From: Eledone cirrhosa
Lineage: Eukaryota
DNA length: 64,000 bases
Direction: 5' to 3'
NCBI GenBank assembly: GCA_964016885.1
Contig: OZ024741.1
Coordinates: 306,032,001-306,096,000 of the forward strand
Each line of letters opens with the position of its first letter. Position 1 is the stretch's first letter. The notes beneath the pieces are model-generated. The model was not told the DNA's origin, made no database searches, and was given only the letters and a program-made list of their open reading frames with translations. A program made the translations under genes and the position numbers. Of the stretch, positions 1-64,000 are shown in pieces.

Positions 1-712
1 AACCAGAGACCATTGACCATATAATTTCAATGTGCAGTCCTATAGCTCCAACCGAATACCTAAACAGGCATGACAGAGCTGCACAATACATACATTGGAT
101 AATGTGTAAGCATTTTGACCTGCCCCATCAAAAGAATTGGTGGGAGCATCAACCACCTCCCATACTTGAAAAAGATCACATCTCAATCTTGTGGAACTTT
201 AGCATCCAAACAGATCGAAAAATAGATGCAAATAGACCTGATATAATACTGAAGGACTTTAAAAAGAGGATATGCCTGCTAATTGATATGTCCGTTCCAA
301 TAGACAAGAATGTATCTATAAAAACATTTGAAAAATTGAGCAAGTATAAGGACCTGGAGATAGAAATTGGAAAAATGTGGAAATTGAGAACTAAAACAAT
401 ACCAGTGGTTGTAGGCGCTCCAGGAATGATACCTAAGGGGTCTAATGATTACTTATCACAAATCCCAGGAAACCCACGTATAGGAGAAATACAAAAGATA
501 GTACTCATGGGAACTGCCCATATACTAAGGAAGATTCTGTCAATATAAGTACATCACAAGTCTAAACACCTAAAGATGCATGTGTGAGTATGTATGTTCT
601 TTCTTGAACATAGCGGACCTTGTTGTCTCTTGAGGTCACTGGTTGTGACTTGGTGATAACTCGTATGAACATAAAGCAAGATAAATGCAGCTGTAATAAT
701 AATAATAATAAT
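1..712 (+). mobile_element. 3' end of an RLE-type non-LTR retrotransposon (R4/Dong-like): restriction-like endonuclease domain, 3' UTR and (TAA)n tail
   Basis: ORF 30-548 has RHD, NRPDII, LIDMSVP, KLSKYKDL and IPVVVGA motifs of the PD-(D/E)xK RLE domain; (TAA)n at ~693-711. Confidence 0.88.
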
Positions 713-1398
713 AAACACCATATTTACAAGGAGTAGGCTAGCCCACTGTGTAGGATCTGTGGAGAGAGAGAGGAGACTGTGGCTCACATTGTATCCGAGT
801 GTAAAAACCTAGACCAGACTCACTATAAAGGCTGGAGACATGATGTGATGGGCAGGGTGATCCACTGGCACCTATGCAAAGTAAACAATTTACCACATTC
901 TGAGAAGTGATATGAGCATAAGCCAGAGTCGGTGATAGAAAACGATCAGGTGAAGGTGCTATGGGATTTTAGTTTACAGACGGACAAGAAACTGGAACAC
1001 AATAGACCTGACCTGGTGGTTTTGGAGAAGGAAAAAAGATTGTGCCTGATTGTGGATGTAGCCTGCCCATTTGACACAAGAGTGCAAGAAAAGGAGAGGG
1101 AGAAAATTAACCGATACCAAGACTTAAAGTGGGAGGTAAAAAGGATTTGGAACTGCCATGAAGTCAGAGTCGTCCCGATTGTCATAGGCGCACTAGGTAC
1201 TATCTCAAAGAGTTTCCAAGGATGGTTAAAGAAAGTTAGTCTAGCCCCGCTTTTTGGAACACTTCAAAAGGCATGCTTGCTGGGAACAGCAAGAACCCTC
1301 CGATACGTCCTGAGTATCTGAGGCTGCAGATAGTGGCTTGATATTCATTTCAACAAACTTTCCAGTTAAATAACATCAATGACTGAGACTCAAAGAAC

Positions 1399-1437
<39 letters not shown>
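713..1437 (+). mobile_element. Second, different 5'-truncated R4/Dong-like RLE retrotransposon (CCHC knuckle + RLE, internal stop) with (TAA)n tail
   Basis: Translation from ~740: SPLCRICGEREETVAHIVSEC..WRHD..EK*YEHKP, then ORF 932-1321 with NRPDLVV, IVDVACP, RYQDL and VPIVIGALG; (TAA)n 1399-1435. Confidence 0.88.
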
Positions 1438-1439
<2 letters not shown>

Positions 1440-1445
1440 TAACTA

Positions 1446-1550
1446 AATTATTGTGTACAGTGCTCAGGTGCACTACAATTCATCAAAGGTGCAATGTATA
1501 GTACATAGATTAATGTACAAATGTCAGGAAATATAATGGTGTGAGTGTGT
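1446..1550 (-). mobile_element. CR1 LINE 3'-UTR fragment
   Basis: Reverse complement of the 3' end of the CR1 copy at 45610-45729 (gtgcacctgagcactgtacacaataat); similar fragments at 7340-7450(-), 14050-14312(+), 60480-60690(+). Confidence 0.75.
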
Positions 1551-1779
1551 GATCATCATCACTGCCATTATCATTTAAAGTCTGTTTTCCCTGCAAGGTT
1601 TGGACAGGTCTTCACAAAGTGAATCAGTACTCAAGTGGAGCTACAGACCTCTCAGATGGAGTGGGAGCCAGTATCTCAGATATATTTCTGCACTGTACCA
1701 AGTACATTTTATCATGGCATTTGCTCGTGGGAGGTTGTTATGTCTTTGACACAATATACATATAATATATACCCTATCA

Positions 1780-2054
1780 ATGGAACAGCAAGTGCACCAA
1801 ATTAACGGGCAAGTGGCTGAGCATTCCACAGACACATGTACCCTTAACATAGTTCTCAGGGAGATTCAGCGTGACACAGAATATGACAAGGTTGGCCCTT
1901 CAAATTACAGGTATAACTCATTTTTGCCAGCTGAGTGGACAGGAGCAATGGGAAATAAAGTATTTTGCCCAAGGACACAATGCACCACTGGGAATCGAAC
2001 TCACAACATTGCGATTGTGAGCCGAATACTCTAACCACAAAGACACGCACCTTC

Positions 2055-2055
<1 letters not shown>
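1780..2055 (-). mobile_element. tRNA-derived CORE-type SINE
   Basis: Minus strand has A-box/B-box (gtggttagag...gagttcgattccc) followed by MIR-core-like tgtgtccttgggcaaaatactttattt...ccactcagctggcaaaaatgag. Confidence 0.75.
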
Positions 2056-2130
<75 letters not shown>

Positions 2131-2153
2131 TATACACACACACATGCACACAT

Positions 2154-2197
<44 letters not shown>

Positions 2198-2554
2198 GTA
2201 CATTTATATATTTATTATTATAATTTGTGAGGGTTTTGCTACCAATAAAAATATAAGTACCTGTTAAGTTTCACTTCAGTTTTTATTATTATTTATTAGT
2301 TAGGTAACTTGTTGATTTAGCAACCAAATAGTTATTTATATAATTATCAAAGCTCTTTTGTCAAACATTCTGTGACCTTATCAACATGCACATATGTATC
2401 TAGGAAAGGACATATGAAAGCTAGTGGGATGTTGCTAGGGTATACACAAATACACCACATATACAGATAGAGGTATACATGCAAAAAGATTTACAGGAGT
2501 AGCATTATATAAATATACACAAATGTATGCATATGCCTCACACATGCACACACC

Positions 2555-2722
2555 CAGTGCCAGATTTACCATTGTGCTTAGGTTTGCTTAAGCACAGGGC
2601 TCCGTTGGCCAGGGAGGGGGTCATCTTCCTGCCAAAACATTTTTTTATCTCCTTCAGGCCCCAAGTAATGGGCCTCATAACTTAACTAGCACAGGGCCTC
2701 ATTTGTCCTAAATCTGGCACTG
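2555..2722. mobile_element. hAT-type MITE, 168 bp
   Basis: 14-bp perfect TIR cagtgccagattta / taaatctggcactg; 8-bp flanks match only 5/8 (cacacacc / caaatagc). Confidence 0.7.
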
Positions 2723-2834
2723 CAAATAGCACACACATAGCAGAAAGACAAAGAGAACAGAAAATGCATTGTGTAGCTGGAGCAAAGTCAAAACAAAAAG
2801 GGACAAAGAAGACCAAAAGTGCTGAAATATTTAC

Positions 2835-2933
2835 TTTGCTTTCTTGTTTCCCTTTCTTCTTCTTTAAGAATTAAAGGTTCATTGCCAGACCTGAAGAATA
2901 ATGTCTTTCCTATTTTCTCCAAGAACTTCCTTC
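2835..2933 (-). CDS. Coding exon 6 of 3-hydroxyacyl-CoA dehydrogenase-like (3HCDH_N) gene: (G)RKFLEKIGKTLFFRSGNEPLILKEEERETRKQ
   Basis: Acceptor ccctatttaacAG, donor GTaaat; phase 1 to 1 joins exon 5 in frame; FLEKIGKT matches the ..LGK.. end of the 3HCDH NAD-binding domain. Confidence 0.85.
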
Positions 2934-3631
2934 CTGTTAAATAGGGAAAAGATGTTACTTGTAATCATTAGATATTTGTGATATATAGATATAAAGAGAT
3001 ATGATAGAATCCCAATGGTGAGCCCAGTTGTTTCAGCTGTTTTCCACAAATGACTCATCTTACCCATGCTAACATGGAAAAATGGACATTAAATGGTTTC
3101 TAAGCTGGATGTTCTTCCAAACTCCAACTACATTACAGTGTGGACTGTGTGCTTTTTGTTGTGTCGCCATACACACACACTCACACACACATATAGATTT
3201 CTAGATATAAGGTATGACTCTATTTATTATTATTATTGTTTATATGAAATACTGATTGATCTTCCTTGTATCCCATGTCTGATTTAGCCTTAGAGAATGG
3301 CTATGTGTGTATATGGGTGATCCATACATGTATTTATTATGTTTTAATATCTCTGTGTGTGCATTGGTTGTGTATACATATGGTTATTCTTTTAATATCC
3401 AATTGAGTTCTTATACATGTGCTTAATACCTAACAGGTTTAAATGACCAGCGTGTATATTGTTTTATTTTAAGGTGACCTCCCTTTACCTTTTTGGGGAC
3501 AGCGTGTATTTTATCTTTGAGAGGAGAGGACTGCTGGATTTTCTAATCTACCAGTCTCTTCTTAGCGCTGAGGGAGACCATCACCATTCTATTAATGTCG
3601 ATATAATTCTTATATCGATATTATTTAGGCA

Positions 3632-3741
3632 TCCACTGATGAGTTTATAAGAGCCCTCTTGTGTATAAAACAAGTTTCTACATAACGTGGAAATTATTTA
3701 TCCCAAATTGTAGAAATCTTATAACGAAACAGCCGTCTGGA
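3632..3741 (+). ncRNA. Type I hammerhead ribozyme motif with intact core (likely Penelope-like/retrozyme derived)
   Basis: tcca-CTGATGA(3636-42)-gtttataaga..tcttataac-GAAA(3726-29)-c agcc g-TC(GUC 3735-37)-tgga; stems I, II and III can all be drawn. Confidence 0.75.
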
Positions 3742-3944
3742 AGGAAAGAGATATTTATTTAATAATGTCTCGTATAAAATAATACAACCAGCTATCCACA
3801 AAATACTGATTAGTTAGCACCCCAAACACTAAATTGGGAAAATACTTAGGTATATCCTAATGTTTGTTGAGTGAGATGGAGTTGGTCGGAGTATCGCTTA
3901 AGGCTTTCTCTGTTTATGTATTGTATATATATAGAGAGAGAGAG

Positions 3945-4280
3945 AGGCACATGGCTTAGTGGTTAGAGCATTGGCCTTGCAATCGAAAGATTATGAGTTC
4001 AATTCTCAGACCGGGTGATGTGTTGTTTCCTTGAGCAAGACACTTTATTTCACATTGCTCCAGTTTACTCAGCTGTAGAAATGAGATGATAGGGATGGGG
4101 TCCATATCATTCCACTGCAAAGTAGTCGTGGAGGTGCCACGGCAAAAAAAAGCACCCAGCACTCACTGTAAATGAGGTTGGTGTTAGGAAGGGCATCCAG
4201 CTGTAGAAATCAAGCCAGAATCAGTTCCCGTCCCACCCTTGCAAGCAGGGAAAAGCGGACGTAAAATGATGATGATGATG
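3945..4280 (+). mobile_element. CORE-type tRNA SINE with RTE-derived 3' tail
   Basis: tggcttagtggttagag A-box, gagttcaattc B-box, core ccttgagcaagacacttt; tail cccacccttgcaagcagggaaaagcggacgtaaaa(tga)n matches the RTE terminus at 58685-58737. Confidence 0.85.
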
Positions 4281-4616
4281 AGAGAGAGAGAGAGATGGCC
4301 AACTGAACTTCCTATACCAAAATGCTCCTATCAACAGTTTTCCAAGAGATGGTGAAATGAATAGACCTGCTTTTTCTCCAAGAAATTTTTTTCATTTCTG
4401 CCTCTGTTCACTCGCCTTTATCTTTCCATTTCTTCTTTAATTTCTCATTCTATATTCTGATGAAGGACTAGCATCCAAAACACTAAGACTATTCCCATTA
4501 TATTAAGCATGAAATTAATATATATGTTCAATGAACCTCATTGTCTGTTGTGTTTTTTCCACACACACGCACAGGTATGCACACACGCACTCATGCACAT
4601 ACATACATATGTGTAA

Positions 4617-4655
4617 GCATGACTAGTTTCAATCCTCTGAGATTTCATCAGTGAT
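4617..4655 (-). ncRNA. Minimal hammerhead-like motif (palindromic stem III)
   Basis: Minus strand: ca-CTGATGA-aatc tcagag gatt-GAAA-ctag-TC-atgc; stem I is weak. Confidence 0.5.
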
Positions 4656-4836
4656 CAGTAATTTATTAAACTAACTACCAAGAATGTGTTATCTATGTAA
4701 ATCCATCTATCTGATATATTCAAATTCCTAATTATCACTGATTATAAGCAGTGTCTCTGTAGATATTTTCATCATTATCACATCAGCAAGCATCAAGTGT
4801 CAGGTACAGCTTTTTTAATCAAACAACTGAAGAGTC

Positions 4837-5056
4837 ATTAGCATTTAAACTGGTCATCGCCGGCCAGAATTCTCCACCTCTTTCTGTTCAAACTGGTTGT
4901 AACTGGCCATTCATACTGACATTAACGTATTGTTCTCAAAATAAATAACAACAAAACTTTGTAAATTCGATATTATGTGAGATAATTATGTAAGATAAAG
5001 CCTTTACCACAAGAATACAATAGTATATATAGAGTAATGGAAATGCTTTAGGGTTA
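4837..5056. mobile_element. Left-truncated copy of the TTAA (piggyBac-type) MITE family
   Basis: Colinear with 19751-19982 and 22839-23059; ends aaatgctttagggTTAA. Confidence 0.7.
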
Positions 5057-5085
5057 AGGAAATGAGTGAAACCTGTTTGCCTCAC

Positions 5086-5182
5086 CTTTCTCAATAGTTT
5101 CTGGGGATGTCTGCTGACTCAGAGTCACCTCAACTTCAGGTATATAATAGACAGGGTATAGGAACCTAAGACCAATAATTTG
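5086..5182 (-). CDS. Coding exon 5 of 3HCDH-like gene: QIIGLRFLYPVYYIPEVEVTLSQQTSPETIEK
   Basis: Acceptor tttttgtctctccacAG, donor GTgagg; 97 nt, phase 0 to 1; aligns to G.HFFNP...LVEV....TS.E of 3-hydroxyacyl-CoA dehydrogenases. Confidence 0.9.
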
Positions 5183-6290
5183 CTGTGGAGAGACAAAAAA
5201 AAAATGAAAACACATGAAAGAAAATTTGAGATTTGTAGGCATGTGCTAATGTGCAAATGATAGCCAACCTGCATGAAATAGCAGCCAAATCGTTGTCAAA
5301 TCCCATTATGTCATATTTAGAAAACAATATAATATATAAAATGATATGGTTATGGTGGAATGTTTTGATAATGGGTCTGCTAAGTTTAAACTGACTTTAG
5401 ACCAAACTATTATGTAAATGTTAGTATAAACTTACAACTGAATTAAGGTTAACCCAAACTTAAAAGAACATAAAATTAAAACAAAATTCAGATTGTGAAA
5501 ATATTTTTTGTCCCATTGATTCCTCTCAGTGAATGTAGCAAAATTAGATTAAAAGACCATTTTACTTTAGTATAAAGTCATTCACAGAAATGCCCTAGCC
5601 TCTTGCTCACAGATATGCTGTCTCCCTTAGCCTTTTCTACTGTTACTACAATGGCCTCTGCTCTTCAGATCTCAGGCCCTCCTGACATCTTTGCTTCTTC
5701 TTTCATCACTCATGTTGTATCTAGCACCATCAGGCCCCACACTAACTATTATGCCCATTCCTTCCTATACAGACACTAGCTTTCTAGCACTCCTTCCCTT
5801 TTTATGTCTTTCCTGCAGGTGTCAACTTGCAACAATTTACCTTTGACTATATTTTTAATAAAAGAAACTGCCGATAATTTTTGCTATAATCAAGAGTTTA
5901 GGAGGAATTAGTAATATAAGTAATTCTCTCATTATTAAGTTGGTATTTAGAACATAACAAAGATTCTTATATACACTTTAAAACAAAGAGTTTTGTATCA
6001 TAGAACAAAGGATTGTTTAAGATTGTTTGGTTACAAAAGCGTTAAATGGAACACCAAAAGCATTAATCTAACAGATCTTGGAGAGTTTGTAAAGGTCACA
6101 AGTGCTGCCCCATCCTTTACACTTAACAAGTAAGAAAAGAAAAAGCAATAATTTTCTAGATATACAACCAGCTTAATGGTTATTTTAATGTGCAGCTGAC
6201 TTTTGCTTGTGTAATCCTATAATTCTAATATTGAGCAGTTAGTTTACATTTTGTATCAAATGCAAGAGCTTACATGCTAAATAATGGTTA

Positions 6291-6636
6291 AGAGGCATAT
6301 GGCTTAGTGGTGAGAGCACTGGGGATGCAATTGTGAGGTTGTGAGTTTGATTCTGAGTCTGGATGATGCATTGTGTCCTTGAACAAGACACTTTATTTTC
6401 AAGTTGCTCCAGTTTACTCAGCTGTAGAAATGAGTTGCGACTTCACTGGTGCCAAGCTATATCGGCCATTGCCTTTCCCTTGGACAACATTCGTGGCATG
6501 GAGAGGGGAGACCGGTATGCATGGGTGACTGCTGTTCTTCCACAAACAACCATGTCTGGACTTGTACCTCGGAGGAGAACTTTCTAGGTGCAAACCCCAT
6601 GGTCATTCGTGACTGAAGGGGGTCTTTACTCTTTTT
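6291..6636 (+). mobile_element. CORE-type tRNA SINE (second tail type)
   Basis: Same head and core as 3945; body matches 26047-26382 on the opposite strand. Confidence 0.8.
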
Positions 6637-6793
6637 TTAATGGTTAAAATCTTAAAACACTCATAAAATGATAAAAATAACCATTACAAGAGCTTCTCAG
6701 ACTCAGAGTAAATCAAACACTGGGTTATGGTACCTGTCTCAAAGATTTATGCAGTTCTAAAATTTCTTTAAAATAAACCCTGGTCCAGCTTAC

Positions 6794-6888
6794 CTCTTTT
6801 CTGATAGATTTCTTGGCAATATCAGAGACATGAAACTTGAGTGAATTTGTTGCAATCACAGCATCAGGTTTGCACATTTGTGAAACAC
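6794..6888 (-). CDS. Coding exon 4 of 3HCDH-like gene: (S)VSQMCKPDAVIATNSLKFHVSDIAKKSIRKE
   Basis: Acceptor gtttttgtttAG, donor GTaagc; 95 nt, phase 1 to 0; aligns to ..P.A.(L/I)ATNTSS...IA. Confidence 0.9.
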
Positions 6889-7159
6889 CTAAACAAAAAC
6901 AAAAGGTAAAAAACAGTAAAAACAACAACTGGTAATTTATATATTTATTTATAGCCATGGATTACTACAAATCCATATGATGAAAAATAATGCAGCAGAA
7001 AAATAGAAAATTTCAAAATAACAACAAGCATATCAGTGACATTTATAGAGATAACAGAAAAGGTAAGTATTTTCTTAGATGAAATTGAACTGATTAGCAA
7101 GAAATAGTGAACAGGCTCTTTTAGAGAGAGAGGTTGAATGTGTAAATATGATAAAAGAT

Positions 7160-7340
7160 TTTACTTTTGGCACAAGGCCAGCAATTATCCCAGTGCATTA
7201 CTGGTGCTTTATTTTATCGACCTCATAAGGATGAAAGACAAAATTAACCTCGGCGGGATTTGAACTCAGACCATAAAGGGCCATAACTCTATGCTGCAAA
7301 GTATGGCGTTTGACCCTCTACCAATACTGCCAATCCAACT
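7160..7340 (-). mobile_element. Meta-type tRNA SINE
   Basis: Reverse complement contains B-box gagttcaaatcccgccgagg and tttcatccttatgaggtcgataaaataaa; same family as 26980-27168. Confidence 0.75.
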
Positions 7341-7451
7341 ATAATAATGAAAATTATTGTGTACAGTGCTCAGGTGCATTACAACTCATCAAAGGTGCAT
7401 GTATAGTACATAGAGTAAGGTACAAAAGTCAGGAAAGTGAATATGAGCTTA

Positions 7452-7840
7452 TTGTGTGTGTATGTTGGTATATATGTATGTATATGCACATGTGTGTATG
7501 TGTGCATGTATGTGTGTGTGTCTGTGAGTGTGTGTGTGTGTATGAGGTTATTGTATATGTTGGTATATGTGTATGCATATGCACACATGGATGTGAGTGC
7601 AAATCTGTGTATGTGTCTGTGAGTGTGTGTGTGCATGTCTGTGTATGTGTCTGTGAGTGTGTGCATGTGGTGCATGTTATGTGTGTATGTTGTTATGTGT
7701 GTATGCATATGCAAATATGTGTGTGTGCATGTATGTGTATGTGTGTGTCTGTGAGTGTGTGTGTGTTGTGTGTGCATGTCTGTGTATGTTTGTGTGCATG
7801 TGTCTGTATATTTGTGTGTGTGTGTGTGCATGTGTGTGTT
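7452..7840. repeat. Degenerate (TG)n microsatellite
   Basis: About 390 bp of TG/TATG/TGCA repeats; source of the Cys/Val-rich ORFs. Confidence 0.9.
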
Positions 7841-7947
7841 TCTCTGTGTTTATTTATCCTAGATCTGAGGAGTTCTCTTAAGGTTAATGTCAATATTCCC
7901 AGCCATGCTAGGCTGGATACAGCTACTCCCCTAATTCAAGTACTTAC

Positions 7948-8053
7948 TTTGAAAAAAATCCTGTTTCATCTCCAGGTCATCAACAATTGCTTCAAATATA
8001 AAATCTGCATCTTTGACAGTTTCCTGGAGACCACTTAGATAATATATTGTTCC
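7948..8053 (-). CDS. Coding exon 3 of 3HCDH-like gene: GTIYYLSGLQETVKDADFIFEAIVDDLEMKQDFFQ
   Basis: Acceptor ttgtcctttcAG, donor GTaagt; 106 nt, phase 0 to 1; contains the family motif D.D...EA..E.L..K. Confidence 0.92.
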
Positions 8054-8143
8054 CTGAAAGGACAAATCATTCACTTAAAAATAAAGTCATCAAAACATTA
8101 AGATGAATAGTAAGTTTGTTTTGACACAGCAAGCAAAGTTTGA

Positions 8144-8342
8144 AATTTAGTAGAAATAGAAGCTATTGCTGTATTTTATACGAAAGAAATTTTAGCTTGA
8201 AAGTGGGGTTTAAAACCCTCTAATAATGGAAAAGGATGAGTATTGATGTACACTCATCCATTTCCATTTTTTAGAGGGTTTTAAACCCCACTAACAGGTT
8301 AAAATTTCTTTAGTCTGCAAAAGCTTCTATTTCTACTAAATT
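8144..8342. mobile_element. Palindromic (foldback) MITE, ~200 bp
   Basis: Arms aatttagtagaaatagaagc..gtggggtttaaaaccctctaa..ggatgagt and their reverse complement; a half copy lies at ~50038-50140. Confidence 0.75.
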
Positions 8343-8359
8343 AAGATGAATAGCTATTG

Positions 8360-8943
8360 TTCACCCTGTAAAGTAGTTGTGTTAGTGACAAGATAAAAAG
8401 CACCCAGTCCACACTGTAAAGTGGTTGTGTTGTTGACACAACAAAAAGCATCCAGTTCACCCAGGGCCGTCTTAACAGCAACTGCCCAGCGTGCCCATAC
8501 GTTAAGACGGCCCTGAGTTCACCCTGTAAAGTGGTTGTGTTGGTGACACGGCAAAAAGCACCCAATCCACCCATAAAGTGGTCGTGTTGGTGAAACAACA
8601 AAAAGCACCTGGTCCACCCTGTAAAGTGGTTGTGTTGGTAACACGTGAAAAAACATCCAGTCTATTCTGTAAAGAGGTCGTGCTGGTGACACAATGAAAT
8701 AGTACCCGGCCCAACTTGTCAGTTGGTTGTTTTGGTGCCATGATAAAAAGCACCCAGTCCAGGCTGTAAATGTGGTTGGCATTAGGAAGGGCATCCAGCC
8801 ATGGAAACCAAGTCAGAAACATTTCTATATAACAAGACAATCACTTGATCTGACTTGACTCACAACGAGACAACTCATCTAACCCACGCTAGCATGAAAA
8901 ATAGACGTTAAACGGTGATGATGATGATGATAATGATGATGAT
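8360..8943 (+). mobile_element. SINE/RTE 3'-tail element with a tandem ~48-bp repeat expansion
   Basis: Repeated aaaaagcacccagtccacactgtaaagtggttgtgttggtgacac units, then ttaggaagggcatccagcc...aacccacgctagcatg and (gat)n; similar arrays at 23550-23980(+) and 26440-26790(-). Confidence 0.75.
8462..8515. mobile_element. 54-bp hAT micro-MITE
   Basis: Perfect 15-bp TIR cagggccgtcttaac / gttaagacggccctg and perfect 8-bp TSD agttcacc (8454-8461, 8516-8523). Confidence 0.88.
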
Positions 8944-9852
8944 CTGTATTTCTACTTTCGACACAATGTCAGTAATTTGGAAGAAGGGGAAAGTTGAATA
9001 AATCAACTCCAATACTTGACTGGTACTTTATTGATCTTGACAGGATGAAAGGCAAAGTTGTTGACTTTGATGGGATTTGAACTCAGGATATGACGGTCCA
9101 AAAGAACTGCTGTGAAGCATTCTGTCAGATGCTTTAACAATTCTGTCAATCTACTACCCTATCTGTACAGAAATTATACAAGATTGAACCAATGTTGCAT
9201 AAATGTGTAAATAAATACATTGACATATGTAAATACATACCTATTTTATGTGTTTACAAAGCAAATATCTTACCATTTGGTCATCTAATGGGCTCTTTTA
9301 TACCACAGACTCAATGCCACCAGCAAATTTCAGATCCACAGTGAAGATTGAATGCAGTGCTGTATGGAGATGTTAGTGGAATTCTGATCCAGTACCTATA
9401 CTCTAGAGTCAACAAAGGGCATCTATATGTGACTATTTGACTTGCTAGAAATAGCAGCCAAATCTTCCTGAAATCATGCTCTATTACTATATTTTAGAAT
9501 GGAAAGATATATCGAATAATGTAGGCTTAAAAAAACTGTGTAAAACTATAGAATGAACAGGATGGTCATGGTTGGAAAGGAGCTAAATAACAACAGCCAA
9601 CTCCTAGAGATAATAATTGTTTCTACTTTAGGCACAAGGCCAGCAATTTGAATGGGAGGGGAAGGTCAATTAAATCGACCCCAGTGCATTATTGATGCTT
9701 TATTTTATCAACCCCCATAAGTTTGGTACTTACATTATCAATCTGTCTTATTGAATCTGTAAATTACAGGACATAAACAAACAGTAAATATAAACGCACA
9801 TACACACACACATATATATATATATTTATGCATGTGTGCATAATATATATAT

Positions 9853-10159
9853 AAACAAGAAATGTAAGTCGGCGGGTTAAAATTAACTTTGTTTATCCAT
9901 ATTCACTGTTATATATATTTCGGTGATAACCATTATTCAACAGATATGACCTCATCAAACAGCTAGAACTTGAATAGAAAAAAACCCAGAAAAAACATAA
10001 TGATGGACATATCAAAAGATCGAAATAACAGAGATAAACTATTCTAGCTGTCTGACGAGGTCATAGCTGTTGTTTAATGGTTATCACCAAAATATATATA
10101 TATAAGCGAATATGAATGAACAAGGTTAATTTTAGCCTGTTGACTTACACTTCTTGTTT
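9853..10159. repeat. Inverted repeat (~125-bp arms), each arm carrying a degenerate hammerhead ribozyme (Penelope pLTR-like)
   Basis: Right arm gctgt-CTGACGA-ggtcata..tatcacc-aAAA-tatata; left arm (minus) gctgt-tTGATGA-ggtcata..tatcacc-GAAA-tatata-TA-acagt. Confidence 0.7.
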
Positions 10160-10269
10160 TTAAATTACTCTGGAGTAAACAGACCCACCTGCACACTTCA
10201 TTGAGTGCTCTACCCTGCACACTGAAGTGTCGCTAATTAACCAACACATACTAAAATTTATATATATAT

Positions 10270-10614
10270 ATATCACAGAAAAAAAGAGAATCAGTGTTGC
10301 GACGAATGGAATTTATTGGACATATTGCAATCGTTTCTCTGGCAACCAGCTTGAGGCACGATCGGTGTGATGATCGAACCTGACTCTGAAAATTGCAAGG
10401 TCCTCAGATACGTCTTGATTCTACGAAGCAGATTTTCCTATGTCCTTTTTGGACAAAAGGACATAGGAGAATCAAGACGTATCTGAGGCGATTTTCAGAG
10501 TCAGGTTCGATCATCACATCGATCGTGCCTCGAGCTGGTTGCCAGAGAAACGATTGTAATATGTCCAATAAATTCCATTCATCGCAACACTGATTCTCTC
10601 TTTTTCTGTGATAT
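10270..10614. repeat. Near-perfect ~345-bp foldback made of two inverted degenerate hammerhead units
   Basis: Arms pair end to end around the central hairpin cctatgtcctttt/aaaaggacatagg; each arm reads gacgtat-CTGAGG(A/C)...gttgccaga-GAAAC gatt G(T/C)A-atatgtc-caataaa. Confidence 0.75.
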
Positions 10615-11389
10615 CATACTCTGCCCTATGAGAGCATCGAGTGCTCATACAGCCTACCGCATACGGACACTTTAAGCATCCAACACCAATTATATATATA
10701 TATACATATATATAATATATATAATCCATTGAAATTATTGGGGTTCGAAGAAGAAAGAACATGTTTGTCACAGATTAATAAAAATAAAATCAGGAAAATT
10801 AACAGAGAAGACAACAAACGAAAATAAGGCAGAATGAAAAAAAGTTTCTTTAAAGGAGAAACCTTAAAAGAATTGCTTTTTGCCTAGTCGTCACATAGAA
10901 TTCTATGTGTACCTGTTATGGCGTAATTGCTGTAAGTTATTGTTTTGTCTTGTCTTTTATTCCATGGAGAGTGCTTTGACTTGTATCAGATTCTGTGACT
11001 CCAGGTGGACCAGCAGTGCCATCGATAGGGGTCAAACCTGCCAAAGTCCATCTTGATGGCCGAAGACCTTGGAGTTCTATGTCTTTGTTTTGTTTTGTTT
11101 TTGTTTCTTTATTTAAATAATTTTTTTTTTTTTATATATGATGTGTTTCCATACAGTTTCTGCTATAAAATTTCACTATGGCATTAGTTAACTTGAGGCT
11201 ATAGTAGAAGACACTTGCCTAAGGTGCCACACATTTGACTGAGGGGAGCAATGTGAAATGAAGTGTCTTGCTAAAGATGCAATGCATTGCTGAGAATCAT
11301 GGCTGTATGATTGTGAGTCAAACACCCTCACCACTGAACAATGTGCTTTCAAACCTATTAATGAATGAACAATTAAAAATATCAATTAC

Positions 11390-11526
11390 CAGGAAGTTCT
11401 TTTGTAGCAGCAGTCCTTCTTGTCGAAGCATGTTTTTATCTTCTTCTATGATAGAGTAGGCTTTATTGAGTGTTTCTGTGTTGTTGTCATACATCTTAAC
11501 TCTGTGACCATGATATGCCAGAGTAC
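11390..11526 (-). CDS. Coding exon 2 of 3HCDH-like gene: (G)TLAYHGHRVKMYDNNTETLNKAYSIIEEDKNMLRQEGLLLQKNFL
   Basis: Acceptor gcttttcttcAG, donor GTaatt; 137 nt, phase 1 to 0; Rossmann A..G..V..YD with acidic end of beta-2. Confidence 0.92.
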
Positions 11527-12343
11527 CTGAAGAAAAGCAGATATTTATAGAATAATTTGAAACGTTGTTATCCCCATGTAATGAATTATAACAATAGTTG
11601 ATTACTATAAATGATAGTTGAGAACAATTGGGTAACGTATTCCTGGAAACAGAAAAGGAAGCATTAGTAAAATTTGAAATCTGAAGTGTGCATGTCCCAT
11701 TGCAAATGACCACAACAATCGTCAATCACTACAAATAATAGTTGGATAAAGTATTCCTGGAGATGGAAAGAAGTGGACTGAGGTGACTACGAGTAAAGAA
11801 ACCCTGCATCTCTTGGATGCTGGGCATGTGTGTTACCCATTATGCTAAGGGATCCCTGGTCACCAATTACTATCATTGTAGCCAAAAGTGTAAACATCCT
11901 TTTGACTTAAAAAACATCATTGTCATGTTAACATATGCTTTCCCTGCTAGCAAGGGTTGGATGGGTCTACACAGACCAAGTCAGTATTGAAGTAGGGCCA
12001 TTGATCTCCTGAACAGGCCAGGGATCTGCATCTTGCTTATGTATGGTCTCATATTCTACTGAGTGCACAAGAGAGTCTATCATGTCCCTGACACAACTGA
12101 GGATCTTCCTATTCCTTTGTTTGACAAGCTTTCAATGGCTGGATACCCTTCCTATCACCAATCACTTTACAGCATGTACTGGGTGCATTTATGTTGTGAA
12201 TCACCAACACTAGGGAGGCTGTCATGTCCTTTACATGATTGCAGCATTTTCCCAGCCCTTTGTTTGGCAAACTTTTACAGCTGCATGTCCTACCTATCAC
12301 CAACCACTTTACAATGTGTACAGGGTGCATTTATCATGTAGAT

Positions 12344-12577
12344 CAGTGGTTTCCAACCTTTTATAGCTCATGGTCCACTTTGAACCCAGAAGTTTTCTGT
12401 GGTCCATGAAATTATTATGGTGTAAAAAATTACAAGCATCTAAAATATTTTGCATCTCCAATGAAACGAATATTTATCAACATTTATTTTTACAGTAAAA
12501 ATTATAAAATTTCTGTGGCCCACCTGAAATTTGCCATGGCCCATTTTAGCCATGTGACCATAGGTTGGGAAACACTG
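12344..12577. mobile_element. hAT/Charlie-like MITE inserted in a SINE tail
   Basis: TIR cagtggtttccaacct / aggttgggaaacactg; degenerate 8-bp TSD atgtagat / gtacagat. Confidence 0.75.
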
Positions 12578-12881
12578 GTACAGATCACCAAACACTAGGG
12601 ACATTAACAATAGTTGATCATTATAAATACTAGACCACTCATGACCCGTTGGGTCACGTTCACTTCAAAATATTTTTTTTTAAATCATGTTCACTTAAAA
12701 ATAATTTTTAAATAATTAAAATATACACAGACATGTATATAATGTGAAATGAAACTGGAAGGCCCATATATATACGTGTGTGTAGGGAAATATATAAATG
12801 TGTGTGTGTATACATATATATATATGTGTGTGTGTATATATATATATGTGGGTGTCTGTGATCTATATACACTGGTCATAA

Positions 12882-12916
<35 letters not shown>

Positions 12917-13789
12917 CATACACAACAACACCACCAGCTCTCTCTTCCATTCTCCTCTGTCTCCTTCTCTCCCTCTCTCTATATCTCTCTTTCAATCAAC
13001 TCTGTCACAACCACTATTTCTTTCTCTCTATCCTTCTCTCTCTTTATTTATGAAGGTACCCGGAAAAACCTCAAATCTCGGGAACTCGTGCACCAATTTA
13101 CGTGAAACTTGTTTTATCCATTTGTATTCCCATTTCAGGGTCAACTTCTTTTCAAAGTATTTTTTCCATTATGTGGCCTTTTGGCTGTATTACATTACAG
13201 ACAAGCAAGCAAGCAAGCAATCGCAGAATTTTAGTAATATATAGATAGTTGAGAGATGTGGGGGTTCAATTCCTTGCAGGTGATTCTGTCCATTTTTTGT
13301 CTCCAGGGGTATTTCACCTAATTTTCTCAACTTTTATTTATAGTGATTGGCTATTATTATAGACATTTATATTAGGACAACTACATATCAAATTAAAAAT
13401 TTTCCCAATGCTTCTTTAATCAAACGGATGTTTACACTTATAGAACAATGCTTGTAAGCAAATAGATTAGGGTTTTTCTTTTAACCTTTTGAACACTGAG
13501 CCTCTGTCATTTATACAGTCCTCAATACAATGTCCTCATAAAAATCAGTTAAAGAAAAGATACTCATAAATTAACCATTTTGATACTAACCCATCCAAAA
13601 CTACCTCTGGTTTGATGAAGATGATATCAGTATTGGAATATTGTGCTGGATTATTGGGTTAACCCATACATCATGAGTGAAGTTGGCTAAATGGAGACTG
13701 TTTAGAAGCCCATTGGATAGACTTTATAATTCACTTATTCACTGTATCCCATGACTGTTATCTACCAAGAAAAAATTCTAGCATTGTTT

Positions 13790-13940
13790 TTTGCCTATGA
13801 GGAGTTTGGCTGAGGCTCTTCTCCACCTAGTCTACAGCATATATCCACTTGCTTCCATTCGAGAAGCTCTACAATCTCATCTGATCTCCTTCTTATTGTT
13901 TCTACATTGAGAGTGGCAGTCCTAAAGTTTAAGAACTCAC
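13790..13940 (-). pseudogene. RTE LINE fragment (start of APE endonuclease)
   Basis: FRTATLNVETIRRRSDEIVELLEWKQVDICC, homologous to LRVATLNVSTLTGRSGEIVEMLERKQVDVCC at 61669-61980. Confidence 0.75.
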
Positions 13941-14653
13941 AGAAAGAAGGGTGGTTTCGGAGCATTGAAGTATGCGTGTTGGCTTTCTGACAATGAAATG
14001 AAGAAGAATGTCTGGGCAGTTTCCCAGTCACATTTGAAGGATTTATGAGTATGGAACAAACTAGCTGCATCAGTTGTTAGTTGTCAGGACACTGCATCCT
14101 TAAAAACTTCCATGCTTCCCAAAATTCACCAAAACTATACCTGATATTCCGCCTCCATAAACATGCACACATGTGTGTGTGTGTCTGTGTGTATATTATG
14201 ATTCATACACTGTTCACTTTCCTGACATTTGTACATCATTCTACGTACTATACATGCACCTTCGATGGGTCATAGTGCACCTGAGCACTGTACACAATAA
14301 CTTTCATTATTACTATATATACCAACAGCAGCAACATATGTATGTGTCAGTGATTGTGTCATGTTTGTGTTTATGTTTACTTTTACAATGCTCTAAAAAC
14401 CAGTGTTATTTATGTTGTATCCCCTTATGTCACATCATTTAGCAGTGCAAGAATAAGTTCAGAACAATATGATCAATTGAAGGCTGTGGGTCTGTCCCTT
14501 CCCCAACCCACTCAATATGGCCCACCGCACTTCAATGGTTGTGTCCCAGCATGGATTCATCACAGTCTAATGACTGAAATCAGTAAAAGACAAAAAGAAT
14601 CAACCATAATAATATGCCATGTGTGTTTGTGTGTAAGTATATATATATATATA

Positions 14654-16475
14654 GGTAAAGGAGACGCCCTAGATAGGAGTAACTATAGAGGCATTAAATT
14701 AATCGACCAGGTCATGAAGGTCACGGAAAAAGTAATAGCGCAACTAATCAGAGAGAGAATTGACCTAGATGAAATGCAGTTCGGGTTTGTGTCAGGCAAA
14801 AGTACCACAGACGCTCTTTTCATAGTACGACAACTACAAGAGAAGTTCCTAGCTAAAGGTAAACCCCTCTACTTAGCTTTTGTCGACTTGGAGAAAGCCT
14901 TCGACAGAGTCCCCCGCTCCATTATCTGGTGGGCTCTTAGAAAACTAGGCGTTGACGAATGGCTTGTGAGGGCTATACAAGCCATGTATAAAGAAACAGT
15001 CAGCAAGGTTAGAATTAACAACGAATATAGTGAAGAGTTTAGCGTAAAAGTTGGCGTCCATCAGGGCTCTGTTCTCAGCCCCCTACTATTTATTATTGCC
15101 CTTCAGGCTATAACAGAGGAGTTCAAGACAGGCTGCCCATGGGAACTCCTATACGCAGACGACCTGACACTCATAGCGGAATCAATGGCCGAGCTAGAGA
15201 AGAAATTCCAAACATGGAAGCACGGCCTAGAGTCAAAAGGACTTAAAATTAACCTGGCTAAGACCAAAGTTCTAGTTTGTAGGAAAGAAAACAAGGCGGC
15301 GGTCCCTTCTGGGAAATGGTCGTGTTCGGTGTGTAGGAAAGGCGTAGGTAGAAACTCCATTTTATGTCCTAAATGCAAAGTATGGGTGCATAAAAGATGT
15401 AGTGGGATCACAGGTAAGCTAACTAAGAACATAGATTTTACATGTGGCCGGTGTTCTGGTGCAATAAGTAGCAGCAAGTGCCCACAAAATACTAGCTCTT
15501 TCAATTGCGCAGAGGGTTCTATAGAAATAGTGGACAGCTTCCGTTACCTGGGCGATAAAATCAGCAGTGGGGGAGGGTGCTCTGAAAGTACTGTAGCTAG
15601 AGTCAGAACTGGTTGGAAAAAGTTCAGAGAGCTTATACCACTATTAGCTGCTAAAGGGTTCTCCCTAAAAATGAAAGGCAGGTTGTACGATGCCTGCATA
15701 CGAACAGCAATGTTGCATGGCAGTGAGACCTGGGCATTGTGTGCAGAGGATATACGCAGACTAGAGAGGAACGAAGCTTGCATGCTCCGCTGGATGTGTA
15801 ACAGTAATATACGTGAACGGCAAAGCATAAACGAACTAAGGAAAAAATTAGAGATAAGAGGGATCAGATGTTGTTTACTCGAGAGAAGGCTACGTTGGTA
15901 TGGACACGTGATGCGCATGAAAGTCGATAGCTGTATAACAAAGTGCAGGGCAATAAAGATAGACGGTAGCCACGGAATAGGCAGACCTAGAAAAACCTGG
16001 GACGACCTGATAAACTCCGACCTCACACACTTACACCTCTCCAAGACAATGTCACTGGACCGAGACCTTTGGCGGTACTCAGTAACAGAGAAGACCCGCC
16101 TTGCCAGTAGGCATCTCTAACAAAATACACCCCGTCCCGCCACCACCCCCACCCATCCACACCACCCCGTCCTATGTAAAGTTATGTTGGTGCCGCGCCA
16201 TCGAGGCCGAAACAAATGAGATCGTGTAGGTGTCACGACAAAAAAACACACAGTCCACGCTATAATGTGGCCGTGTAGGCAACACGGTAAAAACCTCCCA
16301 GACCCACACTGTAAATGTGGTTGGTGTTAGGAAGGGCATCCAACTGTAGAAAACCTGCCAGACAGTCCTATGCGAGCAAGACAATCACTCTTGCCTCAAG
16401 TGGGACTACTCCCGTCCAAACCCATGCAAGCGTGGAACACGGACGTTAAACGTTGATGATGATGATGATGATGAT
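14654..16475 (+). mobile_element. 5'-truncated RTE-clade LINE: uninterrupted RT + PHD finger + C-terminus, 3' UTR, (GAT)n tail
   Basis: NYRGIKL, QFGF, FVDLEKAFDRV, GVHQGSVLSP, LYADD, CSVC..CPKC..WVHKRC..CGRC, RLRWYGHV, GRPRKTW; the ORF N-terminus (14354-14653) is unrelated flank. Confidence 0.93.
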
Positions 16476-16611
16476 GTATGTGTGTGTGTGCGTGTTTGTG
16501 TGTGTACCCAAAACGTTTTTTCCTATATCAAGCATAAAAACTAATAATATATTTGATCATTGTACTGTGTAATTTGCTTTGTTATTTCTGTTAACCTTCT
16601 GTGCACACATA

Positions 16612-16938
16612 CACACCGTGACCTCTGGCGTCACGCAGTAATAGAAAAGACCCGACTTCCCATGGGTACAAACCGAAGCTGAAGCATATAGACAATACGC
16701 CCACACCCCCTCCCACCACAAAGTGGTTGTGGAGGTGCCACAGCAAAAAAAGCACCCAGCACTCACTGTAAATGAGGTTGGTGTTAGGAAGGACATCCAG
16801 CTGTACAAATCAAGCCAGAATCAATTCCCGTATGAGCAAGACAAGGTCAGCTGACCGGAAACTGCCCACAACAGGACAACCCGTCTAACCCATGCTAGCG
16901 TGGAAGAACAGACCTAAAACGGGGATGATGATGATGAT
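16612..16938 (+). mobile_element. 3'-terminal fragment of the RTE family at 17355-19032
   Basis: Closely matches 18660-19032. Confidence 0.8.
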
Positions 16939-17354
16939 ACACACATGTATACAAATATATAAATGTATGTGTATATATACGTATATATATGTATGTATAT
17001 ATGTGTGCGTGTGTGTGAATGTATGTATGAAATAAATGTTAAGGCAGAAGTTACATAATTATAATTAATAAATAATGAATAAGTAGCTTCTGTCTTAATG
17101 TTTATTTCATACATGGTAACTCCATTATGTTTGATCACCACCTTTAAGCTAAATAGATACAACTGACGTAAAGGGCTCCTATCAATTTACACTTGTTAAT
17201 CAGTGAGAAGTTATTACACAACTAGCAATTTATACATTTATATATATATATATATATAAAACAAAATATGTTTTCGCTCTGAGTGTGGTGAATACCTAAG
17301 TGTATTCATGAGTGAATAGTAATATTATAGTAATATCATAATATTATTAATATA

Positions 17355-19032
17355 TGATAGAGTTATAGCACAGTTGATTAGGGACCGGGTGAAACTAGAT
17401 GAGATGCAATTTGGGTTTGTACCAGGAAGAGGCACCACTGATGCCTTCTTCCTTGTGAGGCAGTTACAGGAAAAGTACCTAGCTAAAAGTAAGCCACTCA
17501 TCCTGGCATTCGTCGATCTCGAGAAAGCCTTTGACAGAGTTCCATGTGCTATAATTTGGTGGGCTCTTAGAAAACTAGGAGTAGATGAATGGCTTGTGAA
17601 AGCTGTACAAGCCATGTATAGGGGAGCAGTCAGCAAAGTTAGGATTAGCAATGAGTATAGCGAGGAATTTAGCGTACAGGTTGGTGGCCACCAGCACTCT
17701 GTTCTTAGCCCTCTCCTGTTCATCATAGTCCTGCAGGCAATAATGGAGGAGTTTAAGACCGGATGCCCATGGGAACTCCTGTATGCAGATGACCTCGCAC
17801 TTATAGCTGAATCTATGGTAGAACTAGAGAAGAAATTCCAAACTTGGAAGCAGGGACTAGAAAGAAAGGGTCTCAAAGTCAACGTGACAAAGACTAAGGT
17901 CCTTGTAAGTAGACGAGAAAACAGAACCCAGATCCCCTCAGGGAAATGGCCTTGCTCAGTATGGAGGAAAGGTGTAGGTAGGAACTCCATTCTCTGCCCC
18001 AAATGCAAACAATGGGTACACAAGAGATGTAGCGGGATCTCAGGAAGCTTAATTAAGAATGTAGGCTTCACATGTAGCAGCAAACAGCCACAGGAAACAA
18101 GTACCACCAATCTCTGGGAGGGCTCTGTAGAAACAGTAGACAGCTTCTGCTACCTAGGTGACCGAATTAGCAGCGGAGGTGGATGTTCAGAAAGTACAAT
18201 AACTAGGGTAAGAACGGGATGGAAGAAGTTCAGGGAACTACTACCACTGCTAGCTGCAAAAGGCTTTTCCCTCAAAATGAAAGGCAGACTGTATGATGCG
18301 TGTATCCGAACAGCAATGTTACATGGTAGTGAGACCTGGGTACTGAAGGTGGAAGACTTACGTAGATTAGAAAGAAACGAAGCCTGCATGCTCCGATGGA
18401 TGTGTAATAGTAATATACGCGAACGGCAAAGCATAAATGAATTGAGAGAGAGACTGAGCATAAGAGGAATCAAATGCTGTGTGCAGGAGAGGTGGTTGCG
18501 TTGGTATGGACATGTGATGCGTATGAAGGATGACAGCTGCATAAAAAGGTACAGAGCACTAGAAGTCAATGGAAACTGCGGAGTGAGGAGACCCTAGAAG
18601 ACCTGGGATGAGGTGATAAAAGCCGACCTTACCCAATTACACCTCTCAAAGGCGATGACACACGACCGTGACCTCTGGCGTTACGCAGTAATACAGAGTA
18701 CCCGACTTCCCATGGGTCCAAGCTGAAGCATATAGACAATATGCCCCCACACCCTCCCACTGCAAAGTGGTCGTGGAGGTGCCATGGCAAAAAAGCACCC
18801 AGCCCACACTGTAAAGTGGACGTGTAGGTGCCACGCAAAAAAGCACCCAGCATTCTCTGTAAATGAGGTTGGTGTTAGGAAGGGCATCCAGCTGTAGAAA
18901 TCAAGCCAAAATCAGTTTCTGTATGAGCAAGACATGGTCAGCTGACCAGACACTGCCCACAACAGGACAACCTGTCTAACCCATGCTAGCATGGAAGAAC
19001 GTATGTAAAACGATGATGATGATGATGATGAT
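17355..19032 (+). mobile_element. 5'-truncated RTE LINE (RT, damaged PHD, premature stop) inserted into a tandem repeat unit
   Basis: ORF 17374-18597 with DLEKAFD and LYADD; 3' UTR and (GAT)n; the two flanks rejoin into a unit repeated at 19310-19530. Confidence 0.9.
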
Positions 19033-19034
19033 AT

Positions 19035-19530
19035 GGTTTGTTTACAAGTAAACAGCCTCATAAAACACCACATGGTAGAGATGACAACGTCATCCTTTTG
19101 TTCCAGTGGTAGCTGAGAAAATTAACAATAAAAAATTTACAATTGACAATTGTTTTGGGTGTCTTGTTCCTTATCAAGTTTGTGTATTCTGCTTGTTAGC
19201 TACCGTTTGGAACTGTTGAGAATACATAGTATTCTCAAATGAACACATCAGCTGATTAGCCTCATTTGCATTCCGAGCGATTTTATGGCTGGCTTTGCTG
19301 AAAAGTAAAAAGCAAAATATGTTTTTGCTCTTAAAATGGTGGATACCTAAATGTATTCATGAGTGAATAATATCACAATAATATCATAATATCATTAATA
19401 CTTGGTTTGTTTACAAGTAAACAGCCACATAAAACACTACTTGGTAGAGATGATGATGTCATTCCTTTGTTCCAACAGTAGCTGACAGAAAACAAACGAC
19501 AATTGACAATTGTTAATTGTTTCGGAGTGT
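19035..19530 (-). repeat. Tandem ~360-bp-period repeat with hammerhead remnants (Penelope pLTR/retrozyme-like)
   Basis: 17258-17350 + 19035-19160 duplicates 19310-19530; minus strand shows cttgataa-gg..cc-caaaac aatt GTC aattgt and cc-GAAAC aatt.. Confidence 0.5.
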
Positions 19531-19750
19531 ATATATATGTATATATATTTCTTACTCTCATTTGTTTTGTTTACAGATTAAAGATAGTTATATAGGATAG
19601 AATCTCTCTTAATGCCATGTGTACACGCCTGACTGGCTTGGCATCCTCAGGTCAGTCTGCCTTCTTACCCCCTTCCCCCTTGTATTTCAGCCTGTTTAGA
19701 ACTGAACTGAGAATGTAAAGAATTGCAAAATATATTGTCTAATACATTAA

Positions 19751-19982
19751 CCCTTTAGCATTTAAACCAGCTGTATCCAGCCAGAATTCTCTCACATCTT
19801 TCTGTTCAAATCTGCTATAACCAGCTGCTCATACTTATGTTAAGGTATTTTCCTCAAAATAGATAATATTGAAATCTCATAGATTCGATATTATGTGAGA
19901 TAATTATGTGAGATAAAGCCTTTACCATGAAAATATAGTAGTAGTATATATATATATATACAGCAATGCAAATGCTAAAGGG
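19751..19982. mobile_element. piggyBac-type MITE
   Basis: TTAA-ccctttagcattt ... aaatgctaaaggg-TTAA. Confidence 0.85.
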
Positions 19983-20926
19983 TTAATGATTCTGCCAATC
20001 TACCTCCATTCAGTTAATCAATAATGAATAGAAACTATCAGGTTTCTCTTATGCATGCCATTAATTTATCAAAATGCATATTTTCCAATTATTCATATAT
20101 CTGGCAATCCTAGTATAAATGGTATGCCAATCTTGTACTCTAAAAATTAAATACTTTTTGATACTATTGCTATAGTAAAACATTTCATTTCAGGTTGCTC
20201 CAGAATACTCAGCTGAAAGTGATTATCAGCAATAGCTGGGGGTTTAAACCTGCGATAGACTGGCATCCTGTCCAGGGAGGAGTCTTGTACTCTCAGTCGC
20301 TTCACACCATGGAACCAGGATAAGCACAGGTCTGATGAGCCTCCTGGCTTGACATAGACTTTGGACTATTGCTAGAGAATAAAAGAGTAAAAGACTAAAA
20401 GAATAACAGAATAAAAAAAAAACAAACAGGTGTAAGTGGTGGTTAGTTGTGGTAGGTAGGTGGGTGTTGAGTGGTGGGATGACATGACAGTTGAGGTGTT
20501 ACATTAGTCATAGCAGGCCTGTTAGACCAGCTTGCCACCACAAGCCCCCACAGGTTCACATCAACTCACTACCACTACCAATTGGTCCCCTCTACCTCCT
20601 CCATACACACTGCTACCATACATTATTGCAAGCTGCAAGAATGAAATACCATTCATTTAATATTGCAGTTATTTCGTTTTTTTCTTCCTTTCTTTCATTT
20701 TCAGGGTTGTTTCTTGTTATTGTTGTTGCTGTTGTGAGTGTGTAGGGTGGCTTAGGGGTTTTTTTTTTCATTTGTGGAGGGAAACTGCAGTTGGTATGGT
20801 GAGTAACATTGGGGTAGGGTGAAGGTGAGCATGAGGGTCAGGGGTGGATTTCAGGTGAGTCCCAAATTCTCACACTCAAGAGTCAATCAACCCTCTTAAA
20901 CTTCTTTCCCTGCTGTTAGAATCAGC

Positions 20927-21720
20927 ATGGTGGTGGTGATGGTTATGGTGGTGATAGTGGTGATATTGGTGGTGGTGATGGTGGTGTTATTGGTGGTGGT
21001 GATGGTGGTGTTATTGGTGATGGTAGTGATGAGGGTGGTGGTGGTGGTGGTGGTTGTGGTGTTGATGTTGTGGGTGGTGGTGAAGAAGAAGGGGAAGGTA
21101 GTCAGAGAAAGTGGTTGACTCCTTTACTAGATATCAGTCATCACCACCACCACCACCACCTTCACAGTCCACAACCACCATCCCCATCACCACCACCACC
21201 ACCACCACTACCTTCACAGTCAATAACCACTATCTCCACCACCAACACCACCACCACCACCACCACCACCACCACCTTCACAGTCAACAACCACCATCTC
21301 CATCACCACTGTTACCACTACCACCACCACCACCACCACCACCTTCACAGTCAACAACCACCATCCCCATCACCACTGTTACCACTACCACCACCACCAC
21401 CACCACCACCTTCACAGTCAACAACCACCATCTCCATCACCACTGTTACCACCACCACCTTCACAGTCAACAACCACCATCTCCATCACCACTGTTACCA
21501 CCACCACCTTCACAGTCAACAACCACCATCTCCATCACCAATGTTACCACTACCACCACCACCACCACCACCACCTTCACAGTCAATAACCACTATCTCC
21601 ACCACCAACACCACCAACACCTTCGCAGTCAACAACCACCCGCTCCATCACCACTGTTACTACCACCACCACTATCTTCACAGTCAACAACCATCATCCC
21701 CATCACCACATCTACCACAA
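20927..21720. repeat. (GGT)n tract followed by an (ACC)n-based compound minisatellite
   Basis: 20927-21085 is GGT-rich; 21140-21720 repeats (acc)n-ttcacagtcaacaaccaccatctccatcaccactgtt. Confidence 0.9.
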
Positions 21721-22249
21721 GAAATTGAAATTAGGACAGAGAACAAAAACTAAATACTGTAAGACATTGTAGTCTGTCACTCTACCGTATCTGCCACTCC
21801 ACCACCTTATTAATTAATTTATCCTTTCAAAAAAAAACATATATATAATAATAACAAAAGATAAAAAAACAGGTGTGGCAAATAAATCAGTGTATGTATC
21901 ATGTATGAATGTCTCAGGTGTGTGGGCTATAAAGATAAAATTCCATAAAGGTAGCTTAAGGTATTTAAACTATTTTCTGCTTTATTTGAATGAAAAGAAA
22001 AAAGAGAAAATAATAATTATACACATACATCAAACATTCTTTTTGTTTCTTTAACTTGTTTTATATTATTTTATGTCATTTTATGTTATGTCTATTGACA
22101 GAATTGATAGAGCAATTGTTGAAAATATCTTGAAAATATTCAGATTTCGTTTCTTTACATTCTGAGTTCAAATCCCACTGAGGTTGAACTACCTTTTATC
22201 TCTTGACTGGGTAACAAAACGTAATAATGGAGGACTGGAAATGCTTTAA

Positions 22250-22602
22250 CTCTTTAGCATTTAAACCAGCCATATCTTGTAACTGACTGCTCATACTGGC
22301 GTTAAGGTATTATTCTCAAAATAAATAATATCAAAATCTCATAGATTCGATATTATGTGAGATAATTATGCAAGATAACGCCTTTTCTGTAAAAATACAA
22401 TAGTAGCTCGGATCCCGAATGAGCCCACAGCACAGTACAAAGGTAACTTAAGGGCAGCAGCAACAAACTTCCTCTTACAGGCTGGAGATAGAATGTGCAG
22501 CAACAAGGGTGATGCCCCAACATGGCCTCAGCTGGATGGCTGGAAAAGGTAAAAGAGTAAAAGAGTAAAGAGGAAATATAGAGTGATGTAAATGCTAAAG
22601 GG
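22250..22602. mobile_element. piggyBac-type MITE with a ~170-bp retroposon 3' fragment inserted
   Basis: TTAA flanks and the same TIRs as 19751; extra segment ~22405-22573 ends in (gtaaaaga)n. Confidence 0.75.
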
Positions 22603-22838
22603 TTAATAGACACTAATTTTTCTCTAAAATTTTGTATGTTAGAAATAGCATAATGTGTGAATTGGGCTTACAGTAGGTACACCATATCACTGCATGTTGT
22701 AATGGGTGACTAAAAGATTGACACCAAGAAGAGCATCCAGCTGTAAAACACTGCCCCCAAAAGACCTCATCATGAATTTGAAGCTTGTCACAGGGCCTGC
22801 CAAGTTAACTGCTGCTTTAGTAAAGGAAATGGTATTAA

Positions 22839-23059
22839 CCCTTTAGCATTTAAACCGGCCTTATCTGACCAGAATTCTCTCACCTCTTTCTGTTCAAACT
22901 GTTCATAACTAGCTACTCATACTTATGTTAAGGTATTATTCTCAAAATAAATAATATCAAAATCTCGTATATTCGATATTACATGAGATAATTATGTAAG
23001 ATAAAGTGTTTACCATGAAAATACAATAGTAAATATAGAGTAATGCAAATGCTAAAGGG
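22839..23059. mobile_element. piggyBac-type MITE
   Basis: TTAA-ccctttagcattt ... aaatgctaaaggg-TTAA. Confidence 0.87.
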
Positions 23060-24669
23060 TTAAAACGTTTATTATTTGCTGTTTCATATCTATGTTAGAA
23101 ATAATTATCAGCTCTAGAAAGACATATACCAGCAACGTTTAGTTTACCTTTTTTGTCTTTCTAACATTGATAAAATATGTACCAGTCAAATACTGGAGTC
23201 AATATGGCTACCTATATTCCAGCCCCAAAAAGTGTGGCATTATACCTGTTAGAAACCTTTTCATTTTAGCAACAACAAAACACTAAACAAATTTAAATAT
23301 TTACAGAATTTCTTTTTCTTGTTCAAGTTATGCTCTTTCAATGTAATTTCTTGCATATTTCTCTGTGTATATTTTAAGGGTATCAAAATAGATAGTTTAA
23401 TTGTATTTTTTCTGTGACATTTTCTAAGAATCTTTTAACAATCCATCATTATTTATCAAACCATAAAATGAGTTTAAATAGACTGGGAGTCAAAAGTAAA
23501 TTTGATTAGTCCATAATCATTTCTTCTTTGAGGAGAGAATTGCAATCAACGCTGTGAAATCGTTGTGTGGGTGTCATGACAAAAAACACCCAGCCGACAC
23601 TGAAGTGGTTGTGTAGGTGTCACAACAAAAAGTTTCCAGCATACACTGTGAAGTGGTCGTATCAGCCGACACTGAAGTGATTGTGTAGGTCTCACAACAA
23701 AAAACACCCAGCCTACCCTGTGAAGTGGTTGTGTAAGTGTCACAACAAAAAGCATCCAGCCCTCACAGTAAAGTGGTTGTGTAGGTGTCACGAGAAAAAG
23801 AACCACAGACACTGTAAATGTGCTTGATGTTAGGAAGGGCATCCAGCCATAGAAACTAAGCCAAAATCAGTTTTGTACAAGCAAGGCATGGTCATCTGAT
23901 CAGGCTTGTCTCACAATGAGACAACTCGTCTAACCCATGCTAGTGTGGGAAAATGGTCGTTAAATGATGATGATAATGATTTCCATAAAAAAGAGTGTTC
24001 TCCTTATAGTCAAACACTCTACAGCCCATTGACTAACCAATACCACTGTCTCTTTCTCCCTTGCTTTCTCTCTCTCCCTCACATATTGTTACTACAACAA
24101 TATCTGCCCCTCTGATGTTACAAACTCTATATTATGCTACACAAGGCACTCCCCTTTCTTCTATTTACACCATCCCTACTATCTTTCCCCTTCTATAAGA
24201 CTCCTTACAAAATACTTTACCGATTTCTTCCTTCCTAGAGCTAGTTTTGTGTGTGTGTGTGTTTTAGCTCTCTCCCCTCTGAGTTAAAATCTCACCAAGG
24301 TCAATTTTGATTTTCATCTTTTCAGGGTTAATAAACAAAGTACCAATCCAGATGAAATGCCATATGGTATCAGTTTTAGTTGTTTACATTCAGAGTTCAA
24401 ATCTTGCTATGACCTACTTTGTTGGCAGACTTTATCTGTCACCACAACCTCTGTTGCAAGTATTTGGGCCAATGTAGATATGATATGACTGAATATTTTG
24501 TAACCATTAGGTTCCAGATTCGATCCCACTGTGTGGCATCTTGGGCAATTGTTATTTACCATAACCTTGGGTCAACCCAACCCTTGTGAGTGAAATTGAG
24601 TAGATGGAAACTGTTTGGAAGTCTGTAGAATGGACTGTACCGGTAATTCAATAGGTCAACCTCCTCTTC

Positions 24670-25080
24670 CGCCTTCTTCTTCTTCTTCCTCTCCTCCTCT
24701 CCTCCACTTATTCTTGCAAGTGTCATGGGGGCAGAATACTCAGACATTCTTTCCAGAGGATCTTATCAGAAGCAACCATCTCCAAATGAGCCAGCTGGAT
24801 CCCCAAGTGAGAGAAACTGAGCTTATGGATATGATTCAACCATCATGCTCATGGTCTAGCTCTGGGTATCTTGCTGGTTAGCTTTGCCCCAAAACTCTTT
24901 CCAGTGATTCTTTTTTTAGACATTCTAACTACATGTCTGTAATACCAGAGCTCTAATCTCTTGGTACAGAGTAGATGCTCTACCTGAAGCAACTCTCTGG
25001 TCTCCAAGCTAAGCACCGTATCCAGTTATGTTGCTCCAAAGATCCTTTGGAGGAAACCCATTTCAGTTGCTTGTATCGTT
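24670..25080 (-). mobile_element. Decayed 3' fragment of an Expander/Rex3-like RTE
   Basis: Reverse complement is homologous to 30321-30715; (AGA)n tail. Confidence 0.65.
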
Positions 25081-25964
25081 CGGTCTCCCTGACTAAACAG
25101 TCAAAAAGAAATGTCCACACGCACACACTCATACAGTCAGACCCATACAAACATGTAGACATGCATAACCATATATGGGAGCTTCAGTATGCCTGTCTTC
25201 AAAGTAATAATTAGAATCTGGTTTCTGCAAAATGCTTCTTCACCCTGAAAGGTCAAGTATTGTTTTGTACTTTTTTTTTTTAAAACAAAACAAAAAAAAA
25301 CAATTTAGATAATGCGGTTTAATACAAAAACACCCAAGCTGACAATACATGACATGACAACCAACTCTAGCAAACATAGCTATCTAATGTTCAAGAAGTG
25401 TTCACTATCATCATCATCATCATCAACATCATATAACATCTCTTTTCTCTGCTAGCAAGGGTTAGACGAATTGTCATAGACCAGGTCAGTAGTACTCAAG
25501 CAGAAGTACTGATCTCTCAGATGGGTCGGGGTGGGGGTGGGGCTACATTTCAATCACATACACCTCTCTCTCTAAAGTCTATCTCAAGCCAGGAGGCTCC
25601 TCAGGCTGGTGCTTATCCTGGTTTCGTGATGTGAAGCAACTGAGAGTACATGATTTCTCCCTGGACAAGGTTAAATCCCCCTCCCCAACTATTGCTGTTA
25701 CTCATTTTCAGCTGAGTATATTGGAGCAACGTGAAACGAAGTGTTTTGCTCAAGAACACAACACACAACCCAGCCCAGAATCGAACCCATGACATTATGT
25801 TTGTAAGTCACTCACATACATCCCTGCACTTTACTGAATACTCAGATAGACTGGGCCCCACATTTTTCCAATATATGTTTCCACATTCTACTGAGTACAT
25901 TTTATCATGGCACCAGCACTAGGGAGGTTGTCGTGTCTTTAACACACCTGAAGAGTCCTCCTGA

Positions 25965-26029
<65 letters not shown>

Positions 26030-26046
26030 GAGAGAGAGAGATAAAA

Positions 26047-26382
26047 AGGGTAAAGAGTCCCTTTGGTTACAAATGATCATGGGATTTATGCCTAGAAAGT
26101 TTTCCTCGAAGGCACAAGCCTGGGCAAGGTGTGTTTGTGGCACACCAACAGTCGCCCATGCATACCAGCCTCCCCTCTTCACACTACCGATGTTGTCCAA
26201 GGGAAAGGCAATGGCCGATACAACTTGTCACCAGTGACGTCACAACTAATTTCTACAGCTGGGTAAACTGGATCAACGTGAAATAAAGTGTCTTGCTCAA
26301 GGACACAACACATCACCCAGTCCGAGAATCAAACTCACAACCTCCCGATTGCAAGCCCAATGCTCTAATCAATAAGCCATGC
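26047..26382 (-). mobile_element. CORE-type tRNA SINE
   Basis: Reverse complement of the 6291-6636 family. Confidence 0.8.
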
Positions 26383-26979
26383 ACTATATATATATACCAT
26401 GCACATAGACACATACTACACACACACACATATATATATCATCATCACTGATTAACATCTATTTTCCATGCTTGCATAAGTTAGACGGATTATCATGTAC
26501 TGAGGCTTGACAAGTCAGGTGAACACGCCATGCTTGTACATTCTGTTTTTAACTTGATTTCTATGGCTGGATGTCTAACTTAATACCAAGCACTTTACAG
26601 TGTGTACGGGGAAACATTTTATCGTGACTCTAACACTACCACCTCACAAAGCTGACTGGGTGTTTTTTGTAATGGCACCAGCACTACCAATTTACAGGGT
26701 AGACTGGATGTTATTTTTTATTGTGGCACCAGCACTACCACTTTACACAGTGAGTTGGGTGTAGTTTATTGTGGTACCAGCACTACTTCATTACAACACT
26801 AGGATGCTTGAAGTGTCCTTAGTCAAGGTATTGATGGGAGCATGTGTGTGGAATGGGAGATGTGTGTAAAATGAGAGGAGTGACAAGCTACATACACTTT
26901 GCATACTTCAAGCACATAAAAGTAAATGGATTGCTGGTTTGGTTTCCATGATTTGCTGAACTTAATTATTCATTGTATT

Positions 26980-27168
26980 ATGGTGGATTGCCAGTATCGG
27001 TAGAGGGTCGGATGCCATGCTTTGACACATAGAGTTACGGCCCTTGCCATTCTGAGTTCAAATCCTACCGAGGTTAACTTTGCCTTTCATCCTTATGGGG
27101 TCGATAAAATAAAGTACCAGTAATACACTGGGTAATTGCTGGCCTTGTGCCAAAAGTAGAAACAATTA
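26980..27168 (+). mobile_element. Meta-type tRNA SINE
   Basis: ggtggattgccagtatcggtagag..gagttcaaatcc..gcctttcatccttatggggtcgataaaataaagtaccag..ggccttgtgccaaaagtagaaacaattat. Confidence 0.8.
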
Positions 27169-27742
27169 TATAGTTTAAGTGGCTGAGTATTCCCAGGACA
27201 CATGCACTCTTAACTTAGTTCTCAGGCTGAATCAGCTTGACACAATATGCCAAGATAGACAACTCCCATGTCATTCTCTGGCCCATCAGAAATGCAGTGA
27301 ACCAGTGATTGACCTATAGGGAAACTGCATCCAATAGTAGCAACACTATTAGTCACCAAAGCAATATAATACACCTCTTGGCTAGGGTGTAGAGTATACT
27401 GCTCCCTCCTCTTTTCCCTTACTTTTACTATTTAATTATTTTCTTTTCCTTTTCATTTATATTTCTTTTGCATATTAAGGCAAACATTGATGAATTGTAA
27501 ATCCCTTTCTTTGATCTGTAAAATAAAATTTCAGTCACACACATATATATATATATATATAAATATGTATATATATATATATAATCAATAAAAACATTAA
27601 TGTTAAAATTCATGTTAAACTTAATATATATATGTCTGTGTGTGTGTGTGTGTGTGTATAATGAAAAATATATATACAAATTTTATTAAATATAAAGATA
27701 AAATGAATCATATCATTATTTACTTTTTTCTTCAATGCCTCT

Positions 27743-27789
<47 letters not shown>

Positions 27790-28732
27790 TTGCATGCTCA
27801 CTCCCTTTCTTCTACTCACTATTCTTATATATTTTTACTGATTTTAGTCATTAGACTGAGGCCATGCTGTGGCACTGCCTCGGAGGGATTTAGTCAATCA
27901 GGTCAATCCCTGAATTTATTCTTTTCAAATCTGGTATTTATTTTATTGACTTTTACATGTTGAAATTCTAAATTAAGGGACATGAACAACACAGATTTAC
28001 ACACACACACTGAACCTCTTCATCACCCAATTATGCCAGTGGCCATCTTTACATATCAATTTGTTAGCTAATACTTCAACAAGTTACTGAGAGATTCTGT
28101 TCCATTCAAGAACCTTTAACCCTTTAAAGCCTTTCATGACCATATTTCTAATGAAATTCACCCTGTTTTAATTAATGAAGGATTTTGAGTGATTTACTAA
28201 AATTATTGATTATATCATTACTAAGATAGTAACTTAATGTAAGGTTCTTATAAAAAAATTCTGTTGGAAGATTTTTATTTTAATTGGAAACCTTTAAAAT
28301 GCATGGTTATATTTCATAGAACCAGACCTGGTTTTGGCCGGGTTGGTAACTAAAGGGAAATACTAAATCACCTGAAACTGCCCCTGGTTTTATGACACAA
28401 AACAGCTCCTTTTGAAGGACTCATACTTATATTAAAACCTTTCATCATAATTTTAAGTGAGAACCTTTTTTTAAGTATGTTCCAAACACTTCTTAGGGGA
28501 GCTATTCTGCAAGAGGACATGTCGCAGGTGGTGGATAACAATATGGCCACCAAATATGACTAAGCAGATGGGAGTGGGGATACTGACAAGTTCTTGGCTG
28601 TTGGAATGTGTTATGGACTGGATCCCATCAGGAGGGAGGATTTGACTCTTGAAAATTAGGCTGAAAGAAAAGTCTCTGTGGGTGGTCCAAATACAAATAC
28701 TTTCTTGATGAAGTCATTGCAGTATTAGATGT

Positions 28733-29091
28733 ATGCTCAGGTCTCGAATAATCGCCCTCCCACCACCACTTATTAATATTTCAGATTTTTTTTCCCAAAT
28801 CCCCACTAATTAAATTTTGCTAATCTATCTCTGGTGAAATTTTATTTTAAGTCATAACATTCCTGCAACAATTATTTTTCTGTAGACATTAAACAACATT
28901 GTACATGACAAAAAAAGTACATTACTGGAAATCCCATATGTTATCAAATAAATAAGATGAGTCTCAATATGTAAACTAAACAACTAATTTTTTTTTTTTT
29001 TAAATCAAGGGAGACAACCTAGAAAAATTATCTACCCCACCCCACCCCATCTGCTTATTCCAACCCCCTCCTACTATTTGGGACCCAAGAG
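28733..29091. mobile_element. TIR MITE (probably Tc1/mariner type)
   Basis: Ends ctcaggtctcgaataat / tatttgggacccaagag; same family as 46964-47235 and 62205-62622. Confidence 0.65.
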
Positions 29092-30320
29092 AAGTTAAAA
29101 CCGAGTCCAATATCCTAATTTCTTGCATAAGGTTTAGATCAACCTAGCGCTATAATAAAGACACTTACCCAAGATGCCATACAGTGAGACTGAACCTAGG
29201 ACCTCACAACTGCAAAGCAAACTTCTTAACTATTCAGATGAAAGTAAATTTGTACCTAAACACAAAATTGTTTATATTTTAATAAGTAACCTTCAGCTGC
29301 TATCATGGACAGTTTGTGAATGAGAAAGGCATAAACAAATCTTGATGAATTATTAAAAAATCAATGAAGCCAGTCACTTCAATCATCATCCCAATCTACT
29401 GAAGTAACGCCCTCATGGGATCTAATTTGACAATGAGATCACACACATATGGATGTGAGTCTGCTTATTTATTTATGAATATACTTGTTTACTATATTAA
29501 TCATTAAATGTGTTTTCAACTACTATGTAATAAGTTATTTTTATAACAGAAGAAAATCTCCACACCTATTATTCCATGAAGGACATTTAGCTGTAAAAAC
29601 AATTGTATCAACAACATGCTACTAATACCCAAATTTGTAAAATTTGCTAGTCTTTATGTAGTCACTTGACCAGCTAGCTGTCAAATCTCCCTCAAATTAC
29701 ACACAACCATCTTAAAATAAAAGGAAGTACAAAAAAAAAGAGAAAAAAAGGAGCCAATTGTCAGATGGAAACAGTGTTTCTATTGGTCTTTCCATTGCTA
29801 ATACTATCATGACTCCAATGCCCTAACCACTAGCAATGCACTTTCACATGAAGTACAAATTAAATAATAAAGATCTAAATATACTATAGAAAAAAACAAA
29901 ACATTTTTATATCCTTAATCGATGGAAATAGTCCATAGGACAGTGAAAATAGACTAGCTCTATAGTTCCACAAACCAAGGACACAACAAATATTTCTCCT
30001 TCTCTGTCAACTGACTTTTTTTCTGGTGGAGCTTTTTACCAATGAAGAGTATGTATATATGCTTCATTTGTTTTTTTTTTCTTTAACCTTTTCATTACCA
30101 TAATTCACATGAAAGACATTGCCTATATTTTTCAAATAATTTGGAAAACAATCAAGAATTTTGAGAGATTTAGTAATATAACTAAATTTCTCATTATTAA
30201 GCTAGTTTTTTGAAAATAATTAAGATTTTGAAGAGATTTAGTAATATAACTAAATTTCTTGTTATTAAACTGGTGTGTAGAACAAAGATTCTTACATAAA
30301 ATTACAATGCAAGAATACAA

Positions 30321-30715
30321 TTGCGAATACAAGCGGCCAAAATGGGGTTCCTCTACGGGGTCTTTGAAGTAACGTTACTCAATAAAGTGCGTAGCTCGGA
30401 GATCAGTGAGTCACTCCAAGTAGAGCTGCTGCTTCTCCAAATTGAGAGCCCCGATACTATGGGCATGTGGTTAGAATGTCTCAGAAAAGAATTGCTGGAC
30501 AGATTTTACAGGCGAAACCAGCCAGCAGGAGACCCAGGGGTAGACCCCAAGCAAGATGGTTGGATAACATCCATGAGCTTGGCTGTCATGCTTGGGGATC
30601 CAGCTGGATCAGTTGGAGATGGTTGCTTCTGTCAGGACCTGCTGGAGGGAATGTTTGAGGACTCTACCCCCACAACCCTCTCAGGAATAAGTAGGCAAAG
30701 AAAAGAAGAAGGTTT
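30321..30715 (+). mobile_element. 3' fragment of an Expander/Rex3-like RTE, frameshifted
   Basis: RIQAAKMGFL..VRSSEI..VELLLLQIE, then H.VRM...RRPRGRPQARWLD in another frame. Confidence 0.75.
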
Positions 30716-31164
30716 TTAGATAAATAAAACACTTTAAAATAAACAACATAGGAATGTAAAAGCATGGATGATTTAGTATCAAAGAATTATTGTGGGAAAA
30801 ATAGTGAAAAGGGGATAAGATAAAAATAATTCCATTGATAAAAGCATAGAATAGTTTTATAGAATTGTATGACTTTTAAAAAGTAGGACATGGATTTTCA
30901 AAAGGTTCTCACTTTCTATTGATCTGTTATTTACAGCTTTGCTGAATAAACAATTTTACAGATGAAAGATTCTCTCCCTTCTATTTATAACTGTGCTGTA
31001 TGTCTTAAAACATTAATAGATAAATAGTACCTGTACAATACATGCTGATACTTGATTTTTCATTCTTATATATAAGTCATTTAAATTTTATCCCCTACAC
31101 AGAAATATATAAAGAGCTCCAGAAAAAATAATGGGATATGCCTGCTGACCTTCCTCCCTGACTG

Positions 31165-31970
31165 TGGTCATCATCATCATCATCACCATCATCATCATTC
31201 TATGTCTGCTTTTTGATGCTTGCCTCACTCCACTTGCAGCTTTCCTTCATCATCTCCTCGGTAAGGTTCAACATTTTAAGATTAGCTCTAATCACAGGTG
31301 CCCAGGTCTCTTTTGGTCTTCCTCTACCACAGTTTCCTTTCACTTGCACCACCCAACACTTCTTCACTCACGGTTCTTCATCCATATACATTACATTTCC
31401 AAACCAGCCTTGTACACTATAACTGTTTCTACTTTTGGCACAAGGCCAGCAATTACCTAGTGCATTACTGGTACTTTATTTTATCGACCCCAAAAAGATG
31501 AAAGGCAAAGTTAACCTTAGCGGGATTTGAACTCAGACCATAAAGGGCCGTAACTCTATGCTACTAAGCATGGCGTCCGACCTTCTACCGATACTGCCAA
31601 CCCAACGCCCATTGTACACTATAACTGATTCCTCTTATTCATCCATGTCCCATCCATGCACACATACTGTACATCCAATGGACTATGCATGCTTCATATG
31701 TCTCCATTCACTGTATATTCTTTGCATTTATGACCCATGTCTCATTGTGCCATATAAAAATAATTGTTTCCACTTTTGGCACAAGGCCATCAATTACCCA
31801 GTACATTACTGGTACTTTATTTTATCGACCCCATAAGGATGAAAGGCAAAGTTAACCTCGGCGGGATTTGAACTCAGACCATAAAGGGACGTAACTATGC
31901 TGGAAAGCATGGTGTCCGACCCTCTACCGATACTGCCAATCCACCGCCCCGTGCCATATAAAAATAATGT
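31165..31970 (-). mobile_element. Decayed RTE 3' fragment interrupted by two Meta-type SINEs with long TSDs
   Basis: SINEs ~31425-31610 (TSD ttgtacactataactg) and ~31765-31950 (TSD gtgccatataaaaataat). Confidence 0.75.
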
Positions 31971-33054
31971 TCAATCTCCCCTCTCAAACTGAACACTCAA
32001 TAATAGGTGCATTTTATCATGGCACCAGCACTACAATATTACACCCTATATGCTCTGTAAAGCCATAGTATTGGTACCACAATAAAATGCATTAAGTACA
32101 CTCAGTAAAGTAGTTGGCATTAGGGAGGGCATCTAGCCATAGAAACAATGCCAAACTATGGAATGTATGGGCAAAATGAGGTCGCTCTGAATCATTTACC
32201 ATAACAACCTATCTAACCCATGCCAGCATAGATGACTGACATAAAATGATGATGATTATGATGATAATAATGATGTTGTTGATGATGATGATAATGATGA
32301 TTACCACAAGGATGATGATGTGTTGATGATGATGTGTTGATGATGATGATGATGAGGAGAATGATAATGATGATGATAATGAATCTCAAGTAGATGATAT
32401 TAACCTTCAACCCTGCATAACATTCCACATATAGACTTTAACACATCAATCTCACCAGATTAAGATAACATGCATCTGTCTCCAGGTGTACTTTAACCGA
32501 TTTATTCAACTATTATTTATGGTTACTAGTAGAAGAACTTCACTTCGGGTGGTTTTCTGCTAGCATATATAGTGTGCATATTGATATATGCAAATATATA
32601 TTCACATAGATATGATACTTAAATTGACAATATGCACATAAACTGAACAAAGACTGTGTTACACTTACTTCTGTAATAAGTAAAGTAATCCATGATACAT
32701 TTAAAAAAAGGCGATAATGGAGATGGAAAAGCGATGAAACTGTTGACGGAAAATGTTCATGAATCTTCACTTGAGAATGTCGATGGGAAGCTTCAAGCAG
32801 TGAATTTGAAAATAGATGCTGCTGGTATGAATGAATGAATGAATTTACCAATATGAAGAGTTGACCTTCGCTATATTGCTGTTTTACTGTATTCACATAT
32901 AGACTTCTTAAGTTTTTGTAGTGTTCCTTTTCTAGCAGTTAAAAAGTAACTGAAATGCATTTCAACTAAAAGAGAGTGATAGCTGTTTCACATCACTGTA
33001 GAATTTCTTTGTAGACACAGTTGTCAGCAAACAGACCCCTTTCATTTAATATTT

Positions 33055-36000
33055 TTATATTTTCTTTTTTTGAACTCGTGATAATGCAACATACATCTGA
33101 CCATGTGAGAAGAATTGTGTTGGTAGATATACACCTATCTTTTCAAATGTCTGCCCTTGTGCCTTGTTGCATGTAAGGGCAAAGGCTGGTTTAACAGGAA
33201 ATTGCTGGTGAGTAAAGGTGAAAGGGAACTCAAGCTCTTGAGATACATATGGTATCCTTGGGATTAGCAAACTTGTTCCAGCATTGGGACCCAATGCCAC
33301 TTCAGCTTCAATTACATGATTATGTAAACTGATGATGATGTAGTGTGTACCATTGCAATGCCCGTTTAGAGGATCCATATTTCTCAGAAGGATGATGCAA
33401 CTGCCTTTCTTCAGTTTAAGTATGTGTGTTGGGAAGCCTGATGGGGTAAGTTTGTTGATGAACTCAATTGGCTATTGCAGTTCCAGAGCTTCTGTAGATT
33501 ATTTCATGACCAGGGAACTTGTTGACCATAAACTCATTCACCAATCTTGCTGCATCATTTGTTGGAGTGATAATGGCTCTATTTGCAAGCCATAGTGAGT
33601 TTGTGTAGTTTCCTGGAAGATTTGTATACACAAAATCAGACAGTCCAGACACATTACCATATTCCAGACAAAGTTCATTTGGCAGAAGAATTGTGAATGC
33701 ACCTACAGTTGGAATGTTACCATTTCCCACATCAAGAAGGTAGTTTACAACTTGTCTTTCATCAGAATCCTCTGCATTAATTAACCTTTGATTGGTTGTC
33801 ATCTCCATGGTTTCCACATAGTCCCAGAGATAGGATCTCTTGATGGTTGCCTCAAGTATTTGTGGTCTAGCACCATAACGTACAACTGGAAGAATTTGCT
33901 TCCAGTCACCAGATAGTAATACTGTTAGACCACCAAATGGCTTTTTGCAATCTCGAACATCTTTGAAGCTCCTGTCAAGGCATTCAAAGATATGCTTATG
34001 TCCCATACCTATCTCATCAATGATTAGCAGGTCAGCTTGCTGCATAAGTTTACCTGTGTCATCCCTCTTTGTGAAGAAGCAAGTTGATTCAGCAGTCACA
34101 TTGAGAGGAATCTTGCACTTGGAATGAAGAGTTCTACCTTTGTGAAGTAAAGTCGCTGCTATTCCAGATATGGCAGTGGCAAGAGCAATTTTTTTTTTTA
34201 GATCGGAGGTAATCCAATAGGATGTTTATGACATAGGTCTTTCTTGTACCTGCACTTGCATTCAAGCAGAAAATTCTGCCTTCATTTTCATTTACAGAGG
34301 TGATTACTTTGTGAAAAGTAACCAGTTGCTCAGGATTCAATGTTGGCAGAAGTTCATTTATGTTTGCTTGCAGTTGGAGTGTATTGAAATCAGTTTCTGC
34401 CATAAGAACCCTGTTGATTTTTGGTATGGCTACAATAGTTGGGTCTGGCCGAGGAAGTCCGTAGTTGGCATGAATGTCCAAGCCATCATGTTGAAGTCTT
34501 TGTTGGATCTTCTGTAGAACAATCTGCACGGTTTGCATGGACATGACTTGTTCATGATGTTCATGCATGATATCATCTGCAAGACAATTCTTCCATTTCT
34601 CCTAGAACTGCAGAGGGTCATTTGGCACGCTGTACAATAAAATGGTGCAGAAGATCTCTCACAGCTGAGGACCAAGCGTAATGGATGAGGCGTCTTCCAT
34701 AGCTTTGTCTTTTTCTCCATCTTCATCTAACAGACCAAGTTTCTTGCATGCTTCTTGGAATATTGGAAATTCAACTCCTTCAATTGTCCTCAAATCTTTG
34801 TATGAAGTTGACCTAGCCTTGTGATGTAGGATCATCCTGACGTAATATAATTCAGATTGATGTCTACTGAGAGATACTGTTGGAATGTGTCCAAGAGATT
34901 TACTCATAAATTGTTAATCACCATCCAGATGTCCCTTTTTTCTTCTTTGCCACTTTTTGTTTGTCCAAGTGAAATATCAATATACAATATGTTTTGTGCC
35001 AGTGGGTCTCTAATATTCAGTTGAAAATATTCCGTCAACTTAATCATTGGCTGTCCCCTAGAAACAATACTTTCTTCCTGCCCTTGCTCATACATGACCA
35101 TTTGTTCCCCAGGTAAATGGTAAGGCAACTTTTCAACTGGCAGTTTCCGATGATGTAATGGAAATTTATAGATTTTCCAGAATGCTTCACTGGCTGAGAT
35201 GTACCGTGCATTGATATAGGTCTCAATCTCATTTTGGGCATGGACACAATTTCCTTGATCATCCTTAATAGTGAAAGTGATCTTGTCTGATCCGTTTGTG
35301 ATGTACTTATATAAGTACTTAACGGCCTTGATATTGTGGACAACCTCACAATTGATGTGGCACTGATATCTCAGTGCGAGGAAAGGGTTGTCCAACGATT
35401 ATCAACAGTAAATTCTTGACCTTTAAGTTGGATTGTATGGGTGTGACCACCATGCTGTCTATCCCTTCTTCTATATTCCGGAAAGGAATTTTCGGCAACA
35501 AATGTGGTTTGTCTGAATGCCTTGGTATAACTTTTTGAGCAATGGCGTTGTTGTCCTAGCCCTTCCATACATGAGCACATCATATTAGCTTGTCCCCATG
35601 GGTCATGAATGTTGCAGGATGTGATGATCTTATGCAGAATTGGATTGGTCTCTTTATCAGAAATCTCACAGTACACTACCTGATCAATGGCATCAGCAGT
35701 TTGGGGCTTGCTATCTTCAGCCATTATCAGCAGAATATGAGCATGAGTGAGGCCTCGTTTTCTGCCACTCTATTGTAGCAGAACGAGCCACAACTTTTCC
35801 TGGGACATTTTTTTTCAGTATGTCATCCATGAGGCTATCATACTTGATCTTGAAGACTCTTGCACAAATATCAGGAAGGTCTCTAGGTTCTTCACCAGGG
35901 TGCAAACTATTTTTTATTTCATCCCAGTTAGGGTTAGTTGTTACCGTGATGAAATAAGATGGCTTTCCCATGTGTCGAACCATAGTCATCGAATTCTGAA

Positions 36001-36106
36001 AGCACTCACTGTAGAACCAAGGGGAATCATAGATTGAAGGAGGAAGAACAATTCTCTGGCCTGCACTTGTTTCAGACAATAGACTGTGCTCATGCTGGGG
36101 TACCAC
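33055..36106 (-). pseudogene. Helitron Rep-helicase (HUH Rep + PIF1-like SF1 helicase), many frameshifts/stops, N-terminus missing
   Basis: Rep motifs PSYFITVTTNPNW, IEWQK/RGLTHAHIL, KYLYKYI; helicase motifs ASAGTRKT, IIDEIGM, FGG..GDWKQILPV, FALTCNKAQGQT, FSHGQMYVALSRV. Confidence 0.93.
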
Positions 36107-36637
36107 GATTAAAGGATTTGCTTGACCTCAATTCCAGTACATATATTTTAAAATCTAGTACTTATTTTATTGATCTCTTCTATTCTCTTTGAAATGTGTG
36201 TGTGTGTCTATGTGTTCATATGTATGATGGTACCCTATCGCTTGCGACAAGGATTCTTCCAGCTAGGTTTCTCAAATGGAATTGCCTGAAATTTAGGTGA
36301 GAGTGTCTGAGCATTCTATAGACACGTATAATGGAGGGTTTCAGGGTGGGACTACATTGGTTCTTCAACTTATTGGCAGAGTACACTTTTTTTTACTTCA
36401 GTGGAGAGAAGAAAGGCAAAATAAAGTGTCTTGCTCAAGAACACAACACACTGATGGGATTTGAACTCCCAACATTACAATCATGAGACACACACGGGCA
36501 TAAACGCATGCACATATGCACACATACAGATACAGTAACACACATATGCACACACACACATAAGCAAACAGATACACACACACACACATATACATTTATA
36601 TACACATAAACACTTATGCACACACACAGATACACAC

Positions 36638-36677
<40 letters not shown>

Positions 36678-37108
36678 CGTGTGTGAGTGAGTCTATGTAC
36701 TTATGCAATGGTAAAAAGAATATATACCTGTGGATTGAATCATTGGCACTGTAGTAAATTATCCTTTCCTTATTTCCACATCTTCACATACATACACACA
36801 GCCACATATACAGATAACCACACTATCGTCTATCTTTCTACCTACCTACCTATATATCTATGTATCGATCTATCGACCTAGCTATCTACCTGCCAACCTA
36901 CCTGTCTACCTATCTCTCTCTCTCACACATACACACAAATATATGTATCCTAGAGAGTGTGTCTGTTAGATGTATAATTGCATTTCAAGAATTACGAAGA
37001 ATTTTCAAGTTACTTCATCCGGGGAGGATTAATAATAGCTTCACTAACCTTAGAAGACGATTTGTGTGCGGTATGTATGTGTGTCTATATATATATATAA
37101 ATATATTC

Positions 37109-37627
37109 GCACTTTGGACCAGACTTCGTGCATGCACACTTTCGACCAGACTTCGCACATGCGCAGTATGGACCAGCCTTCATGCATGCTCAGTACGAAC
37201 CAGCCTTCGTGCATGCGCACTTCCGACCAGCCATCGCGCATGCACAGTACGAACCAGACTTCACACGTGCGCAGTACTGACCAGCCTTTGCGCATGCTTA
37301 GAACAGACCAGCCCTCGAGCATGCGCATCTCGGACCAATCTTCGTGCATGTGCAGTACGGACCAGCCATCATGCATGCGCACTTTGGACCAGACTTCGCG
37401 CATGCGCACTACAGACCAGCCTTTGCACATGCGCAGTATAGACCAGCCTTCGCGCATGCGCACCTCGGACCAGACTTCGTGCATGTGCAGTACGGACCAG
37501 CCTTCGTCCATGCGCAGTATGAACCAGACTTCGCGCATGCACACTTCGGACCAGCCTTCGCGCATGCCCACTTTGGACCAGCCTTCGCACATGCGCAGTA
37601 CGGACCAGCCTTCGCGCATGCACAGTA
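37109..37627. repeat. 19 x 27-bp CpG-rich minisatellite, consensus gaccagccttcgcgcatgcgcagtacg
   Basis: Counted from the 9-aa DQPSRMRST periodicity; substitutions only, no indels. Confidence 0.92.
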
Positions 37628-37949
37628 GAGACGTGTGTGGAAATAAGAGGGGAAGGAAAGCAATAATTATTAGCATGTGTGCGTGTGTATGTACGTGCGC
37701 GTATGTTTGTGTGTGTACGTGCATGCAGCGTTCCATACAAAGTAAAAACTATCAACATGTGTGTGGACATGTAAGTTTGCATGCGTGTGCGCGTTTCCAT
37801 GCGTGTATGTGTGTGTACGTGCGGCATCCCACAATCGCCACAAAGTTTATCTGTCTGTGGGCCTGTTTGTCAGTCTAACATACACAGAGTTGTGAAGGGA
37901 GTAAATAGGGACCTTTTTTTACATTGACGGACATCTTTTATATTAATTA

Positions 37950-38300
37950 TCTATATCTACATATAATATAAAAGATTGGAACTTCCATCATCCTTTTGAG
38001 AAACGTGGATCAACCACGTCTATGCAATGATACACGTTTTACAGTCAGGCAGAAGATGAACCATCTCCTAGAAGTCACAATTCTAGGTGGGAGCACCTAG
38101 AATTGTTCATATACTATGCACAAACGGTACAACGAAGAATCTGGTATATCCGAAAGATTTTTTTTACTGTTTTTTGTATCACACAGACACCACGGACTCA
38201 CCTCATACTGTAACCAGACAAACATTCAATAGTCATTTTCTCTTTTACCTGTCTTCTCTTATCAACCGTTTACCCGGGCGAAGCTGGGTACGTCAGCTAG
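37950..38300 (+). mobile_element. Non-autonomous Helitron of a second family (internal deletion derivative)
   Basis: A|TCtatatctac start, helicase remnants LRNVDQPRLCNDTRF and VGAP..GTTKNLVY, hairpin tacccgggcgaagctgggta, then CTAG|T. Confidence 0.85.
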
Positions 38301-38574
38301 TATATGTCTATATATGAATAGATATATTTGTGTGTGTGTGTGTCCATTAGATGTATTATTGCATTTCATGAATTACGAAGAATTTGCAAGTTACTTCACC
38401 CGGGGTGGATTAATAATAGCTTCACTAACTTCGGAAGACGATTTGTGTGTGGTGGGTATGTGTGTGTGTGTATATATATAAATATATATGTGTGTGTGTG
38501 TGTCTGCATCAGACATGATTTATATGCTATTACATTTATATATATCTAATCAATGGGCGTACAACAGTGCTTCA

Positions 38575-39252
38575 TCTAAACTATAATAAAGCAAGAAGCG
38601 CAAGATTGCGTACGGTTTATAATTTGTTATCCCCTTAGTAAAATAAGTTGGATTACTTTGAATAAATAATGAATGAATATTACATAATTTATCTACTAAA
38701 TTTCATGGCTGTTCATTAAATATATTTTATTACTTATTTAAAGATTCACTTCTTTAAAATTTTCAAATGTCAACACTTCCGGTTAGCAATCGTTAAAATA
38801 AATATTCATATATTTCTGTCACTAATTTTCTCCTAATGCAGTTTATATATAATGTCGTCTTTTTTTAATGTATCATGGATTACGTTACTGATTACATAAG
38901 AGAGTATAAAGCAGTCTTCGTTCAATTTCTGTGTATATTGTCAATTACGATTTTATTTGATCATATCTACATGCATATATACTTGCGTATAATATGGATA
39001 TACACACTACACATGCTAACAGATATATAATATCGTCTTTTTTTAATGTATCATGGATTACGTTACTGATTACATACGACAGTGTAACAATCTTCATTCA
39101 ATTTCTGTGTATATTTACGGTTTTAATTTCTGTGTATAATTACGGTTTTATTTGATGTATCATATCTACATGCATATATACTTGCGTATAATATCAGTAT
39201 ACACACTACACAAGCTAGCAGAAAACCACCCGAATGGTGGTTTTTCTGCTAG
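38575..39252 (+). mobile_element. 678-bp non-autonomous Helitron of the same family as the surrounding large element, opposite orientation
   Basis: A|TCtaaactataataaag start; terminal hairpin ctagcagaaaaccacc-cgaat-ggtggtttttctgCTAG|T; internal ~180-bp tandem duplication. Confidence 0.87.
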
Positions 39253-39837
39253 TTATATTAAATGAGTTTTAAAAAAATGAGTTAATAAATAAATAAAGAG
39301 TTAATAAATAAATAAAACGTCATACTTGTTTTACCCTCCCATTTCCAATTAGATCGAACGCTATCATGATTATGTGTGTGTTTGTGTAAATGTATATGTA
39401 TGTATGTTTGTGTGAATGTATGTGTATTTGTGTGAATTATGTCCGTGAGGGTGTATTTTTATAAGTTTGTGTTTGCCTGATTATAGTTATATACTCATAC
39501 ATATAGATGTATGTATGTGCACACTCATACGCGTTATGTGTAGAAAATCATTATCTCTCTCATCACACACTCTCTCTTTCTATATATATATATATGGTAG
39601 TTGAAGTGGTGGTGGTGGCGACGATACACCGGAAGTGCAAAAAGAAGTCAATTTTAGATTATTTATTTTTACGAAATTATTTGTTTACGAAATTTAGCAC
39701 ATAAATTATGTAATATTCATTCATCAGTTATTCAAAGTAATCCAACTTATTTTACTAACTGGGTTAAAAGAAATAAACCGTACGCAGTCCCGCAGCCCTT
39801 CCTTTATTATAGTTTAGATTATCTGTTATTTTAATAA

Positions 39838-40227
39838 GGGTAGTCGATTGGCAGTATCGTTCGAGCATCAGGCTTTGGGGATATATAGTTACGTCCCTTT
39901 ACATTCTGAGCTTTGCCTTTCATCCTTACAGAGTCGATAAAATAAAGCACCAGTAATGTACTGGGATAATTTAATCGACTTTCCTCTCCTCAAAAAATGG
40001 TTGGCCTTGTGCCTAAATCAGAAAAAAATTATCTGTTATAATTGTTTCTACTTTTGGCACAAGGCCAGCAATTAACCCAGTGTATTACTGGTACTTTATT
40101 TTATCGACCCCGAAAGGATGAAAGGCAAAGTCAACCTCGGCAGGATTTGAACTCAGATCGTAAAGGGACGTAACTATGCTTGAAAGCATGGCGTTCGACC
40201 CTCCACCGATACTGCCAATCCACCGCC
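39838..40227. mobile_element. Tail-to-tail pair of Meta-type SINEs
   Basis: + copy 39838-40028, - copy 40038-40227; attatctgttat occurs at 39818, 40028 and 40241. Confidence 0.8.
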
Positions 40228-40586
40228 ATTATTCCGGCCAATTATCTGTTATAATAGTTATCTGCATTGTAGCAACTATATTTTTAATTTTTTAATTTTA
40301 CAATGCTTTGTATGTCAACCAATTTCATTCAATTTAATACCCTTTTTTTTTTTTATTCTTTTATTGGTTCTAACCAGTGGCTTGTGGCTATGCTGAATCA
40401 CTCCACCATTTTTGTTTAATATTCATTAGTTTGTTTACTATTCTAATCATCAAAAATGTCATTCACCTACATAACTGTCCAACTGTATATAATTAGTTAT
40501 GTTTTGTTCAGACTGGACAAAAAATCCACAATTTCATAGTTGAGTGGTCAGTATTGTATTTATAGTTTAAAATATTCAATAGTGGA

Positions 40587-41070
40587 AGGCACATGGCGTA
40601 ATGGTTAAGGTGTTTGGCTCACAATTACAAGGTGTTGAGTTCAATTTCCAGTGGCACATTATGTCCTTGAGCAAGATACCTTATTTCATGTTGCTCCAGT
40701 CTACTCAGCTGGCATGGTAAAACTGAGTTGTACCTGTAATTCAGCACTGACTGTTCTGGAACACTCACTGTTAGTACTGACAGTGGTTAAGTCTGTCTCA
40801 AGCCAGGAGGATCATCAAGCTGGTGCTTATCCAGGTTTCCATGGCTTGAAACAACTGAGAGTACAAGACTTTCCCCTGGACAGGATGCCAGTCCATCGCA
40901 GAGTTAATGAGAACCAGCAATAGCTGGGGTTCATTTTCAGCGGAGCACACTGGAGCAATGTAAAATGAAGTGTTTTGCTCAAGAAGACAACACACAACCC
41001 AGCCCAAGAATTGAACCCGTGACATTATGATTGTAAGTCCAACACTCTTACCACTAGGCCACACGCCTCC
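40587..41070. mobile_element. Two CORE-type SINEs in opposite orientation
   Basis: + head 40587-40745 (ccttgagcaagatacc), - copy 40795-41070. Confidence 0.7.
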
Positions 41071-41747
41071 ACAGTGGTTAACACCCATTTTATAGAAAAA
41101 TGTGTGTTAACCCTTTCATGACCATATTTCTAATGAAATACATCATCATCATCATCATCATCATTATTTAATGTCCATCTTCCCTGCTAGCAAGGGTTTG
41201 GCAGGTCTTCACAGACTGAGCCAGTACTCACGCAGAGCTACTGACCTCTCAGATGAGCTGGGAGCCTACATCTTACTTATATACATTCCTACACTCTTTC
41301 AAGTGCATTTTATCATGAGGGAGGTTGTCATATGTTTGATATATCTAAAGAGTTTTCCTGAAATCTTTGTTTGGCAGGCTTTCTACTGCTGGATGCCCAA
41401 TGAAGAATTTTTAAGGGTTTACTAAAATTATTTATTTCATTGAAATGAAACAAATTACATTCACAGCTCACATATACACAAGTTTAGCTGGTCTCCTATG
41501 ATATTGCATCTCATAGGATATCATTTCATTACTAAGACAGTAACTTAACATAATTCTTATATAAAATTGTTGGAAGATTATAATTTAAATATTTTTTTCC
41601 AATCCCATGCTGTAACAAATTTCTGTGGAAAGGAAATGTTTGAGAGAGAGCAGGGGAAGAGAGGAATTACTTATAGGAAAAATATTGGTTAATTATTCTA
41701 GTTAAACCATAGAATATCCATGGGGTTTGTTATTTTTTCTAAAGGGG

Positions 41748-41968
41748 AAATGGATTGTCAGTATCGGTAAAGTGTCGGACAACATGCTTTGTGGCATTGA
41801 GTTACAGCCTTTTACGTTTTGATTTTAAATCCTGCCGAGGTTAACTTTGCCTTTCATCCTTACGGGGTCGATAAAATAAAGTACCAGTAATGCACTGGGG
41901 TCGATTTAATCTACTTTCCCTCTCCCCTTCAAATTGATGGTCTTGTGCCTAAAGTAGAAACAATTATT
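41748..41968 (+). mobile_element. Meta-type tRNA SINE
   Basis: gcctttcatccttacggggtcgataaaataaagtaccag domain and tail. Confidence 0.78.
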
Positions 41969-42139
41969 AAAGGGGAAATTGAAAGTGTTGAAAATAAATA
42001 TCATTGATAAAAAAAAGTATAGAGTCTTTCTAAAGAGTTGCATTATATTAAAACAGTAGAGTATAGACTTTCTATTATTTGATGATGGATTATGCATCAG
42101 TTTCATCGATGAGTGTTCAGCTGTACGATCAACTAAACA

Positions 42140-42972
42140 TCATCATCATCGTTTTTATGTGCTTGCATGGATTGGATGGGTCCTTCTCAACCCAGCATCT
42201 CTCCACTTGTGATCCTTTGTGAGTCTCAATGATTTGAGGTCAGCTCTTACCACCTCTGTTCAGGTCTTTCTTGGTCTACCTCTACTGCGGCTTCCATCCA
42301 CTGGCATTTTATGGCCCTTCTTCACCTATCGATCATCATTCATGCACATCACATGTCTGTACCAACACAGTCTTCTCTCCAGCTCATCACCTTGGATTCC
42401 TCTTAAATCCAGCTTCTCGCTTAATTCATCAAAGCTCTGCCTTTCTCTCACATTTATGGTGCACATCCAGCAAAGCACGGCTGCTTCATTTCTCTCTAGT
42501 CTACACGTCTTCTGCAACCACTGCCCATGTTTCACTACCATGCAGCATCGCACTTTGCACACAGGCCTCATACAGTCATCCTTTTGTATGTATGGAGAAA
42601 CCATTTATGGTCAACAGTGGGTGTAGTTCTCTTAACTTTTTCCAACCAATCCTTATTCTAGCCATTATGCTCTCAGAGTACCCTCCTCCTTTTCTAATTA
42701 AGTCACCAAGATAGAAAAAGCTATCAGCCACTTCTATGGGTCCTTCTTGTGATTGGAATAGGTTTACATTACTAGCACTCTTCCCCTCGGTTACCCCAGT
42801 GCATCTTCTACAAACAAAGTTTCCCTTCCTGTTAGTCTATCCATTATTCCACTACATTTCTTGTCTACCCAAGATTTACATTGTGTACTTGTATGGAGTT
42901 TATGCCTACTCCCTTTCTACATATTGAGCAGGGCCGCTTCCCCGAGGGAATCTTCTCTCCTACTCACTAGCA
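42140..42972 (-). mobile_element. Decayed RTE 3' fragment
   Basis: RLERNEAAVLCWMC..RERQS..RRLCWY.HV in the minus frame; (GAT)n tail. Confidence 0.8.
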
Positions 42973-45729
42973 CAGTTGTGTCAAATCAACTCTGTGATGG
43001 GGTTTTCAGCATAGCTGGCTACAACTTGTTTCGCAAAGACCGCATTAATCGTCGTTGTGGTGGTGTGATGGTCTACATTCGTTCAAACTTTTCAGCAATT
43101 CCTTGTGTTGATTTGAACCAATCACAACAAGAAATATTTTTTGTGATATATGTGTGACCATGTCAGCACTTTTACTTAGAGTTGTTTACCACCCCCCCAA
43201 AATACCATCAGGACGCACAGCTTTGTGATATCCTCAGAGCTGTTTCCAGGAAAACAGCCACTTATGCTTTTATTGCAGGGGACTTCAATCACCCTGAGAT
43301 TGATTGGGAAACCTTTCATTGGCCTCAAAGTGCAAATGATTTCCTTGAGCTAGTGCTGGACTTGAGCTGGTCCCAGATAGTCACCTCCTCAACAAGAGGT
43401 GACTACACTTTGGATCTACTCTTTACCACTGCTCCTGAAACGGTTATTAATGTTACTACTGAGGAACCTTTAGGTGTCTCTGATCATGCTATGATCATTG
43501 CCAATCTGTTTCTCATGGGCAGTAACAAAAACCACATCATCTCTTGGAATAAAGCAGACTGGAACTGTTACTGCACTGAGCTACAATACCCAAACTGGCT
43601 TGAATTTTACAACTCTGGAGATGTGAACACTATACTTCTGAACATCCTGAACTCAATATGGACAGCATGTGCAGCATCAGTGCCACGTAAGCACAAAAAA
43701 CATCCCAAAAATGCAATTTGGGAGACTGCAGCAGTCTGATTTGCCAGGAAAGAACATCATAATGCTGAACGTGAATACAAACTTCATAATCAGATATCAA
43801 TAGAAAAAAGTGCAATAAATCATCTAACCATCTCAAGCAGATGACAAAAAAGGGTAGTGCTTGAATTTGAACAGCACATAGCAACCAGCACTGACAGTAA
43901 GGTGTTCTGGAAATATGTACATTCAAAGCAGAGGCCTCACTCTCTAGTTCGTCCTCTTCGCAATCCCCATACAAGCCAGATTACTGACGATCCCAAACAA
44001 TGCGCAGAACTCATTGCTGAATGTTATGCAGGCCTTTTTATTGTTGAAAACCAAAACGTACCATTTCCACCACCTCTGACATCAAATTCTATAACAACTA
44101 TGGAATTTACACCTGCAGTGCTGCAACGTCACCTTAAGAATAAACGCAACCATGCCTTTCCTGGTCTTGATGGTGTTATGTACCTGCTTCTCAAACATGG
44201 TGGATACTTCCTTCTGCACCAGCTTTCACTCTTCTTTCAATTCTGTTTTAACAACGGTACTACTTCGGAGCAGTGGAAAACTGCCAGTGTCATTCCTCTG
44301 TTCAAAAAGGGTGACTGCACGTCGCCTGTCAACTATCGTCCAGTCAATCTTACTAGCTGCATTGCCAAACTGATGGAATCTTATGTCAGAGAAACACTTT
44401 AGAACTTCTGGAATTCTCAGTCTTATCCAGCTCTTGCAATTTGGATTTATCCCTAACTCCAGCTGCTGTGATCAACTTATCGAGTTTCTTGAAGTCATCA
44501 CCCGGATCACTGATGGCGGCTCATGGGTGGATGTTGTTTACCTTGACTTTGCTAAAGCTTTCAATTCTGTGCCACACAAAAGACTTATGGCAAAACTCTC
44601 TGCAATGGGTGTGAAGGATGATCTTTTTAACTGGTTGAAGTCCTTCATTCTCAGTCGAAGAGATCTGTACCACAGGGATCTGTTCTTGGTCCCCTTTTGT
44701 TTGTTGCATATATTAATGATATAGATGCCAACTTAAAGAATGCTACAGTACTGAAATATGCAGATGACATCAAGCTGTACCTTGAGATAAAAAGGACTGA
44801 ACCTGAAATCTATAGATCTTTCCTGCAATCAGACCTGGACACAATGCAGCAATGGATCACGGACTGGCAACTCAAGCTGGCTGTGGACAAGTGCACCACC
44901 ATGCATTTTGAGAGGAAAAACCCAGCGTCCTCATACTCCCTCCACAACATTAATATCAAGTAGTCTTTATGTGAACGTGACCTGGGCATTACTGTCAGCA
45001 TCGATTTGCGTTGGGCAAAGCACATCTCTAAAATTGTCAAGAAGGCCGAGAGTGTCTTAGCATCACTCAGGAAGACCTTTGTCAGCTGCTCTCCAGCTAT
45101 CTATTTAAAGCTGTACATAGCTATGGTGCGGCCACACTTAGAATTTGCATCACCAGTCTGGAACCCCTATCTTGCTCAGAACATTGACCGCCTGAAACTG
45201 TTCAGAGACGTGCAACCAAGCAAATACCCTCCATCAGGAATCTACCATACTCTGAATGCTTTGTTTCCCTGGGCATGGATACATTGAAGCTCTGATATCT
45301 GGCAACTGACTTGGTAAACACCCACAAAATTATTAACCATCTTGCCAACAACAACCCTGAGCACCTTTTTGAATTTCATGTGTCTAACACACGTGGGCAT
45401 GCCTATGAAGTCAGAAATCAGCACAGCTCCCATGACTTTCGGAAACATTTTTTTCACGCTCAGAGTTGCTGAAGCATGGAACAAACTACCTGCATCTGTT
45501 GTTAGCTGCCGAGACACTGCATCCTTTAAAAAACTCCATGCTTCCTGAAATTCGCCAACACTACACCCAATATCCCCGCTTCATACACACGCACACATGT
45601 ATATCATGACTCATACACTGTTCACTTTCCTGACATTTGTACATTATTCTATGTATACATGCACCTTTGATGAGTTGTAGTGCACCTGAGCTCTGTACAC
45701 AATAATTTCATTATTATCATTATTATTAT
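42973..45729 (+). mobile_element. CR1-clade LINE, ORF2 (APE + RT) broken by stops/frameshifts, 3' UTR with (ATT)n tail
   Basis: GYNLFRKDR, AGDFNHPEIDW, TRGDYTLDLLFT, LGVSDH, NYRPVNLTS, YLDFAKAF.SVPH, KYADDIKL, VRPHLEFASPVWNP, FFTLRVAEAWNKLP. Confidence 0.93.
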
Positions 45730-46119
45730 ATTCCACAGATACATGTACCCCCTTAACATAATTTCAAAGCCAAATCAGTATGACACAATATGTGATAAAG
45801 GCTGGACTTTTGAATTACAAGTACAATCCACCCAACAGCTTACACATGGTTTCTGTCAACCTAATTTCACTCCTCACTAGGCTTCGGTTGACCCAAGGCT
45901 GTGCTAGAAACACTTGCTGGAGATACCACACTATGAAATTGAACCCAGAATCTCATGATTGAGGAAGAAGAAGGAGAAGGAGGAGGAGGAGGAGGAGAAG
46001 AAGATATACATCATACCCCAGTGATATATGCCTGGACATAAATATCATTTGAATTTATATTCTTATGATTTAAAAGTACAAGAATTTTTAACCCTTTCAT
46101 TACTATGAGTTGAGAGGGA

Positions 46120-46418
46120 AACTATATAAGAGGAATAAACTGTAGTGTGCAGGAGAGAAGACTGCATTGCTATGACCATGTGATGCACATGGAAGATGAC
46201 CGCTGGGTGAAGAAATACCAAGAAATCCCGGTGGAAGGAAGACGCAGTAGAGGAAGACGATGAAAAACATGGGCGGAGATGGTGAGAGCTGACCTCAGAT
46301 CGCTGAAACTCCCAGAGGAGATGATGAAGAACCACGATGAATGGAGAGATGCTGTGCTGAAGAGGACCTGTCCCACCCTTGCAAGCAGGGAAAAACGGGT
46401 TTAAAATGATGATGATGA
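46120..46418 (+). mobile_element. RTE 3' fragment of the 58685-62000 family
   Basis: Matches the reverse complement of 58685-58980. Confidence 0.8.
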
Positions 46419-46963
46419 ATTGGATTTAAAAAAATAACTAACCACATTAATTAAGCTGGAATTTAAGTAAAAGCTGAACAAAGATAGTCTTTTTTCTTTG
46501 TTATGAACTCTGTCACCATAGAATTGGGGTTGTTTTGGCCAATTATCAATAGGTTAATCTATTGCTGGATTGAGCATATCTCCTACATGTGAATTCAAGT
46601 AAAAGATCCAGCTTTCTCTAAACAAATTCTGAGGGTCCATAATAAAATAAGTATTGTTTTTTTCATAATCATCATTTAACATCTGTATCTTAGTGGTTAT
46701 AGTGTTGGGCTTACAATTGCAGTGTTAAGGGTTTGATTCTAGGGCCAGGTACTATGTAGTGTTTGTTCTTCTACAAAACACTTCATTTCTTCACAAGCCA
46801 AATCGGTATTCAGGAGTTACTGACCTCCCAAATGAGCCAGGGACCACATCCTGCTTACGTGCATTCTATCGAGTGCACTTGATACACTTTTATGGTGGCA
46901 TCATCACCAGGGGAGTTATGTTTTTGATACAACTGCCTTTGTTTGGCAGGTTTTCTACACCTG

Positions 46964-47235
46964 CTCTCGGATCCTAAATAATACGAGGGAAAGGGGTGAA
47001 TAAGCGTAGCGTGGGGTGGAAAATTGATAACTTTTCTAGATTGTCTCCCTTGGTTTTTTTTAAAGACAGAATTAATCGTTTAGTTTACATATTGAGCCCC
47101 CAACACATCCTATTTATTTTATATCGTATGAGATTTCTTGTAATGTTCTTTTTGGGGTAACGTATGTTTTTCAATTTTGTCGGAGATAGATTAGCAAAAT
47201 TTAATAAGCGGGGACGATTATTCGAGACCCGAGAG
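46964..47235. mobile_element. TIR MITE (probably Tc1/mariner type) inside a SINE tail
   Basis: ctctcggatcctaaataat / attattcgagacccgagag imperfect TIR. Confidence 0.7.
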
Positions 47236-48200
47236 ATGCCCTTCCTACCACCAACCACTTTACAGAGTATACTGAAAGCGTTTTATCGTGCAACCAACAT
47301 CAGCTTATCGTGCCCTTAACACGACTGTAAAGTCCTCTCATTTCTTCTTTACATAGTTTCTACACCTGGGTGCCCTTCTTATCACCAACCACCTTACAGA
47401 ATATACTGAGTGCATTTAACACACCTGTCAACTCTCCCCATCAGACGGGGATATCTTCCACCCACTTTGGAGTGGGTGAGAGATGTCTTCTCTCGTGAAA
47501 ATGGGTATAGCTTTCATTATGTAAAATCTCCCTATTTTGCCTCATTTCTCCCCGTTTGGGGGCACTTTTTTATGGTACTCTCCGTTTGGGTTTTTAGAGG
47601 TTGGCAAGTCTGGTTATATAAACAAATTATCTCTTTAAAATAATGTTTGTTTTATTCAATGTATTGTTAAAATTTGGGCGGTAGGCTCTTCTTGCAATCT
47701 GTTCATGTTTAATGGTGGTGAGGTGCAGTGATGTTTTAGTTCCATACACATACAATTGACAAAGTAAATAAACAATAGCAAAAAATATTAATCATATCTT
47801 TGATTGATTTGGTTTTGGCGATCAAATCTCGATTTGATGAACTACTACGGAACAAAATCATGAACACACACACGTCATGAGTATGTGTTTGTATGCATGT
47901 ATCTATACGTGTGATATGAAAAACATTTAACAAAATATTATTATTGTGTTCCTAAAATAATGTTTCATATAACTAACTACTCCTAACTGTAACAAGTGAG
48001 TCTCTTCTGTTTGGTTTGCTAGAAATAGAAACCAAATCTCTCCCAAGTTTTAAAAAGAAAGGATTCGCTGGATAATGTAGCTTTAGCTATAAAATATATG
48101 GCTGAAAAAAGAAAAAAGACGGTTACAAAAATAACTATTATTATTACTACTATGGCTACTACTACAACATTTCAACAAGTACAACAGTTCAGTATAATAC

Positions 48201-48249
48201 CTGCAATTTTCACTCCTAATATTCCACATCCTAAAACAGCAACTTTCAT
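48201..48249 (-). CDS. First coding exon of 3HCDH-like gene: MKVAVLGCGILGVKIA(G)
   Basis: accATG context, Rossmann GxGxxG, donor gcag|GTatta, phase 1 matches exon 2 36.7 kb away; an upstream acceptor aagcAG at 48281-82 suggests a 5'-UTR exon. Confidence 0.87.
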
Positions 48250-48699
48250 GGTAATGCCGCATAAAGAAAATTGTATATGCCTGCTTATGGTTTTAGGAAA
48301 GTTTTTTGTTTGTTTATTGATTTCGTTTTAATAACCAACACAGTTAATAAACATTTTTGTGCTATTTTTAAATTCTTTTTTTTTTTGTCAACAAGAACGA
48401 CTACAATACCAAAAATGACAACAAAATATTCACAATTATACCTAAATAAAAACAAATCAATACATTGGTATACCCATTACATTTAACAACCAAACATTAA
48501 GTCAAATTGTAGCTTTCCCTATTGATTACATTGCTTTTTGTTTTTCGTTTTTTTAATGTATATAATTGTAATAAAAATGTATAAAAGTTGTTTCTTTTGT
48601 TTTAATATAAATATATAATCGAAGTTTATAAATACAAATATCGATTCAAATTAGTTTGAAAAACGAAAACAAAAAAAGTATATATATATTGGTTGATAT

Positions 48700-49400
48700 G
48701 TCAGATGATATAATGGCCTGCCGTTGCTAGGAAGTGAATTTGTTTGGTAACATTGTTTACAATATAAAAATAATCAAGCAGAGCTAGCACCTAAAAATAA
48801 CACCCTGTTTACCAAAATAAGTTCGATATATTTATTGGGGATGAGGTTAATCAACTATTCTGACTCCTTCACAATTTTTTTGCGTTTTACGTCAATGTGA
48901 CAAAACTTTATTTCTAATATAATATGTCTGAAAGTTAGGTAGGATGGTCATATCTAAAACGCCTTTTATAATAGGTCTGCTCAATGAAGGACAACTTTAT
49001 TGACCGGCAGACAAGAGAAAATGTGTGAGAGAGAGAGAGAAATAGATAAACAAAAAGGAGAGTGACAGAGATATCTATTTACTCAATCAAACCGGTGTAA
49101 GTTTGTGAGTGTCATGTCAATCGGTCGGTTGCATTCAGTTGCTATGGTAGCACCGCCGAGAAGCTTCCACGCTACCAAGACTAAAACTGAAAGTTTTTTT
49201 TTGTGAAACAGCCTTAAATATAAGTATATATATATATATATAAATTTGAAAAAGTGTTCCGTGTAGCTGACACCATACAAAATTAATAAAAACAAAAGTT
49301 GGGCGAAGACAATGTAAGCACAGGACAGTCCCTTCTCATCGGTCGACCGCTGTTGATTTGTTGTTTCCGTATAGCTACAGGTGTGTGTGTAATATGTATG
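48700..49400. promoter_or_regulatory. Putative bidirectional promoter with RFX X-box-like motifs
   Basis: TE-poor, locally CpG-richer region between divergent genes; GTTGCTATGGTAGC at 49138-49151 and GTTGCTAGGAAG at 48723-48734. Confidence 0.5.
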
Positions 49401-50241
49401 AATAAGAGCGAGAGAGGAGGGATAGGGGTGGATTATTTCGAATCAATAAAAACACAACACGGTGTTGCGAAGCATGTGAGTAAAGTGCTTTCTGCAGACT
49501 TTAAAGCATATTTGATTGATTATTATTTTTTTATATTTTAATAGTTAATAGTTATTTTTATTTGTACGGCAATTGATTTGTCCATTATATTTTATCGTTG
49601 CTATATACCCCCTCTCCCACCCGATTCTTTTTGTTTATTAACAAAATGATGAACGTTCGTTGAATGTGTGCACTTGTTATTCAACAGGCACGTAATATAT
49701 TCATACATATTTATACATGTATATCAGCATGTATATATATCCATATATGCATCTTATGTTTACGTATATTTATAAACATATTAACACATATAAATATATA
49801 ATAATACATTGAAAGGCACTTACATATATAAATATGCAAACACACATGCACAATTATAGACCAGCACATCTTATTAATGACAAAATGAAAGAAAAAATGA
49901 CAGTGAAATTAAAGTTTTGCCCATAGAACTTGAAAAATATGGTTAAAATATTTTGATATTTAGAATTGAATAATTAAAACACGGTCTTCTTGGCAATGTA
50001 TAATTAACAATTATTGAAATTTTTATTTCTCTAAAATATACTCATCTTTTTCCATTTCTCCGAGGGTTATAAACCCCACTATCAGGCTAGCAATTTTTTT
50101 AGTCTAAAATACGGTGAAAGCTTATAATTTCTAATTAAAACATTTCCCTGTGTACTTTAAGAGCGTGTTGGCCGTTTTTATGTTTTGCACACACAATTTA
50201 AGGAGTACCTAAGCAAAAGTAAAATAAAAACCTGTCTCTAA

Positions 50242-51807
50242 ATGGAGGAAGAAGAAAGATTAACTATTTCTAAAAATATTACCCGTTTACTACGACCGTC
50301 CATGCTATACAAGGAAATGTTGTCGAAAGCGCAAGAAGAGGCAATCAATTTAAACGTCCGTTTGTCTGAAATCAAAACCACTCTGTATCAAAAGCTTCGT
50401 GATACAACATTTGACCGTCCACTCCGAAATTACGTTTATAACTACTTGAAGAGGAATGGTCACTTTGCAGCTGAACAGAAACTGCAGCCATCATCGCAAG
50501 AATCACTTGATTACTTGTATGTGGCACAGCAAAACTGGGAGAGACGAATTGTGAAAAGTCTGAATGCTATGTGTACTGAACAAAATATATCCTTAGCTCG
50601 GAAAAGGCCTCAGAAAGACATCAACCAGATGATGAACCAGTGGACGGAACTGGGAACCAACACTCGTGAACCAACGAATATTCGCCCTGTATATGCTCCG
50701 AAAGACTTCCTTGATGCTATCATCAGTGTTCAGAACCAAAACATCAACAGGAACAGCGAAGGGCCTATGAGCATGTGGGGCATAATACAAATTGCACTGA
50801 AAGTCAGGGGTCTGGCAGAATTGCGAGCATTCTACAGTGGGATTTCAATAAAACATTGTCAAATAGGCATTGACGACAGCATCGATGGTCTGAACGACAA
50901 CTTTTTTAATGAAAATATTAAACTCGGCAATAAAGTTATAGCTCTCGGCTTAACTCCGGTATCACAGGAGTACTCCAAGAAAGGATGTCCAGTCAGCTTA
51001 CGAAAGACACTCTGGATCCAAATGCTTGGCCTTGATATAAATAACCATGATTATGTTTATTATAAACAACTAAAAAATTATGTTTTCAAACACGAACTTC
51101 TCACTGATAAACTGCTTTACAAAGACATTAAACTGACGGCGTGTAACGATGATCAATATTTTGTATTTGAGGATTTGCTATATCAAATCCTCTTACCGTT
51201 TTCGCGTGATACTTCATTGCTGTCCTGCTATGACAAAACCAGTGGCAATTTAACAAAATCTTACATTCGGGGTAAACTAGGAAACAGTGACTTCTCCGTG
51301 ATATTTCCTCCTAGTGGTGTTATACCATTCCATGGTTTCTCCATGTACGCAGCTCCATTCTGTTACCTCTACCACGAACCCGAGCAACTCTATTTCATCT
51401 TTAGAGAAATGTATTGCAGGTTTTTCTTCCGACTCCACTGCATCTCATCCCACGAAGAAGGTATTTTATCCATTTGTTTGTTGTTCGAAATACTCTTGCA
51501 GACTTTAGAACCGGAAGTTTTCCTTCATCTGAAACTGCACGGGATCCAACCACTGAAAATTGCCTTCAAGTGGTTAATTAGAGCTTTCTCTGGCTGTCTT
51601 GCGTGTGATCAGGTTTTACTTTTATGGGACCGTATACTTGCATTTGACTCATTGCAAATTCTTGCTGTTCTAGCAGCTGCCATATTTTCCTTCAGAAAGA
51701 GTAATTTAATGAAAGTGGAAACCCTTTCAGCAGCAGAAGGGGTCTTTGCTGATCTGATGACCCTGCAAATAATGCCACTTATACAACTAGCTTTGTTCTC
51801 AAAGTAA
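50242..51807 (+). CDS. TBC1D19: TBC1 domain family member 19, 521 aa, intronless CDS
   Basis: WERRI.KSLN.MC.E, RPVYAPKDFL, NDDQYFVFED, GVIPFHGFSMY, FFFRLH.ISSH, LLLWDRIL and VLAAAIF.FR are recognisable TBC1D19 motifs; complete ATG to TAA. Confidence 0.93.
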   Translation: MEEEERLTISKNITRLLRPSMLYKEMLSKAQEEAINLNVRLSEIKTTLYQKLRDTTFDRPLRNYVYNYLKRNGHFAAEQKLQPSSQESLDYLYVAQQNWERRIVKSLNAMCTEQNISLARKRPQKDINQMMNQWTELGTNTREPTNIRPVYAPKDFLDAIISVQNQNINRNSEGPMSMWGIIQIALKVRGLAELRAFYSGISIKHCQIGIDDSIDGLNDNFFNENIKLGNKVIALGLTPVSQEYSKKGCPVSLRKTLWIQMLGLDINNHDYVYYKQLKNYVFKHELLTDKLLYKDIKLTACNDDQYFVFEDLLYQILLPFSRDTSLLSCYDKTSGNLTKSYIRGKLGNSDFSVIFPPSGVIPFHGFSMYAAPFCYLYHEPEQLYFIFREMYCRFFFRLHCISSHEEGILSICLLFEILLQTLEPEVFLHLKLHGIQPLKIAFKWLIRAFSGCLACDQVLLLWDRILAFDSLQILAVLAAAIFSFRKSNLMKVETLSAAEGVFADLMTLQIMPLIQLALFSK

Positions 51808-53182
51808 CTTATATATAATCTATCTATGAAACCTCCACAGAACTTTAATGACTTTAATATAAGATTCTTGAGATTATTGAGTTATATTTTTGAATGAGAA
51901 TCAATGAAAATATATATTCTTACACTTAGTAAAGTAGTAACAGGACTGGAACAGTGCCTGATTAAATAACTTGTAGTACTTACTTCTGTCCATTTGCATT
52001 GTTAAAAGCCAGCAGATAAACTTTACTTTTTATTACTGTAACTACCAGTGGACACTACTCTTTAGACCTGGCTGATCTCATGCTACTTTCATTCAGCCCA
52101 TTTCCAACTCACTGATCTCTCCTACTTCTCCCACCCTAACAAGCCTGTCTTAACACTAACCATCAGACTTAATCCTTCTTCCACAGAACATCGTCCTTCG
52201 CGAATTCCCTGCTTGCTCATTTCATTCCAGCAGCCGTTAACTTGCAACTGTTGAATATCTATCAGTGAGTTGGAAACATTAACTGCCACAGTCCCACTGT
52301 TCTTAAAGAACTGGAGTTGATAATGCCGAGTTGTGAAAATAAGATGTACACTGAAGCCTCTATAAGGCGTCCTAAATGTGAATGGAATTATAATAGAAGA
52401 CCAGCTATATCTCTTTCGACGAATTTATGGTCATGTCATCAGTAGAGTAACCGAAATGGTAAGATATTTAGCGGTCTTACAGAATGAAGTTGTCTCCCTT
52501 TATTGCTTCCTTTTAGAGTTATGTTCCTTGATGTTGTCAATCTAATTGTATGGTCAACTGGTAAAGTTATGTCCCTTTTATGTAGTTGATTCAAATACTG
52601 TCTGACCGATAAAATGTTGGGCGACAATACTTTTGCCATTTAATCCTCGGGACGCAGCTGAAACACCGCTCCCTCCCTCTATTTCGTCGCTTAATACTTT
52701 TTTCTTATTCTCCTTTGTTTTTTCTTGTTTCCTTATTGCCATATATCTTACAGTTTTTATTTTTATTACTGGACATTTTGTATTACATTGTACTTGATTT
52801 TAAAAAAGTTGAGTAAAAATAACTTACAGAGTTACGCCCCTTACACGGTTACTACACGCACTGGCTGGCTGAATTTGTCTTTTATTCCAGTAGGACTAAT
52901 AAACTAAACATTAGTCATACAAGAGTGAATTCATGTGGCTTAGTGCCTAAATAACAAAAAAAATATTATGAGCACTAAGTTGTTGCTGAAAACTGAGTCT
53001 TGAGTTAAATTATGCCACTTTTTTAGTAATAACCATTTTTTAATACTAACCAAGATTTAGATCTCACCGAATAAAATCATTTCTTTTTTAAATTTTATAT
53101 TTGTTCATTTTTGAGAGAGATAAAACGAATACTTTGCAAGTGAGAGGAATAATCCATATAATCCAAACGTCCTTTTATTTTA

Positions 53183-53832
53183 ATAATTGTTTCTACTTTT
53201 GGCACAAGGCCAGCAATTACCCAGTAGATTACTGGTACTTTATTTTATCGACCCCGTAAGGATGAAAGGCAAAGTTAACCTTGGCGGGATTTGAACTCAT
53301 AATGGAAAAGGCCGTAACTCTATGCATCAAAGCATGGCGTCCGACCTTCTAGCGATACTGCCAATCCACCGCCATATTTTAATAATGGTTTCTGATTTAG
53401 GCACAAGACCAACAATTTTGGGGAGGAGAGGAAAGTCGATTAAATCGACCTCAGTGCGTTATTGGTACTTCATTTTATGGATCCCATAAGGATAAAAGGC
53501 AAAGCTAATCTTGGAGAGATTTGAACTTAGTGCGTAGAAAGTCATAACTACATTACATATTGCAAAGCATTTCGTTCGACGCTCTACCGATGCAGCCAAA
53601 CCACCACCCTTTATAATAGTTTCTGATTTAAGCATAAGGCCAGCAATTTTCAGGGAAGGGGTAAATCGATTAAATTGACCCCCCAGTGCATTACTGGTAC
53701 TCTATTTTATAGTCCCAGTAAGGATGAAAAGTAACGCTAACCTCAGCAGGATTTTAATTCTGAACGTAAAGAGCCATAACTATATGCCTTAAAGCAAGGT
53801 GTCCTATGCCCTACCCATACTGCCAATCCACT
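53183..53832 (-). mobile_element. Three Meta-type SINEs in head-to-tail tandem
   Basis: Copies at ~53183-53373, 53380-53610 and 53615-53832; the first is flanked by a tattttaataat duplication. Confidence 0.8.
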
Positions 53833-54049
53833 TTTTGTAAATGTTACGGGTTAAACTAAACTTATAGTTAAGTACCTGGTTGATTGGTTTAAAACATTAA
53901 ACATTGCTCCCAAAAGGACCTGTCAAGGAGCTTGCAAGAATAATGATCCTGCTTTAGTGGGGAAAGTAAAGTGGTTTTAAAACACTTATATATATATAAG
54001 AGAGAGAGAGAGAGAGAGAGAGGTAAACAGAAATAACAACAATACCACC

Positions 54050-55150
54050 AGCATTGTTTTATGTCTGCTTTTCCATGCTTGAATGGTTCTTTTTCAGCAC
54101 AGCATTCCTCCATTCAGTGCATTTTTTCATCATCTCCTCTGTGGGCTTCAGTAATTTGAGGTTAGTTTTCACCACTTCTGCCAAGGTTTCCTTGGTCTTC
54201 CTCTACTGCTGCTACCTTCCACTGGGATTTTCTGGCACTTCTTTACTCAATGTTCATTATCCTTATGCATTACATGCCCTTACAAACACAGTTTTCTCTC
54301 TTGCACACTACATCTGGTTCCTCTTATATCCAGTTTTTCTCTCAGCTTATCTCAGTATCACCATTCACGAACATTAACATTGCATATTCAGTGGAGCATG
54401 CTTGCTTCATTTCTCTTCAGCTTTCATATATTTTCTGCATTCACTGCCCATATCTTATTACCATGCCACATCGCACATTACATGTAGGCATTATACAACC
54501 AGCCTTTCATTCATAGAGAAAAACTTGTTGCTGTCAATAAAGGTAGTTGAACTTTTTCATCCTGTTTTAATCTTAGCTACTATACTCTCAAAGCATCCTC
54601 TGCAACTGATAATTAGGTCACCTAAATAACAGAAGCTATCAACCATTTCTATGGAGCTTTCCTTTGATTGATACATTTTATTTCACTGATGTTCTTTCTA
54701 CCAACTATCACAACATCTGCCACATACAAAGTAGCTCTTCTATTATTTTGCCTGCTATCCTACTACACCTCTTGTGTGCCCAATATTTACATTGTGTACA
54801 AGGTATAGAGTTTCTATTATATAGAGCAAGGCCATTTCCTGCTAACCAGCTTCCTGTCTTTTTTACCACTTACTAAAACTTTGGTCTTTGTTAAATTTAC
54901 TCAGAGACCTTTTGATTCTAAGTTCTGTTTCCACAACTGAAATTTCTTCTCAAGTTCTTCCACAGATTCTCCTATAAGAATCAATTCATCAGCATACAAA
55001 AATTCTCACATACTGTCTTAAGTTCTGGTGTTATGGCCTGAAGAGCTATAATAAACAAGAGTGGTCTGAGGACTGAGATCTGATGAACACCTACCTGCAC
55101 ATTATATTTCTCACTAAACTTATTATCTATTCCAACTTTATTGATATCTC
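54050..55150 (-). mobile_element. Old decayed RTE fragment (RT-PHD-C-terminus)
   Basis: Colinear with 58700-59830. Confidence 0.75.
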
Positions 55151-55926
55151 CTCACGAGTTATTCTTCTACAATATTGTATGCATGTACAAGAGAAGGGGA
55201 TAATAAGATGAAATGTGTTGTAAAACACTATGAAAATTAGGAAAATAAGAATTTGAAACTTTACATAGGATTAATAGATTCTTAGATTTATAATAATAAA
55301 ATGGTTGACGTATATTTGAAAAGATATAAATATTTCACATAACCTGATTTGTTCTATACTTGTATGGACTCATAATTCCTGAATGAGTTATAGGGCTGCC
55401 ATATTGACATACAGCGTTTCTAGGGCATTTTAAAACTGGAGGAGCCCTCCTCCTCTCCATGTCTGAATACAGCAGATTTCTTCCAGAGAAAGATAGAGAG
55501 TGAGAGAAAGGAAGCGAGAAAGAGATATAGGGAGAAATCAATCCAGTACTAGACTGGTACTTTTTTATTGACCTTAAATGGATGAAAAGCAAAGTTGACC
55601 TCGGTGGAATTTGAATTCAGAGTTCAGAGAGTCGGAATAAATACTGAAAAGTATTCTATATGATGTTTTAATTACTCTGCAAATTTACTGCCATTTGAAA
55701 GTTTAGACATAGACAAACACACATGACAGGCTTCCAGAGAATGACCCATCTATAGTTTCAAAAAGAAAAATAATTTAAAAAAAAGAGAAAGAGACGGGTC
55801 TTATAAATATCTTTTATTGCACAATTTTGATGACAGGAGTATCAGAGCAGTTTATATTTAACAATATGGACATCTTTGTTACAAATAGTATCTGTTGACC
55901 TGAAATAATAGCAAAATAATGATAAG

Positions 55927-56008
55927 TTAGTAGTAGTAGTAGTAGTAGTAGCAGTAGCAGCAGTAGCAGCAGCAGCAGCAGCAGAAGCAGCAGCAGCAAC
56001 AGTAGCAA
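55927..56008. repeat. (TAG)n(CAG)n trinucleotide microsatellite
   Basis: Read directly. Confidence 0.9.
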
Positions 56009-56439
56009 TGATAGTGTCCATTTTCTCTACTAGCAAGGGTTGGATGAGTCATCACAGACCAAATAAATATTTAACTGGAGCCACTGACCTCTTAGCCAAT
56101 GGAGTACATCTTGCTGACATACATTCCTGTACACTACAAAATGTATGGTTCCATTTTACTGTGGCACCAACACTAGGAATGTTTTCATATCTTTAGCAAA
56201 CTGAAGAGTTCTCTCAACGCTTTGTTTGTCAAGTTTGCTTTATGGCTAGATGCCCTTCCTATCACCGGCCACTTTACTGAGTATACTGAGTGCATTTTAG
56301 TGTTAACATATTTAATGTAAGGTCAGCTGGATGGGTAGACATTTTGCTTTACAATCAGGAAGTTATTGGTTAGATCCAACTGCATCGAATCTTGGGTAAG
56401 TATTTTTACTATAACCTCAGATTGACATAAGCCATTGTA

Positions 56440-56700
56440 GTGGCCTAGTGGTAAGATGTTGGACTTACAATCATAATGCCATGGGTTTGATTCCTGGGCT
56501 GGGTTGCGTGTTGTGTTCTTGAGTAAAACATTTCATTTCACATTGTTCCAGTAAAATGAGTATCAGCACTAGCTGGGGGTTTAACCCGGCAATGGACTGG
56601 CATCTTGTCTAGTGAAGAGTCTTGTGCTCTCAGCTTCATGCCACGAAATTGTGATAAGCACCGGCATAATGAGCCTTCTGGCTTGAGACAGACTTTAGCC
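56440..56700 (+). mobile_element. CORE-type tRNA SINE
   Basis: gtggcctagtggtaag A-box, gggtttgattcc B-box, gttcttgagtaaaacatt core; same family as 40795-41070. Confidence 0.72.
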
Positions 56701-56821
56701 TAGCCTTAGCATGTGTGTGTGTGAGATTGGGATGATTGAAACTGTGGATGGACTGTACCTATAATAAGATCCAGCTTTGTCACATACTGTGTCACTGATT
56801 CAGCTTGGGAATTACGTAAAA

Positions 56822-57393
56822 GATACACATGTCTGTGTTTTACACAACCACTTACACATGAAGTCATGTGTTGGACATATATATGTCTGTGTAATACACA
56901 ACTGCTTACACATTAATTCATATGTTGGGAGTGCACATCTGTGTATTACACAACATTTACATGACAATTCATGTGTTAGATGTACACATGTGTGTAATAT
57001 ACAACCACTTACACATTAAGTCATGTGTTGGACATACATGTGTGTATGCAATACACAACCTCTTACACATTAAGTCATGTGTTGGACATACATGTGTGTA
57101 TGTAATATACAACCTCCTACACATTAAGTCGTGTTGGACATACATGTGTGTGTAATATACAACCTCTTACACATTAAGTCATGTGTTGGACATACATGTG
57201 TGTATGTAATATACAACCTCCTACACATTAAGTCGTGTTGGACATACATGTGTGTGTAATATACAACCTCTTACACATTAAGTCATGTGTTGGATATACA
57301 TGTGTGTAATATACAACCTCTTACACATTAAGTCATGTGTTGGACATACATGTGTGTGTGTAATATACAACCTTTTACACATTAAGTCATGTG
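56822..57393. repeat. 11 x ~52-bp minisatellite grown from a SINE internal segment
   Basis: Unit gacatacatgtgtgtgtaatatacaacctcttacacattaagtcatgtgttg, preceded by SINE body (56765-56820). Confidence 0.88.
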
Positions 57394-58367
57394 ATGTATG
57401 TACTAATTTCTGTGGAATTACACCGAGTAAATATACAAGATTCTAAAAAACAAAACGAACTTGAGCCAAGGGAAATAACTCATATAAACTAATGGCATGA
57501 ATTAGGATAAAGAAACCCTATTTTAGTCTATATTATTCACTATTTTTCCTGTTTAAAACAATGGAGGAGGTGGATTGGAGAGATATTTAATTGTTATTTC
57601 TAGCGTGTTTATATGTATGTGTCTATGTCTGTGTAGGTGTCATCAGGATCGTGGGAATGTGTCTATATATGTGTATATACCTGTCTGGTATATGTCTTTA
57701 TATGGGTGCATGTGTCTATATCTGTTTGTGTATATGTCAATGTTTCTTTGTGTCTATCTGTCGATGTTTGTGTTTATGTATGACTGTTTGTGTATGTACA
57801 TGTCTATGTTTCGGTGAATATGTTGATGTCTATCTGTGTGTATATGTTTGTGTACCTGTGTTTATGTATGTTTGTGTGCATATGTATATATGCCTGTATG
57901 TGTTAATGTCTGTTTCTGTGTATGTGTCACTGTGTATTTGTGTGTATGTGTTTGTCTGTTTATTGGAATGTGTGTGTTTAGTATGCATGTGAATACATAT
58001 ATATATATATATATATATTAGAGGTGTATATGAAGGCATATACATTATGTTTATGTATATATACTGTATTTATGCCTGTCTGTGTGTATGTGTTGATGTC
58101 TGTGTATGTGTGGAAGTTGATTAATTCTTCCTTTGTATCAGTTCCATGCTGTAAACAGAGCTAGGTAATATCTAGCTTTAGGAAAGAAATCTTGCACTTA
58201 TTTACACTTACATTGAGTACTTTGGAGAGTTCTGTGGTCAGGAAGTTAAATTATGAGGTCAGGTCCTATGTTTTTTTTTGCAAGTCAGTTTTCCTTCAAT
58301 ACAGTTACTGTTAATGAAAAATAAACCATTATATATATATATATATATATCATCATGATATATATAT

Positions 58368-58605
58368 ATACAAAAAAACACACAGTCCACGCTGTAATGT
58401 GGCCTTCTAGGCAACACGGTAAAAACCTCCCAGCCCCACACTGTAAATGTGGTTGGTGTTAGGAAGGGCATCCAGCTGTAGAAAACCCGCCAGACAGTCC
58501 TATGCGAGCAAGACAACCACTCTTGCCTCAAGTGGGAAAACTCCCGTCCAAACCCATGCAAGCGTGGAACATGGACGTTAAACGATGATGATGATGATGA
58601 TGATG
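58368..58605 (+). mobile_element. 3'-UTR fragment of the RTE family at 14654-16475
   Basis: Near-identical to 16238-16475; another copy at 63560-63795. Confidence 0.85.
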
Positions 58606-58684
58606 TAAAGTGGTATAAATATATCTTGGCAGTTGCACTAGCATAACATGATTCATAACGAATGTATATATGGAGGCATATACC

Positions 58685-61600
58685 ATCATCATCATTTTTT
58701 TTTACGTCCGCTTTTCCCTGCTTGCAAGGGTGGGGCGGGTTCTATTCAACACAGCATCTCTCCACTTGTCAAAGTCCTTCGTCATCTCCTCCGTGAGCTT
58801 CAGCGATCTGGGGTCAGCTCTCACCACCTCCGCCCATGTTTTTCGTGGTCTTCCTCTACTGCGTCTTCCTTATACTGGCATTTCTTGGCACTTCTTTACC
58901 CAGCGGTCATCCTCCAAGTGCATCACATGTCCATACTATCGGAGTCTTCTCTCCCGCACACTACAACTTATCCCTCTTATACACAGTTTCTCTCTCAACT
59001 CATCCAACCTTGGTTGTTCATGTACATTGACATTACACATCCAACGGAGCAGGTTTGCTTCATTTCTCTCCAGCCGTCGCATATCTCTGTAGTTGCTGCC
59101 CATGTCTCACTACCATGCAGCATCGCGCATCTCACACAGGCATCATATAACCGGCCTTTCGTACGCAGGGAGAAACCCTTCTTTGTCAGCAGAGGAAGCA
59201 GCTTCCTAAACTCCTTCCAACCCGTCCTTATTCTAGATACTATGGCATCGGAACAACCCCTCCCATGCTAATCTGATCACCTAGGTACTGGAAGCTATCA
59301 ACCACTTCTATAGAACCTACCTGAATTTGAAAAATGTGTCTATCACTGCGACTTCTACTGTCAAATTTCCCTGTACATCTACTGCATATGTATTTTTCCC
59401 TACCTGTTAGTTTGCCTGCTATCCCACTACATCTCTTGTGTACCCAAGATCTGCATTGTGTACATTTTATAGAATTTATGCCAGTTCCTTTTCTACATAT
59501 CGAACATGGCCATTTCCCTGATGGAATCAGAGTGTTGTCCTCTTTTCTACTTATCAACACTTTTGTCTTAGCTAGGTTCACTCTCAGTCCTCTTAATTCC
59601 AACTGCTGTTTCCATAGCCAAAATTTATTCTCTAGCTCCTCTACTGATTCTGCTATAAGAACCAGATCGTCAGCATAGAGAAGTTTCCATGAGCAGCCAG
59701 TCTTAAACTCCTCTGTTATGGCTTGGAGGACTATAATGAACAAGAGCAGGCTGAGGACCGAAACCTGATGTACTCCTACTTGTATCTGGAATTCCTCACT
59801 AAACTCCATTCCTACCCTCACTTTACTGACAGCACCTCTGTATAAAGCTTGCACTGTCCTCACAAGCCATTCCTCAACACCTAGTTTCCTTAGGGACCAC
59901 CAGATGACAGATCGGGCTACCTTATCAAAGGCCTTCTCTAGGTCAACAAAAGTTAAGTACAGTGGCTTATTCTTCTCTAAGAACCTCTCTTGTAGTTGTC
60001 TCACCAAGAAGAGGGCATCTGTTGTACTTTTTCCAGGAACAAAACCAAACTGCATCTCATCTAGTTTGACCCTTTCTCTAATTGGTTGTGCTAATATCCT
60101 TTCTGCCACTTTCATAACCTGATCCATCAGTTTTATGCCTCTATAATTGCTCCTCTCCAGAGCATCCCCATTACCTTTGTAGAAATTTATGAGAATACTG
60201 CTGCACCAGTCTTTGGGTATGACTCCGCCATATATAGCTTAATTAATGATGCGTGCAACCAGTTTATTATCTACTTCTCCTGATGCCTTCAGCATCTCAG
60301 CAACTATCCCCAACAGTCCAGTGGCCTTACCATTTTTCATTTCCTTAATTGCCTCTTGGACCCTATATTTGTCAATCTCAATAGCTGGTCCCTCTGTCGG
60401 GTCTACTAGGGGTAGTTTCTCTCTCTTCCATTTGTTCTCCACATTCATCAGCCTCTCATAATGACATTTCCAGGCCTCTTTTAAAACCCTCATGCTTCCC
60501 GAAATTCGCTCAAACTACACCTGATGTCCCCCTTCCATACACATGCACACATGTGTATATCATGACTCATGCACTGTTCATTTTCCTGACGTTTGTACAT
60601 TACCCTATGTACTATACATACACTTTTGATGAGTTGTAGTGCACCTGAGCACTGTACACAATATTTTCATTATTATTATTATTATTATTATGGACACTAA
60701 GTACACCGGCATCATTCTGGACACTTATCTCCAACAACATCCTGATTTACACTGACACACTGCCTTGCAATGCGGAACACCATACGTCTCTGATCTACTC
60801 GTCGCAGGCAAACCTCCTACTCTCAGCCTCCGTGCATGCAAGTACACCTGATGTCTATCTTCTCTCTTACCGGCTGTATATCCTTCTCTACTCCCTCCAT
60901 TTTTTCAAGCGTTCCATGCTAGTCTTTTGTCTCTACCGTGTTGTTCCACCACCAGGTCACCTTCTGTCTGGTTGGAGCTCTGCTCCAGCCACAAGTTTCT
61001 TCAATAGTCTGCAGTATGCTGTCACGTAAGAAATTCCAGTTATCATCTATGTCATACGATTCTAAAACGTCTTTTTTCTCATCATACACACCTTGAAGGG
61101 CTTTCCTAAATTTATATTTTAGTGAAAGGTCTTTTAGTTTCCAGACCTTCCTTTTCCACACCTTCCTGTATGTCTCATTTTGTCTCTTGCTTATTGAGAT
61201 GTCACTAACGACTAACCTATGCGGGGGGAGGGGGGGGGGGGTACATTCTTCCCTGGGGTATGCCTTAGTATTTGACACCATCTGTCTGTCTCACTGCCTA
61301 ACTAACAAGAAGTCAATCTGGCTTATGTGCTCACCTGATTTGTAAGTTATTAGGTGGTTGGTAGATTTCTTGAAGTTAGTGTTGCAAATGGTTAGTTCAC
61401 TTGCATCACAAAATTCAAGAAGCCTCACTCCTTCGTTTCTTGAACCATAACTGTGCCCACCATGTACCCCAGTGTAATCACCCTGGAGCTGTCCAACATA
61501 ACCATTGAAGTCTTCTCTAGCATAACAATGTTTCTGTCCTCTGTCATTGTGGCTGTTTCTAAAGTTGCTAGTAAAAGCAGTCTTTCTCTTCTTTACATAG

Positions 61601-62000
61601 GCCCACCTGGAGAGCATAGGTGGAGATGATTGTCAGCTGTCTCTTGCCTACAACTAATCTAATCTTAATTATTCTATTACTGAGACTCTAATTACTTCTA
61701 TTGTCTTATCGATCCATCTCTCAGCTAGTAAAATGCCTACCCCACCTAACCCATCATCATTACATACCCAGAAAAGCTTATAAATAAGATGTTTGCTTGC
61801 GATTAGTCTTGCAGAGGCATCTCTCCATCTCACCTCTTGCATGCAGCACACATCCACCTGTTTTCTCTCTAGCATCTCCACAATCTCACCAGATCTGCCT
61901 GTTAGAGTGCTAACATTAAGTGTGGCAACTCTGAGATTTGTCGTCTTCATATTCTTAATATGTTTATGTATAATAAACATACAAGAATCACCTTATGAAT
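58685..62000 (-). mobile_element. Near full-length decayed RTE LINE (APE + RT + PHD), interrupted by a CR1 3' fragment at 60480-60690
   Basis: ATLNV, CMQEVRW, DFNGYVG, SQIDFLLV, HRLVV, DLEKAFD, LYADD, CSIC..CTQC..WVHKRC..CSRC; short 3' UTR and (TGA)n. Confidence 0.92.
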
Positions 62001-62204
62001 ATTTTAAGCTGTGATCATGTTGCAGCTAACTCAGTAGCCATGTGAGAATGTCAGGCATGTGTTTCTCGAGTTTTATCCATCATCAGTGATATTCATTTAC
62101 TCAGTACCGAGACAAGATTTAGCTATAGCTTATGTACTTTTTTCAGGTGGTGATGCTCATTTGCATATACTGCCAATTAATTCTAGCTGTTCAAGCTCAC
62201 ACTG

Positions 62205-62622
62205 CTTTTGGGTCCGGATAATCGCCCCCCCCCCCCCATCGCTTATTAGTTTTTCTAATACTCCACTCTTATTCCACCCCAACACCCTGCTTATTAAATT
62301 TTGCTAATCTATGTCCGACAAAATTTTATTTTATGTGGTTGCATTCCTGCGATAATTAATTTTCTTTAGACATTAAAAAACATTATACATGACAAAAAAT
62401 AATATTACAAGAAATCTCATAGATTATAAAATAAATAGGATGGGTTGGGTCTCAATATGTAAACTAAATGACTAATTCTGGTTTTTAAAAAAAATCAGGG
62501 GAGATAACCTAGAAAATGACCCCCTCTGTCTAATTCTAACCTCCCCACTTATTTCAACTCCCCGTTTATTCCACCATCCCCACACTTATTCCACCCCTCC
62601 TATTATTTGGGACTTGAGGGTA
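62205..62622. mobile_element. TIR MITE (family of 28733 and 46964)
   Basis: gggtccggataatcgccc ... tattatttgggacttgaggg and shared internal sequence. Confidence 0.65.
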
Positions 62623-63348
62623 TATGATCATGAGTATTTCCAGCTGGTCTTTTATTTCCACTATTCAACCAAAATATAATCACTACTTACCACCACTTTC
62701 CTTTATAGTGTACAGTTGCTCCATTTAAGAAAACGATGGATCCTTCATAACAAGAGGTTGGGTCTAAATGTTTAGTTTTTTGTTCTTTTGGTTCATAATC
62801 CTTCACTGATTTAAAGACAATGAAAATTCGTTTTGAAAAAGTAAAAGTAATGACAAAATTAGAGATCAATATAAAGTTATTAATTCAAAACAGTTTATGA
62901 CAATGATTTGTGATTTAGGCACAAGGCCAAGAGTTTTGGGGGAGGAGAAAGTCAATTAAATTGACCCCAGTATGTTAGACAACCAGTCTAACCCATGCAA
63001 GCATGGAAAATAGATGTTAGACAGTGGTGATGATAATGATGATGATAAACAATATAAAGTGTTGTATTGTAGAAACATGAGCAGTTTCAGACAGTTTGGT
63101 ATTAAAAGGGTTAAGTGGTTACAAATGTATATGGATTTAGTGGTTAGTTAGCTGTCAATGCAGGTATGCTAACCCCTACTTGATACACATGTTTTTTTAC
63201 ATTAAACTTTAACCAATGGTAATAAAAAAAAAAAAGAATAAATAAAGGGCAATATCTACATAATATATACGTATATATGTGTGAATGGTTTTGTAATATG
63301 GTTGAATGGTAGCTGAGTTTTACTGGAGCCAACAGCTAATTTTACAAT

Positions 63349-63463
63349 ATATTAGAAAGAAACAGGGCCCAATGGCTGAGCTCTTGCCATTTTGACAGCT
63401 AGTTCCAGACCAGTCTGTCAAAACGGTAAGAGCTCAGCGCTGTGCCCCGATTCTTTCTAATAT
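63349..63463. repeat. ~115-bp imperfect hairpin, probably the core of a foldback MITE
   Basis: atattagaaagaa..gctgagctcttgcc.ttttgacag / ctgtcaaaa.ggtaagagctcagc..ttctttctaatat. Confidence 0.7.
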
Positions 63464-64000
63464 TACGACACTCTACAATCCCAAGTATTGAGTACTTTGT
63501 TGAATAATGGTCTAACTAGTTTAATACTAGTTTAATTCTGATATATATATATATATATATGACAAAAAAAACACACAGTCCATGCTGTAATGTGGCCGTA
63601 TAGGTAACACGGTAAAAGCCTCCCAGTCCACACTGTAAATGTGGTTGGTGTTAAGAAGGGCATCCAGCCATAGAAAACCTGCTAGACAGTCCTATACGAG
63701 CAAGACACGGTCACCCGACCAATCTTGTCTCAAGTGGGACAATTCCCATCTAACCCATGCTAGCATGGAAGATAAACGTTAAATGATGATGATGATATAT
63801 ATATATAAGCATCGACATCATTTAACATCTGTTTTCTCTGGTAGCAAGGGCTAGTGTCTCTCTGTGGATGTATGCCTTTGTGTTTGTGTATACTTTAATG
63901 CATAATTATGTAAACTTGTTCAATCAGGTATCCCACCTGTCATACTTACTGTGGTTTCTATTGTCATCTTTTTCCTTCACACACCATCCTCTATTTGGAA

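Follow-up and report, generated by a model that had tools for sequence, protein, structure and literature searches.

A hammerhead-bearing foldback in the Eledone cirrhosa genome: two truncated 3' ends of one Penelope-like family, probably laid down in a single insertion

Introduction

How does a palindrome of 345 bp, with a hammerhead-like ribozyme motif on each of its arms, come to stand between TA repeats in the genome of Eledone cirrhosa, and is it the palindrome itself or a larger element that multiplies? The locus lies in a 64,000-nucleotide stretch of DNA, called the window throughout, and an earlier, sequence-only reading had taken it for a member of a non-coding, MITE-like family of double-ribozyme palindromes, an ambisense retrozyme-like unit with a link to Penelope-like elements (PLEs). 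Animal non-LTR retrozymes, which Cervera and de la Pena are said to have treated in 2020, reportedly carry hammerhead sequences related to those of the PLE pseudo-LTRs.

In the account of Craig et al. 2021, the PLEs themselves are heavily truncated at the 5' end and are joined there by an inverted copy, itself 5'-truncated; a tail of 30-40 bp often stands at just one end, and the targets are (TA)n. The PLEs of the Hydra clade are described in the same paper as very divergent, inserted in (TA)n and always provided with a hammerhead (PMC8557442). Frangieh et al. 2024 report of a purified Penelope-like protein that it cuts an AT-rich target on both strands and extends each of them, that reverse transcription starts at two internal RNA sites whose interval is the genomic tail, and that hammerhead mutants insert normally in vitro (PMC11167929). 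The hammerheads of the PLE terminal repeats are presented by Cervera and de la Pena 2014 as minimal type I motifs of low in vitro activity, with a short helix III closed by a palindromic loop and an enlarged helix II in which a 5' base is left unpaired, and pairs of motifs lying 100-700 bp apart on opposite strands are reported there for Schistosoma (PMC4209133).

Results

Layout and flanks of the foldback

A repeat search within the 64-kb window established that the foldback at 10270-10614 is real: its arms (10270-10396 and 10488-10614) are 127 nt long and 95% complementary, with an inner perfect pair of 21 nt in addition. As RNA it folds at -274.8 kcal/mol, versus -85.5 +/- 4.7 kcal/mol for shuffled sequences (z = -40.7), and the description of a near-perfect palindrome at these positions therefore holds. 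The RNA formed by an arm and the tail described below has no unusual stability (z = -0.74).

The left end is a (TA)n tract (10260..10273) which we regard as insertion target, (TA)n being found on the same side in other copies. It is followed by a tail-less left arm (10274..10439, minus strand), identified by the repeat search and the comparison of copies as an inverted and 5'-truncated 3' end of the element, whose own 3' end coincides with an internal stop point, ...CUGUG(AUAU). The two arms join at the foldback axis (10440..10444), which forms a 5-nt loop in the RNA fold. The right arm (10445..10614, plus strand) is in the forward orientation and has lost 14 nt near the centre, a private deletion recognised from the sequence, the repeat search and the centres of 38 copies. 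Both arms of the window copy extend about 10 nt past the commonest arm start, and longer copies carry the same upstream letters at this place. The repeat unit extends beyond 10614, where it had been bounded earlier: a conserved 77-bp tail (10615..10692, plus strand), present in 38/38 loci, continues on this side only, contains ATCGAGTGCTC and an AC-rich end, CCAACACCAATTA, and adjoins the (TA)n-rich tract of the right end (10692..10727), the other side of the target.

The left (TA)n tract, 10260..10273, also parts the element from a neighbouring and different stub at 9847-10256. The open reading frames found near the element within the window code for a LINE-type reverse transcriptase (RT) with a PHD finger, a PIF1 helicase and a RabGAP-TBC frame, none of them related to the element. 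The RabGAP-TBC frame, 40 kb from the foldback, is the sole host-like frame seen in the window.

Hammerhead-like motifs of the window copy

Each arm reads outward in the order of a hammerhead, as had been noticed. On the plus arm, the motif (10476..10565) consists of gacgtat (10476-10482), CTGAGGC (10483-10489), GAAAC (10547-10551), gatt, GTA (10556-10558) and atatgtc (10559-10565), the last three elements and GAAAC being intact as GAAAC GAUU GUA followed by helix I. An AATAAA (10567-10572) comes right after helix I, inside the block CAATAAATT, which is also conserved in the sister family B described below. On the minus arm, the motif (10319..10414, given here in plus coordinates) reads ATACGTC (10408-10414), TCCTCAG (10401-10407, that is CUGAGGA), a 63-nt helix II, GTTTC (10333-10337, the GAAAC that precedes GAUU), TGC (10326-10328, that is GCA in the place of GUA) and GACATAT (10319-10325), with the mirror AATAAA on the minus strand (TTTATT, 10312-10317). 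Helix I of the window copy, gacgtat with atatgtc, counts 7 pairs, one of which is a G.U.

The reciprocal defects that had been reported are present. The GCA of the minus arm is a private change of U16.1 to C and is found in 2/76 arms of the family. On the plus arm, the "stem II deletion" and CUGAGGC are a single event: a deletion of 6 nt, visible as a 6-column gap after CTGAGG, takes away A9 together with the first 5 nt of helix II and leaves CUGAGGC (CTGAGGC in 1/76 family arms). Rfam reports no hammerhead at gathering score across the whole window, nor at E <= 10 in the region 9600-11000.

The family and its majority sequence

With the palindrome as query, the source genome (3.0 Gb) yielded 2420 first-look candidates. 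The best 40 of these, which were scored, were all full length (at least 335 of 345 bases, 83-100% identity) and formed palindromes of 320-360 bp, so that the announced multi-copy family exists. In the palindrome-selected sample (38 copies aligned, 76 arms), the majority sequence of both arms is CTGAGGA, GAAAC GATT GTA and a 7-bp helix I; the consensus thus retains CUGANGA, GAAA and UH on both arms. CTGAGGA is exact in 45/76 arms and other CTGANGA forms occur in 3 more, GAAAC is kept in 60/76 and GTA in 61/76. The full descriptor is matched by 49/76 arms, 40 of which have 7/7 pairs in helix I; by copy, both arms match in 17/38, one arm in 14/38 and neither in 7/38.

A generic type I descriptor (CUGANGA, the base of helix II, GAAA, a short helix III, UH, and a helix I with at least 6/7 pairs) was matched 45 times in the 38 family palindromes and not once when the 64-kb window was shuffled 100 times; in 221.5 kb taken from loci of the source genome, it also gave about ten hits that belong to other families of hammerheads. 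The hammerhead-like motif exceeds chance. The window copy itself matches the generic descriptor on neither arm, its private defects being the cause. Since the family majority is intact on both arms, the two defects are private to the window copy, and both copies of the motif in the window are predicted to be disabled by these mutations.

The arms differ from the majority by 3.6% on average (3.2-3.3% for the window copy), and from each other by 5.4% within one copy versus 6.9% between copies. Variants mirrored on the two arms of one copy are in large excess: 36 were observed versus 5.4 expected among variants found in at least 3 arms, and 20 versus 3.0 when the count is limited to non-CpG sites.

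One explanation of these data is that mobility belongs to the palindrome itself, which would be a non-coding element, either MITE-like or of an ambisense retrozyme-like kind, and would multiply in its palindromic form; the best 40 matches in the genome, all full-length palindromes of 320-360 bp, as well as the majority sequences of the two arms, which are identical by eye, are what it would produce. However, it was the palindromic query that decided which loci entered this full-length sample, and no shared variant confined to one arm was found in more than three of the 38 palindromes.

Truncation, tail and inverted partners

The 77-bp tail adjoins the palindrome on one side only in 38/38 loci, at 74-100% identity, and (TA)n lies beyond both ends of the element in the sampled copies. 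The centres of the 38 full-length palindromes vary from copy to copy. As the choice of these loci depended on the palindrome, a second sample was chosen by the last 55 nt of the arm and the tail (1676 candidates, 29 new loci). The end of the tail is conserved in 29/29 of these tail-selected loci and, by eye, TA repeats follow it in 27/29, L093 being without them and L100 starting with CA. The tail-bearing arm starts anywhere in the reference positions 1-118, with clusters near 1 and at 93-118. An inverted partner adjoins its 5' end in 20/29 loci, and 18/20 of these partners end, without tail, at reference positions 169-174, at the internal point ...CTGTGATAT; of the remaining two, one stops at 140 and one has a tail. 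The two partners are often of unequal length, as in the pairs 107-249 with 2-171 and 5-249 with 48-171. Two more copies, L085 and L090, show by eye inverted stubs of just 12-18 nt.

These observations weigh heavily against a palindrome that multiplies as such. The tail is one-sided in all 38 copies, the centres shift between copies, the arms of the tail-selected sample are unequal or absent, tandem arrays are absent at the sampled loci, and the copies continue upstream into a 5-kb element with an ORF (see below). The features of a MITE are thus replaced by an asymmetric tail, arms that are unequal or missing and copies that run into a retroelement ORF, and the head-to-tail arrays of ribozyme-bearing monomers that characterise the non-LTR retrozymes are missing: no second forward copy was found within about 500 bp of the element in the 38 + 29 loci. 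The MITE-like double-ribozyme family and the ambisense retrozyme-like unit are therefore both unsupported: the palindrome is not the replicating unit, its arms are independently truncated and often unequal, one arm alone has the tail, and the sampled loci show no arrays. The idea is already largely refuted, and we give it hardly any credit. Arm truncation, tail asymmetry, variable centres and shared variants together indicate that each arm was copied separately from one template when the element inserted, and that the palindrome does not itself multiply. In one locus, L087, a second copy lies tail-to-tail at a distance of 135 bp.

The two arms could also have met by accident, if the family had inserted twice, independently and in opposite orientation, into one TA repeat acting as a hot spot. 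The TA tracts of this region do gather several elements (the different stub at 9847-10256 stands directly to the left of the foldback), the tail-to-tail pair of L087 would agree with such an origin, and the copies of the family number in the thousands. But an independent partner would be expected to carry a tail as often as the first arm, whereas 18/20 partners are tail-less; the partner adjoins the 5' end in 20/29 loci, without any TA tract between the arms in the junctions examined; and the mirrored private variants are 6-7 times above expectation. Two unrelated events are accordingly very unlikely as the origin of the foldback. Target-site duplications being unreadable in (TA)n, the flanks cannot prove that the event was single.

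The pair might on the other hand derive from a single cDNA, duplicated in inverted orientation by template switching, by fold-back of the nascent strand or by a later palindrome-forming repair, and not from priming on two strands. The symmetry of the window copy, which reaches a 5-nt loop, and the very short turn-arounds of L085, L090 and L102 agree with it. Fold-back does not predict, however, that the arms end at two different fixed 3' points, the tail for one and an internal site for the other; unequal arms are common; and a Penelope-like protein is described as extending both strands in vitro (PMC11167929). We grant such a duplication only a slim chance, and retain as probable two copies of one template, made upon insertion at the two strands of the target.

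The parent element and its ORF

Among the tail-selected copies, 4/29 extend further upstream. The next 242 nt are themselves repeated (635 candidates in the genome), as are the regions beyond them, and it is only by walking upstream from the long copies that the ORF-bearing parent was reached. A parent limited to a non-coding element of 1.5 kb, suggested by three copies which end near one point, was ruled out, further copies continuing upstream. In L155 and L156, an ORF region, a 2-kb untranslated stretch with internal tandem repeats and the hammerhead module follow each other collinearly; in a third locus, on contig 1, 3.2 kb separate the module from the RT-like part, which lies upstream and on the same strand. 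The parent would measure about 5 kb, with a 3' UTR of 2 kb. The term "non-coding" is therefore right for the stub of the window and wrong for the element from which it comes.

The frame of L156, although interrupted by stops, contains ADK.G-like (DKG-like), PVRLIAP, YRDD and YHKPN..SNHP motifs, and then a cysteine cluster, CNC..C, followed by GVDY..TYIGAT. All the inspected ORF copies of the exact window family (L155, L156, L158 and L169) are broken by stops. For the RT-like part, the search of the genome gave 30404 first-look candidates. Classification made use of P0002, an 861-aa open frame of a related family to which the RT part of L156 is 65% identical, in place of the broken ORF of the parent itself. 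The hhalign comparison of the P0002 profile with the Penelope-like ORFs of the genome, a profile of eight ORFs around GIY-YIG-positive sites, the two scanned being RVT_1-positive, gave a probability of 98.05% and an E value of 1.4e-13 over 565 columns, and pairwise BLASTP between P0002 and these ORFs was weak but collinear. Pfam found neither RVT_1 nor GIY-YIG at E <= 1 in the P0002 frame, and the PDB sequence searches with this frame and its profile returned nothing. Many homologues of P0002 were retrieved, down to E 1e-145, with precomputed PF26215/PF28514, and 3/31 of the P0002 homologues matched the Pfam GIY-YIG weakly; the nearest Atlas clusters of the ORF carry GIY-YIG and RVT_1 and come from cnidarians, ctenophores, molluscs and arthropods. 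Of the GIY-YIG loci, the first 38 to be sampled (30 + 8) had nothing in common with the element by BLAST or tail motif, and for 28 GIY-YIG loci of the genome Rfam reported nothing at gathering score.

The collinear copies and the profile match of P0002 lead us to conclude that the parent is Penelope-like, very divergent, and provided with a C-terminal endonuclease. The Penelope link proposed at the outset is thereby substantiated on three sides: the insertion architecture, the ORF-bearing parent copies, and the homology of the P0002 frame with Penelope-like RT/endonuclease ORFs.

The hammerhead-like fold in two families

The fold of the window family (family A) is of type I, with a 7-bp helix I, CUGAGGA, a 63-nt helix II, GAAA, a 2-bp helix III and GUA. 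The positions 10.1 and 11.1 next to the core are unpaired, as C.A in family A and as A.C in family B. Rfam does not recognise a hammerhead at E <= 1 in the intact copy L134 either, for which the 63-nt helix II is the likely reason. The hammerhead fold is the minimum-energy fold in 0/49 descriptor-matching arms (mean of -20.0 versus -24.9 kcal/mol), and that of the isolated motif lies 1.5-5 kcal/mol above the minimum-energy fold. Within the family, 108 pairs are broken, 50 are changed on one side and 3 on two sides; since the copies decay neutrally and mostly broken pairs are expected of dead copies, covariation within the family is uninformative.

The sister family B came to light next to a related ORF (2134 candidates, 96-99% identical). 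Its homologous module has the core CCGACGA, with a C at U4, then GAAAC AAUU GUA, and the helix I GUGU/ACAC. Counted for the structure of family A on 8 + 8 sequences (A + B), 93.7% of the cells are paired, versus 27-38% with slid partners. Five pairs are changed on both sides between A and B (1 in helix I, 4 in helix II), 24/26 gap-free pairs stay paired in family B, and the two mismatches beside the core are retained in both families. The hammerhead-like helices are thus conserved between the two families and, with two lineages and five events on one branch in place of a broad covariation test, this pairing and the two-sided changes indicate that the helices were under selection in the lineages which yield the copies. 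As a hammerhead the variant is atypical, and several observations count against an active ribozyme: the silence of Rfam, the mismatch at 10.1/11.1, the energy of the fold, the excess of broken pairs within the family and the C at U4 of family B. So do the truncated 5' ends at reference positions 105-118, which cluster 1-12 nt around the predicted cleavage site (117), none of them exactly there. The region of helix III is self-complementary in both families (ACGAUUGU in A, with two G.U pairs; ACAAUUGU in B, perfect), which fits the dimer model of such ribozymes, or a role in pairing of the template.

Discussion

The model we propose for the foldback is the head-to-head assembly, in a (TA)n tract, of two 5'-truncated 3' ends of one Penelope-like family, probably by a single insertion. 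The enzyme of the element would cut both DNA strands of the TA tract and copy the element RNA from each of them, and the stub would be mobilised in trans or in cis by the enzyme of its own family. Copying from the terminal start site (...CCAAUUA) on one strand would yield the arm that carries the 77-nt tail; copying from an internal site (...CUGUGAUAU), about 78 nt upstream, on the other strand would yield the tail-less inverted arm. Both cDNAs would halt early, having passed the commonest arm start by about 10 nt, and their 5' ends would be joined. Later decay, in the form of two deletions in the right arm and of point changes, would then have disabled both ribozyme motifs.

In human L1 twin priming, both ends of a staggered break prime the reverse transcription, which results in an inverted and truncated pair, and the inversion lies inside one copy. 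The arms of the foldback, in contrast, duplicate the same 3' module, starting at two different fixed template sites.

The features found here, a variable 5' truncation with an inverted partner, a tail at one end and an AT-rich or (TA)n target, are those of PLE insertions. Like the endonuclease-bearing PLEs described, the family shows a heavy 5' truncation, an inverted truncated copy joined to the 5' end and an extension at one end only (PMC8557442, PMC11167929); it likewise sits in AT-rich or (TA)n targets and has a hammerhead motif close to the 3' terminus of what is inserted. This agreement makes the foldback of the window a known kind of insertion. It departs from the PLE insertions described in its tail, 77 bp versus 30-40 bp (PMC8557442), in the reduction of the window copy to a stub of about 170 nt per arm and in having no tandem pseudo-LTR at the sampled loci.

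Compared by description and not by phylogeny, the closest fit for the parent would be the Hydra clade. The two have in common a divergent ORF missed by Pfam, a cysteine motif before a GIY-YIG-like block, the insertion in (TA)n and the hammerhead, and the hosts of the Atlas clusters overlap the aquatic-invertebrate range given for the clade (PMC8557442). On the other hand, the parent is about 5 kb long with a 2-kb 3' UTR, versus the "<3 kb" given for the clade (PMC8557442), and its hammerhead is non-canonical.

The motif itself resembles the minimal hammerheads of PLEs as these are described: it is of type I, has a helix III of 1-2 bp with a small self-complementary loop that would suit dimers, a larger helix II with an unpaired base at its 5' end, and dual motifs on opposite strands (PMC4209133). 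It differs from them by a helix II of 63 nt versus 6-8 bp and by a longer helix I, of 7 bp (PMC4209133); furthermore, both 10.1 and 11.1 are unpaired and the Rfam Hammerhead_1 model is silent. With the animal non-LTR retrozymes, it shares hammerhead sequences of the kind related to PLE pseudo-LTRs (bioRxiv 10.64898/2026.07.22.740005). Theirs, unlike those of the foldback, stand in head-to-tail arrays able to give a unit-length circular RNA (bioRxiv 10.64898/2026.07.22.740005), whereas the element of the window consists of one inverted pair, each strand having a single ribozyme motif in the sense direction, and no arrays were seen.

Taken alone, the copy of the window is an ordinary decayed retroelement stub. 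The family, however, is a clean natural record of PLE insertion, with two fixed 3' end points, one per arm, and an independent 5' truncation of each; these two end points agree with the cutting of two strands and the extension from two internal start sites observed in vitro. Since a variant invisible to Rfam has helices that covary between two abundant families, one of them with an altered core, our data suggest that the counts of ribozymes of this type in animal genomes are underestimates.

Could the fold be kept for a structural job and not for cutting? It may serve the pairing of template RNAs through helix III, ACGAUUGU or ACAAUUGU, or mark the template for the RT. The five compensatory changes, the shared mismatches and the success of family B, which thrives (>2000 candidates) despite the change of U4 to C, point in this direction, and we offer the idea as a tentative one, with the odds somewhat against it. 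The role of the fold in PLEs is called unclear in the literature, and the two natural variants suggest that it can now be put to the test.

The same genome also harbours a hammerhead family that Rfam does recognise (RF00163, 18 hits over the cut-off). Its layout is like that of the window family, with the hammerhead followed by AATAAA, about 50 nt, an optional tail of 130 nt and (TA)n, and it too has inverted truncated partners.

Truncation points, tails and the hammerhead-like module

The 5' truncation points of the copies of family A, to which the 345-bp foldback (window 10270-10614) belongs, are not uniform along the reference arm, with clusters at about -10 to +5 and at 93-118. About one third of the arms end just upstream of the hammerhead-like module, and about another third where helix II / helix III has its 3' base; such clustering suggests that the reverse transcriptase may stall at structured RNA. 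At the other end of the copies, three families unrelated to one another carry short tail motifs in identical order (window 10636-10646 with 10680-10692; window 10200-10210 with 10241-10247; 1591-1721 of L040, a locus sampled elsewhere in the genome). Two of the families were compared by alignment, and the third was read by eye. The first motif is ATYGAG(TG)CTC and the second is the AC-rich CCAACAC, located a few bases ahead of the (TA)n junction. Reverse transcription may begin at these common motifs; an AC-rich stem-loop is the reported start site in the anole element (PMC11167929).

The sister family B (L163 3235-3384 and 24 further loci, L170-L193) is young, its copies being 96-99% identical, with 2134 first-look candidates in the genome. 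It carries CCGACGA in place of CUGANGA, with the rest of the hammerhead-like fold conserved, and CAATAAATT is kept in both family A and family B. The Eledone cirrhosa genome has at least four distinct hammerhead families in which AATAAA overlaps the 3' strand of helix I or follows it immediately (window 10567-10572 and 10312-10317; about 1543-1550 in loci L039-L050; further flank matches). Lying 41 and 119 nt from the ends of the copies, this hexamer is too distant to be an ordinary poly(A) signal for those ends. Within the 3' untranslated region of the ORF-bearing Penelope-like parent lies an internal tandem repeat of ~52-bp period (L155 8540-9210; L156 8540-8980), whose copy number differs among the parent copies.

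Neighbouring features of the window

Directly left of the main element lies a second foldback, unrelated to its family (window 9847-10256; arms 9847-9968 and 10042-10165), with a one-sided extension of ~90 bp (10166-10256) terminating in (TA)n. It contains CTGACGAG, for which no GAAA/UH partner was seen within 9847-10256, and it looks like a further Penelope-type stub stacked in the TA tract of the main element. Other open frames of the window include three that code for a LINE-type reverse transcriptase with a PHD finger (14354-16120, 17323-18597, 59240-60238 (minus)), a Helitron-like PIF1-like helicase frame (33464-34225, minus) and a 521-aa frame with a RabGAP-TBC domain (50242-51807), which may be a host exon.
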